A stretch of DNA of 64,000 nucleotides from Cyanophora paradoxa CCMP329 (lineage: Eukaryota > Plantae > Glaucophyta), in the NCBI GenBank assembly GCA_004431415.1, contig QPMI01000101.1:1-64000 (forward strand), given 5' to 3'. Shown one piece after another: positions 1-64,000 of this stretch (position 1 is the first letter of the stretch; each line of letters starts with the position of its first letter). The notes under the pieces are model-generated. The model was not told the DNA's origin. It searched no databases and was given only the letters and a program-made list of their open reading frames with translations. A program made the position numbers and the translations under genes.

Positions 1-1
1 A

Positions 2-2990
2 GAGCGGGAGGAGAGCGAGCGCGCCCGGATCGCCCTGCAGCGCCTCCTCAACGCGCGCGTAAGCCGATGGCACTTCGGTGAGCGTGCACGTTCACTTGTC
101 GACCCTTTCTCCTGCCCGGCGCTGGCCGCCCGCGATGAGACGAGCGCCGCGCGCGGCGCAGACATGCTCAACGACGCGCGGCGGAACGAGGCGTACGACC
201 GGGCGATCCGGCGCGCCGTGCGGCCCGGTGACGTCGTCCTGGACCTCGGCTGCGGATCGGGCCTCCTCTCCCTCATGGCCCTGCGGTGCCCGCCGGTTCC
301 GAAGATCGCGTGCTTGGGTGCGGCCTCTCAGCCCGAGGCGCGCGCGCAGGGCGGGCGCGCGGCTCGTGTATGCGGTCGAGGAGGAGGCGTCGCTGTGCGG
401 GGCGGCGGAGCGGGCGGCGGCGGCGCACGGGGCGGGCGGGCGCGTGCGCGTGCTGCGCGGGGCGAGCGAGGCGCTGCGGGTCGGGCCGGGGCTCGACCTC
501 GAGGCCCCCGCCGACGTCGTCGTCTCAGAGGTCTTCGACTCCGCCCTCGTCGGTGCGCCCCGCCCCCGCCCCCGCCCGGCCCCCGCCTCATCGCGCGTTG
601 CAGGGGAAGGGGCGCTGGGGTCGCTGGGGGACGCGGCGCGGCGCCTCCTGCGCCCGGCGGCACCCTTGTGCCCCGCTCGGCCGCCCTTCACGCCGCCCCG
701 GTCGAGTCGCCCACCCTCCGCCGCCGCTCCCGCCCCCTCGGCCCCGTCTGCGGCCTCGACCTCTCCCCCTGGGCCCCGCGAGGCCCGCCCCCCCTCCCTG
801 CCCCCCGCCCTCGGCTCCTCACGGCCGCCCGCGCAGGCCGGAGAGCCCGAGTTCGAGCCGCTGCGGGGGAGCTCGCACGCGCTCCTGGGGCCCCCCGCCC
901 GCGCCCTCCTCCGCTTCGACTTCGCTTCGGCGGGCGACGGGCCCCGCGAGGCCTCCGCCGAGCTCCGGTCCGCCCCGTACCCCCCCCCCCCACGCGGCGC
1001 CCGCGCACCCCTCAGCGGCCGTGCGGGCGCCCCCAGGGCCGACCGGGACGGTCTCTGCGACGCGATCGCCTACTGGTTCGACCTGCGCCTCGGCGGTCCG
1101 GCGCACCCCCGTGAATTATCCTATACCCCCCCTCTCACGCTCCCGGGGTGCAGAGGAGGAGGACGGAACGCCCATCGAACTCTCGACGGAGCCGGCGCCC
1201 GGGGGGGAATGGGACGGCCCCCGGCACTGGACCCAGGCGCCTCCCTAGACGACCTCGTACCCCCGCCGGCCCCGACCGAGCGCGCCCCGCAGGCCTTCCA
1301 CGTCTTCGCGGAGCCGGTACCCCTGCGCGGCGGGGCGCGCTACGTTCTCCGCGCAGTCGCCGAGGGCCGCCGGTGCGCGGGCTGTCCCCCTCAGGCGCCT
1401 GGCCCCGCCGATCCTCCCGCAGGGTGCGCTTCGATCTTCGGCCGGCGGGCGAGCCGCCCTCCCCGCCCGCGCCGCCCGCCCCGGGCCCCGGGCCGCTCTC
1501 CAGGGCCCACTACGCCCTTCTCAACGACCCCGCGAGGCCCGCTCCGTACCCCCGCAGCCTTCGTTCGCCCCTCACGCCCCTTCGCAGGTGCGCCGCCCTC
1601 GAGGCCGGCATCGCCGCTGTATCCCCCGGCCGACGGTGCCGTACCCCCTTCCCGTCCTCCACCCCCGCCGCTAATTCTCCTTGCAGGGTACTGGAGCTCG
1701 GCTGCGGGACGGCGCTCCCCTCCATGCTCGCGCACCGGTACCCCGCCGTCCCTTCCTCCCCCCCTCGACTCGGCCTGAGCCAGCGGCAGGCACGGGGCGG
1801 CGGGCGTCGTCTGCCTCGAGCTCGCCGCCGGGCGCGCCGCCGCCGCCGCCGCCGCCCTCGCCGCCAACGGCCTCTCGGATTCCGTCCAGGCGCCCCGCGC
1901 CCCCTCCTCGCCGCCCCTCTCTGCCGCCTCGAACCGCTTCGCGCCTCTCGCCAGGTCGCCCAGTCCCTAGGGGAGCTCGAGCGGGGCGCCCCCTTCGGCG
2001 CAGCGGTCTCCGAGGCCCTCGACGCCCCGCTCCTCCACCCGGAGGGGTCCCTGGCGCGTCCCCGCACCCCCCTCTTGCAAGACTCTCTCACGGGCGCGCG
2101 CGCCAGTGCGGCTTCGCCCACGCGGTGCGATTCTGGAGGCGGGTGGCGGCGCTGCGGGCGGGCGGGCTCCTCGAGAGGGGCGCCGCCCTCGTCCCCTCCC
2201 GCGCCCTCCTCGTGGGCCAGGCAAAACCCCTTCCAGCAGCCCAGATATGGCACCCCCCGACAACCCCCGCAGGCGATCGAGAGCCCGTCGCTGCGCCGGG
2301 GGTACGACGCTCTGGACCCGGCCGCCCACGCCGGCTTCGACCTGTACCCCATGCTCGAGTACCGCTCCGCTGACTACGACGAGCTACCCCTCCAGGCATC
2401 TCCCTCCCCCTCCCCTCTCTCTTCCGATCCCAATCGGGCCTGGCTCGCAGGGGGAGCGCTGGGCGGCGCTGGGGGAGGCGGTGCCCCTGCTGGAGCTCGA
2501 CTTCGCGGGGGAGCCGCGGGCCCTCCACGCCAGCCCCACCCTCCCGTGCCCCTTCCCCACACCTGCCCCCGCTGCTTCTTTTGCCGGGGCACCGAGACGC
2601 GTCTCTCGTCTCTGGCCGGCGAGCGCAGCGTGGCGCGGGACGGCACGGCCCACGCCGTTCTCATGTGGCTCGAGGTCTGTATTCGACCCGGTTGAGCTCC
2701 CCGCGTGCTTTGCGAGCCCTGCACCAGGTCCGCACTGGCCCCAGCGCCTCGTTCACCACCGGCCCCGGCGCCGCCGGCTACACCAGGCAGGTGCGACGCG
2801 CGTCCCGGCGTGCCGCCGCCTCCTCTCGTCCCCTCCCGGAATCGAGCCCGCGCCGGATCAGATGGTCCAGTTCCTCCGGTACCCCGTCGCCGTCGGCGGG
2901 GGCGGGTCGCTTCCATTGCGGGTGTCGGCGCTGGCGGCGGGAGAGGAGTCTCTGGAGGTCGGGGCGGCCCCCGGGGCGCTGGAGGCGGCT
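2..2990 (+). CDS. PRMT7/PRMT9-family protein arginine methyltransferase, two tandem methyltransferase modules; 5' end lies outside the window; multi-exon
   Basis: Spliced translation gives VSRWHF|DMLNDARRNEAY, motif I VLDLGCGSGLLS, double-E loop VVSEVFDSALV|GEG, LLRPGGTLVP, DAIAYWFDL and RHWTQ|A. A second module follows: HYALLND, RVLELGCGT, HAVLMWLE. The WHFxMLND motif resembles PRMT9. Apparent 1-nt indels occur near 653 and 775. Confidence 0.85.
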
Positions 2991-5224
2991 GCGGGCGCGG
3001 CCGCCGCCGTGCGGCGCCGCCTCGCCGGCCTGTCGGACCCGTCGCCCCTCGCCGCCTACGCGCGGCCCGGGCTCTCCGCGAGGCCCTCGCCCCGCCGGCC
3101 CCGGCTTCGGCCCGCCCGCCGGCGCCGGCGGCGGGCGGGCGGCGGTGGCGGCGGCGGTGTGGGCCGGCCTGCTGCGGGCGCTGCGGGGCGGGGCGGGGGC
3201 CGGGGAGGGGGCGGGGCGGCGGGAGGCCGGGGTGGGGAACGCGGCGGGGGTGCTCGCGGCGCTCCTCAAGGAGGGCCGCCGCCTCGGCCCCCGGGGGAGC
3301 CCCCCGCGGCCCAGGAGCCGCCCGAGGCCTCCCCCTCGCCCCCGGCCCCCAAGCGGCCCCGCCGCCTCCTCGAGGGCGGCGAGGACGGCTGCCGCGAGTC
3401 CGCCCCCTCCGTCCCCGGCCCCGCCCCCGCCGAGGACTTTGACGGGGCGCTGCGGACGGCCTTCAGCGCCGCGGCCGGCGACGTGCCGCTCCTCCTTCAC
3501 GCCCTCCAGCCCGCCGCCGGACTCGTGCGCCCCGCCCCTTCCCCCCGCGTGACCCTCCGACTCCAAGAGGAAGGAATGCGAAGTAAAGATAGATCGCGCC
3601 CTGCGCTCGAGCCGCCTCGGTCGCGTGGTCCCGAGGAGGCTCCTCGCAGGGCCCCGTGGCGAGGCACGGGCTCCTGCAGCTGCTGCGCGGCCTCGCCAAG
3701 TGCGAGGCGGCGGCCCCCGCCCTCGCCGCCCCGCTCCCCGGCCCGGCCCGCCCCGCCCGCGCCCTCCTCGCCGGCCTCCCCCAGGTCCCCGCAGCGCATC
3801 CGATCCGCCGCTCTCACTTCGCGGCCCCCGACCTTGGAGCGCAGCTGCTCTCGTGCCTGGCGGCGGCGGCAGGCGGGGGCGGCGGGGGCGAGTCGGGGGA
3901 GGAGCGGGCGGCGCTCGTGCCGAGCCGCCTGCGCGTGCGCCCCGTCCTCCCTCCCCGCTCCCCGCCATCGACCGACGCGACCCGCCCCGCCGCAGGCCCT
4001 CCAGACCCTCCTCCTCCTCGTCCCCGGCCCCGCCCCCGCCGCGCGCTCGGCGCCGGCGGCCGCCCCGGCGCCGGACGAGGCGGCGGCCGAGCGGCTGCTG
4101 GAGGCGCTGGCGCCGTGGGCGAAGGAAGCGGGGCGGGGGCCGGGGGCGGGGGCGAGGAGGACGGGGAGGGGTCGGCGTTCGTGCCGGAGGCGGGGCGGCC
4201 CGGGGCGGCCGAGGGGCCCCTCCGCCGCCTCGGCGCGCGCCTGCTCCTCCGCCTCGCCGCCGCCCGCCCCGCCTCGCGGCGCGCGCCCTCGGGGCGGCCC
4301 TGGGCGGGGGCGGGGCGGCGGGCGCGGCCGCCTGGGGCGCTTCCTGGCGCTCTGCGAGGCGCACGACGAGGCGCTCGTCGACGGCCTCTTCTGCCTCCTG
4401 CGCGCCTGGCCCGCCGCCCCGCGCCTCTGCCCGCACCCCCGCGACGCCCTCGCCGCCCTCGCCGCCGGCCCCGGGGACGCGCAGGCGGGCCGCCCCCCCC
4501 CCCCCCCCTGCCCCCCCCCTGCCCCCCCCCCCCCCCCCCCCCCCCCCTGCCTCTCGCTGACGAGCGGGCAGCTGCTGCTGGACTTCTTGATCTCGGGGAG
4601 ACCGCCTTCCTCCCCTACTTCCTCGAGGCCCTCGCCCACCTCGCCGCCCCGCCGCCCCCTCCCGCCCGCCCCAGCGCCCGCAGCCGCCGCCGCCTCCACG
4701 GCCCGGCGCCCGGGGCCGGGGCCGGGGCCGGGGCCGGGGCGGGAGATGCGGGGCAGGGGTCGGGCCTGGCGGCCCTCGCGGCGGCATACGGACCCGAGAG
4801 CTCGAGCGAGGGCGAGGGCGAGGGTGAGGGCGAGGGCGAGGAGGAGGAGGAGGAGGAGGAGGGGATGAGGCGCGCCGGCCTCGCCGCCTGCCTCTCCGAG
4901 CTGAGGGAGACGGTGCGGGGGGACGGGCAGCGGGGCAGCTCGCGGCTGCGCTCGCTGACGCGGCGCTCGCAGGTGGCGCGGCTGGCGGGGAAGCGGCTCT
5001 TCCCGTACCGCCCGGGGCCCCTCCTGCGGCGCCTCGGGGAGGCCCTCGCCGCCCTGCGCGATGACGGGGAGTGGGGTCCCGAGGGGGAGGGCGCCGCCCC
5101 CGCCCCCGCCAAGGGCGAAGCTTCTGAAGCCGACGTCGAATGCAGCCCAGCGTCTACGTCAGGCTGTGAGACCCCTCCGAGGCCCCTCCCCCAGAATCGC
5201 CCTTCAGGAGAAGAAGGCCCTTAG
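2991..5224 (+). CDS. Lines/LINS1-like region, apparently continuous with the PRMT gene
   Basis: FLALCEAHDEALVDGLFCLL, LLLDFLISGETAFLPYFLEAL and CLSELRET|VARLAGKRLFPYRPGPLLRRL match the Lines motifs LDFLISxETxFLxY and LFPYNxxxLLxxL. TAG at 5222-5224. Several frame slips fall in GC runs. Confidence 0.7.
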
Positions 5225-6349
5225 CCTGTTACTAAGTTAGGTTGGATCCTGTCTTGTCCGCGGCCGTGGGTCCGGAATCCGGATTGAAGCAAATCGAGCT
5301 CCTTCACTGCGTCAAGCCTGGAGCTCCCTGCAATTGGTACCAATTTTCGACCCTGCCCGCCGGCCCGGGCGCCGAGGCGGCCCCTCAGGCCCCCGGAGGC
5401 TCAGGGCCTGGCCCGGCCGGCCTGGGCCATGGGGTCCTTTTTTTTTGCAAGAACGCTGGTCATATTGATGTCACCATCAATAAAGTCAGGCCCTTCTGAT
5501 CCCCTAGCAACTAGGCTACGTGTGAAGATGTGTTGAATGTAGCCTAGTGGAGAATCCTGGGACACCTTCGACCGGGGTCGGTCATTGGGGTCCTACGGCA
5601 GGTACTCGCGCAGTTCCACTTGATACCGCTTGTCCCCGAGGGTAAGCTTCAAGGCTTTCCTTGGCTGCCGAGGCCGTTGAAGGTCGTGAGCAGCAGACGC
5701 TGCATTGGTCGTGTCCTTCATCCTCCTCCCGCCGCCTCCTCCTCCCGCCTCCTTCTCCTCCCGCCTCCGCCTCCTCCCGCCTCCGCCTCATCTCCTCTAC
5801 CTCCGTCTCCCTCCCTCCTTGCGACCTGCCGAGAGCGGCAGTGTGCAAGCGTAAGGCAGGGCGCGCCGGGCGCACGCACCTTGCCTCTTCCCTCCTCCCT
5901 CCACGACCGGGGGGGCGCTAAGCTCACGGGGAGTCCACGCTAGCCGCGGAACCCCATGAGCCCGTGCCCCGTCCGGTCGTAGAGGAGGAGATGGTAGGAG
6001 GCGGAGATGGTGAGAGAGAGTGCGCATGCGTGAAGACGAGAGGCGGAGGGTGGGGGGCATTGTATACGTGGGCACGTGCACACAGCTGGATTAGTTTGTC
6101 GGAGCCTGACTCGGAGGCCTGGGCCATGGGGTCCTCAGGGCCTGGCCCCTGGGGCAGGCTGGGGGCCCGGGGTCATGATCATCGGGTCATGATCATGACT
6201 CGAGCTCTGATGATCATGAGTCGCGGCCGGGGCGGGCCGCGGCCCCGGGCCCGCGGGGGGCCGGCGGGCCGGCGGCGGCCCAGCGCCAGATTTGAATCAA
6301 TATTCCCGAATCCCGAATTCGAAGTTAGATCCGAACAAGTACTGGCTAC

Positions 6350-7721
6350 CAGTGACATTTTTTCTGGAAGATGTAACGAATTTCGAAATTGTTTCCGAAA
6401 AGGTCCCGACTCCCGAGAGCTCGAGACCCCCCTAATTAGGAATCACTGAATTGCCAAGTTGTTTCTATTTGAGGGGGGTACCATCGTTTTGCCACATTCT
6501 GCGCGAAACACTGCGAAACAACGCATTAGAATGATAGAAAACGTGATAGAAAGGTTCTATAACACGAGAAGAGTCTATCTTAGCTATAGATGTCCAGATC
6601 CGGCACTCAGCCGCCAATTTGCAACAGGGCTGATCATGACAGCTGCAGGGGGCCCGCGGCCGGTACACGCGTTGCCAGCTGTGAATTTCCCTTTTAGAAT
6701 GTCGACGTCGACGTCGCATGTTCTGATGATCTGGAAGACACATCATGGCATAACTGGACAGTTATCATCAAGGAAAGCATGAGAAGGTTACAGGGAGCGT
6801 CAGGCATTAGCGGAATTCGAAGGGCCCTAGCGCTCGCGAGGGGCCGGCGGAATTCGAAATTTAAACAAGCGAGTCCCTGCGGAGCAGGAGTGGCCTTGGG
6901 TCTTGGGGCTTCAAGGCGTGAGGGTGGCAGCTCTTTGTTTTTAAACGGGGGCCGGCGCCCGCAACCGCGCGCGGTTACGGGGGAGGGGGGAGGAGAAACA
7001 GGGGGTCCACTAGGCAAGGGTACACACTCAAGTGAGAGCGTACAGAATTGGGCCGCAAGGGTACAGATATCGATGCGGGGCCCAATCGGCCGCAATTGTA
7101 CCGAGCTATACAGGCCCCGAGGGGCCCATTGGTCGTCTCAGCTGAATGAAAACGACTTTCGGCGCTTTTTGCAACATTGGAGGTGGTTAATAATTATCTA
7201 TGAATCATTCGAAGGTAATTCGCAGTAATAAGGCTCTGTCTAAATTGTTTATTTTGATAATCTTTCAACTAACGCATCAAATACTTTTAAATCCCACATC
7301 GTGGCACACTGCGACCCTGTCTCATACAAATTTGCTGGCCGGCAACGTGGCTCTCCGTTAATTTGGAAACTATTTCCTGGCGAATGGGGTGCGGCCTCTT
7401 CAAATTAATAATTTTCAAATTTCGACTTGGAAGGCCAATGTGATTTGCGCTTTCAATTTTTTCCGGGAAAATGCTTTTCTGTGCTTTTCGACGTGCTGTT
7501 ACTGCCCATTAGAGGCCTCTCACAGGAAAACAGGCCGCACCAACGTGCTCCCCAGGGTCAAAAATGGGGTAGTAGGTGTCTTCAAATATATGAATTTCGC
7601 TTTCTGAAATTTGTGACAAGATACCAACAGACCTAAGGGCCTCTCCTTTCCCCAAGGCCGATATTTCCGAAATATTTCCGAAATGTTTGTTTTTTTGGAG
7701 AAATTCGGAATACCATCACTG
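6350..7721. mobile_element. Non-autonomous hAT-like DNA transposon (1372 bp)
   Basis: Exact 8-bp flanking duplication CTGGCTAC at 6342-6349 and 7722-7729. Ends are CAGTGA...TCACTG, TTTCCGAAA motifs occur near both ends, and the interior is AT-richer. No transposase is recognisable. Confidence 0.75.
7232..7633. mobile_element. Possible nested PIF/Harbinger (Tourist-like) MITE
   Basis: TAA on both sides (7229-7231, 7634-7636), imperfect short inverted ends GGCTCTGT / ACAGACC, and an AT-rich interior. Confidence 0.3.
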
Positions 7722-8011
7722 CTGGCTACGGGTACGAGGCTACCGTAGTACTACGAGCTACTAGCTAGCTATAGTCTTGTACATGTACATGATGTACTGC
7801 ATACCGCGCATTGTGACGGGCCGCGCGTCATTTTTTCTAGACAAAAAAAGCCTTCAAGGAGCCTTGAAGGAGGCCTTTCGAAATCGAGTAGCCTAGTAGC
7901 TATAGGAGGCTGGGAGCCTGGGACAGCTGCCAGCGAAAGCGATCGCCTAGCGACGCCGGCGCCTCCCTAGTTGCGAAACTTCACCCGCCTCTATCGCCTC
8001 AAGCAAACAAG

Positions 8012-8901
8012 ATGCCGCAGAGCATCGGCAAGTGCTTCACGGTGCGCGTCTGCGAACCAACTGGCTGCGGCCGCGGACACGCAGCTCGATCGATATCGCG
8101 CGCGCGAGGCCTGATGATGGCCCCCCTCAGGACAATGGGTGCTCCAACTCCAAGCGCCTCGATGGCACTTTCTCGAAAGACGAGTGCGCATTGATATGTC
8201 TCGGGAGCTCTTGGAAATGCGGCTTTTTCATACGCATGCGCACGCAATCGCAGGTGCTTCAACGACACCAACAAGGGCTTCGCTTGGAAGGCGCTTGCCT
8301 CCCAGGGGGAGAGCAATGCGGCCATGGCATGCGAGAACCAGGCGAAGGGCGAGTGCTTCAAGGCGAATGACTGCACGGGCGAGACGGTAACCATTGGCCA
8401 ATTCTCGCAGAGCTCCACCAAGTGCGCGCGCGCACGTGTACAAGTCGTGCATGGCCTTGAGGCGCCCGCCGCCCGAACGCTAACGGCTCGCGCAGGTGCT
8501 TCAAAGCCAATGGCGGCGCGTCCTACAAGGAGACGTACAGCACGACCTGCACGGTGGTGCGCACGTGCATTTCGAATTCATATAATTAAAATATATTCGA
8601 TCGCGCGAAGCCGAATTCGAATGCGTGACGCGGGGCCGGCGGCCGGCGGCGGCCGCGCGTCGCAGAAAGACTCGCAGCTGGACGAGGATATGCAGGTGGA
8701 GCTCGACCTCGACCTCGCCGAGGCCGACGCCGAACTCTCCGTGCGCCCGCCCCGCCCCGCCCCGCCCGGCGCCGCTGCCGTCGCGGCCCTTCACTGCGGC
8801 CGGCACTGACGCGCGGACCTCGCCCGCCCGCGGCGCCGGCGCCCCGGCCCCAGATGCTCGACGTGGAGGCCGAGTTCGCCGCAGACTTGGCCGACGCCTA
8901 G
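8012..8901 (+). CDS. Small Cys-rich two-repeat protein with an acidic C-terminal tail; unknown function; start uncertain
   Basis: Plausible splicing gives SIGKCFT..DNGCSNSKRLDGTFSKDE|CFNDTNKGFAWK|AKGECFKANDCTGETVTIGQFSQSSTK|CFKANGGASYKETYSTTCTV|KDSQLDEDMQVELDLDLAEADAELS|MLDVEAEFAADLADA*. Confidence 0.55.
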
Positions 8902-9529
8902 GAGCTCGCCGCGAGTCGAGCCGCCGCGCCAGCTCGGGCCCGGCGGCCCCGACACGGCACGCGCCGGCAGGCCCCTTGGGCTATATCTAGCGCTCACCCG
9001 TCTACGATCTAATGTTATGAATGGATCGAAGCTCAAGGAAATAATGACGTGCACGCACGTTATAACCGCGCTCCGATTAGCCTCCCGAAGGGCCGAGGGG
9101 TGGGGTGGGGGGGGGGGGGGGGGGGGGGTGCCACGGTGGGGAGGGGAGGGAGGGGGGGGAGGGTCCGCGCCGCGGGAATTCCGAAAATATCAAGCCTTGC
9201 AAAATTGAACTTGAGCCGGCTGCAGCTGTAGCTTAATATTAGTACCCCTTCCCCCTTCGCCCGCGTCGCCCTCGTCTCTCTTGCAAAGCGCACGTACTAC
9301 GATATCCGTACTATACACACTATTTTGCTGGCGTGACGCAGCGCGCTCTTTGTGCGTATGCTCCGTTCTTAGAAGCAGCGCAGTTATAATTACACACGTA
9401 CATGCTGAGCCGGGCAGGAAATTGATCGAGAGCGGCTGGGTCTGGAGGGGAGCGGGCCGAGGGCGGAGTGGCTAGCGCTGGATGCGGGGCGGGGCGGACG
9501 AGGGGCCGGGCCCGAGGCCAGGGGCGGGG

Positions 9530-12500
9530 TCAGCGGAACCAGCCGCGGCGGTAGAAGAAGGTGATCTCCGCGAGGGCGATCACCGCCGAGACGCCCCAGA
9601 ACGCCGGGTACCTGCCCCACGCCGCGCCGGCCGGCGGAGGGAGAGGAGAGAAGGTCAGCGGGGGGCGGGGTGGAGGGAGGGCGGGCGGGGGCCGGGGGCG
9701 GGGCGGGGCGGGGGGCACCCCCACGGCTGCTCCAGCTCGACCATGTTGTGCTGGAAGTTCATCCCTGCGCCCGCCTCCCCGTGAGCCCCGCTTGAGCCCC
9801 CGGAGGAGGGGGGGAAGGAGAAGGAGGGGGGGGGGGGAAGAGCCCATCTATCCAAATTAATTCCCCACGTGGCCATGGGCCGGCCGGGGCGCAGGGGGTG
9901 AACGAAGGCAGGTGCGGGCCGCCCGCGGCCGGGGGCTCGAGCTGGAGGTCGGGGGGCGGATCGGGAGGGGGCGCAGAGCTAGACCGGAGGCCGCGCGGGG
10001 CGGCACCGTAGACGCCGGCCAGGAAGGTGAGGGGGATGAACATGGTGGAGAAGATCTGCCGCCCGCGCCCCCGGCGTGGTGAGGCGGGCGCGGGGGGGGC
10101 CTCGAGGTGGAGGGGCCCTCTAGGTCGGGGGCTGCGGGAGGCCCTCGCGCTGGGCGGGGGCGCCCTGGAAGGGGCGGGGCAGGGGGCGGGGGGCGCGGAC
10201 GGTGAGGACGCGCATGACGTCGTTGAGGCGGTGGGAGAGGACCGAGTCGCAGGTGCCCGCCACCGCCTGCGAGAACTCCCTGCCGCCCCGCGCGTCGGCC
10301 CCGCGCGGCGGAGGCGGCCCCGCCCCCGCCCCCTCGAGCCCCCTCCACCCCTCTCAAAAGCCCCCCAGCGTGTAGCAAGCGGAGGTGGGGATGAGAGAGA
10401 GGGGCGGGGCAGACCGGTAGTTCTCGAGGACGTCCATGGCCTGGTAGAGGTGGTCCCGCACGTCCGCCAGGAACATCTGCCCCCCGCCCCGCCCCCCAGC
10501 CCCGGCCCCCTCGGAGGCCGCCGGGGAGCAGCGCGGCGGTCGGGAGGGGCGCACCTTGGCGGCCGGGGAGACGCACTTGTGCTCGGCGGTGCGCAGCCGG
10601 TCCACCACGTCCTGCAGCGGCGCCAGCGTCCGCCTGCCCCCTCCTCACCGCCCCGCCCCAGGCGCGCGCAAGGGCAAGTGCGGGAGGGCCCCCGTCTAGA
10701 CGGGCTTGGGGCCGGAGCGGGGCGGGGCGGGGCGGGGCGGGGCGAGGAGGGAGTGGAGGATTCGGCGAGCCACGAATTCGGACCCGACCTAGGCCTCGCG
10801 CCCAAGGGCCCCCCGAGGCGGGGCGGCGGCGGCTCGCCTGAAGTAGAGGAGCTCGCGGAGGATGCGGTGCGTCGTGAGGATCAGCGCCACCTGCCGCCCC
10901 GGCCTCGGGGGGGGGGGGGGGGGGGGTAGGGGGGGGCGGGGGGACGGAGGGGGACTCGAGGACGGCGTCGTCGAGGGCGTCCACCTCGCGCTCGTAGTGC
11001 CCTGCCCCCGGCCCCCCGTGAGCCCGCCGACCACGCCAGGCGGCGAGGGGCGCCGCGGCCAGAGGCGCGGCGGCTAGCCGGCCCGGGGGCCAAGCCCAGG
11101 GCCGGGAGCGAGGGTGGCGGGGTCGAGGGCGGCGGGAGGGGAGCAGGATAAGGAGAGGAGGGGGGCTGCGGGTTAGAAGGGGCGGCTCAAGAGAGGGCGG
11201 GCCGATGGTGTGGATGCAGCGGTCGACGGCGGCGTCGAGCAGCGCGTAGACCAGGAAGCTCGCGTCGTGGTGCCGCACCTGCCCGCCCTCGCCAGAGCGT
11301 CAGCCGCGCTCGACGCTCAACGCCGGCCCAGGCTCAGGCCGGCTCGCCCGGCGGGGGGCGCGAGAGAATACCAACAGGAGCAGGGGGGGGGGGGGGGGGG
11401 GGGGGGGGGGAGAAGGAAGGGCTGACAGCGCGCCTTGGAGCGGCTGTCGGCGATCTGGCGGCGCGTCGCCTCCCAAATGTCGAAGCTCTGCGCGGGGCGC
11501 CGTTCTCAGATGAGCAGCAGGGACTCGGAGCCCGCGACGCTAATTACAACTTCGTAACGCTAACTCCGCCTCTAAATTTTTCTCTAGGGGGATGGATCTG
11601 GCGCGAGGCGGCGGCGCGCACCTTGGCGCTGCACTCGCGGACGCTGACGACGGTGTCCGGCGTGAGCAGCAGGCTCACCTGACAGAAGCACTTAGAGCGC
11701 TGGCGCTGGCTCAAGGGACGCTCCGGCGTGCGTCTGCTCTAGAGCGAGGGGCGGCCTGAGCGCTCGCGCGCGCGCACCTGCTCGACGCGGAAGCGGGACT
11801 CGTCGGTCGGGCCGTTGCTCTCCCGGATGCAGTTGAATGTGATGTAGATGTTGTCCGTGTAGAGGTCGATCTTCGCCCGCTGGTTCTTGCTCAAGATGTC
11901 CTGCCCCCGCGCCCCCGCACGATGAGATCAAATCCGGGTCGCACCCCACAGACGCGCGCCTCGATCTCGAGCTCGTTCAGGGCGAACGCCTTGCCGAGGG
12001 TGACCGCGGACGAGGTGGAGACGCCCGTCATCTGTCCCGAGGGGTCAGGCGCCCGTTGCGGCGGGACGGTGCGCCGCATGGCGAGCGGCAGGAGGGACCT
12101 CGACCCATCGGACGGTGCTCGATTTGGTGCGCGGCCTCTTGAAGAAGGCAGGCAGGTCCTCGGGCTGCACCTCGTACGTCGCCTCCACCTGCGACGCTCG
12201 AGCCCGTGTCGCTTGCAGCCGGCCGCAGGATCCGCTCCCGGAAGAATGCTATTCGAATTCAAGGCCGGCGCGCGCACTCGCGCGCACGCACCTCGGGCCC
12301 GTACTCATGAACTGAGATCGTGATCTGGTCGAGATCGGAGAGGCCTTTGATCTCTGCAACGCGCGCCTCCAGCTCGAGCGCCACGTCCTCGCCGGGAGTC
12401 ATCGACTGCGGGCAAGGGAATTCGAGCTCTGAACACAAGAACAAAGAGCGAAGAGAACAATTCGAGCCCCGAAGGGGCGCGCGCGAAGAGAGCAAAGACT

Positions 12501-12764
12501 CAACGGGCTCCACGGCCATGCGAAGATAGGGGTCGGCGAGCGCCTTCGCGCACGCTGTGCGGTCCTTCGCGCACTCGTCGCCCACAGATAACGAGCCCCT
12601 CCGCCTGGGAGGAAGACGTGAGTCAGAGCTGGCAGCGCGGGCGGCGACGGGGGCAATTGAGCTCGCCCGAGGGAGATTGAGGCCGAGCGCATCAGACCCG
12701 TCGGCGTAACACCCGGCTCTGGCACGGCCGGCTCCGGCGATGGGATTCGCTGATAACTCGCCAT
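9530..12764 (-). CDS. corA: CorA-family Mg2+/Co2+ transporter, multi-exon
   Basis: DASFLVYALLDAAVD, FLADVRDHL, RLNDVMRVLT|IFSTMFIPLTFLAGVY|GMNFQHNMVELEQPWG|YPAFWGVSAVIALAEITFFYRRGWFR*. This gives the GMN signature, an MPEL-like loop and two TM helices. Likely start MASYQRIP at 12764. Confidence 0.9.
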
Positions 12765-13102
12765 CGATATCGGCGCCGGCGCGCGCGAAGTTGCAGAATA
12801 ACTTGAAGTGTTTGTCGGGGTACGAGATCGGGCAGAGCTCGGGCAGCGACGGATTCGAACGCGCTCGCGAACGCACTCGGCGGATCTGGCGACGCGTTAG
12901 TGCTACGGAGTCGGCGCCTGGGCGCCTCCGCAGCGTTGCTCAGGTGTCGAGTTCGCCGAATCGGTCCGGTGCGTGCTACGGGTTACCGATAGCGCGTTAT
13001 GTACCTTCGTTTAGATGTCGTCGCGACCCGCTCAGCTCGGCGCTAAGCGCGGACGCAGGTGCCGCGGCCGATCCGCGTGGCCGCCGCTCGAGCGCTCGCG
13101 AG
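12765..13102. promoter_or_regulatory. Putative bidirectional promoter between CorA and GT8
   Basis: The two divergent predicted start codons are separated by only 338 bp. Confidence 0.4.
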
Positions 13103-14949
13103 ATGGATGTGCCGGCCGATCCTAATCGAAGCGGGCTCGGATCCTGTGCCCGCCGCCGTTGCCGTACGGCCGCGTCGCCCCGAAGCCCGCGCGACGCGCT
13201 GTGCGAACGCTCGGACTGCGGGCGGCCTCCGGCGCTGCCGGCTGCATGCGCGAGCACGCTCCCTCCTAGGCACCGTCGCCGGCCGCCTCCCCCAAGCACG
13301 ACCCAAGGCCCCCTCCTCCTCCTCCTCCTCCTCCTCCTCCTCCTCCTCCTCCTCCTCGTGTACCCCGCCGCCAACGCCTCCGCCGATCCCGAGCACTGCG
13401 ACGCCCTCTCCGTCTGCGTTCCCGCCTCCCAGACCGCTTACGTCACGCTCGTCTCTACGGAGGACTTCGTTCTACCCGCCCTGGTTCACCGCGTGCCCCC
13501 CGTCGCCGCCCATCCCTTCCCGATCCGGGTGTGCCCTGCGAACAGGTCCTCGCCCACTCGATCCGGCGGGCGGGCACGAATCGGACCCTCGTCTGCATGG
13601 TCGCGCTGCATCTCCCAGAGCCCTCGGTACCCCCCGCCCCGCCGGCGCCTGTACCCCCGTCCGAGCTTCGCCACAGGTGCGACGGCTCGAGCTGATGTTC
13701 GACCGAATCGTGAGTGTGGAGGACTACCCGTTTTCAGGGCACAGGTCCCCCGACGGGCCGTACGGGCCCCCTCAACAAAGCGTTTTCTTCCTCAACAAAG
13801 TCCGCAGCACCCTGTACCCCTCCCCTGCCTCCGGTAACCATGTACCCCCGCCAGCTACGGGTGCTGGAGTTCGTGGAGTACAGGCGTGTCGTGTACATCG
13901 GGTCCGACGCGGTGGCAATAGCCCCCCTGGACCAGCTCTTCGCCTGCGTACCCCCCTGCGGCGTGGCGGACATCGCCCTGTGGGAGATGACGGAGCTCGG
14001 CGTCACCGTAAATGGCGACGTGCTCGTCCTCGAGTGCGCCCCGTACCCCCACACGTATCTCCGTACCCCCTGCGCTAGCGATAACCGGTACCCACGCCCT
14101 TCCTTGCCCCGGGCACCCCACCACACCGCAGACCATCGATGGAGGACGCGAACGCTATGACGCGTGCGGCCTCCCGATACACATTTCAGTGCGTATTTGC
14201 CTTCCGGGGTCCAGTATCATCCCGGCGGCCGACTCGTCGGTACCCCTGCAGGCTGGAGCGTACGCACCTCTTCGTCCCCGTCTATTGCAAGCGTGGGTTC
14301 GAATTCGCCTCTGTACCCCCTTTGAGCTTTCTTTTTTGAACCATGTCCGCTGCAGGGAGCCCCGGAACGAAACGTACATCGGGCCGCTCGACCAGGCCCT
14401 CTTGAACCAGGTACCGCCTGTGGCGAACACCCGCGTACCCCTCCCCCTCACGGCGCCCCGCCGCAGTACTACCGTCATCGGTTCACGGTCCTCCCCTACA
14501 CCTACAACTTCGTTCGCGCTGGCCCCTCCTACCCGCCGTTCGCCCTCATGCGACTGTACCCCCCAGATGCCGTACATCTTCAGCCGCGAGATCGGCATGG
14601 CGTCCTCCCGCGGCCGGCTGTGGTGCGCACGCACAAACCCGCTGAGCTCGCTCGCGCTCTGCTGGCGACGCGGCTCGGCTTGCGGCGCAGGGACGAGGGG
14701 CGGGTGAAGGTGATCCACTACGCGCGGCTGAAGCCGTGGCGGGAGGCGGAGGCGGCGAAGATCGCGGGCGCGGAGGCCTTCCTCGGCCCCTGGCGCGCCG
14801 CCTGCGCCGAGGTCCTCCAGGCCGAGGCCCGCCGGGCCGCCTTCGAGATCGCCGGGCAGGGTAGCTCTTGCATTTCAGACACGACCAACGACATCTGGAC
14901 TAGCCGTAGTAGCTGTTTGGCTAGCAGTGGGCCGCCGGTCGAATCGTAA
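13103..14949 (+). CDS. GT8-family (glycogenin-like) glycosyltransferase with a poly-Leu membrane anchor
   Basis: TAYVTLV..FVLPAL|VLAHSIR, FLNK|LRVLEFVEYRRVVYIGSD..LDQLF, DQALLN, LPYTYN and VIHYARLKPW are GT8 hallmarks. The C-terminus is supplied by an inserted repeat. Confidence 0.85.
13313..13357 (+). repeat. (CTC)15 microsatellite encoding poly-Leu
   Basis: Perfect CTC run, in frame in the GT8 N-terminal region. Confidence 0.9.
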
Positions 14950-15002
14950 GGGCTCAGTCAGATAGGCAAGCGACGTCGAAAATCGAAATCGAATACCGAA
15001 GC
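14869..15002. repeat. ~135-bp dispersed repeat, copy A, flanked by a 14-bp direct repeat
   Basis: Near-identical reverse complement of 51844-51983. GGGTAGCTCTTGCA occurs at 14859-14872 and 15005-15018. Confidence 0.9.
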
Positions 15003-15524
15003 ACGGGTAGCTCTTGCACGTGTACGCGTATGAGGTTGGTTTGAAGCGTGCTCGTGTACAGGTTGGACTTCAATTCGATTTGGAATGCAGGCCTTGCAAT
15101 TGGCAGCTTTAGATCACGAAGCTCGAAGAACGAACCATGGCCAGCGCTAGCTATAGCCGCAGCTGAGACCGGCCCACGCCCTTTAATTTAATTTGCCTCT
15201 AGATCTGACCGTCGGACCTGCGCGCATCACACTTGAGCTTGCAGGCCCGCACTGCGGCAGGGCGCGCCCGCTTGCGAGCTGCTCACTCACTTGAGCGCAG
15301 AACCGATCGAGGTTCCCATTCTGGGCCAAGAGACGGCACATGCAGGCTAATAGCGCAGCTTGCTAGGGAGCTTTGGGCGCGGAGTGTACAGGGCGCCCTT
15401 ATCGTTCGCGTGCACAACGGGGGGGAGCGAGTCGCCCGAGGGAGGGCGCGCGAGGCCTCTCACCGTAGCTCTGCTCTACTGTACAGGGCGGCAGAGGCGG
15501 CCGCGGGCGGGAACGTGGCGGGGA

Positions 15525-16820
15525 CTAGTACATGGCGCCGCCGTAGCCGCCGCCGTCGGTGCGGCCGAAGGAGGCGCCGCCGCCCATGGCGTCGCGGTCG
15601 CCGTTGAGGGCGCGCTGGAGGAGCATCTGGAGCTTGCCGCCGCCCTCGTTGCGCGCGTTCCACACGGCGTCCGGCACGCGCTGCTTCGGCACCGGCGCCT
15701 TCTTCTCCTTCGGCGGCGGCGCCGGCACCACCTTCAGGTTCCGGTCCGCCCAGTTCGACTTCTTCATCTGCACGGGGCGCGTCCCGATGAACTTGCCTGC
15801 GCCCAAGCTCAAACCCGCCGGACCCCACCGCCGAGGGCGCGCGGCTGACCGTTCATCTCGCGCATCGCGGCGAGGAAGTCCTTCGGGTCCCAGAAGGAGA
15901 CGAACCCGTACTTGCCCTTCCCCTGGTACGTCTTGATCGTCCGCGCCTGCCCCGCCCGCCCGTCAGCGGCGCCCCGCGTGCGGCGGGGCGGGGCGGCGAG
16001 CTGCGCGGCGGCGGCGGGGCGCCTTTACCTTCTGGAAGGATGGGTACCGCGAGAACGCCTGCGCGAGAATCGTGTCCGTGACGTCGTTCCCGAGGTTGCC
16101 GACGAAGGCGCGGTAGTCGTCTACGCGGGGCGGGGTGTTGTGAGCTGGAGGCTTGTGTAAGGAGAAGGCGACGCATGGGCGCACTCTCGGGCCAGTCGGC
16201 GAGGGTCGGGTCAACCCAAGCGACGCCGGCGGTCTTGCGCAGGTACGCCACGTCCGCCCCGGCCTTCTGCTTGGCTGCGTATAGGGCGGAGCTGAGCGAA
16301 GGCAACGGCGCATTCGGGCAGCCGCGAAAGAAGCGCTCACCGCTCTGGCGGCGCGCGGCCATCGCCTGCGCGTCGGCGGCTATCTTCTCCTGCTTCGCCT
16401 TCTCGAGCGCCCACTCCTCAGGGGACATCGACGGCGGCACGCCCGAGGACGAGTCGCCCTGATCGTAGCCGAAGCCCTGCTCCTGTTGCGCCTGCTCCCC
16501 CGGCGTGAAGCGCACGGGGGCTGCTGAGATGGTCTGCTTCTGAACTTTGGCCCTCGGCGCGGGCGAGGTGCTTTCCAGCTCGGATGCCGAACGCTTGACA
16601 CCGGGAGCTGACGACGACGACGCTGCGGCACGGATGAGTCGCGGGCGAGTGGGTCACCGATGGGCGAAGCAAGAACCGCACCTGCGGCGGGGATAGGCGC
16701 GGGGCTCTGGCTTTGGCTGTTCACCTCTGCAACCTCCTGGCTGGCCTGCGCGTCGTCCGCCGCTCCGCCGCTCTCCAGCGCGGCCATCTCCTGCTGGAAG
16801 CGAAGGAACTCGTCATCCAT
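15525..16820 (-). CDS. RBM42: RNA-binding protein 42 (RRM, tri-snRNP associated)
   Basis: LRKTAGVAWVDPTLADWPE|DDYRAFVGNLGNDVTDTILAQAFSRYPSFQK..GKYGFVSFWDPKDFLAAMREMN|GKFIGTRPVQMKKSNW is the RBM42 signature. Start MDDEFLRFQQEM. Confidence 0.9.
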
Positions 16821-17614
16821 GGCTTCTTCTTTGGAATGGGACGCCGAAAACGGAAGATTTGGGCTTGCTGAGCGGCCGAGAACGCTGAAAGGCCGGTCGC
16901 GCTCGGCAGTGGCGAACTTGCTAGAAGCCGGGCGAACTGGAGCCGACGGCGCGAACGTGAACAGTGAGAGGCTCTCTGCGTGTCGAGGAGGCTTGGTAAG
17001 GCCGCGACGAGGTCAACTTCGAGCAACTCGTCTCTCTGCCTGTACCCCCTGTGGGAAAGAAGTTCAAGAACGAAGCATGCGCACCACCCGCCGCCGCGAG
17101 CTATAGCTAGTGTTCAAGCCGGCGCCGCGGAACCACGCAGCGTTGCCCTCGCGGCTCGGTCGGCTTAGCCGGCGGCGAAGCCGCGCACCACAGCTGCAGC
17201 GCGCACGCGCACCTGAGCTGCGCATGCCTGCCGCAGTGCTACTAATACTGCCATGGCCAGCTGCAGGCTGCGGCAGTACTAGTGTATAAGCGCGCGGCTC
17301 TTATAATTAAATACGTAATACCGCGGCCGGGCGCCGGTTTAATTTGTACTTCGAAATTCGAATTAATATTCGAGCTAGCGCTTCATCTAGACATGCTAGC
17401 GCTCAATCGAATCATGATCAAGCATCATGGCATTGCGTTTCAAAGTTTGAAATTTTGCTTCTGCGACCGGGGTCCCCTCTTTTCGAATTTGATTTTGTGC
17501 GCATGCAACGAAGCGAGAAGGTATAGTTCGTGCTCACGATCCTGGTTGTGGCTAAACGGGCTTCTAGCTATAGTGTACAAGTACAACGAGTGGCGACTCG
17601 CGATCTGCGATGGG

Positions 17615-19014
17615 TTACGAGAGCTCGGCGTCGAAGAGGCCCCAGCGCTCCCGCCACGGCCGCTCCTCCGCCTTGAACTCGACCGCCGCCGCCTGCTGGG
17701 AGGGGCGTCGGTGGAGGAGGGGCGCGGGCCGGCAGGGCGGGGGCGCACGGGGAACTCGAGGGGCGCGGGGACCTCGGCGGGGGAGTAGCCGGTGATGCCG
17801 GTGCCGTGGCCGTCATCGGGCCCGAGCTCGAGGCTCTTGGAGGGTCTCTGGAGGGGGAGGCAGCCGAGGAGACCCCACATGGAGCCGCACGAGAGGCCCT
17901 CCGACCGCGAATCCGCGGCGCCCGCTGCGCCAGACCGGTACCCCGTCAAGAGCCGGGGCGGGGTCCCGGGCGCCGCCCCGAGGCTCAGCAGGCGCACCGG
18001 GGAGGGGCGAGGGGCCCGGGTCGTAGCGGGGCGTGGGCCCATCCGAGGACGTGAAGTCCATGTCGGTCATGCTGGTGTAGGCGCTCGCGGGGTCCGCCGG
18101 GATCGCCTCCCCCGCCTCCACGATGTCCTGGGGGGGAGGGGAGGGGGGGGGGGGGGGGGTCCGTAAGGGGGCACGGAACGGGAAGGGTGCACGAGGGCCA
18201 CGGGGCGCGCACCTGGACGGGCTCGGGCTCGGGTTCCGGGGGTGCGGGGGGCCGTGGGGGCACTTCGGCCGCGAACCCGACTGAGAGGATCGCGCCGGCG
18301 CCGACCTGTTGCAGGACCACGAGATTCCAGATCAGAAGTCGATTGGGACGACGCTAAGGTGAAGGGTCGTCAAGGCACCTTCCAGTCGCGGTCGATGGGG
18401 CTCGCGTTCTCGACCTGAGGGGGCGCGCGGCCCCGAGTGAGTGCGAGCGCGCGGAAGAAGTCGGCGCATGCGCGCCCCGGCGGCCGAGCCGCACCTCCGG
18501 GGTAATAGAGAAGGAGAGGCCGCCCAGGGACTGGCCATGGAGAGGGAGTGCGGAAGCGTAAGAGCTGAGCCGAAGGAACGCGTGCGATCAAGAGCGGGCG
18601 CACCACGGGGGCCTTGCCGCCGCTCCGCTCGCGCATCAGCGTCAGGGAGACGTTGTTCGCGCGGCCGTCCAGCTGCGTTTAAAATTTGGGTCGGCCAAGC
18701 GCGCGGGGACGGGAAAGGCGGCCAAGCGGCGGCGCGGGGGGGCGCACGGGAAGCTTGAAGGTCTGCTGCCAGGTGGCGCGGGGCCCCGGCAGGGAGGCCG
18801 TCTTCGCTTGCATGCTTCCGTACTTGCACTCCACTGGCCCCGCCCCCGCCGCCTCAGAGAGGGTCCCAAGACACAGGGGCAGTTGGCGCGCGCGCACCGA
18901 AGTACTTCGACTGTTTCTTCCTGCGGGCCCTGAATGAGCCGCGGCGCGCGCACTTCCAGTGCGACAGGCGGGCGCCTCGCGCGCACCCGAAGAGGCCTCT
19001 CTTTGAGCTGCCAT
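17615..19014 (-). CDS. Hypothetical protein with a possible C2-like N-terminal fold and Pro-rich tail
   Basis: Exon fragments VECKYGSMQAKTASLPGPRATWQQTFKL, RSFGSALTLP, VGAGAILSVGF and a final exon ..WRERWGLFDAELS*. Splice-like boundaries are present but the model is uncertain. Confidence 0.4.
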
Positions 19015-19982
19015 CGACTTGCGCGCCGCGGACGTTAATCTGCGCATTGATATCCGAACCGGTCAAAACTGGCGGCCGCGGACCGTTGCAGGGGCGCCGG
19101 CCTCTAGCGCGCGCTGCACGTTGGCGGCTTTCTGCAACCGCTATGCTCGAGGACGAGCGTCTTCGCAGGCGCGTCGAAGCGCCGCAGTCAATCGCTTTCA
19201 GCTGTACAATGTCTGCAGCTGGGCAGCACGCGCACGCACCAGGAGCGAGCTGCTCGTAGGCATGACGGTCGAAGCAGCGAGAGGAGGCATTTAGTGTTGT
19301 TACGTTGCGCGCACTCGGCGTGCTGGCTTGCGGAGGGCGGCGCGACGGGCGGCGGATGTGGTTAACGTTCGAGCTCGCGGTAGGGTGCACGTGTGGGCTG
19401 AGCGGATGCTAGCTGTGACGAATCCCTGCGGCTGATTTTGCTGCCGATGCTGTCGATGGACTCGATGCTATTTGACCATGACACTGCTTGGCGGCGAGTT
19501 GGTGCTAACCTGTATTGGCGTCCCAACAATGCGGCTCGTAATACGAACGGTCAGGGGAGGGGGCGCGGGGAGGCGAGCGTGCCAATAGAGCGACGGGCGC
19601 ATAAAGCGCATGCTCGCAACGCGCGGGTGCACTCCGGAGCGCGCTGGCGAAGCTTGTTGAGCCGGGAGGGGTACAGAAGACGGAAACGAAGGGGCCGCTC
19701 TCCGGCCACCGGCTCTCCGAACAAGCTCGGAAGGACCTGAGTTATACGACGACCGCGCGGCGCGGGCCTGGCGCAGGAGCAACCTACTTTCCCTGGCTAG
19801 CCTAATTGCTAGCTGGCTCCGCGGCGATGGGAGGGCTCAGCTCTGCTTGATTGGACCAGATGGGGCCACGAGCGCCCAAAGCCTGAGCCTCGGCGCCAGC
19901 ACATCAGCGCTACTCGATGCGGGGCGGTCTCAACCTATCTCTGAGGGCGAGCTCCGTGGCAGCTGAGGCCGAATGCTCTCGA

Positions 19983-21081
19983 ATGGCCAGATGCAGCGGC
20001 GCACGCTCGGTGCCTCAGACGGCTGAACCTCGGGGGCGGTGCCGCGGACACAGCGCGCTGCCGCCCGGACGGAGGCTCGGGGCGCTCCTGGTCCTCTTGT
20101 GCGTTGTTGTGTCCGCGCTGGCGCTGCGGCCCGAGGGCGGTGCGCCGTGGTGCGATGAAGAGCACGTGGTGCGCCCAGGCCGGCCCCCTCGACGACCCGC
20201 CCATGCCCGCTCGGCGCTCACGCCCCGGCCCCTCAGATCTGCTTTGCGAACGGGCAATCGATCGACACGCGCGCGGAGCAGCCGTTGATCCACCACGCAC
20301 GCCTGCGGGCCCGCCAGGCGCTGGCGGGCGGCGCGCGCGGACCTCCGAAGAGTTCGCAGAGGCGGAGCGAAGGCGGCGGTGTCGGCACAGATGCGGCCGG
20401 GGCCCACCGCGCCGTGCGGCCCGGCGAGCACGTGTACCTGGCGCGCACTCCCTCCCCTCCCCTTCCCCTCCCCCTCCCCCCCCCTTCACCTCATCCGTCC
20501 CCGCAGGTGCACGCGCCCAACCTGACGCCGCGGCTGCGGGCCGCCGTGGAGGGCGCGGCAGGCGTGCGGCTGGGGGCCTACCTCCCTAACAGCGCGTACC
20601 TGGTCACGTGTACCCCGCCCCAGGCCGAGCGGCTCCGGTCCGCCCCCCCCCTCCCCTCCCCTCCCCCCCCCCCCCCCTCCCCCTCCTCACCCTCCCGCCT
20701 CTTCCCGACGAGCTCCGCTCGCAGGGCGGCGCCGGGGGTGACGTGGGTGGACGCGGTGCGGGCGGAGCAGAAGGTGGCGCGGGGCGCCCTCGGGGGGCGC
20801 GGGGGCGGCGCCCTCCGCGCCGCCCTGCACGGCCTCTCCCCCCGCGAGGTCGCCGCCTTCGCCGGTCCGCCGCCCCGAACGCCCTTTCCTCGCGCTCTGT
20901 CCGGGCGGGCTTGATGCGGCCGGCCGGCAGCGGGCCTGGAGGGGGCGCTGGGGGCGGCCCTCGGGCGCCCGTCTCCGCGCGGGCCCTCCCCGGCGCCGTG
21001 CGCGTCGAGCTCGCCCCGGGCCCCGGCCCGGCCTCGCCGCCCGCGCCGCCGCCCTCCTCGCCCACGAGGCGGGCCGCCCCG

Positions 21082-21120
<39 letters not shown>

Positions 21121-21370
21121 TCGTGCCCCGCTGACCTGGTTCCTCCTCGCGCAGCCGCTGGTACACTGGGTCGAGGCGGAGCTCGCGATGGCGGCGCGCG
21201 CGCTCCCTCGCGAGGCCCCCGCCTCCCGCTCCTGAGGCTCCCCCGCGCGCAGCCGCTGGCGGCCTTCGCGGGGCCGCTGCTGGCGTCGGGCTCGGAGGAC
21301 GGGCGCGCCGAGTCCAACGCCCTCTGGGCCCGCGGCCTCCGCGGCGAGGGGCAGACCCTCGCCGTCCGCT

Positions 21371-21402
<32 letters not shown>

Positions 21403-24400
21403 TCGCCCCTCCCTTTTTCCTGAGTCGGCGTACCCCCAGATTGCGGACGCGGGGCTCGATTTCGACCACTGCCTCTTCCTTGAGAACGGCAACGACACGG
21501 GCCGGCGCGCCGATTTGAGGCCGTCGATCCCGCGGGCCGGCTCCCTGCGCTGACGGGCGGGCAGGGAGCTCGCGGCGGCGCTCTCGAACGGGACGCGGGA
21601 CTTCAAGGCCCCCGGCCGATCGAAGGCGGGCGATCCCCGCACCCCTCCCGCGGGGGTGCACCAGACGATGACGCGCCCGATGCAGATCGTGGGGTACTGG
21701 GTCGCCCCCAACGCGACCGCACGGAGCGGCGTCGGCACTGGTCACGGTACCCACGTGGCCGGTGCGCCGCGTACCCCTCCTAGCCCCCGCGTGTCTTGCA
21801 ACGGCCGAGTGCAGCGACGGCTGTGGGCCGCGTGCCGCTCGACTGGGGGAACGGGACCGAGCGGGACTCGATGGCGCGCCACAACGGCGTCGCGCACGCC
21901 GCGAAGCTCATCTTCCAGGTGCCCCCTCCCCTCGTCCCCTCCTCCCTGCTCCGGGGTGCCGCGCGCTCGCCTCGCACCCCGACCGCCGACCGCGCCGCGC
22001 AGGACGTGAACGGCGTCAACGCGAACGGATCGGTGCCCCGCGCCACCCCGGCACTCGTCCACGCAGCCTCCTCACTCTTGCTCCAGGCGTACATCGCGAC
22101 GGGTACAATTAGCGTCCTCAAAGACCTCCTAGTCCCCGCCTACGAGGTACCCCCCGAAAAGCCCGCCGCCCACTCCCCCGCTCCCCAAAGCGACCCCCGC
22201 GGCTGCAGGGCGGCGCCCGCATCCACTCGAATTCGGTGAAATTGCCGCACCCCCGCTCCGAGGCCTGGGCTGAGCGCCGCCGGCAGTGGGGCTGCGCGGA
22301 GGCGACGCGGGCGGAGCCGGCGGCGTGCAACGTGTACGACGGGCAGACCGCCGAGTTCGACCTCGGCGCCTTCCGCATGCCGGTGCCCCCCGCCGAATCG
22401 ACCCGCCCCGCCGTGCGGTGCGCGTGCTGCTGACGGGGGCGCGGGGGCGCAGGAGCTGCTGGTGCTGGTGGCGGCCGGCAACGACGGCAACTTCGGCGAC
22501 CGCACCGTCGGCTCCGTGCGCACCGTGCCCCCGCCCCCCCCCCCCTGCCTCATCCCGCGCCAGCCCGCTCTGTGCAAGAACTGCATCGCGGTGGGCGCGT
22601 CGCACGTACCCCTCGCGGGCTGGCGCGAGCTCGGGCGCATCGAGGAGGGCTACGGTACCCCCCTCCACCCCTTATACTCCGTCTACCCCTCTCTTCCTCC
22701 GACGCCTCGCTCCAGCCGACGTGTGCGGCGCGTGGATCAACTGCTCGACGCCCGTCGATGCCGCGCTCGCCGGTGCTCGCCCCCAGCCCCCCGCCCCCGC
22801 CTCCCCCGTCCGCCTCGCTCGCCCTCGCGCCTCACCGCCGCCCCCCAGGCTACTGCTGCCCGAACCAGATCAACGCCACCGTGTACAACGCGAACAACGT
22901 CGCCGGTGCGGCGCCGGCCTTCCCGCGCCACCCTCGCCCCTCCGAGCCGTCGGCAGGCTTTTCGTCGCGGGGCCCGGCGTTCGACGGGCGCGTGAAGGTG
23001 CCGCGCCCCGGCCCTCCCCCCGGCGCCCCTCGGTCGCGCCTCACGCCGCCTCCGCCGCAGCCGGACCTCGTGGTGCGAGCTCGGAGCGCCCGGGGGCCCC
23101 GCGCCCGTTCCATCCGCAGTGACGCGCCCCGGCCCCGCAGGCCCCCGGCCACAAGATCGTGTCCGCCCTCTCCGACGGCAACTGGACCACCCGCCAGTGC
23201 CAGCCCCGTGCGCGCATGTGCCCCCGCGCATTCGCCCATTGCGACTGCGGCCCCGGCACCGACGCCGCGCCGCGCAGTGGGCCCCGGGCAGGGCCCCCGC
23301 GCCGCCCTCACCGCCAAGCAGGGCACGAGCATGGCCACTCCCGCCGTGCGTCCGCTGCGCGGTGGTGCCCCCCTCCGGGCGCGAACCGCACCCCCGCAGC
23401 TCGCGGGTCTGGCGGCGCTCGTTCGGCAGTACTTCACGGAGGGGTGCGCTCTCGCCTTCTTCCCTCTGGGAGCCTGTACCCCGGCACGAACCCGTACCCC
23501 AGGTTCTACCCCAGCGGGCGGCGCACCCCCGGGGACGGCTTCTCGCCCTCGAGCGCGCTCCTGCGCGCCGTGCTCCACAACGCGGCGAGGCTCCTCCCCG
23601 GCGTCGTCGTGGACTCGTACCAAGACTCGCCCATACCCCTCCAGACGGCCCGCCCCGACCGGCTCCAGGGCTTCGGGCGCCCCGCCGCCTCCAGGGCGCT
23701 CCGCTTCGCCGCGCCCGAGGCCGGCGCCCCCGCCGCGGGCCCCGCCCTCTGGCTGCTTGAGCGCAACGTGACGGCCGCCGACACTGGCGCCGCCCTCCTC
23801 TTCTGCGCCCGGCCCCTGCCCTCGAGCACCACCAACAGCAGCAACAGCAGCAGCGGCAACAGCACCAGCAGCGGCGGTGGGGCGGCCTCGGGGGGGGCGC
23901 TGCGGGGGACGCTGGTGTGGGTGGACTACCCGGCGTCGCCGGGGGCCGCCCGCGCTCTCGTCAACGACCTCGACCTCACCCTGCAGGCCCGCCCCCGCGC
24001 CCCGCGCCCCGCCCCAAACCAATCCTCCAGGCCTCGCGCTTTCATCATGAGTTCGCCCTGGAGCTCTCGAGAATTTTACATTTCTAGCGCTTCCCCCAAA
24101 CTCCCTGAGTCTCCAAGCCGCCCCTCCCTCATTCCCTGCCCCCCGCCCCTGCCCCCCTCCCTCCCCCGCCCTCCTCCTTCCCTCCGCCCACCCCCTCCCC
24201 CCCCCTCCCTCCCGCCCCCTCCTCCCGCCCCTTGCCACCAACACCCTCACGCGCCCTGGCGCTCTCGAGCCCCGAGCGGCCGGCCGGGGCCCCCGTCCCC
24301 GCCCCTCCGGTCCCCTTCGCCGCCTCGGGCGCGCTGACCGCTCACGCCGCCCCCGCCACAGCTCCTCCCCAACGGAACGCTCGTGTACCCCAACGGCCTC

Positions 24401-26126
24401 GACGTGCGCAGACGCGCCCCCGCCCCCTGCCCCGTCCCCCCTCGCGACTCATGCTTTTCCCTTCGTTTTCATAGGGACCGGACCGTCTGAACGTGGTGGA
24501 GCAGGCGGAGATCCAGGTCCCGCCGGCCCCGGCGCCCCCGGCGGCCCCCGGCGGCCTCAACGCGAGCGGCGGCGTCGCCAACGCCAGCGTCCAGATCGCC
24601 GTCAATCTGACCCGCTTCGCCTCGCCCCCGGAAGAAGGTGCCTGCGCTGTCTTCGGCTTCTGCAGGATTGCAATCGGTCCTCTTCGTTTGACGTTCGCCT
24701 TCCTGCAGGGCCGATGCTGCTCGCGCTGGTCGTCACCGCAGACTTCGACTTCGCCGTCTCCCCCGGCCCCTGCGCCGCCCCGTCCCCGTCTCCGTCCCCG
24801 GCCCCCTCCCCGTCTCCCAGCCCTTCCCCCTCGGCCACGCCCTCCCCCTCGCCCTCCGCCCCCGGGGCGGCGGCGGGGCCCCCGCAGGAGGGCGCGGGCG
24901 GGGGCGGGGGCGGGACGCTGACGCTCCCCGACGGGGCGCCGGCGGCGGGGACGGCGCCGCGGGCGACGCCGGCGGGGGACGTGCCCTCCATCGAGCTCGA
25001 GGTCGTCCTCTCCTCGCTCCCCGGCGGCCGCCCCGCCACCAAGGCCAACTTCGACGCCCCCGCCCAGGCCCGTCCCCGCCGCCCCCCTCGAGTTCCCGCA
25101 CCGGCTCGAGGGTCTCTGAAGGGGCGCGTGGGGGTACAGGACGCGTTCCGGGAGGGTCTCGCGGCGGCGCTCAGTGCCCCCCCGCCGCCCGTCTCCGCCG
25201 ACCGCCTCTTCGTCACCGACGTCCAGGCACGCGGCCCATGTGACGACTCTTTTAGAGCGCTTTCTAGGAAGGTGTTTCCAGTTAGGCGGTTCAAAGAGGA
25301 TGGAATAATCGTCTCCCTCCGACCGTCCCGTCGGGTCGGCATCTCACTTCGCGCTTCGAAACTTTTCAGGAGACGTCGGCGCGGCGGCGGGCGCTGCGGG
25401 CCCCCGCCATCGCCGTGCGAACGAAGGTCGTCCAGTCCGCCGGTGCCAGAGCCGCCTCCCCCGCCCCCGCCTCCGCGCCCGTCCTCACCGTCGTCGCTGC
25501 TGCCGCCGGGGAGGGCAGACGGGAGCGGGAAGGGGCTGGAGGATGTGCAGGCGAGGGCGGAGTCGCTGGCCGCGTCGGGCCTGGCGATCCCGGGCTTCGG
25601 CGTGGCCCGCCTCTCCGTCACCTCGCGCCTCCCCGGCCCCTGGTGGGCCTTCGTCCACGCCCCCTGGTTCATCCCCGTCGCCGCCGGCGCCGGGGGCCTC
25701 CTCCTCCTCCTCGTCCTCCTGCTGGTCGTGCGGGCGCGCCTCAGGCGCCGCTGGGTGCGCAAGGGCCACCTCGAGGTCCGCATCGAGTGGGCCCTCGGGC
25801 CGGCGCCGCCCCCGGCCGCCCTCGAGGCCGAGATCGCCGCCGCGCTGGGGGCGCCCCGCAAGGCGGTCGCCGTCGTGGGGAACGGGGCCGGGGCGACGAC
25901 GACGGTGCGGGTGCACGACCTCGGCGACCGCATCACGCGCCGCGTGCACCTCGCCACGGAGCGCGTCCCCGAGTGGGCCGCCGCCCTCGGCGGGCGCGGG
26001 GCGAAGGCACTGGCGGGGCGGCCGGTGGCGGCGGCCGCCGTCGTCGGCTGGTTCACGCCGGGCCTGCCAGGCCTGGACCGCCGCGTCGCCCCGGAGGCCT
26101 GGGGGCCCCTCACCCCCGTCGCCTAG
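19983..26126 (+). CDS. S8 subtilisin-like serine protease (KP-43/TagC-like) with a signal/anchor sequence and a C-terminal TM helix
   Basis: Catalytic IADAGLD, HGTHVAG and GTSMATP; oxyanion AAGNDG; also GARIHSNS|WG, KNCIAVGAS, FSSRGPAFDGRVK|PDL, QGFGR and TLVWVDYP..LVNDLDL. A Ser-Pro linker precedes the TM segment WFIPVAAGAGGLLLLLVLLLVV. Confidence 0.92.
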
Positions 26127-27033
26127 GCCTCATGATCAGCCGCCATGGCCAGCCCCCGCACCCCAATCTCCACTTAACTTATTCGCTCTCGAGCTTCCCT
26201 GGTCTTTAAAACAAAAATTCGCACTCCAGCCCATCCCGCACCCCTCCCGCACCCCTCCCGGAACCCTCCCGCGCACAGTCTTCCAGCAGCTGTACCCTTA
26301 TTCAAAGTAGCATTGCGTGTACATGTCAGTTTTTTAAAAGCGTATTTTGCACAATGCAGATGTGTTATTCGAACGTTAACGATCGGGGGCTGGCTACAGC
26401 TGTGATTCTAGCTTTCCTCGAGCTCTGCGCACACGTCGCTCCCTCGAGCTCAGCCATGGAACGGAGGCGGCCCATCACTGAGCGAAAGCGGAGCTCGAAG
26501 CCTCGAGCCCCAGAGCGCCTGCTGGCGCAGAGCCTCGGAGGAGCCGCTGAGCCTCGAGCAGTCGCAGCTGCAGACTCATCGTGATCAGCAATTTCGAATT
26601 CGAAGGCAAAGGCCTGACACATCGTGATCATGATCAGCAATTTCGAATTCTAAGGCAAAGACCTTTTTTACGTGCCTTCACGGCTCAGCGGCTTTCGACG
26701 GCTTCGATTAATTTCGGATCTGAGAAAATGGACTGGATCGGAGATATTGACCTTCTCTACACTTTGAACGTCCTGTTCGTCTGGTTCGTTCCCATAGCTA
26801 GTCTAGTGCGCTCTTGCCAAATTAAATACTATGATACTAGTTGCGGTTACCAATCCGCAGCAAACCTCGTGCAGAGCACAGCTGTTGCTATAGATAGGAC
26901 TCTGCAGGATTTATGCATGGCAGGGGAGGCTCGGCCCGCGGCCGCACAGCTCAGTTAGCTCATTGAATGAAGCAATGAATTTGCGTGTGCATGTGCACAT
27001 CTGCAAAGAACAGCGCGCTCGATACGACACCGG

Positions 27034-30000
27034 CTAGTCGTCGCCCAGGATGTCGACCTCCTCGTCCTCCCCGCCCCGCTCCGTCGCCCGCCGCGGCCCC
27101 GCCGGCGGCGTCGGCGGGGCGCCCAACGGCGGCGGCGGCGCGGCCCCTGCATCCACGATCTCGCCCTCCTCCTGCCCCTCGTCCTCCTCCTCGGTCGAGT
27201 ACGAGGCGACGGGGGCGGGGGGCAGGGCCGGCGCGGCGACCGGCTGCGGGGCGGCGAGGGCGGGCGCGGGGGAGCGGGGCGGGAGGGGCGAGGCGGCGTC
27301 GCTCTCCATTCCACTGTGCTCCCCCGCGCTGAGCTCCGACGAGGTCCGCCGCCTGCCCCCCGCCCCGCCGCCCCGCCCGCCCCGGCCCCCGACGCCAGCG
27401 CCGCGCGGCTGCCCGGCGGGCGGCCGAGCGGGCGGCTCGCCCCGCGCCCCCGGCGGGGGCCGGGGCGCCGCGGCGGCGCTTGGCGGCGCGCTTGCGGCTG
27501 GAGTCGGAGTCGCTGTCCGAGTCGGAGGCGGAGCCGAAGTAGTAGACGGGGGTGCTCGCCCCGCTCCCGCGCCGCCGCTCGCCCCCCGAGCCGCCCCCGC
27601 TCGACGGCGCCGCCCCGGAAGACGAGGCCGAGGCCGAGGCGCCCACACCGCTCTTCGAGGCCGCAGCGGCGGCGACCAGCGCCGCCGGCGTCAGGCGCGC
27701 CCCGCCGGCCGGCCCGCCGCGGCCCCGGCTGGCCGCCGGGAGCGGCGCCGGTGCAGCGGGCGCCGGCGCCGGGGAGGGCGGCGGCGAGGGGGAACCCGGA
27801 TCCGAATCCATTCTGCGGCGGAGTCAAGAAGGGGGGGAGGGGTGAGGGGGTACGGGGACGCGCCTCGGGGTGGGGGCTTCGGCAGCGGGGGTCTCGGGGG
27901 TAGAGGCGGCGCTCGCGCCCCCCGCTTCTTCCTCGGCGAGCTCGGACCCGGCGCTCGCCGCCGCGATCCGGGCCCGGTTGTAGCACGACCAGCACATGCC
28001 TGCCGGCGAGGGCTCAGGGCGGAAGGGGGGGTACGAGGCGGGGCTGCGGGTACCCTTCGCGTGGTGCTTGACGTGCGAGTGGGGGCAGCGGCTCGAGTAG
28101 ACCTTGTGCCGCCCCTTGCCGCTCCCGGCGGGCCGCGGGGGCGGCCCGGAATGCACGATGAGAGAACCGACGCCGCCGGGTGGCGGGGCCGAGGCCGGGG
28201 CGGGGGCGGGCGGAGAGGGGCCGGGCCCGGGGGAGTGCGGCGGGCTGCTCGGGCTGGACGGGCGCTGCTTCGGGGAGAGCGCGTCGGCGAGGCGCTTGCG
28301 CTTGCCGCCCGCCACCGGCCCCGGCCCCTCCCCGCCCACACACGAGGAGGCGGCGGACTGCACCGCCGGCCCCCGCAGCGGCGGCGGCGGCGGCGGCGGG
28401 ATCTGCACAGGCGGCAGCGAAGCGGCCGTGGGCGCCGCTGCGGGCGGGCCGGATCGGGTCAGACGGGATTCGCCGCGGGGGGAGGAGCGGGGTAAGGGCA
28501 CCGGTGCGGGACAGGAAGCCGTCGCCGACGGGGACGCGGAAGGAGGGGTACGAGGACTCGGCGGGGGCGGGGGCGGCGGCGGCTGCGTGCCCCGCGCCGG
28601 CGAGGGGCGAGTAGGGCCGGTCGGCCTCCGCCGCGGCGTCGTCCGAGTCGCAGCGCTGCGGGAGGGGCTGCATGGGCGAGGGCGGCACGTGCGAGGCCGC
28701 CGGCAGCTCGGGGGAGAGGATGGTCATCGCCGCCGCCCGCTCCGCCGCCACGTTCTGCCGGTGCGCCCGGTAGCACGGCAGGCACATCCCTGCCAAACGA
28801 CCCGCCCCCTCAGATGGCGCGGACACGGCTTTCGGGCGAAACGGACCCTTGGCGTGGTGCTTGACCCAGTGGTGGGGGCAGTTGGTGTTGCCCCGGCCGC
28901 GGCCCCGCCCCGCCGCGGGGCGCCCCGACGGGCGGGGCGGGGCGGGGCGGGGGCGGCGGGGCCGCGCCCCGCGGCGCGCGGCCGGGGAGAGGGCGATGTG
29001 CGGGGGCAGCTTCGAGCCGTCCGCCACCATCCTGTTGAGCTCTGTACCCCCGTCAGACGAGGGAAGGGGGCGGGGTGGGAGAGAAGGGGTGGAGGCGCAC
29101 GCTCGGGGGAGAGGGGCGCGCCGTGGGCGTTGACGAGGGGCACGAGGCCCTGGAGGAGGGCCTCGTCGATGGGGATGCCCTGCGCCGGCGGTCGCGAGGA
29201 GCGCGCAAGCAGGGGCTGGGGCGGGGCCGGGGCGGACGTGGACGTGGAGGTAGGCGAGGACCTCGTCGTCGAGCTGGGCGAGCACGTGCGCGAGCGCGGG
29301 GTCCAGCTCCTGCGGCAGCACCCCCTCCAGCAGCGCCGCCTCCGCCCGCCGTCGCTCCTCCGCCTCCCGCCGCTCCGCCGCCTTCCGCCGCACCGCCTCC
29401 CCGTACCGCTGCGCCGCCGCCGCCAGCACCTGCGCCGCCACCGCCGCCCGCGGCCTCGGCGAGTCGTGCTCCTTCACGGGGTCCGCCTCCTCCCACAGCT
29501 CCGCCGGCTGCGGCGCCACCGGCCCCGCCGCCGCCCCGGGGGGACCGGCGCGCCCGGCTGGGGCGGGGGCGACGGGGCACGTGGGGCGCTGGGCGGGCTC
29601 CCGGCCTCCGAGGCGGGGCGGTGGCGGGGGCGGGGCGTGGGCGTGGGCGGGGACTCGGCGGCGGGGCCGGTGAGGGAGGCGGAGGAGAGGCGGGAGCCGG
29701 CGAGGCCGAGGAGCTCGTCGGCTGTGAGGGAGGCGAGGGGGCGCGTCGCCGCCGCCGCCGCCGCGCAGGCCCCCGCGTCGCACGAGAGGTCCAGCCCGGG
29801 GGCCAGCGCGAGGACGACGTCCGCGCCCCGCCCGCCCTCCCCCTCGCCCCCATCCGCCCCCGCCGCCTCCGAGGAGGCGGGCGGGCCGTCCCGCTTGACG
29901 AGGAGGCGCTCGGCGGCGCGGCGCTCGCGCTGCTCGCGGGCGTCCCTGAAACAGGCCGCGCACATGCCCTTGGCGTAGGGCGCCGCCCACGTGTGCCCGC

Positions 30001-31530
30001 AAGCCGTCGCCTGCCGCAGAGACGAGCAAGTCAGAGGGCGTCGCTCGCGTCCGGCCCGCGAGCGCCGGCGCGCGCGCCTGCTTGGCGCGGCCGAGGAAGA
30101 CCTTGAGGCCCCTGCGCGCGATGCCGGACTCGCTGTCGCTCTCTTCCCCCGAGCAGCCGCCGCCGGCGCAGCCGCCGGCGCCCTTGTCGGTCTCCTTGCC
30201 CTCCCGCCCCGCGAGGGCCTCCGCGACGACTCCGGACTCGATGAAGTCGGGGACGCTCACGTACCCCACCCGCACGACCACGCCCCCGTCCTCCGGCGCC
30301 TCTGCGACGGCCGCGACGGCCGCGCCCCCGCCGCCGGCGGCCGCGGCTGCGGCCGCGAGCACGGCCTGCTCCCTCGTCTTGCGGTAGCACGAGAGGCACA
30401 TGCCTGCGCCGCCCCGCCCGCCCCGCGCGGTCAGAGGGAAGGCGGGGGCGGGGCGGGCGGGGGCGGGGCGGGCCCTTGGCGTGGTGCTTGACGTCCTTGT
30501 GCGGGCAGTTGGTGTTCACGCGCGCCTCCCGCGACTTCTTCCGCCCCGCCATCGCTGCGCGCCCGCAAGCGCGCCGCCGGCCGCCCCGGTCGGTGCCGGG
30601 CCGCGGCGGCGGCGGCGGCGGGGCGGGCCCGGGGCGCACGGATCGTCGCCTCGGTCACGGGGCTGCGCGAGGCGGGCTCGGGCCGCCCCGGAGGGTCCCG
30701 GGGAGGCGGCGGCGCCCCAGAGGATGCCGCCGACGGGGGACGGGGCAGGCGGGGCCAGGAGCGGGTCGGAGCCGGGGGGCATGCGGGAGGCGGGGGCGAC
30801 GGGGGCGGCGTGGAGGGCCCGGGAGGCGGCCCCGGCGAAGCGCGGGAGCGGGGCGGGGTCGAGAGGCGGCGGGGAGGGCAGCGTGAGGGTCGGCGAGGGC
30901 GGGATGGGGACGGGGAGGGGGACGCGGTAGATCTCCCGCAGGCGGGCCCGCTCGAAGGAGTCTGCGGGGCGGGGCGGCGCGGCGGCTCGGGCGTCGCACG
31001 GGAGACGAGAGAGAAAGGCGAGGGCGCCGCGCACGCTTCTTGGCGTGACGATCGGTGAGCATGGCGAGGGTCTTGGCGTTGAGCGGCTCGCGCAGATCAA
31101 ATTCCTTCGAGGCGTACTGCATGTGCGAGCCGGCGGCCTCCATCTCGCGGAACTCGTCGTACATAACGTACTCGCGCAGCGCCGTTCCGCAGGATTGGCA
31201 CGCGACGCCCGGGTGCTTGCCGGAGAACGACCTGCACCGGATTGAGGACGGTTGGCTCGCGACCTCGGCCGGAAGGCGCCCGGTAGATCACACTCACACT
31301 ATCGGCTTCAGATCAAGACCGCGCTCGATCGCAAAGTCTTTCAACGGGTGCGCGAAGACGACGGGCTCGCTCTCCGCGAGAGCCGAGTTCTTCACCACCT
31401 CCCGCCGCAGGAAAATACGCTCCGTGGACAAGGCCCCGCATGCCTTGCAGGGTCCCTTCCATCGGTACACCCGAAGCAGCTCGCGGACCTGGCCCGGCGG
31501 GATCCGCTGGACTGCGAAGCTGGTCAGTCC
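27034..31530 (-). CDS. Putative multi-zinc-finger protein: N-terminal CxxC..CxxC ribbon plus four CxH-x5-[HY]AKGMCxxC[YF] motifs; start not resolved
   Basis: GPCKACG..VACQSCG, then CPHKDVKHHAKG|MCLSCY, CGHTWAAPYAKGMCAACF, CPHHWVKHHAKG|MCLPCY and CPHSHVKHHAKG|MCWSCY. Basic NLS-like tracts and an acidic end EDEEVDILGDD*. Confidence 0.65.
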
Positions 31531-31852
31531 GGTACGCGCTGGCTCCCTCTCGCAGCTTCCGCATCACAGCCGCGGCCTAAGCGCCCTCGATGCGCTATAG
31601 ACGGCAAAAACGACCGCGCTATGCGCGCGCGACAAGTGCCATCGCCGGCTACAGCGCACCATCTGGTGGGAGCGGTTCTGAATCCAGCGGCTCGACCGCT
31701 GCCGATGCTCCTCCCGGTGCTTCCATCGGCAGCCGGGCAGGCCTGGAACGCCAGCAGCCGGCGCTACTCTTCTCTTGCGTTTGCACCTGTACCCGGGCTG
31801 TTTCGCCGATTCGACGCCGAGCGCGCTGCCAGCAGTCCCACACGCGTGTTGG

Positions 31853-32312
31853 ATGCAGTCACCGCCGCAGATAATTCCAGCTCGGCAGCCCGGCCCCGTC
31901 GTGCAGGAGGTCCAGCTAAACCCGCCGTCGCCGCTCAAGTACATCACCTTCAAGTACGCTGTCTTGGTCGGCATATGCGTATGGTGCTGCGTATCTCACC
32001 TGCGCGCGCAGGAACTACTACAGCGCGTTCGTGACTGTGCAGATCAAGTTCGTCGACGATGAGAGGGTTTGGGCCACCGTTGTGCGCGAGCAGCAGCTCA
32101 TGAAGCATCCGCATTACGAGGACGAGTCTCAGAACTGGCACGTCATTCCTGTGCAGGCCGGCGCGCGGCCCGTCTGCCGCCTTCGGCTGATCGTCGCCAA
32201 CCCGAGCCCCTGCTGGACTGTCATCGGCATCCGCGACGTCGAGGTCGTTCTTTCGATTCGATTATAAAGCTGCTACTCGCCCAACATCCCCGCGTAGGTG
32301 TTCACCGAATGA
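31853..32312 (+). CDS. NICN1: Nicolin-1 homologue (tubulin polyglutamylase complex subunit); true start may be upstream
   Basis: LKYITFK|NYYSAFVTVQ..W..LMKHPHYEDESQ..LRLIVANPSPCW..E|VFTE* matches the NICN1 pattern ITFKNYYTAF..LMPDPHSEEGAQ..LRLILRQPSPLW. Confidence 0.85.
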
Positions 32313-32880
32313 GGCAACAGTCAGCCGGCGACAGCCGCCCCACAACACTCAACCGCCCCCGGTGCGCCCGCATCATCCCTTTCCGGCCGATGCGCGTGGG
32401 TTGCTGAACCATGGCCTCCCGCTGCAGCTGAGGGCTTCTTGAATGCGCGCGGATATCCTACGGTGCTACCTACGGGGCGAGAAGCTGCGGAGCTGCAGCC
32501 TCCGCCTAGCAGCCTGGTCGCGCACGAGGGGGACTCCGATGTCAAAGCGGGTGTCGCCGCGACGCGGGGTCGAGTCTGTTGGTGCTTGGAGTGCCAGCCA
32601 CAGACGGGAGGAGGGAGCCTCATTTCTTCCCCAACAGCCGCAGGCTATGCTGGCCCAAAGCCGGGCGCCAGCTGCTGCCGCGGGCCCCTTCCCCTCGCAG
32701 GAGTCTCTCCCTCCCATGCGAGTCTCCGAGTCTCCCTCGATCCAAGATCAGGCGTGGGTCAGACGCGTGCCTAACGTGAACGTGGCCCAAATGTACAGGC
32801 TTTGAAAGGATGTGCAGTGGGGTGCCATTAGGGAAACAAGACACACGGAAAGGGCGGGGGCCGGGGCGTCGAGGGGCTTT

Positions 32881-34288
32881 CTACTCCTCGTCGGCGGCCT
32901 CGTTGCGGCGCCCGGGGCGGGCGGCGCGGGCGCGGGCACCCCCGGCGGCCTCGCCCTCGCCGTCGTAGTCGTCGCGGCGGTCGCGGGCGCCGGGGCGGGC
33001 GACGCGGCCGATGCAGGTGTAGCCCTGAATGACGAGGCGGGCGCCCTCGCGGCGCACGTCCAGGTCCCAGAACTTGCTGTGCGCCGGGCTCGGCAGCTCC
33101 CCGTGCAGCCGCAGCGCGAACGGCTTCACCCACGACCCCTCCACCGGCTGGATCTTCACCACGATGATCCCCTCCTCCGGCAGCTGACCCCCGCCCCGCC
33201 CCCTTGTCGGCCCCTTGGGATGGAACGAACGGGGCGGGAGGGGGGTACCGCGAGGACGACGACGCCGCGGACCGAGAAGTAGTCCTCGATGGTGGCGCAG
33301 CCGTTCGGGGGGGTCAGGTTCTTGCCCTCCTTGTCCACGTCCGGCTTGAGGACCGGGTTCCGCACCTTGGGCGCGCGGGGGAGCGTCAAGGCGCCTCCCT
33401 CGCCGCCCGGCGGGGCGGAGGCGACGGCGTACCCCGGCGACGTCCACGCGGAGCTCGGTACCCTGCCCGCCGTCGATCCGGGTCTTCGGGTACACGACCT
33501 GGGCCCCAGGGGATCGATCGGCAAGGCGGGGGAGCGCGGGGTGGGGCCGGGGCGCACGAAGGTTTGCTTCTGCTCGAGATCGATCTTCTGAATGAACTGG
33601 TTCATGGAGGAGACGACGCGCGCGTCCATCACCGTCCCGTCCTCTGCGGCCAGCTGGCCTATCCGGGGGTTCTCCGCGCTCGGCACGAAGCTGCGTGTCG
33701 CCGCTTAGAAAGGAACTCGAAACGAAGAAAACTGAGAAACGAAAGGAGGGCGCGCGGACCGGCCGGAGATGATGCCGATGGCGCGGTACTGGAATTCGGT
33801 CGGCTTCGGGAAGACCATCGGGCGATCCTGCGACGTCTCCTCGGTCCCCGTGGAGCCGCTCGCCGCCTCAGCCGCCACTGAGGACGCTGCTGTGCGCGGG
33901 AAGCGGCGTCGGATCCAACTCCGGAACGGAGGGGCGCGGGTATGCAAGCACCTGCGTTGATGCCCTCGCAAAGCTGCAGCGCCGAGCGCACGCCCTTCGA
34001 TGCCGATGCTGACAACTTACGGCCCAAGAAGCTCGAGGCGCGGAAAGACCTGCGATCAGGGCGGGTCGGCGACCCGCGACGCGCGCGCTCGTTGCTCGGG
34101 CTGCCGGACCGGAGCTCGAAGGCGTCGCATGTCCTCAGGTTAGAGGAGGACGGAACGGCGACAGAATCCGCTCGTTGGCGCAGGGCTGCCGGCCGCTCGG
34201 ACGCTGAGTGGGTCCGGCTATGGAACTGCGCGACAGCGCTGCCGCCGCTGGCAACGATAGGGAAGCCGACGCAGAAGCCTTGCGCCAT
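32881..34288 (-). CDS. Plastid-targeted homologue of a conserved cyanobacterial hypothetical protein
   Basis: N-terminus MAQGFCVGFP.., Ser/Ala/Arg-rich with SSFLGRKL, is transit-peptide-like. The mature part reads FQYRAIGIISG..EDGT..IDLEQ..VVYPKTR..DYFSVRGVVV..IVVKI..FALRLHGELP..FWDLDVRREG, a motif string I recognise from cyanobacterial proteins. Confidence 0.75.
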
Positions 34289-34699
34289 GCTCCTTCGAAG
34301 ATCGTAGAACTGTCGCGCCGCGCGCGCGGCGCGTCAGGTTTACGATCTTTTCGCGAATCCATAGAGAAGGCCCAAACCTGCCTGTATGCGACTGCAGACT
34401 GCGAGCTAGCTCGTCGGAAGGCCCCAGGTGCTCAGACGAAACAAGCGCTGCTTCGACGGTCGGGGGGTACGCAGCCCGACCTGCCCTGTCTGCCGGACCC
34501 CCAGCCCGTCTCGCCGTCATCGAGCGCGCGTCCGCCAAATTCATTACCGTCCGCACTGCCGTGCCGCGCGCGAGGTAGCGTCCATTGTCTGGGCAGCCAT
34601 AGTCCGCCGAACGCTCCGCGGCTCCGCCAGGGCCCAGGAGAGGGAACCGGCGCTTCGGTCAGCTGTGATTCGTCTGCGGTCTCCGCGGCACGACGCAGG
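34289..34699. promoter_or_regulatory. Putative bidirectional promoter between the plastid-targeted gene and the TPR gene
   Basis: The two divergent predicted start codons are separated by 411 bp. Confidence 0.4.
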
Positions 34700-37189
34700 A
34701 TGGGTTCCGGGGAAGTCGCGCCTTCTGCGCCGCTGGGCCTGTCGATCTCCGTGCCGCCGCCAACCCCTCTCGGAACCAGCAGCGGGAATGCAGCATCGGG
34801 CGGCCTGACTCCGATTTCGGGGTCGAACGGAGGTCCGTGGCGGCGGGTCGGGGCGGGGCGCGCTGGCCTGATTTTCTCGAGCTCGCAGGCCTGAGTCCCA
34901 GTGTCCGATCTGCCAACAACGTGAACAAAGACCACACGCACATCGTGAATACGGCTAAGCGAGCGGTGTCAATGGGAGAGAAAACGTACGGGGCGTCGAG
35001 CCCGCGCGTGCTGACCCAGCTCATGAACGTGAGCCTGCCCCTCGCCTGCGCGCCGGCCGCCCCGCCTGACCGGCCGCCCCCCCGCAGCTCGCCACTCTAC
35101 ACGCGTTCGCCCGCCCGCCCGTCCTGCTAGCTGCCGCCGCGCCCGACGGGGCGGCGCTCGCTTGCAGGGCGCAAGGGAAGGTCGGGGAGGCAATGGAGAC
35201 TTACCAGCAGATTCTCGCGGCGCGCGTCGCGGCGCACGGGGAGACGCACGAGGACGTGGCCGAGACGCTCGCCTCGATGGCCTCTGCCCTGCACCGCGCC
35301 GGCCGCGCCGGCGAGGCGGCTGAGCACTTCGCCCGCGCCTGCGCCGTGCGCGAGCGGCTCGTCGGCGGCGAGAGCCTCGAGCTGGCCGGCTGGCTCGCCA
35401 AGCTGGGCGTGCTGTACCGAGCGGCGGGGGACCTGGAGCGCGCGTGGGAGGCGCAGGCGCGCGCCCTCGCCATCCGCGAGGCGCAGCAGCTGCCGGACGC
35501 GCACCCGGACGTGGCGGCCTCGCTCTCGCAGCTGGCGGACCTCGCGCAGGCGACCGAGGGCCGCTCGCACGAGGCGGCGCGGCTGCTGCGGCGCGTGCTG
35601 GCGGCGCGGGAGGCGGAGCTGGGGGAGGAGGACGAGGAGACGCTGCTCGCGATGAACAACCTCGCGCTCTGCCTCAAGGGCGCCGGCCAGTTCGACGAGG
35701 CCCTGGCGCTCTACGGGCGGGCGCTGGCCGTCGAGGAGCGCACGCTCGGGCCCCGCCACCCGGACCTCGCCCCGCTCCTCTGCAACACCGCCGCCCTCCA
35801 CACCGCCCGCGGCGAGCCGGCCGCCGCCGTCCCCCTCCTCCGCCGCGCCGCCGAGCTCTGGGAGGAGGCGCGCACCCCTCCCCCTCGCTTCTATCCCCAA
35901 CCTCTCCTGACCCCCGGGCAGGCGGGGGACGTTGCGAACCAGGCGGGGGGGCTACACAACCTAGCGCGGGCCCTTCGCGTGCGGCCGGACCCGGCCCGTC
36001 CCTCCCAGGGGTACGGCGCACGATGCGGCCGCGCAGGGCGGGGGTGACTTCGCGGGCGCTGAGGAGCAGTTCGGAAGGGCGCTGGCGCTGAAGCGTGAGG
36101 CGTTCGGCAGGCGCGGCGCCCCTGCCCGCGTTGCCCCCCCCCCCCCCCCCCCCGCCCCGGTTGCGATGGGGTACCGCGCAGGCGGCACGCGACGGTGGCG
36201 ACGACGCTCAACTCGCTCGGCGTCCTCGAGAAGTCCCGCGGGCACCTCGACCAGGCCGCCGCCCTCCTCAAGGCCCGTACCCCTCCCTCCCCCCCCTCCC
36301 CCGGCGCTGAACTGATTTGTGGGCACAGGAGGCGCTGGAGATCCGGGAGGCGGCGCTGGGGCGGAGCAGCCCCGAGTTCGCCGAGTCGCTGAACAACCTG
36401 TGCGCGCGCCGCGTGCCCCCCGCGCCACCGCGGCCGACGCGTGCCCCCCCTCCAGCGCGGCGTGCGAGCAGGCGCTGGGGAGGCACGCGGAGGCGCTCGC
36501 GCTCTACAGGGAGGCCCTCGCCCTGCGCGCCGCCGTGCGCCGGCCCCGCCCCGCCCCGCCGGCGCTGCTCCTCTCAGCGGGGCGGGGGCAGGCGTGCGGG
36601 GAGGACTCGCTCGAGGCGGCGACGGTGCTGAACAACTGCGGGGCCTGCTGCCGGGCCCTCGGGCGCCTCGAGGAGGCCTCCGAGGCCTATGAGCGCGCCC
36701 TCGCTGCCTGCGAAGGCCGCCCCGGCGAACCCGGCGCCCCGCCCTTCGCCGCCGTCCTCCTCTCCAACCTCTCCGAGCTGTCCGCCCCCCCGCCCCCCCG
36801 AGCCCCGCCGGCTCGCCGTTGCCGGCTGCGAGTTGACGGCCGGCGCGGGCGGCGCAGGTACGCGCGCATGGGCGACGCGGCGAGGGCGCGCGAGGCGGCC
36901 GAAGAGGCGCTGGCGCACCTGCGGCAGCTCCTCCCCGCGGGACCGCGGAGGCCGCGGGCCCGAGGAAGGGCGGGGCGGGGGCGGGCAGCAGGCAGCGGGG
37001 CGGCGGGGGGGGCGGGCGGGGGCCGCCGGCGGTGGACCTTGGGGCCCTCTACCGGCACCTCTCCCGCTCCCTCGCCGCCCTCCCCTCCGGCTCCGGCTCC
37101 GGCTCTGGCTCGAGGTAGCGGGCCGGGCCCTCCGCCCCGCCCCGCCCCGCCGCTCCCCGCCCCGCCGCGCAAGTGCAGCATCACCATAG
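34700..37189 (+). CDS. TPR-repeat protein (kinesin-light-chain/NPHP3-like TPR_12); 3' end uncertain
   Basis: Repeats of about 42 aa such as HPDVAASLSQLA, TLLAMNNLA..GQFDEALALYGRALAVEERTLGPRHPDLA, AESLNNL and ATVLNNCG. Confidence 0.85.
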
Positions 37190-37612
37190 ATCGAGTCCCT
37201 TCTCGGCCGGTCGCCCACCGGCATCGCATACTCGCATAATCCGCTTCCTTTGCAGCTTAGTCGTCGAATTTCGCAGCTCGTTCGATGTACAGGCCCTTTT
37301 CATAGAGGTGTTGAATCTAATAGCCCCTAAAATGTGACGGCGCGCAGCAAGCCTGTGCCCAGGTGCGGATCTAGAGAGCTGTGGCCTGCTGGAGCTCGTC
37401 GGACCGGAGTCCACATCGCAGGCGAGGCCCGGGGCAGGGGGTACGTAAACGTCACAATTCAGGGTTGCCGGCGCCCGGCGTCTGGTGCACGTGCACCGGG
37501 TATCAAGCCACGTTTCAAACGCGACCCTGAAGCGGCTGCATTGGCTTTGTGCACAGCTTCGGGCCCCGACCACACCAGCTCGCGGACGTACGCGGACGAG
37601 CGAAGCCGCCGG

Positions 37613-39545
37613 ATGGGGTCGCAGGCAGGGAAGGGTGCGGGCGCCGGTGTCGAGCCGGCGCACGCCCTCGCGTTCAGCCGGAGCCTGCAGGCGCTCGCAG
37701 GCAAGCTGTACGAGCACCTTAACGCGAGCGTGCGTGCGAGCCTTCGCCCTTCTGCACAGCCCTAGGCCTTCGAACGTGCGTGAACTTTGCGCAGAATGGG
37801 GCGGGGAACCTGGTCTTCTCGCCGCTGAGCGTCTCGGTGTGCCTGGCGCTGGCGCTCGAGGGCGCGCTCGGCGAGACGCGCCGCGAGATGCTCGCGGCGC
37901 TCGAGGTCCCCGAGGACGACGCCGCGCGCCGCAGCGCCGCCGCAGCCGCCGTCCGTGCGCCACAGCTGCAGCCATCGGCTGCAGACGTGAATCGGCAGCT
38001 CATGCTCAGCCCCGGGCGGCAGATGCGGTGACGGGCGCCGGCTCCGGTGCGCTCCTGGCGAGCGGGGCTTTCGCGGACAAGACGATGACGCTGCTGCCGG
38101 CCTACGCGAAGGCCATCGGCCAGTACGCCGCCGCTGTCCGCCAGGTTCGAAGCTTGGGCCAAGAAACCCTCGGCTTTGCGCTCTCGGACCAGTCCGACGC
38201 ACGCGGGGCCGCCGGGCGGTAGGTCGATTTCGCGGGGGCGCCGGGTGCGTCGCTCGCCGCTATAAACGGATTCGTCGCCGACGCGACCGGCAATCTCATC
38301 CGCGAGATTCTCAGCCAGGCCTGCCCGTCCCCTCAGCTCCAGTACCCCCCGGCCCCCCGCCCCCCTGACGCCTCCCCCGCTCCCCCGCAGGTCGGGCCCG
38401 ACACGCGCCTCGTGCTCGTCAACGCTCTGTACTTCAAGGTGGCGTCGTACCCCCGGCGCCGCTCTGACGGTCCCCTCTCGGTAACCCCCGACTCGTTAGG
38501 ACGCCTGGGTACACCCCTTCCCGAAGTCGCGGACGGCGCCGCTGCCCTTCCACACCGCCCCCGGCTCCTCGCGCGACGTCCCCACCATGCGTGTCTCCGC
38601 GTGTGCATGTACCCCCTCCTTCACAATCCCTGCAACCCCTTCTGAGCCCAGTGCTCCCAGGAGCTTCAAGTACGCCCACCTCGCCGACGCGGGCGCCGAG
38701 CTCCTCGAGCTGCCCTTCAAGTCCGCCCTGTACCCCCCTCGGACAAAGATGTCCCCCCATCGACGCGCGCGCACCGCGACCGGCAGGGGAGGGGCGTCGA
38801 TGCTGCTGCTGCTGCCGGGCGAGGGGGGCACGCTCGAGGGCGCACTGGCGTGGCTCGCCAAGGAGGGCCCCTGGCCGGCCCGCCTCTGCACCCTCGCCGA
38901 CACCGCCGCCCCCCAGCAGATCACCGTCCGTCGCCCCTCTTGCCCTTCTCACCCCCTTCCGAACCCCGGTGCCCCTGCGGCCCCGTGGCAGCTCTTCCTC
39001 CCCAAGTTCGTCGCGGAGATGCGGGCCGCCCTTCCAGAGGCTCTGAAGGCGCGAACTCCCCCCCCCCGGGCTCCCGAGTCGTCCGTTTTGTGCAGCTGAG
39101 TGCCTCTGCACGCACCAGGCGATGGGGATGCGGCGGGCGTTCGGGGAGGGGGCGGACTTTGGGGGGATGGCCCCCGAACGTGCGCGTACCCCCGCCCTCC
39201 AGCTGTACCAGCGGAAGCGAGCGGCGGGGGCAGCGCTGTTCGTGTCGGAGGTGGCGCACGCGGCGCGGTACGAGGTGGGGGAGGAGGGCGTGGAGGCGGC
39301 GGCTGCCACGGCCGTCGTCATGTCCCGCTGCGCCCTCGTCATCCCCCGCGACAAGCAGGCGCCCCCGCCCCGCCCCGCCCCCGCCCCCGCCCTCGGCTCG
39401 CCTCGAAGCGGGGCCTCGCCAGCGAGGGCCTGACCGAGCCGCGCAGGTGCACGCCGACCGGCCCTTCGCCTATGCGCTGCGGCACGCGCCAAGCCGCTCC
39501 CTGCTCTTCCTCGGCGCCCTCCGCGACCCCTCCCCGGCCAAGTAG
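37613..39545 (+). CDS. Serpin, probably intracellular and inhibitory
   Basis: NLVFSPLSVSVCLAL, INGFVADATGNLI, TRLVLVNALYFK, LLELPF, SMLLLLP, LFLPKF, hinge EEGVEAAAATAV and ADRPFAYAL..LLFLG. No signal peptide. Confidence 0.93.
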
Positions 39546-40018
39546 CTGGGAAATTAAATCGATCGCGGTTCGCGACCGGCGGGACCGGTGCCGGTTCGGT
39601 GCTAGCGCGTATATGCGTAGTGGCTCTGAACTACAAACTGAACACCAAAACAAATGAGCCGCTGCACGTAGATGAGGAGTGGAGGTGCAATCGCAAGATC
39701 TAGATCATTATCGTGACCTAGTTATTCACCTAAGATAATTCGACTGGAAAACGGAAACCAGACTCTCAAGGGAAGCTGCATATATATAATATACCCTTAA
39801 GCTTGTCCGGCGGTCCTCGATCGTCGCAAGGGATGCATTGTTCAAGATAGAACCAAACTGCGCGTGCGTACAGCTAAAAGAGTATAGACTGATATCGATT
39901 ACAAAAAGTGAGTCGCGATCATCGGATCGTGAGCCCGGAAGACATATGCATGAGCTAAAATTAATTTGCTAACACTGCAACGTTAACCGCTGGGCGTGTA
40001 CGCGGCTAGTGCTCAAGG

Positions 40019-43000
40019 TCACTTCTTCGAATTCTCGCCCTCGTCGCTGCTAGAGCCGTCCTTCTTGCCCTTGCCCTTCTTGTCGGCGCCCTTGCCGCCC
40101 TTGCCGCCCTTGCGCTTGGCGCCGTGCTTCCCTTCCTCCTCCTTGTCGTCCGACTCGTTGGCGATGGGCGCCATCCACCCGACCTGCGCTCGCGCGGCTC
40201 GCGCGCAGCCCGAGCCCGGGCCCGAGCTCGGGGAGGGGCACCTCGGAGAGGATGGCGGCCTCGGCCTGGAGGACGAGCTTGTCGACGTTGGCGCGCTTCA
40301 GCTTGTCGCCGCGGCCCAGCGCCGCCCACCAGACCAGCAGGTTGTTCAGCTCCGTGATCGCCATGTTCATCCGCATCCTGCGCCCCGCGCCGCTCGGCTC
40401 AGGGGGACAGGCCGGGGCTGCGACACACGAAGAGCGCGGCGCACAGCCTCATCTCAAGCCTGCGCAAAGAATCGAAGAAGTGAGATGATGAATGAATTCG
40501 AGTATATATTTAACTAAGAGCGAAAATTGGAGGTTCGAATTCAGCCAAATGATACACACTTTTCAAGCTCCTGGAAGGCCGTGAGGACCGACACGGCGCT
40601 GCGCAACGGCGGGCGCTGTCAGAGGGCTTTATACAGGATGCATGTATTCCGATTCGAATTCGGATTCGGGATCGGCGACGCGGCACCCGGTGGTGAGGGC
40701 GATCCAGATGCGAAAGTTGAGCGCGCCAAGCACCGCCCCGAGCCTGCGCGCGCCGCGCGTGAGGCCGGCTCAGGCGCGCGCGGCGGCTTCGGGATCGGAG
40801 TTCAAAGCCGCGCGCACCCGCCAACCAAATAGCTGACGATCTGTAGGAACTTGAGCCAGAGGCTGCGCGCGCCCCTCGGTCAACACTCGTCACACCTCGA
40901 AACGCGGCCCTCCAGACAACGAAAAACGGGCACCTGAGCTCCTTGCTTTCCTTGCGGAAGCGGCGGATCTTCGGCTGCACGCGCAGCTTGATGTACTGGT
41001 CGGGCTCCAGTTGCGCGAACCCGTTGTCCTCCGGCTGCGCTCGAGCCGTTCCCAGTCAATTCGTTACGGCTCGCTATCCAGACCGGTCGAGGGAGGGCCG
41101 GGGGAGGGGGTGAGGTGGGGGAAGAGGGGGGGGGGGGAGGGGGGGGGGAGAAGGGGAGAGGGGTGGGTGGGTGGGGGGCTGGCGCACGTGAATCCACTCC
41201 ATGGCGCGGACGTCGCTGAAGCCGGCCTTCTCCTTCGACGCCTCCGGCTCGCCCTCCTCCTGCGCCCGCCCGCGCACATCGATCCGACGTCGACGTCCGC
41301 CCGGATCCGCCGCGCGATTCAATGTTCGTGCAAATTGAATGCAGCGATATTCGGAGGATCGCATATGCAAATAGTCTGCCTAAAATTAGGAGGAAGGCTT
41401 CGAGGGGCAGACCGAGGCGAGCATCTGGAGGCGCGCGAGGCCGCGGTCGTCCGTCTCGGGGAACTGCGCCGAATCCGGCCCCCGGAGAGCATTGATACCG
41501 CATTCGAACAGGAAGGGCGCCGGGCGGGGGGGGGGAGGGGGGCCACGGCGGAGGGCGCGCACGATGATGAAGGGCTGCTTGTTGCGCTTGTCGACCCGCA
41601 CGATCTTCTTCCTGCGCGCCCCGCTCAACAACGCCTCTCGCTGAGATCTCAAACGGCAGGCTCTAGCTTTCTCGAGTCGAGTCGACGCACGCGGTGGAGT
41701 CGAGGGAAGACGAGTTGATCTCCCCCTGCATGAGCCGCGTGCTGATGCCCTTGACTGCAGCCGAAGTTTCAGAGCAGAGAGAGATGCATAGAGGCACTAG
41801 ATCGCTTAAAACAGCGCTGGCTGCGCGGGGGACCTTTCTCGGCGAGCTTGAGCGGCCCGTTCTTGTCCCGGTAGTCGAGGCCGGCCTTAGTGCGGAACTT
41901 CATCAGCTCCGCCTTGATGAACTCGGCGGAGACCGTCAGCCCCGCGAACTTAGCTGCACGTTGCGTCCAGCTAGCGTCAGCGTCTTCGAAGAGCGCGGTT
42001 TAATTTTGGTCGGGGCGCACAGGTGGCGCTGAGGCGGCTGCTGATGCTCAGCAGCGCTGTCAGCACGATGGGCCACAGCACGGAAAGCGTGCTCAGGAAC
42101 ACGTCGATTTTGTACTGCGCGCCGGCCCGCACCGCGTCACATGTCGGGCGCCGTCGGACGTTGACCGAAACTGGACGCGTGCGGACCTGCCGCCAGTCCG
42201 ATCCGTTGATGCAGTAGCCCAAGACGCCGGGGACCGCGGGGGTGGCCCCCGTACAGTTCGAGGTCTGCGAGTTCGCCATTGGTCACGCTTTGTATGATCG
42301 AGGCCACACAAATATATTTTAAAACAAGAAGAGCGAGGGACCTGGAAGAAAGCGTCGAGCACGACCTGAACAACACATGTACACAGGAAGAAACTCCTCG
42401 AGTTAGCGTAGATTTTAAGGAGCTTGAAATGCTTGAAATGCATGAGGGCGCAACGGACCGTAACAATGGAGAGAAGCCCGAAAAGTTGAATGAAGAACTG
42501 CACGCAAGTACGTAGTACGTATACGGGCGCGCTCAACGTACGAAAGCGCAGAAGCCAAACGCGTTTGAGCAAGGAATAGGCGCACGTTCAGAGCTCGCCC
42601 GATGAGCCGCTGCTTTTCGCCGCTACGGTGCCACAGCGCGTACCGAATCCAGCAGTCTGCTCACGGTCGGATCCGAAGGCGATATCGAGCAAATCAAATT
42701 GATCGCAAGACGGCTCCAGATTCATGATCTTTATATCTAGAATTATTAGAAGGCCGAACGTGGCCGCACCCGTGAGGATTATGCGCGTGTCATCTGCGTT
42801 TTGCACGGGGCTGCGCCGCGCGGCATCAGCAAGCTTAAGCGGCATCACGTGGGAATCGGGAGTGGGGGTGGGGCGTTACTTGAGGAAGCGTCGGGTGTTG
42901 ACGACGACGTCCTCGACCTTGTCCTTGTCGAGGTCGATGAAGGTCAGCTCGCCGTCCTCGACGACCTCCGCCATCACCGGCTCGTTCTGCGGAGGAGCAT

Positions 43001-44800
43001 TGACATTAATGTGGTCCTCAGGGAGGAACGTCAGCGACAGCCGAATCGATGCAAGCGTCGCACGTCGAGGGACTCGGGGTCCTCTTTCCACTTCAGGAAC
43101 TTCTTTGCAAGCTCATCCGCCAGGCCTGCGCGTCGAAGGCCAAAGTAAATTGAAGGCGCGACGGTGCCGGTCGGACGATGTCGATGTCCTGATCATGAAT
43201 TCAATAAAAGACTCGCCTCCGGTGCCTTCAATAATGAGGAGAGGGATCTGCCTCGTAATTATAATTTATAGGGCGTGAGGCTGGACCGGAAATGCGAAGC
43301 GGAAAGTGCGGTGGGACCGCTCGAGACGAAGCGATCGCACCTTCTTTCGGGCGCAGAGGACGAGCTCTTCGAGGTGGTGCGGGCGCCCGCCGATGAGCAG
43401 GACGCACGTCGGGATCTCAGCGTCGCCCCCGGCATCGTCCCCCGCCGCGCTCTCGTCGTCGGCGTCCACTGCGCCGCCGACTCCCATCTCCGCGCCCTTC
43501 TCGCCGTACGCGTTGGTGGCGGGGGCCTGCAGCGCCGCGGCGATGCGGGCGCCCTGTCCTGCCGTCTTGCGCGACACCATCCTCCAGAGCCGGCTCCAGA
43601 AGCTGACAACCGCTGCTTGCACGTGCACGTGCATGCACGTAAGCAGATTGAAGCGAATGCAAAGCAGCCAAGACGGATGGTCAGGGGCTCTCGCGCACGG
43701 GCGGAGCTGCGCTTTTTCTTGGTGGTGGGCGCGCTGTTCCGCTCGAACTCGGCGAGGAGGTCGACGCCGAGCGACTGCAGGTGCGCCTGCATCGCCTCGT
43801 GGAGGCCCTCGACCATTGCCATCTTCGCCTGCTTCTGCTCGCGCCGCGCGTCAGCAGGCCAGGAACGACCGCAAATTAAAGCATATTCCACAATCGATAT
43901 CTAGATATTGATATCACAACTCCGACGTGGAATGCTCAATGCATATGGGACCGTCGGAGGAAGCGGCGCACGCTGCGCTCGTCTTCGAGGGTGTCGCTCT
44001 TGATCCAGACGCCGACGGTCGTGTTCGGCTCCAGGGGTTCCGGCGCGTTCGGCGGCAGCTCGTCCTCCTCGTCGATCACCTTCGGGAACGTGATTCCCGG
44101 CGCCCTGTAGTCGACGCTAAAATTCAGCAAAGCAAATCGACATCAAAGCTCAACGAGGACGGGTCGCACAGCAGGCTCTGTCTGTCGACCCACGTGTCCT
44201 TCCGAGATTCATTCCATGCGTTGAATCCGAACTGCGAGCGATCGCAATTCGCGAGGGACACGGCGGGTTTAGGAAGGGAGGTCGCGTACCAAGAAAGCCC
44301 TGTTTGCAGCAGCAACAACATATCAAAGCAATTCTGTCAGAAGAAACCACGCGGCAAATGGCCACATGGGTCTGTCAATATGATGCTTCGGCGGACCTGC
44401 GCTTTGCCTTCGATTCGCGGTCCTTGTACTCTTGCTGAGGATCCGAAGACAGAGAAAGATGGCACGTTCAGCCAACGAGTGGAGGAAGATAACAGGATCG
44501 GTGGCGATGGCGGGCGCATCGCACCGACTGGACGCAGCTGCCGAGGACGGACCCGACGAAGGTCGATGTGTTCTGGTGCACCACCACGGCCGCCTTCTCG
44601 GCCTGCATGCGGTCTGACGCTTAGAACGGACGCTTGGAGGGGCGGGCCGGCGCGGGCGCGCACGGCGACGCGCATGACGCCGCGCGAGACGAGCTGCTTC
44701 ACCTTCCGCTTCCGCTCCTCCAGCGCCCCCTGACGCTTCTTCTCCTTCTCCTTCTCCGCAGCCGCCGCCGCATCGCCCCCGTCAACTGCGAGGCGCCAGG
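40019..44800 (-). CDS. SLOG (LSDAT-type) domain followed by two SLATT/DUF4231 2-TM domains
   Basis: SLOG part: LVSRGVMRVAV..AVVVHQNT, PLEPNTT..DE, CVLLIGG..EELV..|IPLLIIEGTG|GLADELA, EPVMAEVVEDG. SLATT-1: FFIQLFGLLSIV, LWPIVLTALLSISSRL, SAEFIKAELMKFRTKAG. SLATT-2: DDRGLARL|..PDQYIKLRV, LGALNFRIWIALTTG, NMAITELNNLLVWWAAL..KLVLQAEAAILSE. Ends GENSKK*. Confidence 0.75.
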
Positions 44801-47800
44801 AAGTCATTGCGAAGCAACCCAACCGCCGGATTCGATCGTAATTATGTAAACGCGGGCGGAATTCTTACGGTCGCCGTTGGCTTCGGCCTGGACGCCGGAC
44901 CCGGCGCCGTTCGCCTCGCCTTCGCCGGAGGGGGAGGCGCGGAAGGACTTGCGCGGGGCGCGCATCGACCTGTTTCCCGCGCTGTCCTCCGCGGCCGCGT
45001 GCACCGGCGCCGCGCGCTTCAGGCCTAGGGGCTTCCCCTCGTATTCCGCCTTCAGGATTGGGTAGTCCTCGAGCTGACCGCGAGGAGAGCTCAGCGCGAC
45101 AGCGTCGGTGCAGCATCGACGGAGTCTCGAACGGGAAAGACGCGAGGATAACTCAGCGCGAGGATCATTGCTAGTCGATCGCGAGGATATCACAGCGCGA
45201 TATCGATATCATTGTCTGAAGGTCGATTTTGATGATTGCTTAATCTTAATCCTAAAAAGCGATAGTGAATGCACGACGCACAACGACTATGACGCTGCGG
45301 CGGAGTGCAAAGGGCTTTCCCTGCTGCAGTGCGTCGCGGTTGACCTGCCCCGCGCGCGCGATTAAATCAGTCTGACGGTCACCATTGAAAGAAATTTCAC
45401 AAACTCCCTACTAGGCTATACGACTTCGAACTCGAACATATTCAATTCGAAGCTTAAAGAAATTAGGCGTCTGGTAAAGATCTAGAGCGAGGCCGGTTGC
45501 GCGCGTCCGACGGTCATGATTGCCTCGAGCTCTGACCTGCTTCTCGACTGCGTCGCGGGCCACGTCCGACGCGTGGTCGCACGTCGTCTGCGCGAACACA
45601 GATCAATTCTCATTCTCCAAAAACTTAAAGATCAATCAGAGCAAGCGCGAAGCCAGATCTAGAAGCTTGAGAAGCATCATATATGCGTGGCATGAATCAA
45701 GAAATTAAAACGGATTGAAGAGTTTAAGCAGTGCACGTGTGTATAGCGAAGTAACCCAATGAAAAGTCGCTCACAATGTAGAAGTAACCCTGGTTTTGTG
45801 TGGATGGGAAGTATAGCTGTGGAAGGAAAGGATCTGGATTAGGGGAGAGATTCGGGAGTTCGCTCGGCGCCGGCGCGCGCGCGCGTGCGCGCCTCGAGGT
45901 CGCCGGTGTGTGCGCCGAACTCGGACTGCGGGCTCGCCCCGAACTCGTTCACCGCCACGACCGTGTAGCGGTACGTCTCTGCCCTCCGGCGTGAGCCAAC
46001 TCGCGCGTATCGGAGATCGAGAGCCACGCGATGCCATGATGATGCCTCGCTCGAGCTCGCGCGCGTCCGCGCACCTCCAGGAAGGACGGACGACACGGTC
46101 AAGTCCTCGAGCTCCGTCTGTCCATGGCCAAGGGCCCCGGCGTCGCGCGCGCTGCAGGCCGGCATTCGGAGCGGGGCGCGCACCGGAAGCACGGGGCGCG
46201 GCTCGTTCGCGTTGATGTCGAGGGGGAAGGGGAGGACGTAGTTCCGCCCCGACGCCTCCTTCTTCGCGCTGATCTTGTACCGCCCGTCCTGCGAGTTTCG
46301 AAATGAAGCGGCGCGCAAACGGAAGAATGACAGGCAAATGCAGTGATCATGACGTGCCTGCGCGATTTCCCTCACGTACAGCGTCCGAATGCCTGTGCCG
46401 GCGTCGCCGCCGTCCGCTTGAGAGAGGGATGCAGGGGCGGCCACCCCCCCACCGAGCGGGGGCAAGCCGAGGTTGGACTTGACGGCGGCAGCGCTCGATC
46501 CAGCCGGACCGGGGAGGGAGGCCGCCGACTTCGCTGCCTCCGCCGGCGGGTGCAGATACAGTGTGATGGAGTAACTGTACCCGGATGAATAATATGTGAG
46601 AAGCTTAAGCGTGCGCGTGCGGGTCGCCGCGCACCCGATGAATGAGGATGGATCGTCCGGAGACGACTCTAGCGAAATCTCGCCAATCTGCTCATTCATC
46701 AGTTCGACCTTCGACCTCTAGCTCATATGGGCGATTCGATTCGATTTATGTAATTAGCGCGCCTTGACCATGTCGGTGATGGACGCCTGGTCGCGGCTGC
46801 GAAGGACGATGTACTTGGAGATGGTGGAGCCGCCCGTGGACCGCGGCTCCTCCCAGTCCTGAGCGAGAGAGAGCGCGAGATCGAGGTCAGCTTTCGCTTG
46901 CTGTCGGCTCGCTCTGTTCGCAGGGGCGAGCCGCATGCGCAGCTGCACATGCCGCCGGCGCTCATCATGATCACCCGTGCACGTGGCGGCCCTCGCAGGC
47001 GGCAGCGCCTAGGGGCCTTGGAAAAAGCAGATTGGATTTTGCAACTTCGAGGCCGGGCGCGAACCACGTGAACGTAGACGTTCGAGGGCTGGAAGTCGCC
47101 GAAGTCGCCCCCGCGCGCGAGGTTCGCGTTGGGCGTGACGGGCGTGCCTGCGCATTCATGAGCCCCCCGGCCGGCCGCGGTAGCTGCCGGTCAGCTACGC
47201 TTGCACGTAGACCAAGCACGGAGATTAATGAAATTGAAGGTGGGAAAAAGCGCACAGTTGCACGAGGGCGGGGCGGTGGGCGGCCCGCTCCCAGTCCAGA
47301 ATGTTTGCGTCGGGCTGATCATTGCCATGAATTAGAATTAAAAAGATGGCGTTTAGCATATTGCGAGTCGATGATCATGATTCTTTAAAGCAATGAACTG
47401 AAAGCTGTGCAACAGATTTTGAATTCGACGATGAAATACGCACCTGTATTCAACTAGGCCCTTGCCGCTCTCGGCTGCAGATTAAAATCTTGGTCAGCAC
47501 ACAGCATGGGAACCCGCAGATTTGTTTGGACGCGGGAAGGAAAATCAAATGCTACCCCTGAGTCTGATAAGGAACTGCGATTGTAAAACTTCAGTTGACG
47601 ATTTCGATCATCGAATATCTGGAAAGATAACAGAGAAGAGTGCTTGCCTGCTTCCCCGGGGGCAGGCCGTACATCGTGTGGCGCGTCCCGTGCCCGACCG
47701 GCACCTCCCGCCACTTCTCCCCTGCAAGTTGGTCCGCTCGCGCGGCGTCGGATCGCAGCGGAGCGCCGGGACGCACCGCCGTCGATATCTTGCCACTCGA

Positions 47801-49620
47801 GAGCGTACTCCGTGTCGGGCCCGTGCCGAAAGTGCCTGCGAGTACGGGCCATTCAGAAGGAGATCCCGCCCACTGATCGTGATTCACAAAGCGATCCGGG
47901 GGATCCGAGTGAAGTTAAATAATAAAGCTCGCAGAGAAAATCGAATCCTTCAAGGTGCGATCTTTTGAGCTATTCTCCAAGGCTCTTAATGCGGAAGCTC
48001 TGATGGAGCTTGGAACGTTGACGCCAGAACGCAAGCATCGCACGGACCGCTCCCAGGTGACGGAGGCGGTGGAGGCGACGACGGAGACGGAGGGCGGCGT
48101 CAGGGAGGCCTTCACGAAGAACTCGGAGTGCGTCACGTCCTCCACCCGCCCCGACGCGTACACGCCCTGCAGCCGGAACTTCACCAGCCGCCCCGCCTGC
48201 GAGCGCAGCAGATCGATGTCCAGATCAGTTTGGTTTCAAGTTCGAGCCGGCCGCGGTGAGGGTCCGGGCGGCCGCGCCTGGAGGCCCTGGACGCGCCGGG
48301 TGAAGTGCTGCGCCGCGCCGGCCTCCTTCCGCCGCGTGTCGAAGTCCTCCGCCGTCGCTGCCCGTGCCGCCATCGCGAGTCACTTCGCGTCACAGGAATG
48401 GCTGGGGTAGGATATGTGTAGGGCAGAGGAAGGGGTGGTGGGTGGGTGGTTGCAATTGGGGCAAGGGAGGGGGGCGATCGCGAGGGGGGCGGGGGCGGGG
48501 GGGGGGGGAGGGGAGGGGAGGGGAGGATATATATGCAGTGCAAGGGCCATCGCGCCAAGCGGGGCAAAGTTAAAATTGATAGGACCTGGGGGAGGGAGAG
48601 GGGGCCGCGGGGAGCTCAATCGCGAAGGAGAATACGTAATCAGGGTGGCCGAAAAACATAAGGGGCGCTCAGGGAGGCCATGGCATGCGCATTGAAAGGG
48701 GATAAATTTTAAAGGGCGGCTGGGTGGTCAAGAGCCGACGGGGAGCTCGCCTGGCGTCCAGGGGACCCGGGGGTCGCCCGAGCCGTTGTGGAGCAGGACG
48801 AAGCACCTGTTGCGGTGCGCGTATGGTTGCAGCGCCTCAGACGAGAGCGGGAGCTCGAGGGGCGGTCTACAAGAGGAGGGGGGGAGCTGGCGGGGCCGGG
48901 GGGGGCGGGGCCCGGGGCGCACCGCAGCTCGTCGGCGTCCTCGGGGGGCGCCGGCTCGCCCCGCCCCAGGCGGGCGCGCAGGCGCGCCAGCTGCAGCCCG
49001 CCCTCGTGCTTCCACGTCACAAGCACCTGCGCGGGGGCCCACCGAGTCAGCGCGCTGCAGCGCTAGCGCTAGCGGGCACTCTTTAATTTGCATTACGAGC
49101 GCTCGGGCAGCTGCGCATGCAGAGCAAAACGCGCCATGTGCCCGGAGGATGTGTCGATCTCCTTGAAGGATAGCTGGGGGCGTGCCTTGGGCTGCGCCTG
49201 CCGGCGCCATGGCCAGCAAAGCCCAACGGTTAGCTGTGCCGCTCGGGCGGGGAGCTCAAGGCGCGCGCGTGCAGCGGCAGTTGGCGTCGGCCGCGGCGTG
49301 CGAGCGTGCACCTGTTGCGACACGCTTTCCCTGCGCGAGCCGGAAACCAGCACGGGGGCGGGGCCCTGCGCGCCGCCGCCCGCCACGCCATCGATATCGG
49401 AAAGCATGCCCGCTGCAGCTGCTGTTGGCGCCGCCGGCGGCGCCAGCGCCTCCGCGCCGGCAATTGCGACTACGGCTGGAGCCGAGTGCGCGGCCGCGGC
49501 GAAGGTTTGCTGCTGCGCGGTCACATCGTGGGCGAGCTCGTTGACGTGTTCCGCGAGAGTCCTCGCCGTCGGGTCGCCTATCGGCGGGAGATGCACGGCG
49601 CGGCCGCTCGCCATCGCCAT
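44801..49620 (-). CDS. Fibronectin type III repeat region, probably the 5' half of the same gene as the SLOG-SLATT region
   Basis: VLVTWKH, RRVQGLQ|AGRLVKFRLQGV, ASVTWE..YALEWQ..HTMYGLPPG, WEEPRSTGGSTISKYIV and TYRYTVVAVNEFGAS are FN3 consensus pieces. Start MAMASGRAV at 49620, with no signal peptide. Confidence 0.65.
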
Positions 49621-50262
49621 CCCTAGGCCGCCCGACTCCTGCTGAGGGCGCGGCTGCCACTGCCGCATCGCGAGCCCCGGCCCGCGGCCGAAGTAAATCG
49701 TGACTCTTGCTCGGAGTTGCTCTAGCTATACCTAGCCCTAGGCCTGACGCGCGCACGTGCTCGCGGCGCCGGCGCCGGCGCCGGCGCGGCGAATTCGAAG
49801 GCTGCGAAGCCCGCGAAGCTGATCACAATTCTATCGGCCGATGAGTCCAGCCCCGCGAATGCCTGCGCATGCCGCGCGCAATGCCGCCTTAAGCTTCAAA
49901 CTTCGCGCGCGCGAAGCGCAGGCCCGAGGACCGACGGCGCCCGACGCTCCTCATGATCAGCGGCGCAGGCCGCTGAGGCTGCCGCAGAAGGCCCGCAGAC
50001 TGGGCCGCAGTACGCTACTGTACGCATGTTGCGCATGCGCTGCCTCTCGCCGCGGCGCGCGCGGGCCGCCGCGGCGCAGCCAGGCGGCCCAGGCCCGGGC
50101 CGCCCGGCCCGCAAAGGCCCGGCGCCCCCGCATGCGCAGTGCGCACTGCGCAGGGCGCTCCGCAAGAGACTGCCAAGAGTCCGCATGTGCTCTCCGTGCA
50201 GTACCGGGGGCCTTTTTTTTCTGTCCGGTACCGAGTATATATACCGTAGTACATGTGCCAGC

Positions 50263-50950
50263 CAGTGATGTTAACCTTACCAGTAATATTCTGTAATATA
50301 CATTATAATAATGCATTATAATAATATTATTGTAATAGTGCCACTTTCCGGGGTTTCCGGTAAGGTGTATTACAGGTTGGAAAGACCCCCTTATTTCACG
50401 AGCAGCAGCGCTCTGCGACGTACCTACACGTTATTTAACAACATATAAGCTATATTTGACAGTTCTGATGACCAGGAAGCTCTTTAACAGCCCCGTTTGA
50501 CCTTGCCTGATGGCCGGGGTACCCCTGTTGCGTGCCTCAAAAGGCCTCTTAAACCATGTTAGCAATAAGCGTAAAGTCACATCTTGCATGTTTCACGTGA
50601 TAAGAGAGTGTTTCGGACAGATTAGCATCAAGAATAAGCAGCGCAGGGCTGCGGGAATGGGGTTTCTATGAGGTATTACAGGTAATATAGTATAATATTA
50701 GTAAGGTTTATTATAATACCATTAAACATTATCGGTATAGTACAAGGCGCAGTGGTACAAGGTCGTGCTACGACCTCCCGGATTTCCGGGTTCGGTTCCT
50801 GCTGTTTCCGCTTCGTTGTACTTCGAATCCCCGTGATTCCTGATACCGTGACTTGTATCCTCGTTGTGTACTACGAGTGGGTACGCCCGCCGTAAAAAAA
50901 AATTATCGGTAATAGTGCATTTTTGGGATTAATTAGTAATAACATCACTG
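50263..50950. mobile_element. hAT-like MITE (688 bp)
   Basis: Perfect 11-bp terminal inverted repeat CAGTGATGTTA / TAACATCACTG and exact 8-bp duplication GTGCCAGC at 50255-50262 and 50951-50958. Strongly AT-rich and non-coding. Confidence 0.92.
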
Positions 50951-51121
50951 GTGCCAGCTCGAGGCCAGCCCCAGTCAGCCGTTACTAACCGACAATGCCA
51001 GCGACTGTGGGGCCCGCCGAGTTCTTGCAAGTTGCGAAGATTTGGACCCCCAACTTGGCAAAGAACTCGTAGCGCTAGCCTACCGTGTAATACTTAATTA
51101 CCGCGCTGACGTAACTACTGC

Positions 51122-51290
51122 GGTTTGACGGACGAAAGTTGGACGAAAGTTGAGGTTTGACGGACGAAAGTTGGACGAAAGTTGAGGTTTGACGGACGAA
51201 AGTTGGACGAAAGTTGAGGTTTGACGGACGAAAGTTGGACGAAAGTTGAGGTTTGACGGACGAAAGTTGGACGAAAGTTGAGGTTTGACG
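51122..51290. repeat. Tandem array: five perfect 32-bp units plus 9 bp
   Basis: Unit GGTTTGAC-GGACGAAAGTT-GGACGAAAGTT-GA starts at 51122, 51154, 51186, 51218 and 51250. Confidence 0.95.
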
Positions 51291-51843
51291 CGCGCGCGCG
51301 CGATGAGTTTTAAGCTTGATCATGAGCGGCGCTCGCGGTCGCGATCGAGCGCCGACGTCGCGCGCGCAGGGTCCTGCGCGCCCCTTCGCCGGGGTTTCGC
51401 ATGGATCTACACGCGCCCCGCTCTGGCAGGCCACCCAACCCCTCTGCAGCTGTGCGCTCTTCAGCGAGCAGCACTCACATTGGGCACCAGTGCGCTCCGG
51501 ATCCCTTTCGTTTAAAAATTTGATTTGATTTAATTTCGCGCGCACGGCGTCGCGCAGGCGATCCGCACGGATTGCGATGGCCCCAGCACCCCAGCTTCGA
51601 TCCGACGCGGCGCGATGCGGCTCCACCTTACGCACCTTCGGGAGCGGGGGAGGCCCCCCGGTACCAGTCTCCCGGTCCGGGGCCCGTGGGGGTTCCGGAT
51701 CCGGCCCCCTCGGGCAGCATTCCTCCTCCTTAGCGGCCAGTCCGTGGCGGGAACGGGCAAGCCTCCGGGCACGGCCCGCACCTCTGATATCGATCTTCTG
51801 ATCTTAAGCCCGTAGGGTAAGTAGACCTAGGTTTCGATCTCGA

Positions 51844-51983
51844 GCTTCGGCATTCGATTTCGATTTTCGACGTCGCTTGCCTATCTGACTGAGCCCTTAC
51901 GATTCGACCGGCGGCCCACTGCTAGCCAAACAGCTACTAGTACTAGGGCTAGTCCAGATGTCGTTGGTCGTGTCTGAAATGCA
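51844..51983. repeat. ~140-bp dispersed repeat, copy B (inverted relative to 14869-15002)
   Basis: The reverse complement matches copy A except for a short CTAGTAC-type indel and isolated substitutions. Confidence 0.9.
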
Positions 51984-52830
51984 GTACCGGGCCGGGCTAG
52001 CGCTCGACGCCTCCAGGCAGCGCCGAGCCCGCCCGCCTCCGCCATTCCCGCCAGGAAGCGCCCGAAGGCGGCGCCTAGACCTCTTACAAGCTGGGGATCT
52101 GTTCTATACGTTCGATAGAGCTTTGAACGCTTTGCTCAAGGTGCAAGCCGCGCCTAGCGCGTTTTGCTGGCTGGGCTGTGGTTTAGCGCCAAAGTGCGGT
52201 GATCCGCCAAACCGGCTTGGACTTCAAGTCCTAGGGGGGGCTAAGAACTCGAATGTCAATGCACCTACCCCCCCCACACTTCGCTGTGCTAGCTATAGGC
52301 TAGTACCGGGCCGGGGCCGCCGGGCTCGACGCCGCTTCAATCCACCGGCGTCAAGCTCAAGCTTTGGGGTCACCGGGTACGACCCATTTCGGCCCAACAT
52401 GCTTGCGCCAATCGAATGAAAGGATAAGCAGGGGTACGCATACGCTAAATTGGGGTACAGAGCGATTTGCCGGGTACACGTCGAGCGGGCTGACCGCGCC
52501 TGGCCCGCGGTCACGCGCCCGTTGCGCAGTCGAGACCCTGGACGTTCAGGTGCGCGAGCACGTGGGAGCGGGCCCAATCCCGATGCGTCGCGTGTCCAGT
52601 TTAAAATGCGCGCCAAGCGTCCTTGCCGGCTGCCGCTATGGGGTTCCTCGAGAGTGCGCAACGTGCCGCAGCGCGCTGACATGCGTTCTCGCATAAGCGG
52701 TCGCGCCTTGCGGCCCGACCGCAAGCTGGAGGGCGACGGCATCAACTCATTCGGGCGCGACTCATTCCGTTCATCGTCTCCTCCTTCCGTTCAGACGAAG
52801 CACGCGCTCTCCGCCGCGGAGGCTCCGAAG

Positions 52831-55239
52831 ATGAGCCCTGGCGACGGACAACAGCCCCCTTCGTCATCGCCCGCCGTCCAGCCCGAAGGCGCTGCAGCGC
52901 CCGCTGAGATTCCCGCTTTAGCGGTTTCAGCAGCTGCGCAGACGCCGATCGGGTCAACTGGGCGTCAGGCAGACCCCCCCTCCGAGAAGCCCCTTCCCCT
53001 CACCGCGGCCACACCGTCGGCGCCCGCATCCGCACCTGCGCCCTCTCTCTCGCCGAAGGATCCCTCCGCGCATGCCTCCCTATCTTCCGGTCCGACCGCC
53101 AGTGCTTCTTCGCCGATCGCGGCGGCGGCGACGGCGCCTGCACCGTCGCCGACCCCTTCGGCTTCCGCGGTCGGAGCGGGCAGCCAGAACGCCTTCGCAT
53201 CCTCTCCCCTCCCGTTCCTCTCGGCGCCTGTGCTGCCCGGCGCCCAGCCGATAGTCAAAGCAGAGCCCGGCGCCAGGGCGGATTCGGGCGCCAAGACGCA
53301 GCCGCAGCCCGGAGCGGTCGCCGTGCCTTCGCCCGTCTCCGTGCCCCCGCCCGGCACCGGGGCCGCCTCCGGTGCGGCTGCCAAGTCCCCTGGCGGCTCC
53401 GATGCGGCGGCGCCGAAGCGGAAGCGGGGGCGGCCGGCGGCGGCCGATCGCCCCCCGAAGTCATCGACGCCGAAGAGCGAGGAGGGCAAGGAGGGGAGCG
53501 GGGATGGCAGCGGGGAGGACGACGAGTGGAGCGACCACAGCGGCCGGCGCGCCCCCTCCGCGCTCCCGCACCGCGCCGCGCCCCCCGTCTCACCGCCCCC
53601 GCCCCGCAGCTTCAACTTCCCCAAGGGCGGCGCGTACTGCAACGTCACGGGCTCTTGGAACCGTGCCACTGCCGTCTCGGTGCGGGCCAGGCGCTCGGGC
53701 CCCGCGCTCGATCCTCCCGCCCCGCCCCGCCCCGCCCCGCCCCGCCCCGCCGACGCCCTTCCTCGCGCAGAACGTGCGGAGCTTCTTCGAGAAGCCTCTG
53801 CCGGCCACCGTGCACCTCACGTTCAACGGCGAATCGAAGAACATGGAGTAGGCCGCCCCGCCCCGCCCCGCCCCGGGACCGGGCGCCGCGCGTGCCGCCC
53901 CCGACGCGCGGCGCCGCGCAGACCTTCGGGCGAGGTGGCTGCGCTGTACGCGAAGGCCCTCCCGGCAGCCGGCGCCGCCGTCCGCTGCGTCTCCGTCGAG
54001 AACGCCCAGGCGCGCCCCGTCCTCCCCCGCTGCCCCGACTCTGGCCGCCGGCGGTCGGTCGGGCGAGTCCAACCGCCGGGGCGAGCAGATGCTGAACAAC
54101 GAGGGGCTGGCGGAGGGCCTGGCGGCGCTCCCGCAGCTCTCGACGCTGCGCCTCTGGGGCTGCCACCTCACGGCGGCGCGCCTCGAGGCGGCCCTCTCGC
54201 CGCCGCTGACGACGCTGATCCTGACGAACTGCACGGTGGAGGCGAGCGTGGGCCAGGCCGTCGCCGCCCTCCTCCAGCGCGCCAAGCTCGAGACCCTCTC
54301 CATCGGCGACGTGCGCGCCCCCTTCACGCGCCACCAAATCCCCCAGCCGAGAACCGCCCTCCTACAACTTCACCCTCCCGCCTCCTCTCGCCTCCTCTCA
54401 CGCCCGCTCCGCCGCGTAGCTCACCATCAGCGAGTTCGGGTCGGGGGCCCTCCGCTCCCGCCGCCGCTCGGGCGGCGACGACCGCACCGACTACCGTGCG
54501 GGCGCCGCCCCTCGCGCCCCCCGGGGCGGTGCCGACGGCTCGCGCCGCGCCGCGCAGTGCTGCCGGTGTTCGAACAGGCGCACGTGCTTCGGAACCTCCA
54601 GGTGCGCGGGGGCAGCCAGGCGAAGCGGCCAGAGCGGGGCGATGAATTGGTGTGATGCGGGGAGGGTCGGGGGAGGTGGGGCGACGGGGGCGGGGCCGGG
54701 GCAGGTGCGGCAGGGGGAGGTGACGGGGGCGGCGGGGGCGGAGCTGGTGAAGGCGGTGGAGCGGGCGGACTCGCGGCTCGAGGTCCTCCGCCTCGAGCGC
54801 TCCGTCGAGGCCAGCGCCCCGCCCCCGCCCCGCCCCCGCCCCGCCCCGCCCGAGCCGCCCCGGCCCCGGCCCGCAGGTCGCCAAGGAGGCCCTCGCGCCC
54901 CTCAAGGAGTGCTTCAAGGCGCACCTTCAGGCGCCCGCGCGAGCCGCCCGCTCCCCGCTGTGCGCGGCGGGCTCACCCCGGGGCCGCAGCTGCCCGTGAA
55001 GCGCCTGAAGCTCGCCCTCGTCGCCCAGCAAGTCTTCGACTACCTCCACATGGCCCGCCCCCTCGCTTCCCTTCTCCCCGCCGCCTCCCCTCACTGCCGC
55101 CCCCCCCCCCCCCCCCCCCCCCCCCCGCGCAGGGCGACAGCAGCGACGAGGAGAGCCAGGAGGGGAGCCCCCCGGCAAGAAGCCAGCCCTCGCAGCGGCG
55201 GTGGCGCCGGCCGGGGCGCAAGCGGCGGTGGCGTCGGCA

Positions 55240-55288
<49 letters not shown>

Positions 55289-58175
55289 AGAAGCCGCGGG
55301 CTCGACGCCCAAGCCGGCGGGGCCGGCCTCGGCGGCGGCAGCGGCGGCCGGCGGCGCCGCCTTCGCGGCCGGCTCCGAGGTCCGCAAGAGCAGCGGCTCC
55401 GTCCCCGACTCAGAGGTTCAGACCCCCCCCCCCCAATCCTTCCCCCTTCTCTGCGGGCCCCCCGCCCTCTCCTGCTCGCCCGGCACATATGTGGACCTCA
55501 ATCGGCCTTTGTACCGCAGCCGCAGCTCGTTCTGAACACGGAGAAGACCGAATTCAAGCCCGGCGACATCGTCTGGGCCCGCCAGAGCGGTTACCCCTGG
55601 TGGCCCGCCGTCGTGCGCCTTTCCCCCCCCCCTCTCGTTCCCTGCCCTCCCCCTCCCTCCTTACGTCCCCCCCCCCCCCACCACCCTTCTCGGCCCGCAA
55701 TGTCTCTAGTCCCCTTTCTATCTCCCCTGCCCCTTCCCAACCCTTTCCCCTTCCCGGAATTCAGCTATCTCCCTCTGCAACCCTCCTCCTTCCCTCCCTG
55801 CCCTCCATCTCTAGAAACGCCTTCTTCCTGCCCTCTCCTCTCCAGCCCCCCCCCCCCCCCCCCCCCTTCCCGCCCCCCACCGCCCCTGGATTAGCCTTAT
55901 TCCTCTTCCTCAGGTTCATGATCCAACCAGCTTCAAGGGAGACCCCGATTACCGGGAGGGGTACATCTGCGTCGAGTACTACTGCGAGAACTCCCGGTCC
56001 GCAATTAGATACTAGGAATACAAGAGTTTCGTTCGGTCTAAGTATTTGTTTTGAGAAATTAGGGCGGAGCGAAAGTAAAACGGAGCGGCGCGTACTAGAT
56101 TCGTCATTTTATCGAGTGAAATAGTGCCAGGCCTTTGCGCTGCGAGGCCGAATGGAGTGGCGCCGGCCCCGCGTTATGTGCCTCGGAGAGGGGTTCGTGG
56201 AGGGGCGGCTGTGGGAGCTAAGTGGCGGGGCCAGGAACTCGCTGGCGCCGGGGAGGGTGCTGGACTTCATCTCGAACCACGAGGCGGTGAGCGCCCAGAA
56301 GCTCCCCAAGCTCGACATCAAGACCGTCGCCCGCTACTTCGACGCCGTCAAGACCGTCCGCAGCCCCGCGCCCCCTCCCGCATCCCACCAGAGCTGCCCC
56401 GCGTTCTGCGTCAAGAGCAACGCCGCCGAGGCGGCTCTCGACTCGCTCGTCGCCTCGCAGCGGGGCCTGGGGGCGCCTCTGAGGGCGACCGCAGGCGCAC
56501 GGGGACTGGATGGACACGTTCGGCGCCGCCGCCGCCGCGAAGGCCGCCGGCCCCTCCGCCCCGCCCGCCCCCGCCCCCCTCCCCGCCGGCCCCCGCTTCC
56601 CCCTCGTCCCCCACCTGCCCGGCGCCCCCGCACACGCACCCGGCGCCTCCCCGTCGCCGGGGCCGTGCCCTACCGGCCCCTGGGCAAGGCGCCGGCACCG
56701 GCGGGGGCGGGGCGGGGGCGGGGGCGGGGGCGGCGCTGGCGGACGTGGCGCCGCTGATCGAGCTGGCGGACCTCGCGGCGGCGGCGGCGCCCGAGGCGGC
56801 GGGGAAGGGCGCGGGGACGGCGCCGCTGCCGCCGGGGGAGGCGCCGATGGACCCGTCGGACGTGACGCCCTTCTCGACGGAGGACGACGCGCTCCTCCTC
56901 GAGGCCTGCAAGACGTGCGCCCCCTCCGAGCCCCGCGCCCCGCGCCCCGCGCCCCCGTCGCGCCCCGCGCTGCCCTCGAGCCCCGGCCCGCCAGGCACCG
57001 CCACACGTGGCAGCAGCGGAACAAGGCCCTCTCCGACCAGCTCGCCAACCCCGTCGACGTGCGCCCCGCCCCGCCCCGCCCGCCGGCCCCGCGCCTCGCC
57101 GCCGGCGCCGGTCGACCCTGCGGGGGCCGGCGGGGCGCAGAACTGGCGCGCCTTCTTCCGGTACCTGATCAACGAGGTCCCACGAGCGACGTCGTGCGCA
57201 ACCCCCCCCCCCCCCCCCCCCCCTCACCCCACCCCACCCCTCCCCTCTCCCCCCCCCCCCCCGCCGAGGCGGCGCGCTGAGGGCGGGGCAGCGGCGGCTG
57301 GTGCGGGGCCGGACGCCGGAGAACCTGCTGCAGCGTTTCGCGTACGGCTTCGTGGCGGCGAACCCGAGCGGCGAGGCGGCGAGCCCGCTGAAGCGGGAGC
57401 CCCTGTACAAGCCCTTCGACGAGTGGGCCAACGTCTACGCCCGCACCGTCGCCCAGCAGCAAGCCGCCGCCCGCGCCGGCGCCGCAGCCCTCCCCGGCGC
57501 CCACCCCGTCGGTCCCCCGCAGCCGCTGCAGCCGCCGTCGCAGGCCCAGGCGCCGCCCCAGGCGCAGGCGACTCGGGCACAGCAGCCGGCGCCCTCGTCG
57601 CGGCCGCAGCAGCCGGCGCCGGCACCGCGGACGCAGCTGCAGGGGCCGCGGGCCGAGGCGCCGCCGCAGCGGGCCCCGGCACAGGCGTCGCGGACGACGC
57701 CGCCGCCGAAGCCGTCTCCGGCGGCCGCCGGCCCCGCATCGAGCGCCTCCGCCCCGCCGCCTCCTCATCCGCCGCCGCCGCCAAACCCGCCCCCACCCCC
57801 GGCGCGACCTTCGCGCCGGCGCCCGTGGGGCGGGCAGCGGCGCCTGCCCCGGCGGCGTCGGGGGCGGGGGCGGGGCGGCGGATCAACCTGCGGCTGATGG
57901 ACGGCTCGCGCAATTTCGGGGTCGCCCTGCCCTCCACCCTCCCCGAGCTCCTCCAGCTCGCCTCCTCCCACTTCCACACCGAGGCCCGCCCCCGCCGCCC
58001 CGCCCCGCCCCGCCCCCTTCGTTCATGCGACGTGAACCGAGAGACGGCTCGCGCGCAGGTGCTGGAGATCTGGGACGCGAATTTCACGGCGATCTCGAGC
58101 ATACAGACGCTGGCGCAGTCGCGCGCGATCATGTTCTACGCCGTCACGAGGGCCGACCTCTCTGCCGGCGCCTAG
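52831..58175 (+). CDS. Multidomain chromatin protein: AT-hook, RNI-like LRR, PWWP, Myb/SANT-like and a C-terminal KHA/CIDE-N-like domain
   Basis: KRKRGRP (~53420); LPQLSTLRLWGCHL..LTTLILTNC..LETLSI; FKPGDIVWARQSGYPWWPAV (~55550-55612); FSTEDDALLLEAC..NWRAFFRYL..RGRTPENLLQRF; RINLRL..GVALPSTLPELLQLASSHF..*. Confidence 0.65.
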
Positions 58176-59656
58176 CTGCGCCCCGCAGACGAGTGCGCTG
58201 GCGCGGCCGCCGCATGCGCAGCGCAGTCCAGCATTTATCGCTTTTAGCCGCTGCCTGAGCCTTGCCTTCCAGCCCGAGGGTTGCCTAGGGCCCTAGGAGT
58301 TCCCGCTCTCTCTCTTAAAATAGTAAACAAGAAACAAATTACCAACGTTAACATGCGTTGAATCTGTTTCTTATTCTCTCCCGGGTCCCGAGTCCCGACT
58401 CCCGAGTCCTTGCGTCTCTTCCTTTCTCGAGCTCAAATCGATTTTAATCACTAGCCGCTGACGAGCCAGCTTAAAAGCTTGCCGTTAAAAACTTCTTGCG
58501 CAACGGTGATTTTTTCGCTCATGCGTGCGAAAGCATGGCAAGCATGGTATACGTAGTAGGTTCGGCTCGATCGGGTGGCGGATTCGGTCGGTTGCTTCGA
58601 TTCTCGGCCGCGGCCCGCGGTACGGTCAGCGCGTGGCAGCTAGGCACTGGCACTGTGTCTGGCAGCCGCGTACGTGCAGGCGGTGCGCGCGCGCGCGGGC
58701 TCCCGGGAGTCCGGCCCAGCCTGGTTTCCGGGATTCGGCATCATTCAAAACGCGCCCGGCCGCGGCCGGCCGACCGCGTCGAGTCGCCGTCCGACGGTCG
58801 ACGTCCAGCGCGGCGGTAGCGACTCTGAAGAGACACACGCGTATATATACGTACGCTAGCGGGAGCCTAGCGCTGTGAGCCTAGCGGGAGACTCGCCGGG
58901 AGTCTGTGACTCAGTGACTCATCATTTTGATCAGCCTGTGAGTCTGTGACGCGGAAATTGCGGCGGAATTCGAATCGCCGCGGCGCCGATTCCGTGACGG
59001 GGCCCCGGCCCCCGGGTCGGGAGTCGGGACTCGGGACTCGGGAGTCGGGACTCGGGAGTCGGGAGTCGGGACTCCGGAGATTCCGGCGGGATACCGCAAT
59101 TGATGTAGCTATAGGGCCCGCGTCGTATCCGGGAATCCGCGGGATCCGCGTGCAACTCAGCTGTTCGTCACACACCAGCGCTGCAAGTTGCCTGCAACAC
59201 GAGAGCTGCGTATGCGGGGGCAGCGGGGCGCCGTCGGCGGCCGTCGCCACGTATACGCGTCGATCATACTCCTGATGATGTGGTAGCGACGTCGACAGGC
59301 TTCCGAAAGTTCCAGCTCCTCTCCTGCCGGCGCCAGCCCGGCCTGGCCGAGACCTCCAGCTTCGCCTGCAGCTGCAGTCGAGAACGCTCTGTGTCTGACT
59401 AGGTGACGAGCGTCGTCAGCTCCCGTGGGCAGGCTAGGCGGCGAGCTGCAGACTGTGATCATCGGAGCATCGCGTTGAGCCAGTATACGTAACCGCCACG
59501 TTAGAAACTGCCGGACGTCAGTAACTGCCGAGCACGCGGAGTCGCGTTCCCGTTTCGTTCAGCCTTCCGGCTTTAGGAGGGCAACTGCGCTGTTGAGCCG
59601 GTGAGCATCGGAGGCAGAAGCCGCGGCCGCGAGCCGGGGCCCTGGAGGCTTCCAGG

Positions 59657-60570
59657 ATGCGCTGCGAGCCGAGCCACGCGTACGACTTCGCGCGGACGGT
59701 CCGCCTCAACTGCGTCCCATTCGAGGACGACGGGGGGCCCGACGCCTTCGACATTGACCCCGACCCGCGCCGGGCCCGCGCGTACGCCCCGGAGCCGCTG
59801 CCGGACGGCGCCGGGGATGTGGGGGCGGGGCAGCCGAGCGGGGCGGCGGGGGAGGGGGGCCCCGAGGCCGACCTGCCGGGGCTCCTCAGGAAGCTGGCGG
59901 CGCAGATCGGGCTGAGGGTCAGCTCCGCCCCCCCCCCCCCCCTCACCCCGCTCGGGCGCGTGCGCGCCTCGCTGACGTGCCTCCCGTCGATCCGCAGCGT
60001 GTCCCCGGGCGCGACCGGTCCGCCCCGGAGTGGCGATCGGCGTCCGTCTCGCCCAAGCTGCCCCCCATCCCCGAGGCAGAGGACTCCCCCAGGCGGCGCA
60101 CCCGCTCCGTACCCCCCGACAAGCCCTCGCCCGCCGCCCCCGCCGCCGCCCCGCGGCCCCTGCCCCTCACCCCGCGCTCCGACTCCTTCCCCTCCTCGAG
60201 CTCCAGGTTCGGGGGGAGCCCCGCGAGCCCCCCCGCGGCCGACGCCGTCCGCCGCCCCGTGTCCCTCCCCTCCCTCGGGGCCTCCAAGCTGATCCTCTCG
60301 CCCCGCAAGCCCACCGCGGAGGCCCCAGCCTCGGTCGGGCGTAGCCCGCGGGACCGGGCGCTGCGGAGCCCCCGGGAGCGGGCCCTCCGCGCGCCCCTGC
60401 CGCCCAGCATGTCCCTGCCGCCCCCCGCCCTCTCCCCCCGGCGGCGCCGCCCGACGCGCTCCCTCCGCGTCCGCTTCGCCCTCCCCGAATCGGATCCCGA
60501 GGAGGCGGCGGAGGCGGACCCCGACCTCTCCGCCCTCTGCGGCCTCCCGCCCCTCTCCGCTCGCTGGTAG
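59657..60570 (+). CDS. Hypothetical Pro/Ser/Arg-rich protein with an RVRF motif; start uncertain
   Basis: Two coding-like exons joined by a C-rich intron (~59918-59997). Ends SLRVRFALPESDPEE..PPLSARW*. Confidence 0.45.
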
Positions 60571-61446
60571 CTCCCCCTGCAGCCCTGGGAGCCCGTCGGC
60601 CGCGAAGTCGACCTTTACTATTGATGCATGTACTTGGATCCTTGCTTGCACTCGCCGTTAGCCTAGTGGGTTTTGAGCTAGCGCGCTCGCTTTTGTTTCA
60701 ATTTCGGGTTGGAGTCGTATCCATTTTATTTCTGTATACGTAGGTGTCACAGTGTGGTCACTCCAGAATCCTTCATTGCTATCGTTTCGGCTTTTGCTTG
60801 TATATGTACAATTCTATATAGTGCAGACGATGAACATGGCTTTGTTTTGTACAGTCGGAGAAGATGTACTTCGATATTATTTTTCTTCGTGGTCTGAATT
60901 GATCAAGCCTGGAAGTGATCATTTCGTATTCAAATTCCCTGCTCGTTTACTCCGCGGTTAGTTCTCGCCGCGCGCTAGTATATACGTAGTGCATACTGTA
61001 TGTAGCACGCTATGCGCAATCGTGATTGAGGTTGATGCTTGCAATTGAGCAGTGACATCGACTGCCGCAGCCGCAGTCCTGCAGCTGTACTGTCCTGTAC
61101 CCAGACGTCGACACACTACCAGCTGTACCTGCACGTGCACTGCAGACTAGCTGCAGCCCGGCCCACCTACCTAGCACGCCAACCCAGCCTACCACGCGGA
61201 TAGCACACCAGCCCCTTCGAGGATGCCTTACCCGGTAAGCGCTAGCTTCGCGATCGATCGCGATGCAGTTTGATCAACACTCGGAAAATATGCACATGAA
61301 TATGCACAGTGGGGCAAACAGACGCTGTGCAAGGCTTCGGATTCTCGCCTCCACGCATCTCTTGTCTCGGCATCGAAAAGAGTTCAGCAATGTTTGTCTA
61401 TTTCGAATTGTCCACAAATAAGAAACGGCTGCGGGGCCGGGGAGGG

Positions 61447-64000
61447 CTAGGTGCGGCCCGAGGAGCTGCCGCCGGTGCGCCCCTCGAGGCCGGCGTCGTC
61501 GTCCCACTCCTCCTCCATCTCCATCTCCTCGCCCCCGGGCCCCGTGTACGCCTGCGCGCGCGAGGGTCCACGGAGGATCTAGAGGGGGGTACGCTCGGCC
61601 GGTCGGTCGCGCACGTCGCTGTCGTCGATGGATGCGGAGGAGGGGGACGAGCCCGAGCTGCTCCCGTGGGGCGAGCCGGCCCCGCTGCCCGCCCCCGCGC
61701 CCACGCCGGCGCCGCGCCGCAGCCCGAAGGCCCGCGCGACATCCAAGCCCCCGCGGCGGCCGCCGCCCGCCCGCCGCTCAGGTCGTCGTCGTCGTCGTCC
61801 TCGTCGTCGTCCTCGCTGAGGTGGTGCAGGCGCCGGGCGTGCCGCGCGTGCCGCCGGAGGGGGATCGCCCCCGAGGCCGCGATTGCCGAGACCGCGTCCA
61901 GCGCTGCGAACGAAGGTCGGGGGTACGACGCGACCGCGGGGGGTACGCTTTCTCGCCTTCGGAGTCGAGCTCGAGGAGGGGGATGCAGCAGGGACCGTCC
62001 TCGCCGCCCGAGCGCCCGGGGCCGGCCCGCGCGGCGCGGGCGCCCCCGCAGCCGCCCGACCAGCCACCCCTCCAGGCGCCCGCCGCTGCTTCGGCGCGGC
62101 ACCCCGCGCCATGCGCGCCGCCGACGCCAGACGCGGGCGCCGCGTCGGCGCAGGGCGCGAAGAGGACCGGGCACTTCCACTGCGGCGCGCGCGCCGCCTC
62201 AGAGATTCGAAAGAGAGAAGACGGGGAGGGGCGGGGCGGGGGAGGGGCGGGGGGGGGGGGGGGGGGTAAAGGGGCACACCAGAAGGGCCTGGCACGCGCC
62301 CACAATCTCCAGCATGCCCCGCGCCGCGTCCCGCCTGGTCCCTGTGCGAGCCCCGACCACATCAGCGTCTCCGGAGTACGGGATTCGAGAAAAGAAAGGG
62401 GTACCCCGGAGGAGGCGGTACTGGTGGCGCAGATCGGCGATCGCGACGCCGTTGAGGACTGTGGCGCGCGCGTCGACTCGCTCGAGCCTGTCCGGGGAGC
62501 TCAGGGGGTACGCGATTGCTTCTAAGGGGCACGAACGCACCTGGCGCGGCGGAGGCCTGGGGCGCGAATGTCGTACCAGAGGGGGGCGTCCGGGGGGGGC
62601 GGCGGCGGGGCGCCGGGGGCCGGATAGGATGAGAAGGAGGCGGGCGGGGCGGGGCGGGGCGGGGCCGGCGCGGAGGGCGGGGCGGGGCGGGGGCCGGGGC
62701 CGCCGCAGAGGGCGACGGAGAGGGAGGCGAGGGCGGGGCAGTCGAAGCGGGCGGGGCCGGCCTCGACCCCGGCCAGGCGGATCGCGGCCTGCACGCGGCG
62801 CGCGTCGGCGAGAGGGGAGGGAGGGGGAAGGGAGGGGGCCGGGGCACCTCGCGGAGGAGGGGCAGGGCGACGTGGAGGCGGCGGACGGTGCGGGCGGGGG
62901 CGTCCACCTCGAGGCGCGCGAGGAGGTCCAGCCCGCACGCCACACGCACCACCAGGCCCACAGGCGCGCCCCGCGGCGGGGCGCACGAGGCCGGGGGGCC
63001 GGCGGGGGCGCCCCGGCGGAGGCCGGGGGCCTCGCGGCAGGCGAGGGAGCGGATGGGGTTCGGGGCGGGGGCCTCCCCGGGGCCCGTCTGGGGGAGGAAG
63101 CAGCGGCGGAAGTCGGCGGGGAGGAAGGGGAGGGCGACCTCGTGCGTCCCCGGGCCCGCCCGCACGCTCCCCTCGACCTCCCCCGCGCCCCCCGCGCCCC
63201 CCGCCGCCTCCTCCTCCGCCTCCTCCCCCTCGGCCTCCTCCCATCGGGGGTCGGGGTCGAGCTGGAGGACGGCGAGGCGCGGGAGGCCGCGGCAGACCAC
63301 CCGGAAGTAGCGCAGCCGCCGCCCCTCCACCCGCACCTCGAACCGCCCCGCCCCTCCCGCGCGCCCGCCCCGCCGCCGCCCCGCGCCCCTCGGGGAGGCC
63401 GGAGGAGCAGCTGCCGCTGGGGCTGCAGGGGGCGCCGGGCTCGGCGGGGGGCGGCTCGGGGGCCTCCGGGGGCGCGTCGAGGTCGAGGGAGAGGCGGCGG
63501 AGGGAGCGGGCGGCGAGGCGGAGGGAGCGGAGGGCGGGGAGGCCGCCGCCCAGGGCCACCTCGCCCGCCCCCGCCTCCAGCTCCAGCGACTCGAGCAGCG
63601 GCAGCGAGGCGACCCGCACCGAGGCCGCCCGCAGCGGGCCCAGCGCGAGCCGCCTCAGGCGCGGGAAGCCCGTGCGGGGCCGCCCGTGGAGGTCGAGGGG
63701 GGGAGGGCGGCCGGGGCGGCCCCGGGGCAGCCGGCCTCGAGGACCTCGAGGGAGGGGCAGCCGGCGGCGAGCGAGGCGAGCGAGGCCGGCACGAAGGGCA
63801 GGCACAGCCGCCGCAGCGAGCCGCAGCGCGCCACCACCTGCAGCGCCGGCGCCCGCGGCAGCCGGGCGGCAGCCGGCCCCGCGGGGGCGACGGCGGGGGA
63901 GGAGGGCGGGGGCGGAGTGGAGGGGGCGGGGTCGAGGGGCAGAGGGAGAGGACGGCCTCGGCGAGGGCGGGGCAGCGGAGTTCGAGGGACTCGAGGGCGG
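61447..64000 (-). CDS. Leucine-rich repeat (RNI-like / F-box-LRR type) protein; 5' part lies outside the window
   Basis: CGSLRRLCLP, CPSLEVLE, FPRLRRLAL, LPLLESLEL, LPALRSLRL and CPALASLSV, followed by an acidic tail ending ..GGSSSGRT*. Confidence 0.7.

Follow-up and report, generated by a model that had tools for sequence, protein, structure and literature searches.

The gene and its domain order

The window analysed here comprises 64,000 nucleotides of Cyanophora paradoxa CCMP329 (contig QPMI01000101.1). Its minus strand carries a predicted gene of 50 exons, running from 49668 to 40019, which in our hand-built model encodes 1458 amino acids with no internal stop. The predicted protein reads, in order, as FN3 domains, a SLOG/LSDAT domain and two SLATT units with two transmembrane (TM) segments each (Table 1). 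All 49 introns are of the form G(T/C)..AG with lengths of 53-393 nt, and the GC3 of the frame is 0.89. An in-frame ATG at 49620 offers an alternative start, to which the upstream ATG at 49668 adds 16 codons; the stop codon ends at 40019. The initial annotation had proposed a minus-strand gene with many introns from 49620 to 40019, in agreement with this model, and the motifs that it quoted were all recovered in order: LEPN in exon 27 (near 44037), LIGG in exon 29, IEGTG/GLADELA across exons 30/31 and PVMAEVVEDG in exon 32. A pseudogene was rejected, the frame being open and the SLATT residues conserved, as was bacterial contamination given 49 introns and eukaryotic neighbours.

A public C. paradoxa protein, P0001 (EukProt tig00000403_g268, 1096 aa), matches the hand-built model from residue 329. 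Beyond this residue three splice sites are shifted and exons 19-20 are skipped, such that P0001 is without exons 1-10 and 19-20. Profile, database and fold searches used P0001 or single exons as queries, while the joined 1458-aa model served for script work only (frame, hydropathy and coordinates, plus a single alignment to P0001). Exon 1 gave neither a signal peptide nor a Pfam match. Exons 19-20 may be the source of SLOG strand 1; placing this strand in exon 20 with a PSSM gave no clear assignment from the scores.

Table 1. Features of the predicted gene (positions in the window)
Feature	Position	Strand	Basis
Whole gene model	40019..49668	-	open frame, splice sites and codon scores; match to P0001 from residue 329
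Exon 1, Ala/Pro-rich low-complexity N-terminus	49312..49668	-	splice and codon scores
FN3-like domain 1, exons 2-6, residues ~124-252	48101..49185	-	motif reading only
FN3-like domain 2, exons 6-11, residues ~253-338	47293..48100	-	motif reading
FN3 domain 3, exons 11-18	45896..47277	-	Pfam fn3 E 1.3e-4 (below cut-off); FN3 structure matches
Linker FN3 to SLOG, exons 19-20	45282..45587	-	strong phase-0 splice sites, coding scores
SLOG/LSDAT N-terminal half, exons 22-27	43975..44705	-	33.9 bits, best shuffle 3.3
SLOG/LSDAT C-terminal half, exons 29-32	42891..43421	-	Pfam LSDAT_prok, fold match
First SLATT unit (DUF4231/SLATT_3-like)	41702..42794	-	66 bits on aligning to the bacterial DUF4231 region; shuffles at most 5.8
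TM1; TM2 (first SLATT unit)	42591-42348; 42102-42040	-	hydropathy, long helices in AF2 model
Second SLATT unit (SLATT_1)	40172..41034	-	Pfam SLATT_1, NCBIfam NF033634
TM3; TM4 (second SLATT unit)	40849-40713; 40709-40565	-
Lys/Gly-rich charged C-terminal tail and stop codon	40019..40171	-	gene model

FN3 modules had been annotated as repeats preceding the SLOG domain. Their position stands; their number is probably about three, with profile support (below the cut-off) for the last alone. In FN3-like domain 2 a conserved Trp and Tyr as well as an L.P...F...A pattern can be read from the sequence, and single exons of domains 1-2 used as queries gave no profile match. The start point of the public model falls inside domain 2. 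Pfam fn3 scored 17.2 bits on P0001 and 22.6 bits (E 1.3e-4) on its residues 1-260, both below the cut-off of 25. Domain 3 is interrupted by an insert of ~110-130 aa (exons 13-16), and its halves align to adjacent parts of a single FN3 domain of FNDC3A or titin (PDB). A count of four or more repeats was rejected, since two of the apparent repeats are halves of this one domain. A single-sequence fold of the FN3 region reached a pLDDT of 35. The proposed cytosolic location of the FN3 modules is in agreement with the absence of a signal peptide and of any hydrophobic segment before residue 1070.

A bacterial SLOG-SLATT-SLATT core

Exons 22-49 match the profile of the bacterial LSDAT_prok-DUF4231-SLATT_1 family in order, and the colinear match to the family covers 464 aa at 27% identity (E 2e-45), which bears out the suggested kinship with prokaryotic LSDAT-SLATT-SLATT fusions. 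We take the Pfam composition of this family to be PF18171 plus PF14015/PF18184 plus PF18181. It comprises at least 458 clusters and was reportedly defined by Burroughs et al. in 2015. Bacterial fusions, e.g. from Hymenobacter (WP_243803067) and Chlorohelix (WP_341472297), share the domain order and the four TM segments with the algal protein, are 21-31% identical over the core and have the invariant SLATT residues in common. They are ~550-770 aa long, whereas the algal protein is eukaryotic, with 1458 aa from 50 exons, and adds FN3 domains at the N-terminus, sizeable SLOG inserts, and a Cys pair and sequons between TM1 and TM2; its SLOG pocket motifs are furthermore replaced. Two bacterial members bear an Ig-like IPT/TIG domain, which is C-terminal rather than N-terminal.

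The SLOG assignment is supported by Pfam LSDAT_prok on P0001 (30.0 bits, cut-off 25.4), by an N-terminal half scoring well above its shuffles and by the predicted fold. In the AF2 model (pLDDT 72, pTM 0.69), a monomer driven by the bacterial alignment, the top matches are TRPM N-termini and the SLOG domain of ThsA, with Z scores of 10.1 for MHR1/2 of TRPM2 and 9.5 for BcThsA. The first SLATT unit sits directly behind SLOG, as in the bacterial family; it had no Pfam DUF4231 match and is recognised by its score against the bacterial homologues. For the second unit Pfam SLATT_1 gave 41.1 bits on P0001 (41-45 across queries, cut-off 26.3) and NF033634 gave 49.1 bits, above its cut-off. Both annotated two-TM units are thus recovered. 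The four expected TM segments appear in hydropathy and as helices of the AF2 model, with hydropathy values for TM1-TM4 of 1.96, 2.0, 1.65 and 1.36 (bacterial medians 1.76, 2.03, 1.29 and 1.41). Of the family's conserved columns 35/51 are kept in the first unit and 22/48 in the second, which would exceed the expectation for a decayed remnant. Two cysteines and two N-glycosylation sequons are new in the TM1-TM2 loop, and both are rare at this place in bacteria (4/96 and 6/96). These additions fit a lumenal or outer TM1-TM2 loop and cytosolic protein ends.

The nucleotide pocket is where the algal SLOG departs from its relatives. The N-terminal half holds large low-complexity inserts, and the strand-1 glycine loop, DGGT, GVAP, HxHF and WG.E are absent from P0001. 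Four of the family's pocket motifs that are absent here occur in 54-77 of 96 bacterial sequences, so that their loss would mark a variant rather than a non-member, as bacteria themselves vary. The absent motifs map onto the ADPR site of TRPM2 (PMC6759353), and the TRPM2 contacts Y295, glycine loop, R302 and R358 are without counterpart. The phosphate-binding glycine pair and the GxGGLAD loop are retained. Since equally degenerate N-terminal halves occur in some bacterial clades, motif loss is not proof of lost nucleotide binding. With several pocket motifs replaced, ADPR-type sensing is nevertheless doubtful, and for the nucleotide sensing postulated earlier a mode like that of TRPM2 or ThsA finds no support.

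TRPM channels also place a cytosolic SLOG clamshell (MHR1/2, LSDAT_euk), homologous to the algal one, before a membrane unit, and the bacterial family profile reaches TRPM2 with an E of 1e-23. The algal protein is, however, without the ankyrin-like MHR3/4, the 6-TM pore domain, the TRP helix and NUDT9-H; P0001 had no Pfam Ion_trans or TRPM match. Membership in TRPM was rejected, because SLOG alone is in common and the structural match is limited to it. The SLATT two-TM unit is shared with ThsH of type VII Thoeris and with the SLATT protein of DRT10, and the SLOG fold with the ThsA sensor. These three are stand-alone operon parts accompanied by a signal-making enzyme, whereas the alga combines the sensor with two SLATT units in one predicted protein. 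DRT10 defence requires its SLATT effector; the type VII Thoeris effector responds to cADPR and is predicted to form pores. For SLATT_1/DUF4231 we found neither a structure nor a measured channel activity; pore formation is a prediction even for bacteria.

Origin and possible function

Acquisition from bacteria is the likely source of the core. Of the two origins first considered, horizontal transfer agrees with the colinear match to the bacterial family, while a cyanobacterial or endosymbiotic one is unsupported: no cyanobacteria were among 73 GTDB loci retrieved with a motif-biased scan pattern, and the algal protein sits on a branch of 4.1 substitutions/site, outside every supported clade, in a tree that sampled no cyanobacteria. 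A metagenome scan returned 80 loci, each 25-30% identical and none nearer than bacteria, and the phage and viral contigs searched held no relative. Haptophyte-rich ESM Atlas clusters (935-1079 aa) carry SLATT_1 and DUF4231, some with LSDAT_prok. Compared by annotation and structure, not sequence, they resemble the algal protein with a feature score of 0.92-0.93 and a structural match over 415 residues; unlike it they do not list the fn3 family. As these clusters share its families, the core is not unique among eukaryotes. Of the architecture presumed undescribed, only the FN3 addition therefore looks lineage-specific, as judged from searches of low sensitivity: word-based searches with P0001 regions (within a length window) returned the self-match only, and an ESM Atlas search with the whole protein gave no usable match.

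The reading that we favour, tentatively and at somewhat less than an even chance, is that of an old bacterial acquisition, domesticated and kept as a four-TM regulated channel or effector gated by SLOG, with ligand or contacts altered. An ancient transfer would have been followed by full domestication (49 introns, host codon use), giving a membrane protein with both termini cytosolic. In line with proposals for other SLATT proteins, the two SLATT units would assemble as oligomers that form a pore or channel under regulation. Gating would fall to the SLOG clamshell, which the long helix ahead of TM1 would connect with the membrane segments. As the glycine loop and the aromatic clamp that TRPM2 uses for ADPR are replaced, another ligand or contacts with proteins would drive gating, and docking sites could be provided by the FN3 domains and the inserts. 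Such a protein would resemble a small TRPM-style channel for stress or signalling, and need not be a suicide effector.

A nucleotide-gated cell-death or antiviral effector of the kind predicted for the bacterial family, in which SLOG would bind an infection-made NAD+-derived or cyclic nucleotide and a lethal pore of SLATT units would then open, is rather unlikely. The retained glycine pair and GxGGLAD loop would suit it, and ~10 of 75 bacterial loci adjoin TPR-S, TRAF-binding or cyclase genes and 5 adjoin large genes, among them an nSTAND1 NTPase gene. In Gephyrocapsa huxleyi the expression of a gene with a SLATT domain is altered during virus-infection experiments (10.64898/2026.09.30.755861), which points the same way. 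Most bacterial loci, however, lie in housekeeping synteny, the pocket motifs are replaced, and the algal locus is single, intron-rich and without sign of mobility. The genes beside it code for a serpin and a TPR protein; neither a partner nor a signal synthase gene lies near it, and linkage to a signal-producing enzyme is not expected in a eukaryote anyway. PADLOC has no model for the LSDAT_prok-DUF4231-SLATT_1 family and returned no match. The innate-immune role raised initially thus gains no support, and the protein is more likely to be a membrane channel under regulation than another instance of an established defence system.

In FNDC3A, FN3 repeats in the cytosol are held by a TM anchor. 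A comparable scaffold, in which the SLATT helices serve solely as anchor and oligomerisation unit while partners from the cytoskeleton or from signalling bind to FN3 and a pseudo-SLOG, we consider unlikely. The low-complexity SLOG inserts, the degenerate pocket, the very long branch and FN3 similarity nearest to titin and FNDC3A speak for it; the invariant SLATT residues kept outside the hydrophobic segments go beyond an anchor's needs. That two adjacent genes, an FN3 protein and a SLOG-SLATT-SLATT protein, were fused by gene prediction alone is very unlikely: the two models disagree at the start and over exons 19-20 at the junction, and low-sensitivity searches found no FN3-bearing homologue, yet a strong donor closes exon 18, each of exons 19-22 begins at a strong acceptor and lacks a start codon there, phases agree, the longest intron at the junction is 305 nt and FN3 is likewise connected with SLOG in P0001, an independent model. 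We infer that one nuclear gene encodes the FN3-SLOG-SLATT-SLATT protein.

Possible meaning for SLOG-gated channels

The bacterial SLOG-SLATT-SLATT layout is preserved whole in a eukaryote, with modules of its own added. The surprise is limited in that the core is an already known predicted family, and the algal function is likewise predicted. TRPM channels probably owe their N-terminal sensor to bacterial SLOG domains that were joined with a channel early in eukaryote evolution (PMC13143021). It is possible, if doubtful, that glaucophytes and haptophytes hold an undescribed ion-channel family with a TRPM-type SLOG gating module on a bacterial tandem SLATT unit instead of a TRP pore. The protein would offer a eukaryotic, membrane-targeted test case for whether SLATT units, unproven as regulated pores, act as such and for how gating of a membrane unit by a SLOG clamshell would work. 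The channel family, if real, would represent a second, independent path by which conflict sensors of bacteria gave rise to channels in eukaryotes, in this case with rewiring by FN3, and such channels may be involved in algal antiviral or stress signalling.

Gene model and its public counterpart

The hand-built model on the minus strand comprises a single gene of 50 exons (see table), the spliced frame of which has 1458 codons, no internal stops and a GC3 of 0.89. All 49 introns are of the G[T/C]..AG type (41 GT and 8 GC donors) with lengths of 53-393 nt. In leave-one-out splice scoring most sites ranked above the 90th percentile of intronic decoys; the exon 9 donor, the exon 32 donor and the exon 27 acceptor were weak. 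Nearly all GC donors lie in the FN3 half, and the gene contains micro-exons of 10, 15, 19 and 24 nt. The SLOG motifs quoted in the initial annotation were all recovered on this strand in the order claimed. Searches were run with single exons or with the database protein P0001, while the joined translation served only to check the frame, to derive hydropathy and coordinates, and for a single comparison with P0001.

P0001, the EukProt model tig00000403_g268 of Cyanophora paradoxa, was the one real match of exon 29 alone among 1.8 billion representatives. It agrees with the 1458-aa model from residue 329 to the C-terminal end and differs by a later start, three shifted splice sites and the skipping of exons 19-20. 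An independent annotation thus also fuses the last FN3 domain, SLOG and both SLATT units. We are virtually certain that the gene and its SLOG-SLATT-SLATT core are real, and highly confident that this also holds for the FN3 fusion to the core.

The FN3 repeats proposed initially stood in part. P0001 residues 55-92 and 205-250 align with neighbouring halves of individual FN3 domains in FNDC3A and titin, such that exons 11-18 constitute one FN3 domain interrupted by a large insert. A further two FN3-like domains (exons 2-11) were read from motifs alone; the exons, searched singly and too short for this, gave no profile match for them. Since the second of these reaches exon 11, which is present in P0001, exons 1-10 are most likely part of this gene too. 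Where FN3 meets SLOG, a strong donor ends exon 18 and strong acceptors are found at exons 19, 20 and 21, all in phase 0. Introns 14-17 (60, 69, 66 and 96 nt) are stop-free multiples of three. Their retention would preserve the frame across the FN3 insert, which may be chance in GC-rich DNA.

Features in and around the SLOG-SLATT gene
Feature	Position	Strand	Remark
SLOG-SLATT gene	49668-40019	-	50 exons
Open frame over introns 14-17	45839-46699	-	286 codons
Exon 29	43341-43612	-	GGA..D stretch
Exon 37	42187-42264	-	TM1-TM2 loop
Serpin gene	37780-39657	+	Pfam Serpin matches at both ends; convergent with SLOG-SLATT gene
TPR_12/TPR_10 repeat protein gene	35193-37240	+	upstream of serpin gene
Tandem repeat	51087-51322		32-nt period, about six near-identical copies; intergenic, upstream of SLOG-SLATT gene

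Relation to bacterial LSDAT-SLATT proteins

On P0001 the Pfam profiles SLATT_1 (41.1 bits) and LSDAT_prok (30.0 bits) scored above cut-off, confirming the SLOG and SLATT assignments made at the outset, as did NCBIfam SLATT_1; Pfam LSDAT_euk and fn3 stayed below. A tblastn search with P0001 residues 570-1050 returned two genes on plasmids, annotated as encoding DUF4231 proteins; both contain LSDAT_prok, DUF4231 and SLATT_1. The Hymenobacter plasmid protein aligns with P0001 over 464 residues with 27% identity (E 2e-45), and at least 458 clusters related to it contain the same domain families. Against this bacterial family the first SLATT unit, not matched by the Pfam DUF4231 profile, reached 66 bits in the DUF4231 region (best shuffle 5.8) and the SLOG N-half 34 bits (best shuffle 3.3). 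The family profile matches exons 22, 23, 27, 29-32, 38-40, 44-46 and 49 at steadily rising positions, a colinearity that bears out the suggested kinship with prokaryotic LSDAT-SLATT fusions. Such fusions were reportedly described in the family-defining 2015 paper, in line with the Pfam names. Our literature search, which covered other work than that paper, found none on eukaryotic LSDAT-SLATT-SLATT proteins or the FN3 fusion.

Four hydrophobic segments, the number of TM segments initially expected, agree in position and hydropathy with those of bacterial members. Because the hydropathy of the 1458-aa model gave no such segment before residue 1070, FN3 and SLOG would be cytosolic. Two cysteines and two N-glycosylation sequons in exon 37, rare in bacterial homologues, hint at a lumenal or extracellular TM1-TM2 loop.

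Most of 75 bacterial loci showed ordinary synteny; about 10 adjoin TPR-S, TRAF-binding or cyclase genes, and some an nSTAND1 NTPase. No PADLOC model covers the family. A TPR-S/MAP3K TRAF-binding-related neighbour recurs (loci L022, L027, L030, L033, L036, L067 (about 3500-4600), L009, L047 and L061) and is divergently transcribed in Acidobacteriota loci with a degenerate SLOG N-half; with the family gene it may form a two-gene conflict system. In Hymenobacter-type loci (L001, L018, L029, L032, L048, L054, L063), some near an nSTAND1 NTPase, the gene is flanked by glycosyl hydrolase 108 and peptidoglycan-binding genes. Two bacterial LSDAT-DUF4231-SLATT_1 proteins (P0099, P0100) carry a C-terminal IPT/TIG Ig-like domain and thus offer a loose precedent for adding an Ig-like fold.

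A GTDB scan yielded 73 loci of 21-29% identity from Acidobacteriota, Bacteroidota, Pseudomonadota and others. The best 80 metagenomic loci were no closer to the algal protein, and the viral contigs and phages searched held no family member. A quick ML tree placed the algal protein on a branch of 4.1 substitutions/site outside every supported clade, which argues for an old protein. The cyanobacterial (endosymbiotic) origin considered initially was not borne out by this placement, nor by the GTDB loci, none of the 73 being cyanobacterial in a scan whose motif derived from the recovered, non-cyanobacterial clades. Haptophyte-rich Atlas clusters (935-1079 aa; SLATT_1 and DUF4231, partly LSDAT_prok, by features and shape) argue, as leads only, that the core occurs beyond Cyanophora paradoxa.

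Predicted fold, sensor pocket and function

AlphaFold2, run on P0001 300-1060 with 96 bacterial rows, gave a model (pLDDT 72, pTM 0.69) with a six-stranded Rossmann-like SLOG core, disordered inserts and long helices forming the two SLATT units. Its best structural matches were TRPM N-termini (Z 10.1-10.6) and the ThsA SLOG (Z 9.5); the isolated TRPM2 domain superposed with an rmsd of 3.4 over 156. The SLATT part matched generic helical bundles only. At the sequence level the bacterial family profile aligns with human TRPM2 160-367 (E 1e-23).

The ADPR contacts of TRPM2 are Y295, R302, R358, a glycine loop and the N-terminus of a helix (PMC6759353); the aromatic residue at the Y295 position is replaced in the algal SLOG. 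The latter keeps the LEPN, GG and GTGGLAD elements; DGGT, GVAP, HxHF and WG.E, which 54-77 of 96 bacterial sequences contain, have been replaced. The strand-1 glycine loop appears to be lost too, if strand 1 sits in exon 20. Some Acidobacteriaceae and Burkholderiales members are equally degenerate, so the pocket is variable within the bacterial family. In exon 29, within the insert that immediately precedes SLOG strand 5, a GGA..D stretch resembles the family strand-1 loop, probably by chance in low-complexity sequence.

A SLOG-TRPM link has been stated previously (PMC13143021), and SLATT is predicted to form a nucleotide-regulated pore (PMC9503650, PMC7159879). DRT10 defence depends on SLATT, which also serves as the effector in cADPR-based type VII Thoeris; in a 2026 preprint a Gephyrocapsa huxleyi SLATT-domain gene responds to virus. 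A classical death effector triggered by nucleotide seems rather unlikely for the algal protein, and a scaffold protein slightly more so. The algal protein represents a eukaryotic variant of a bacterial family that is known but of predicted function, and our leading, still tentative model is that it may act as a regulated channel or effector with four TM segments and a remodelled sensor.
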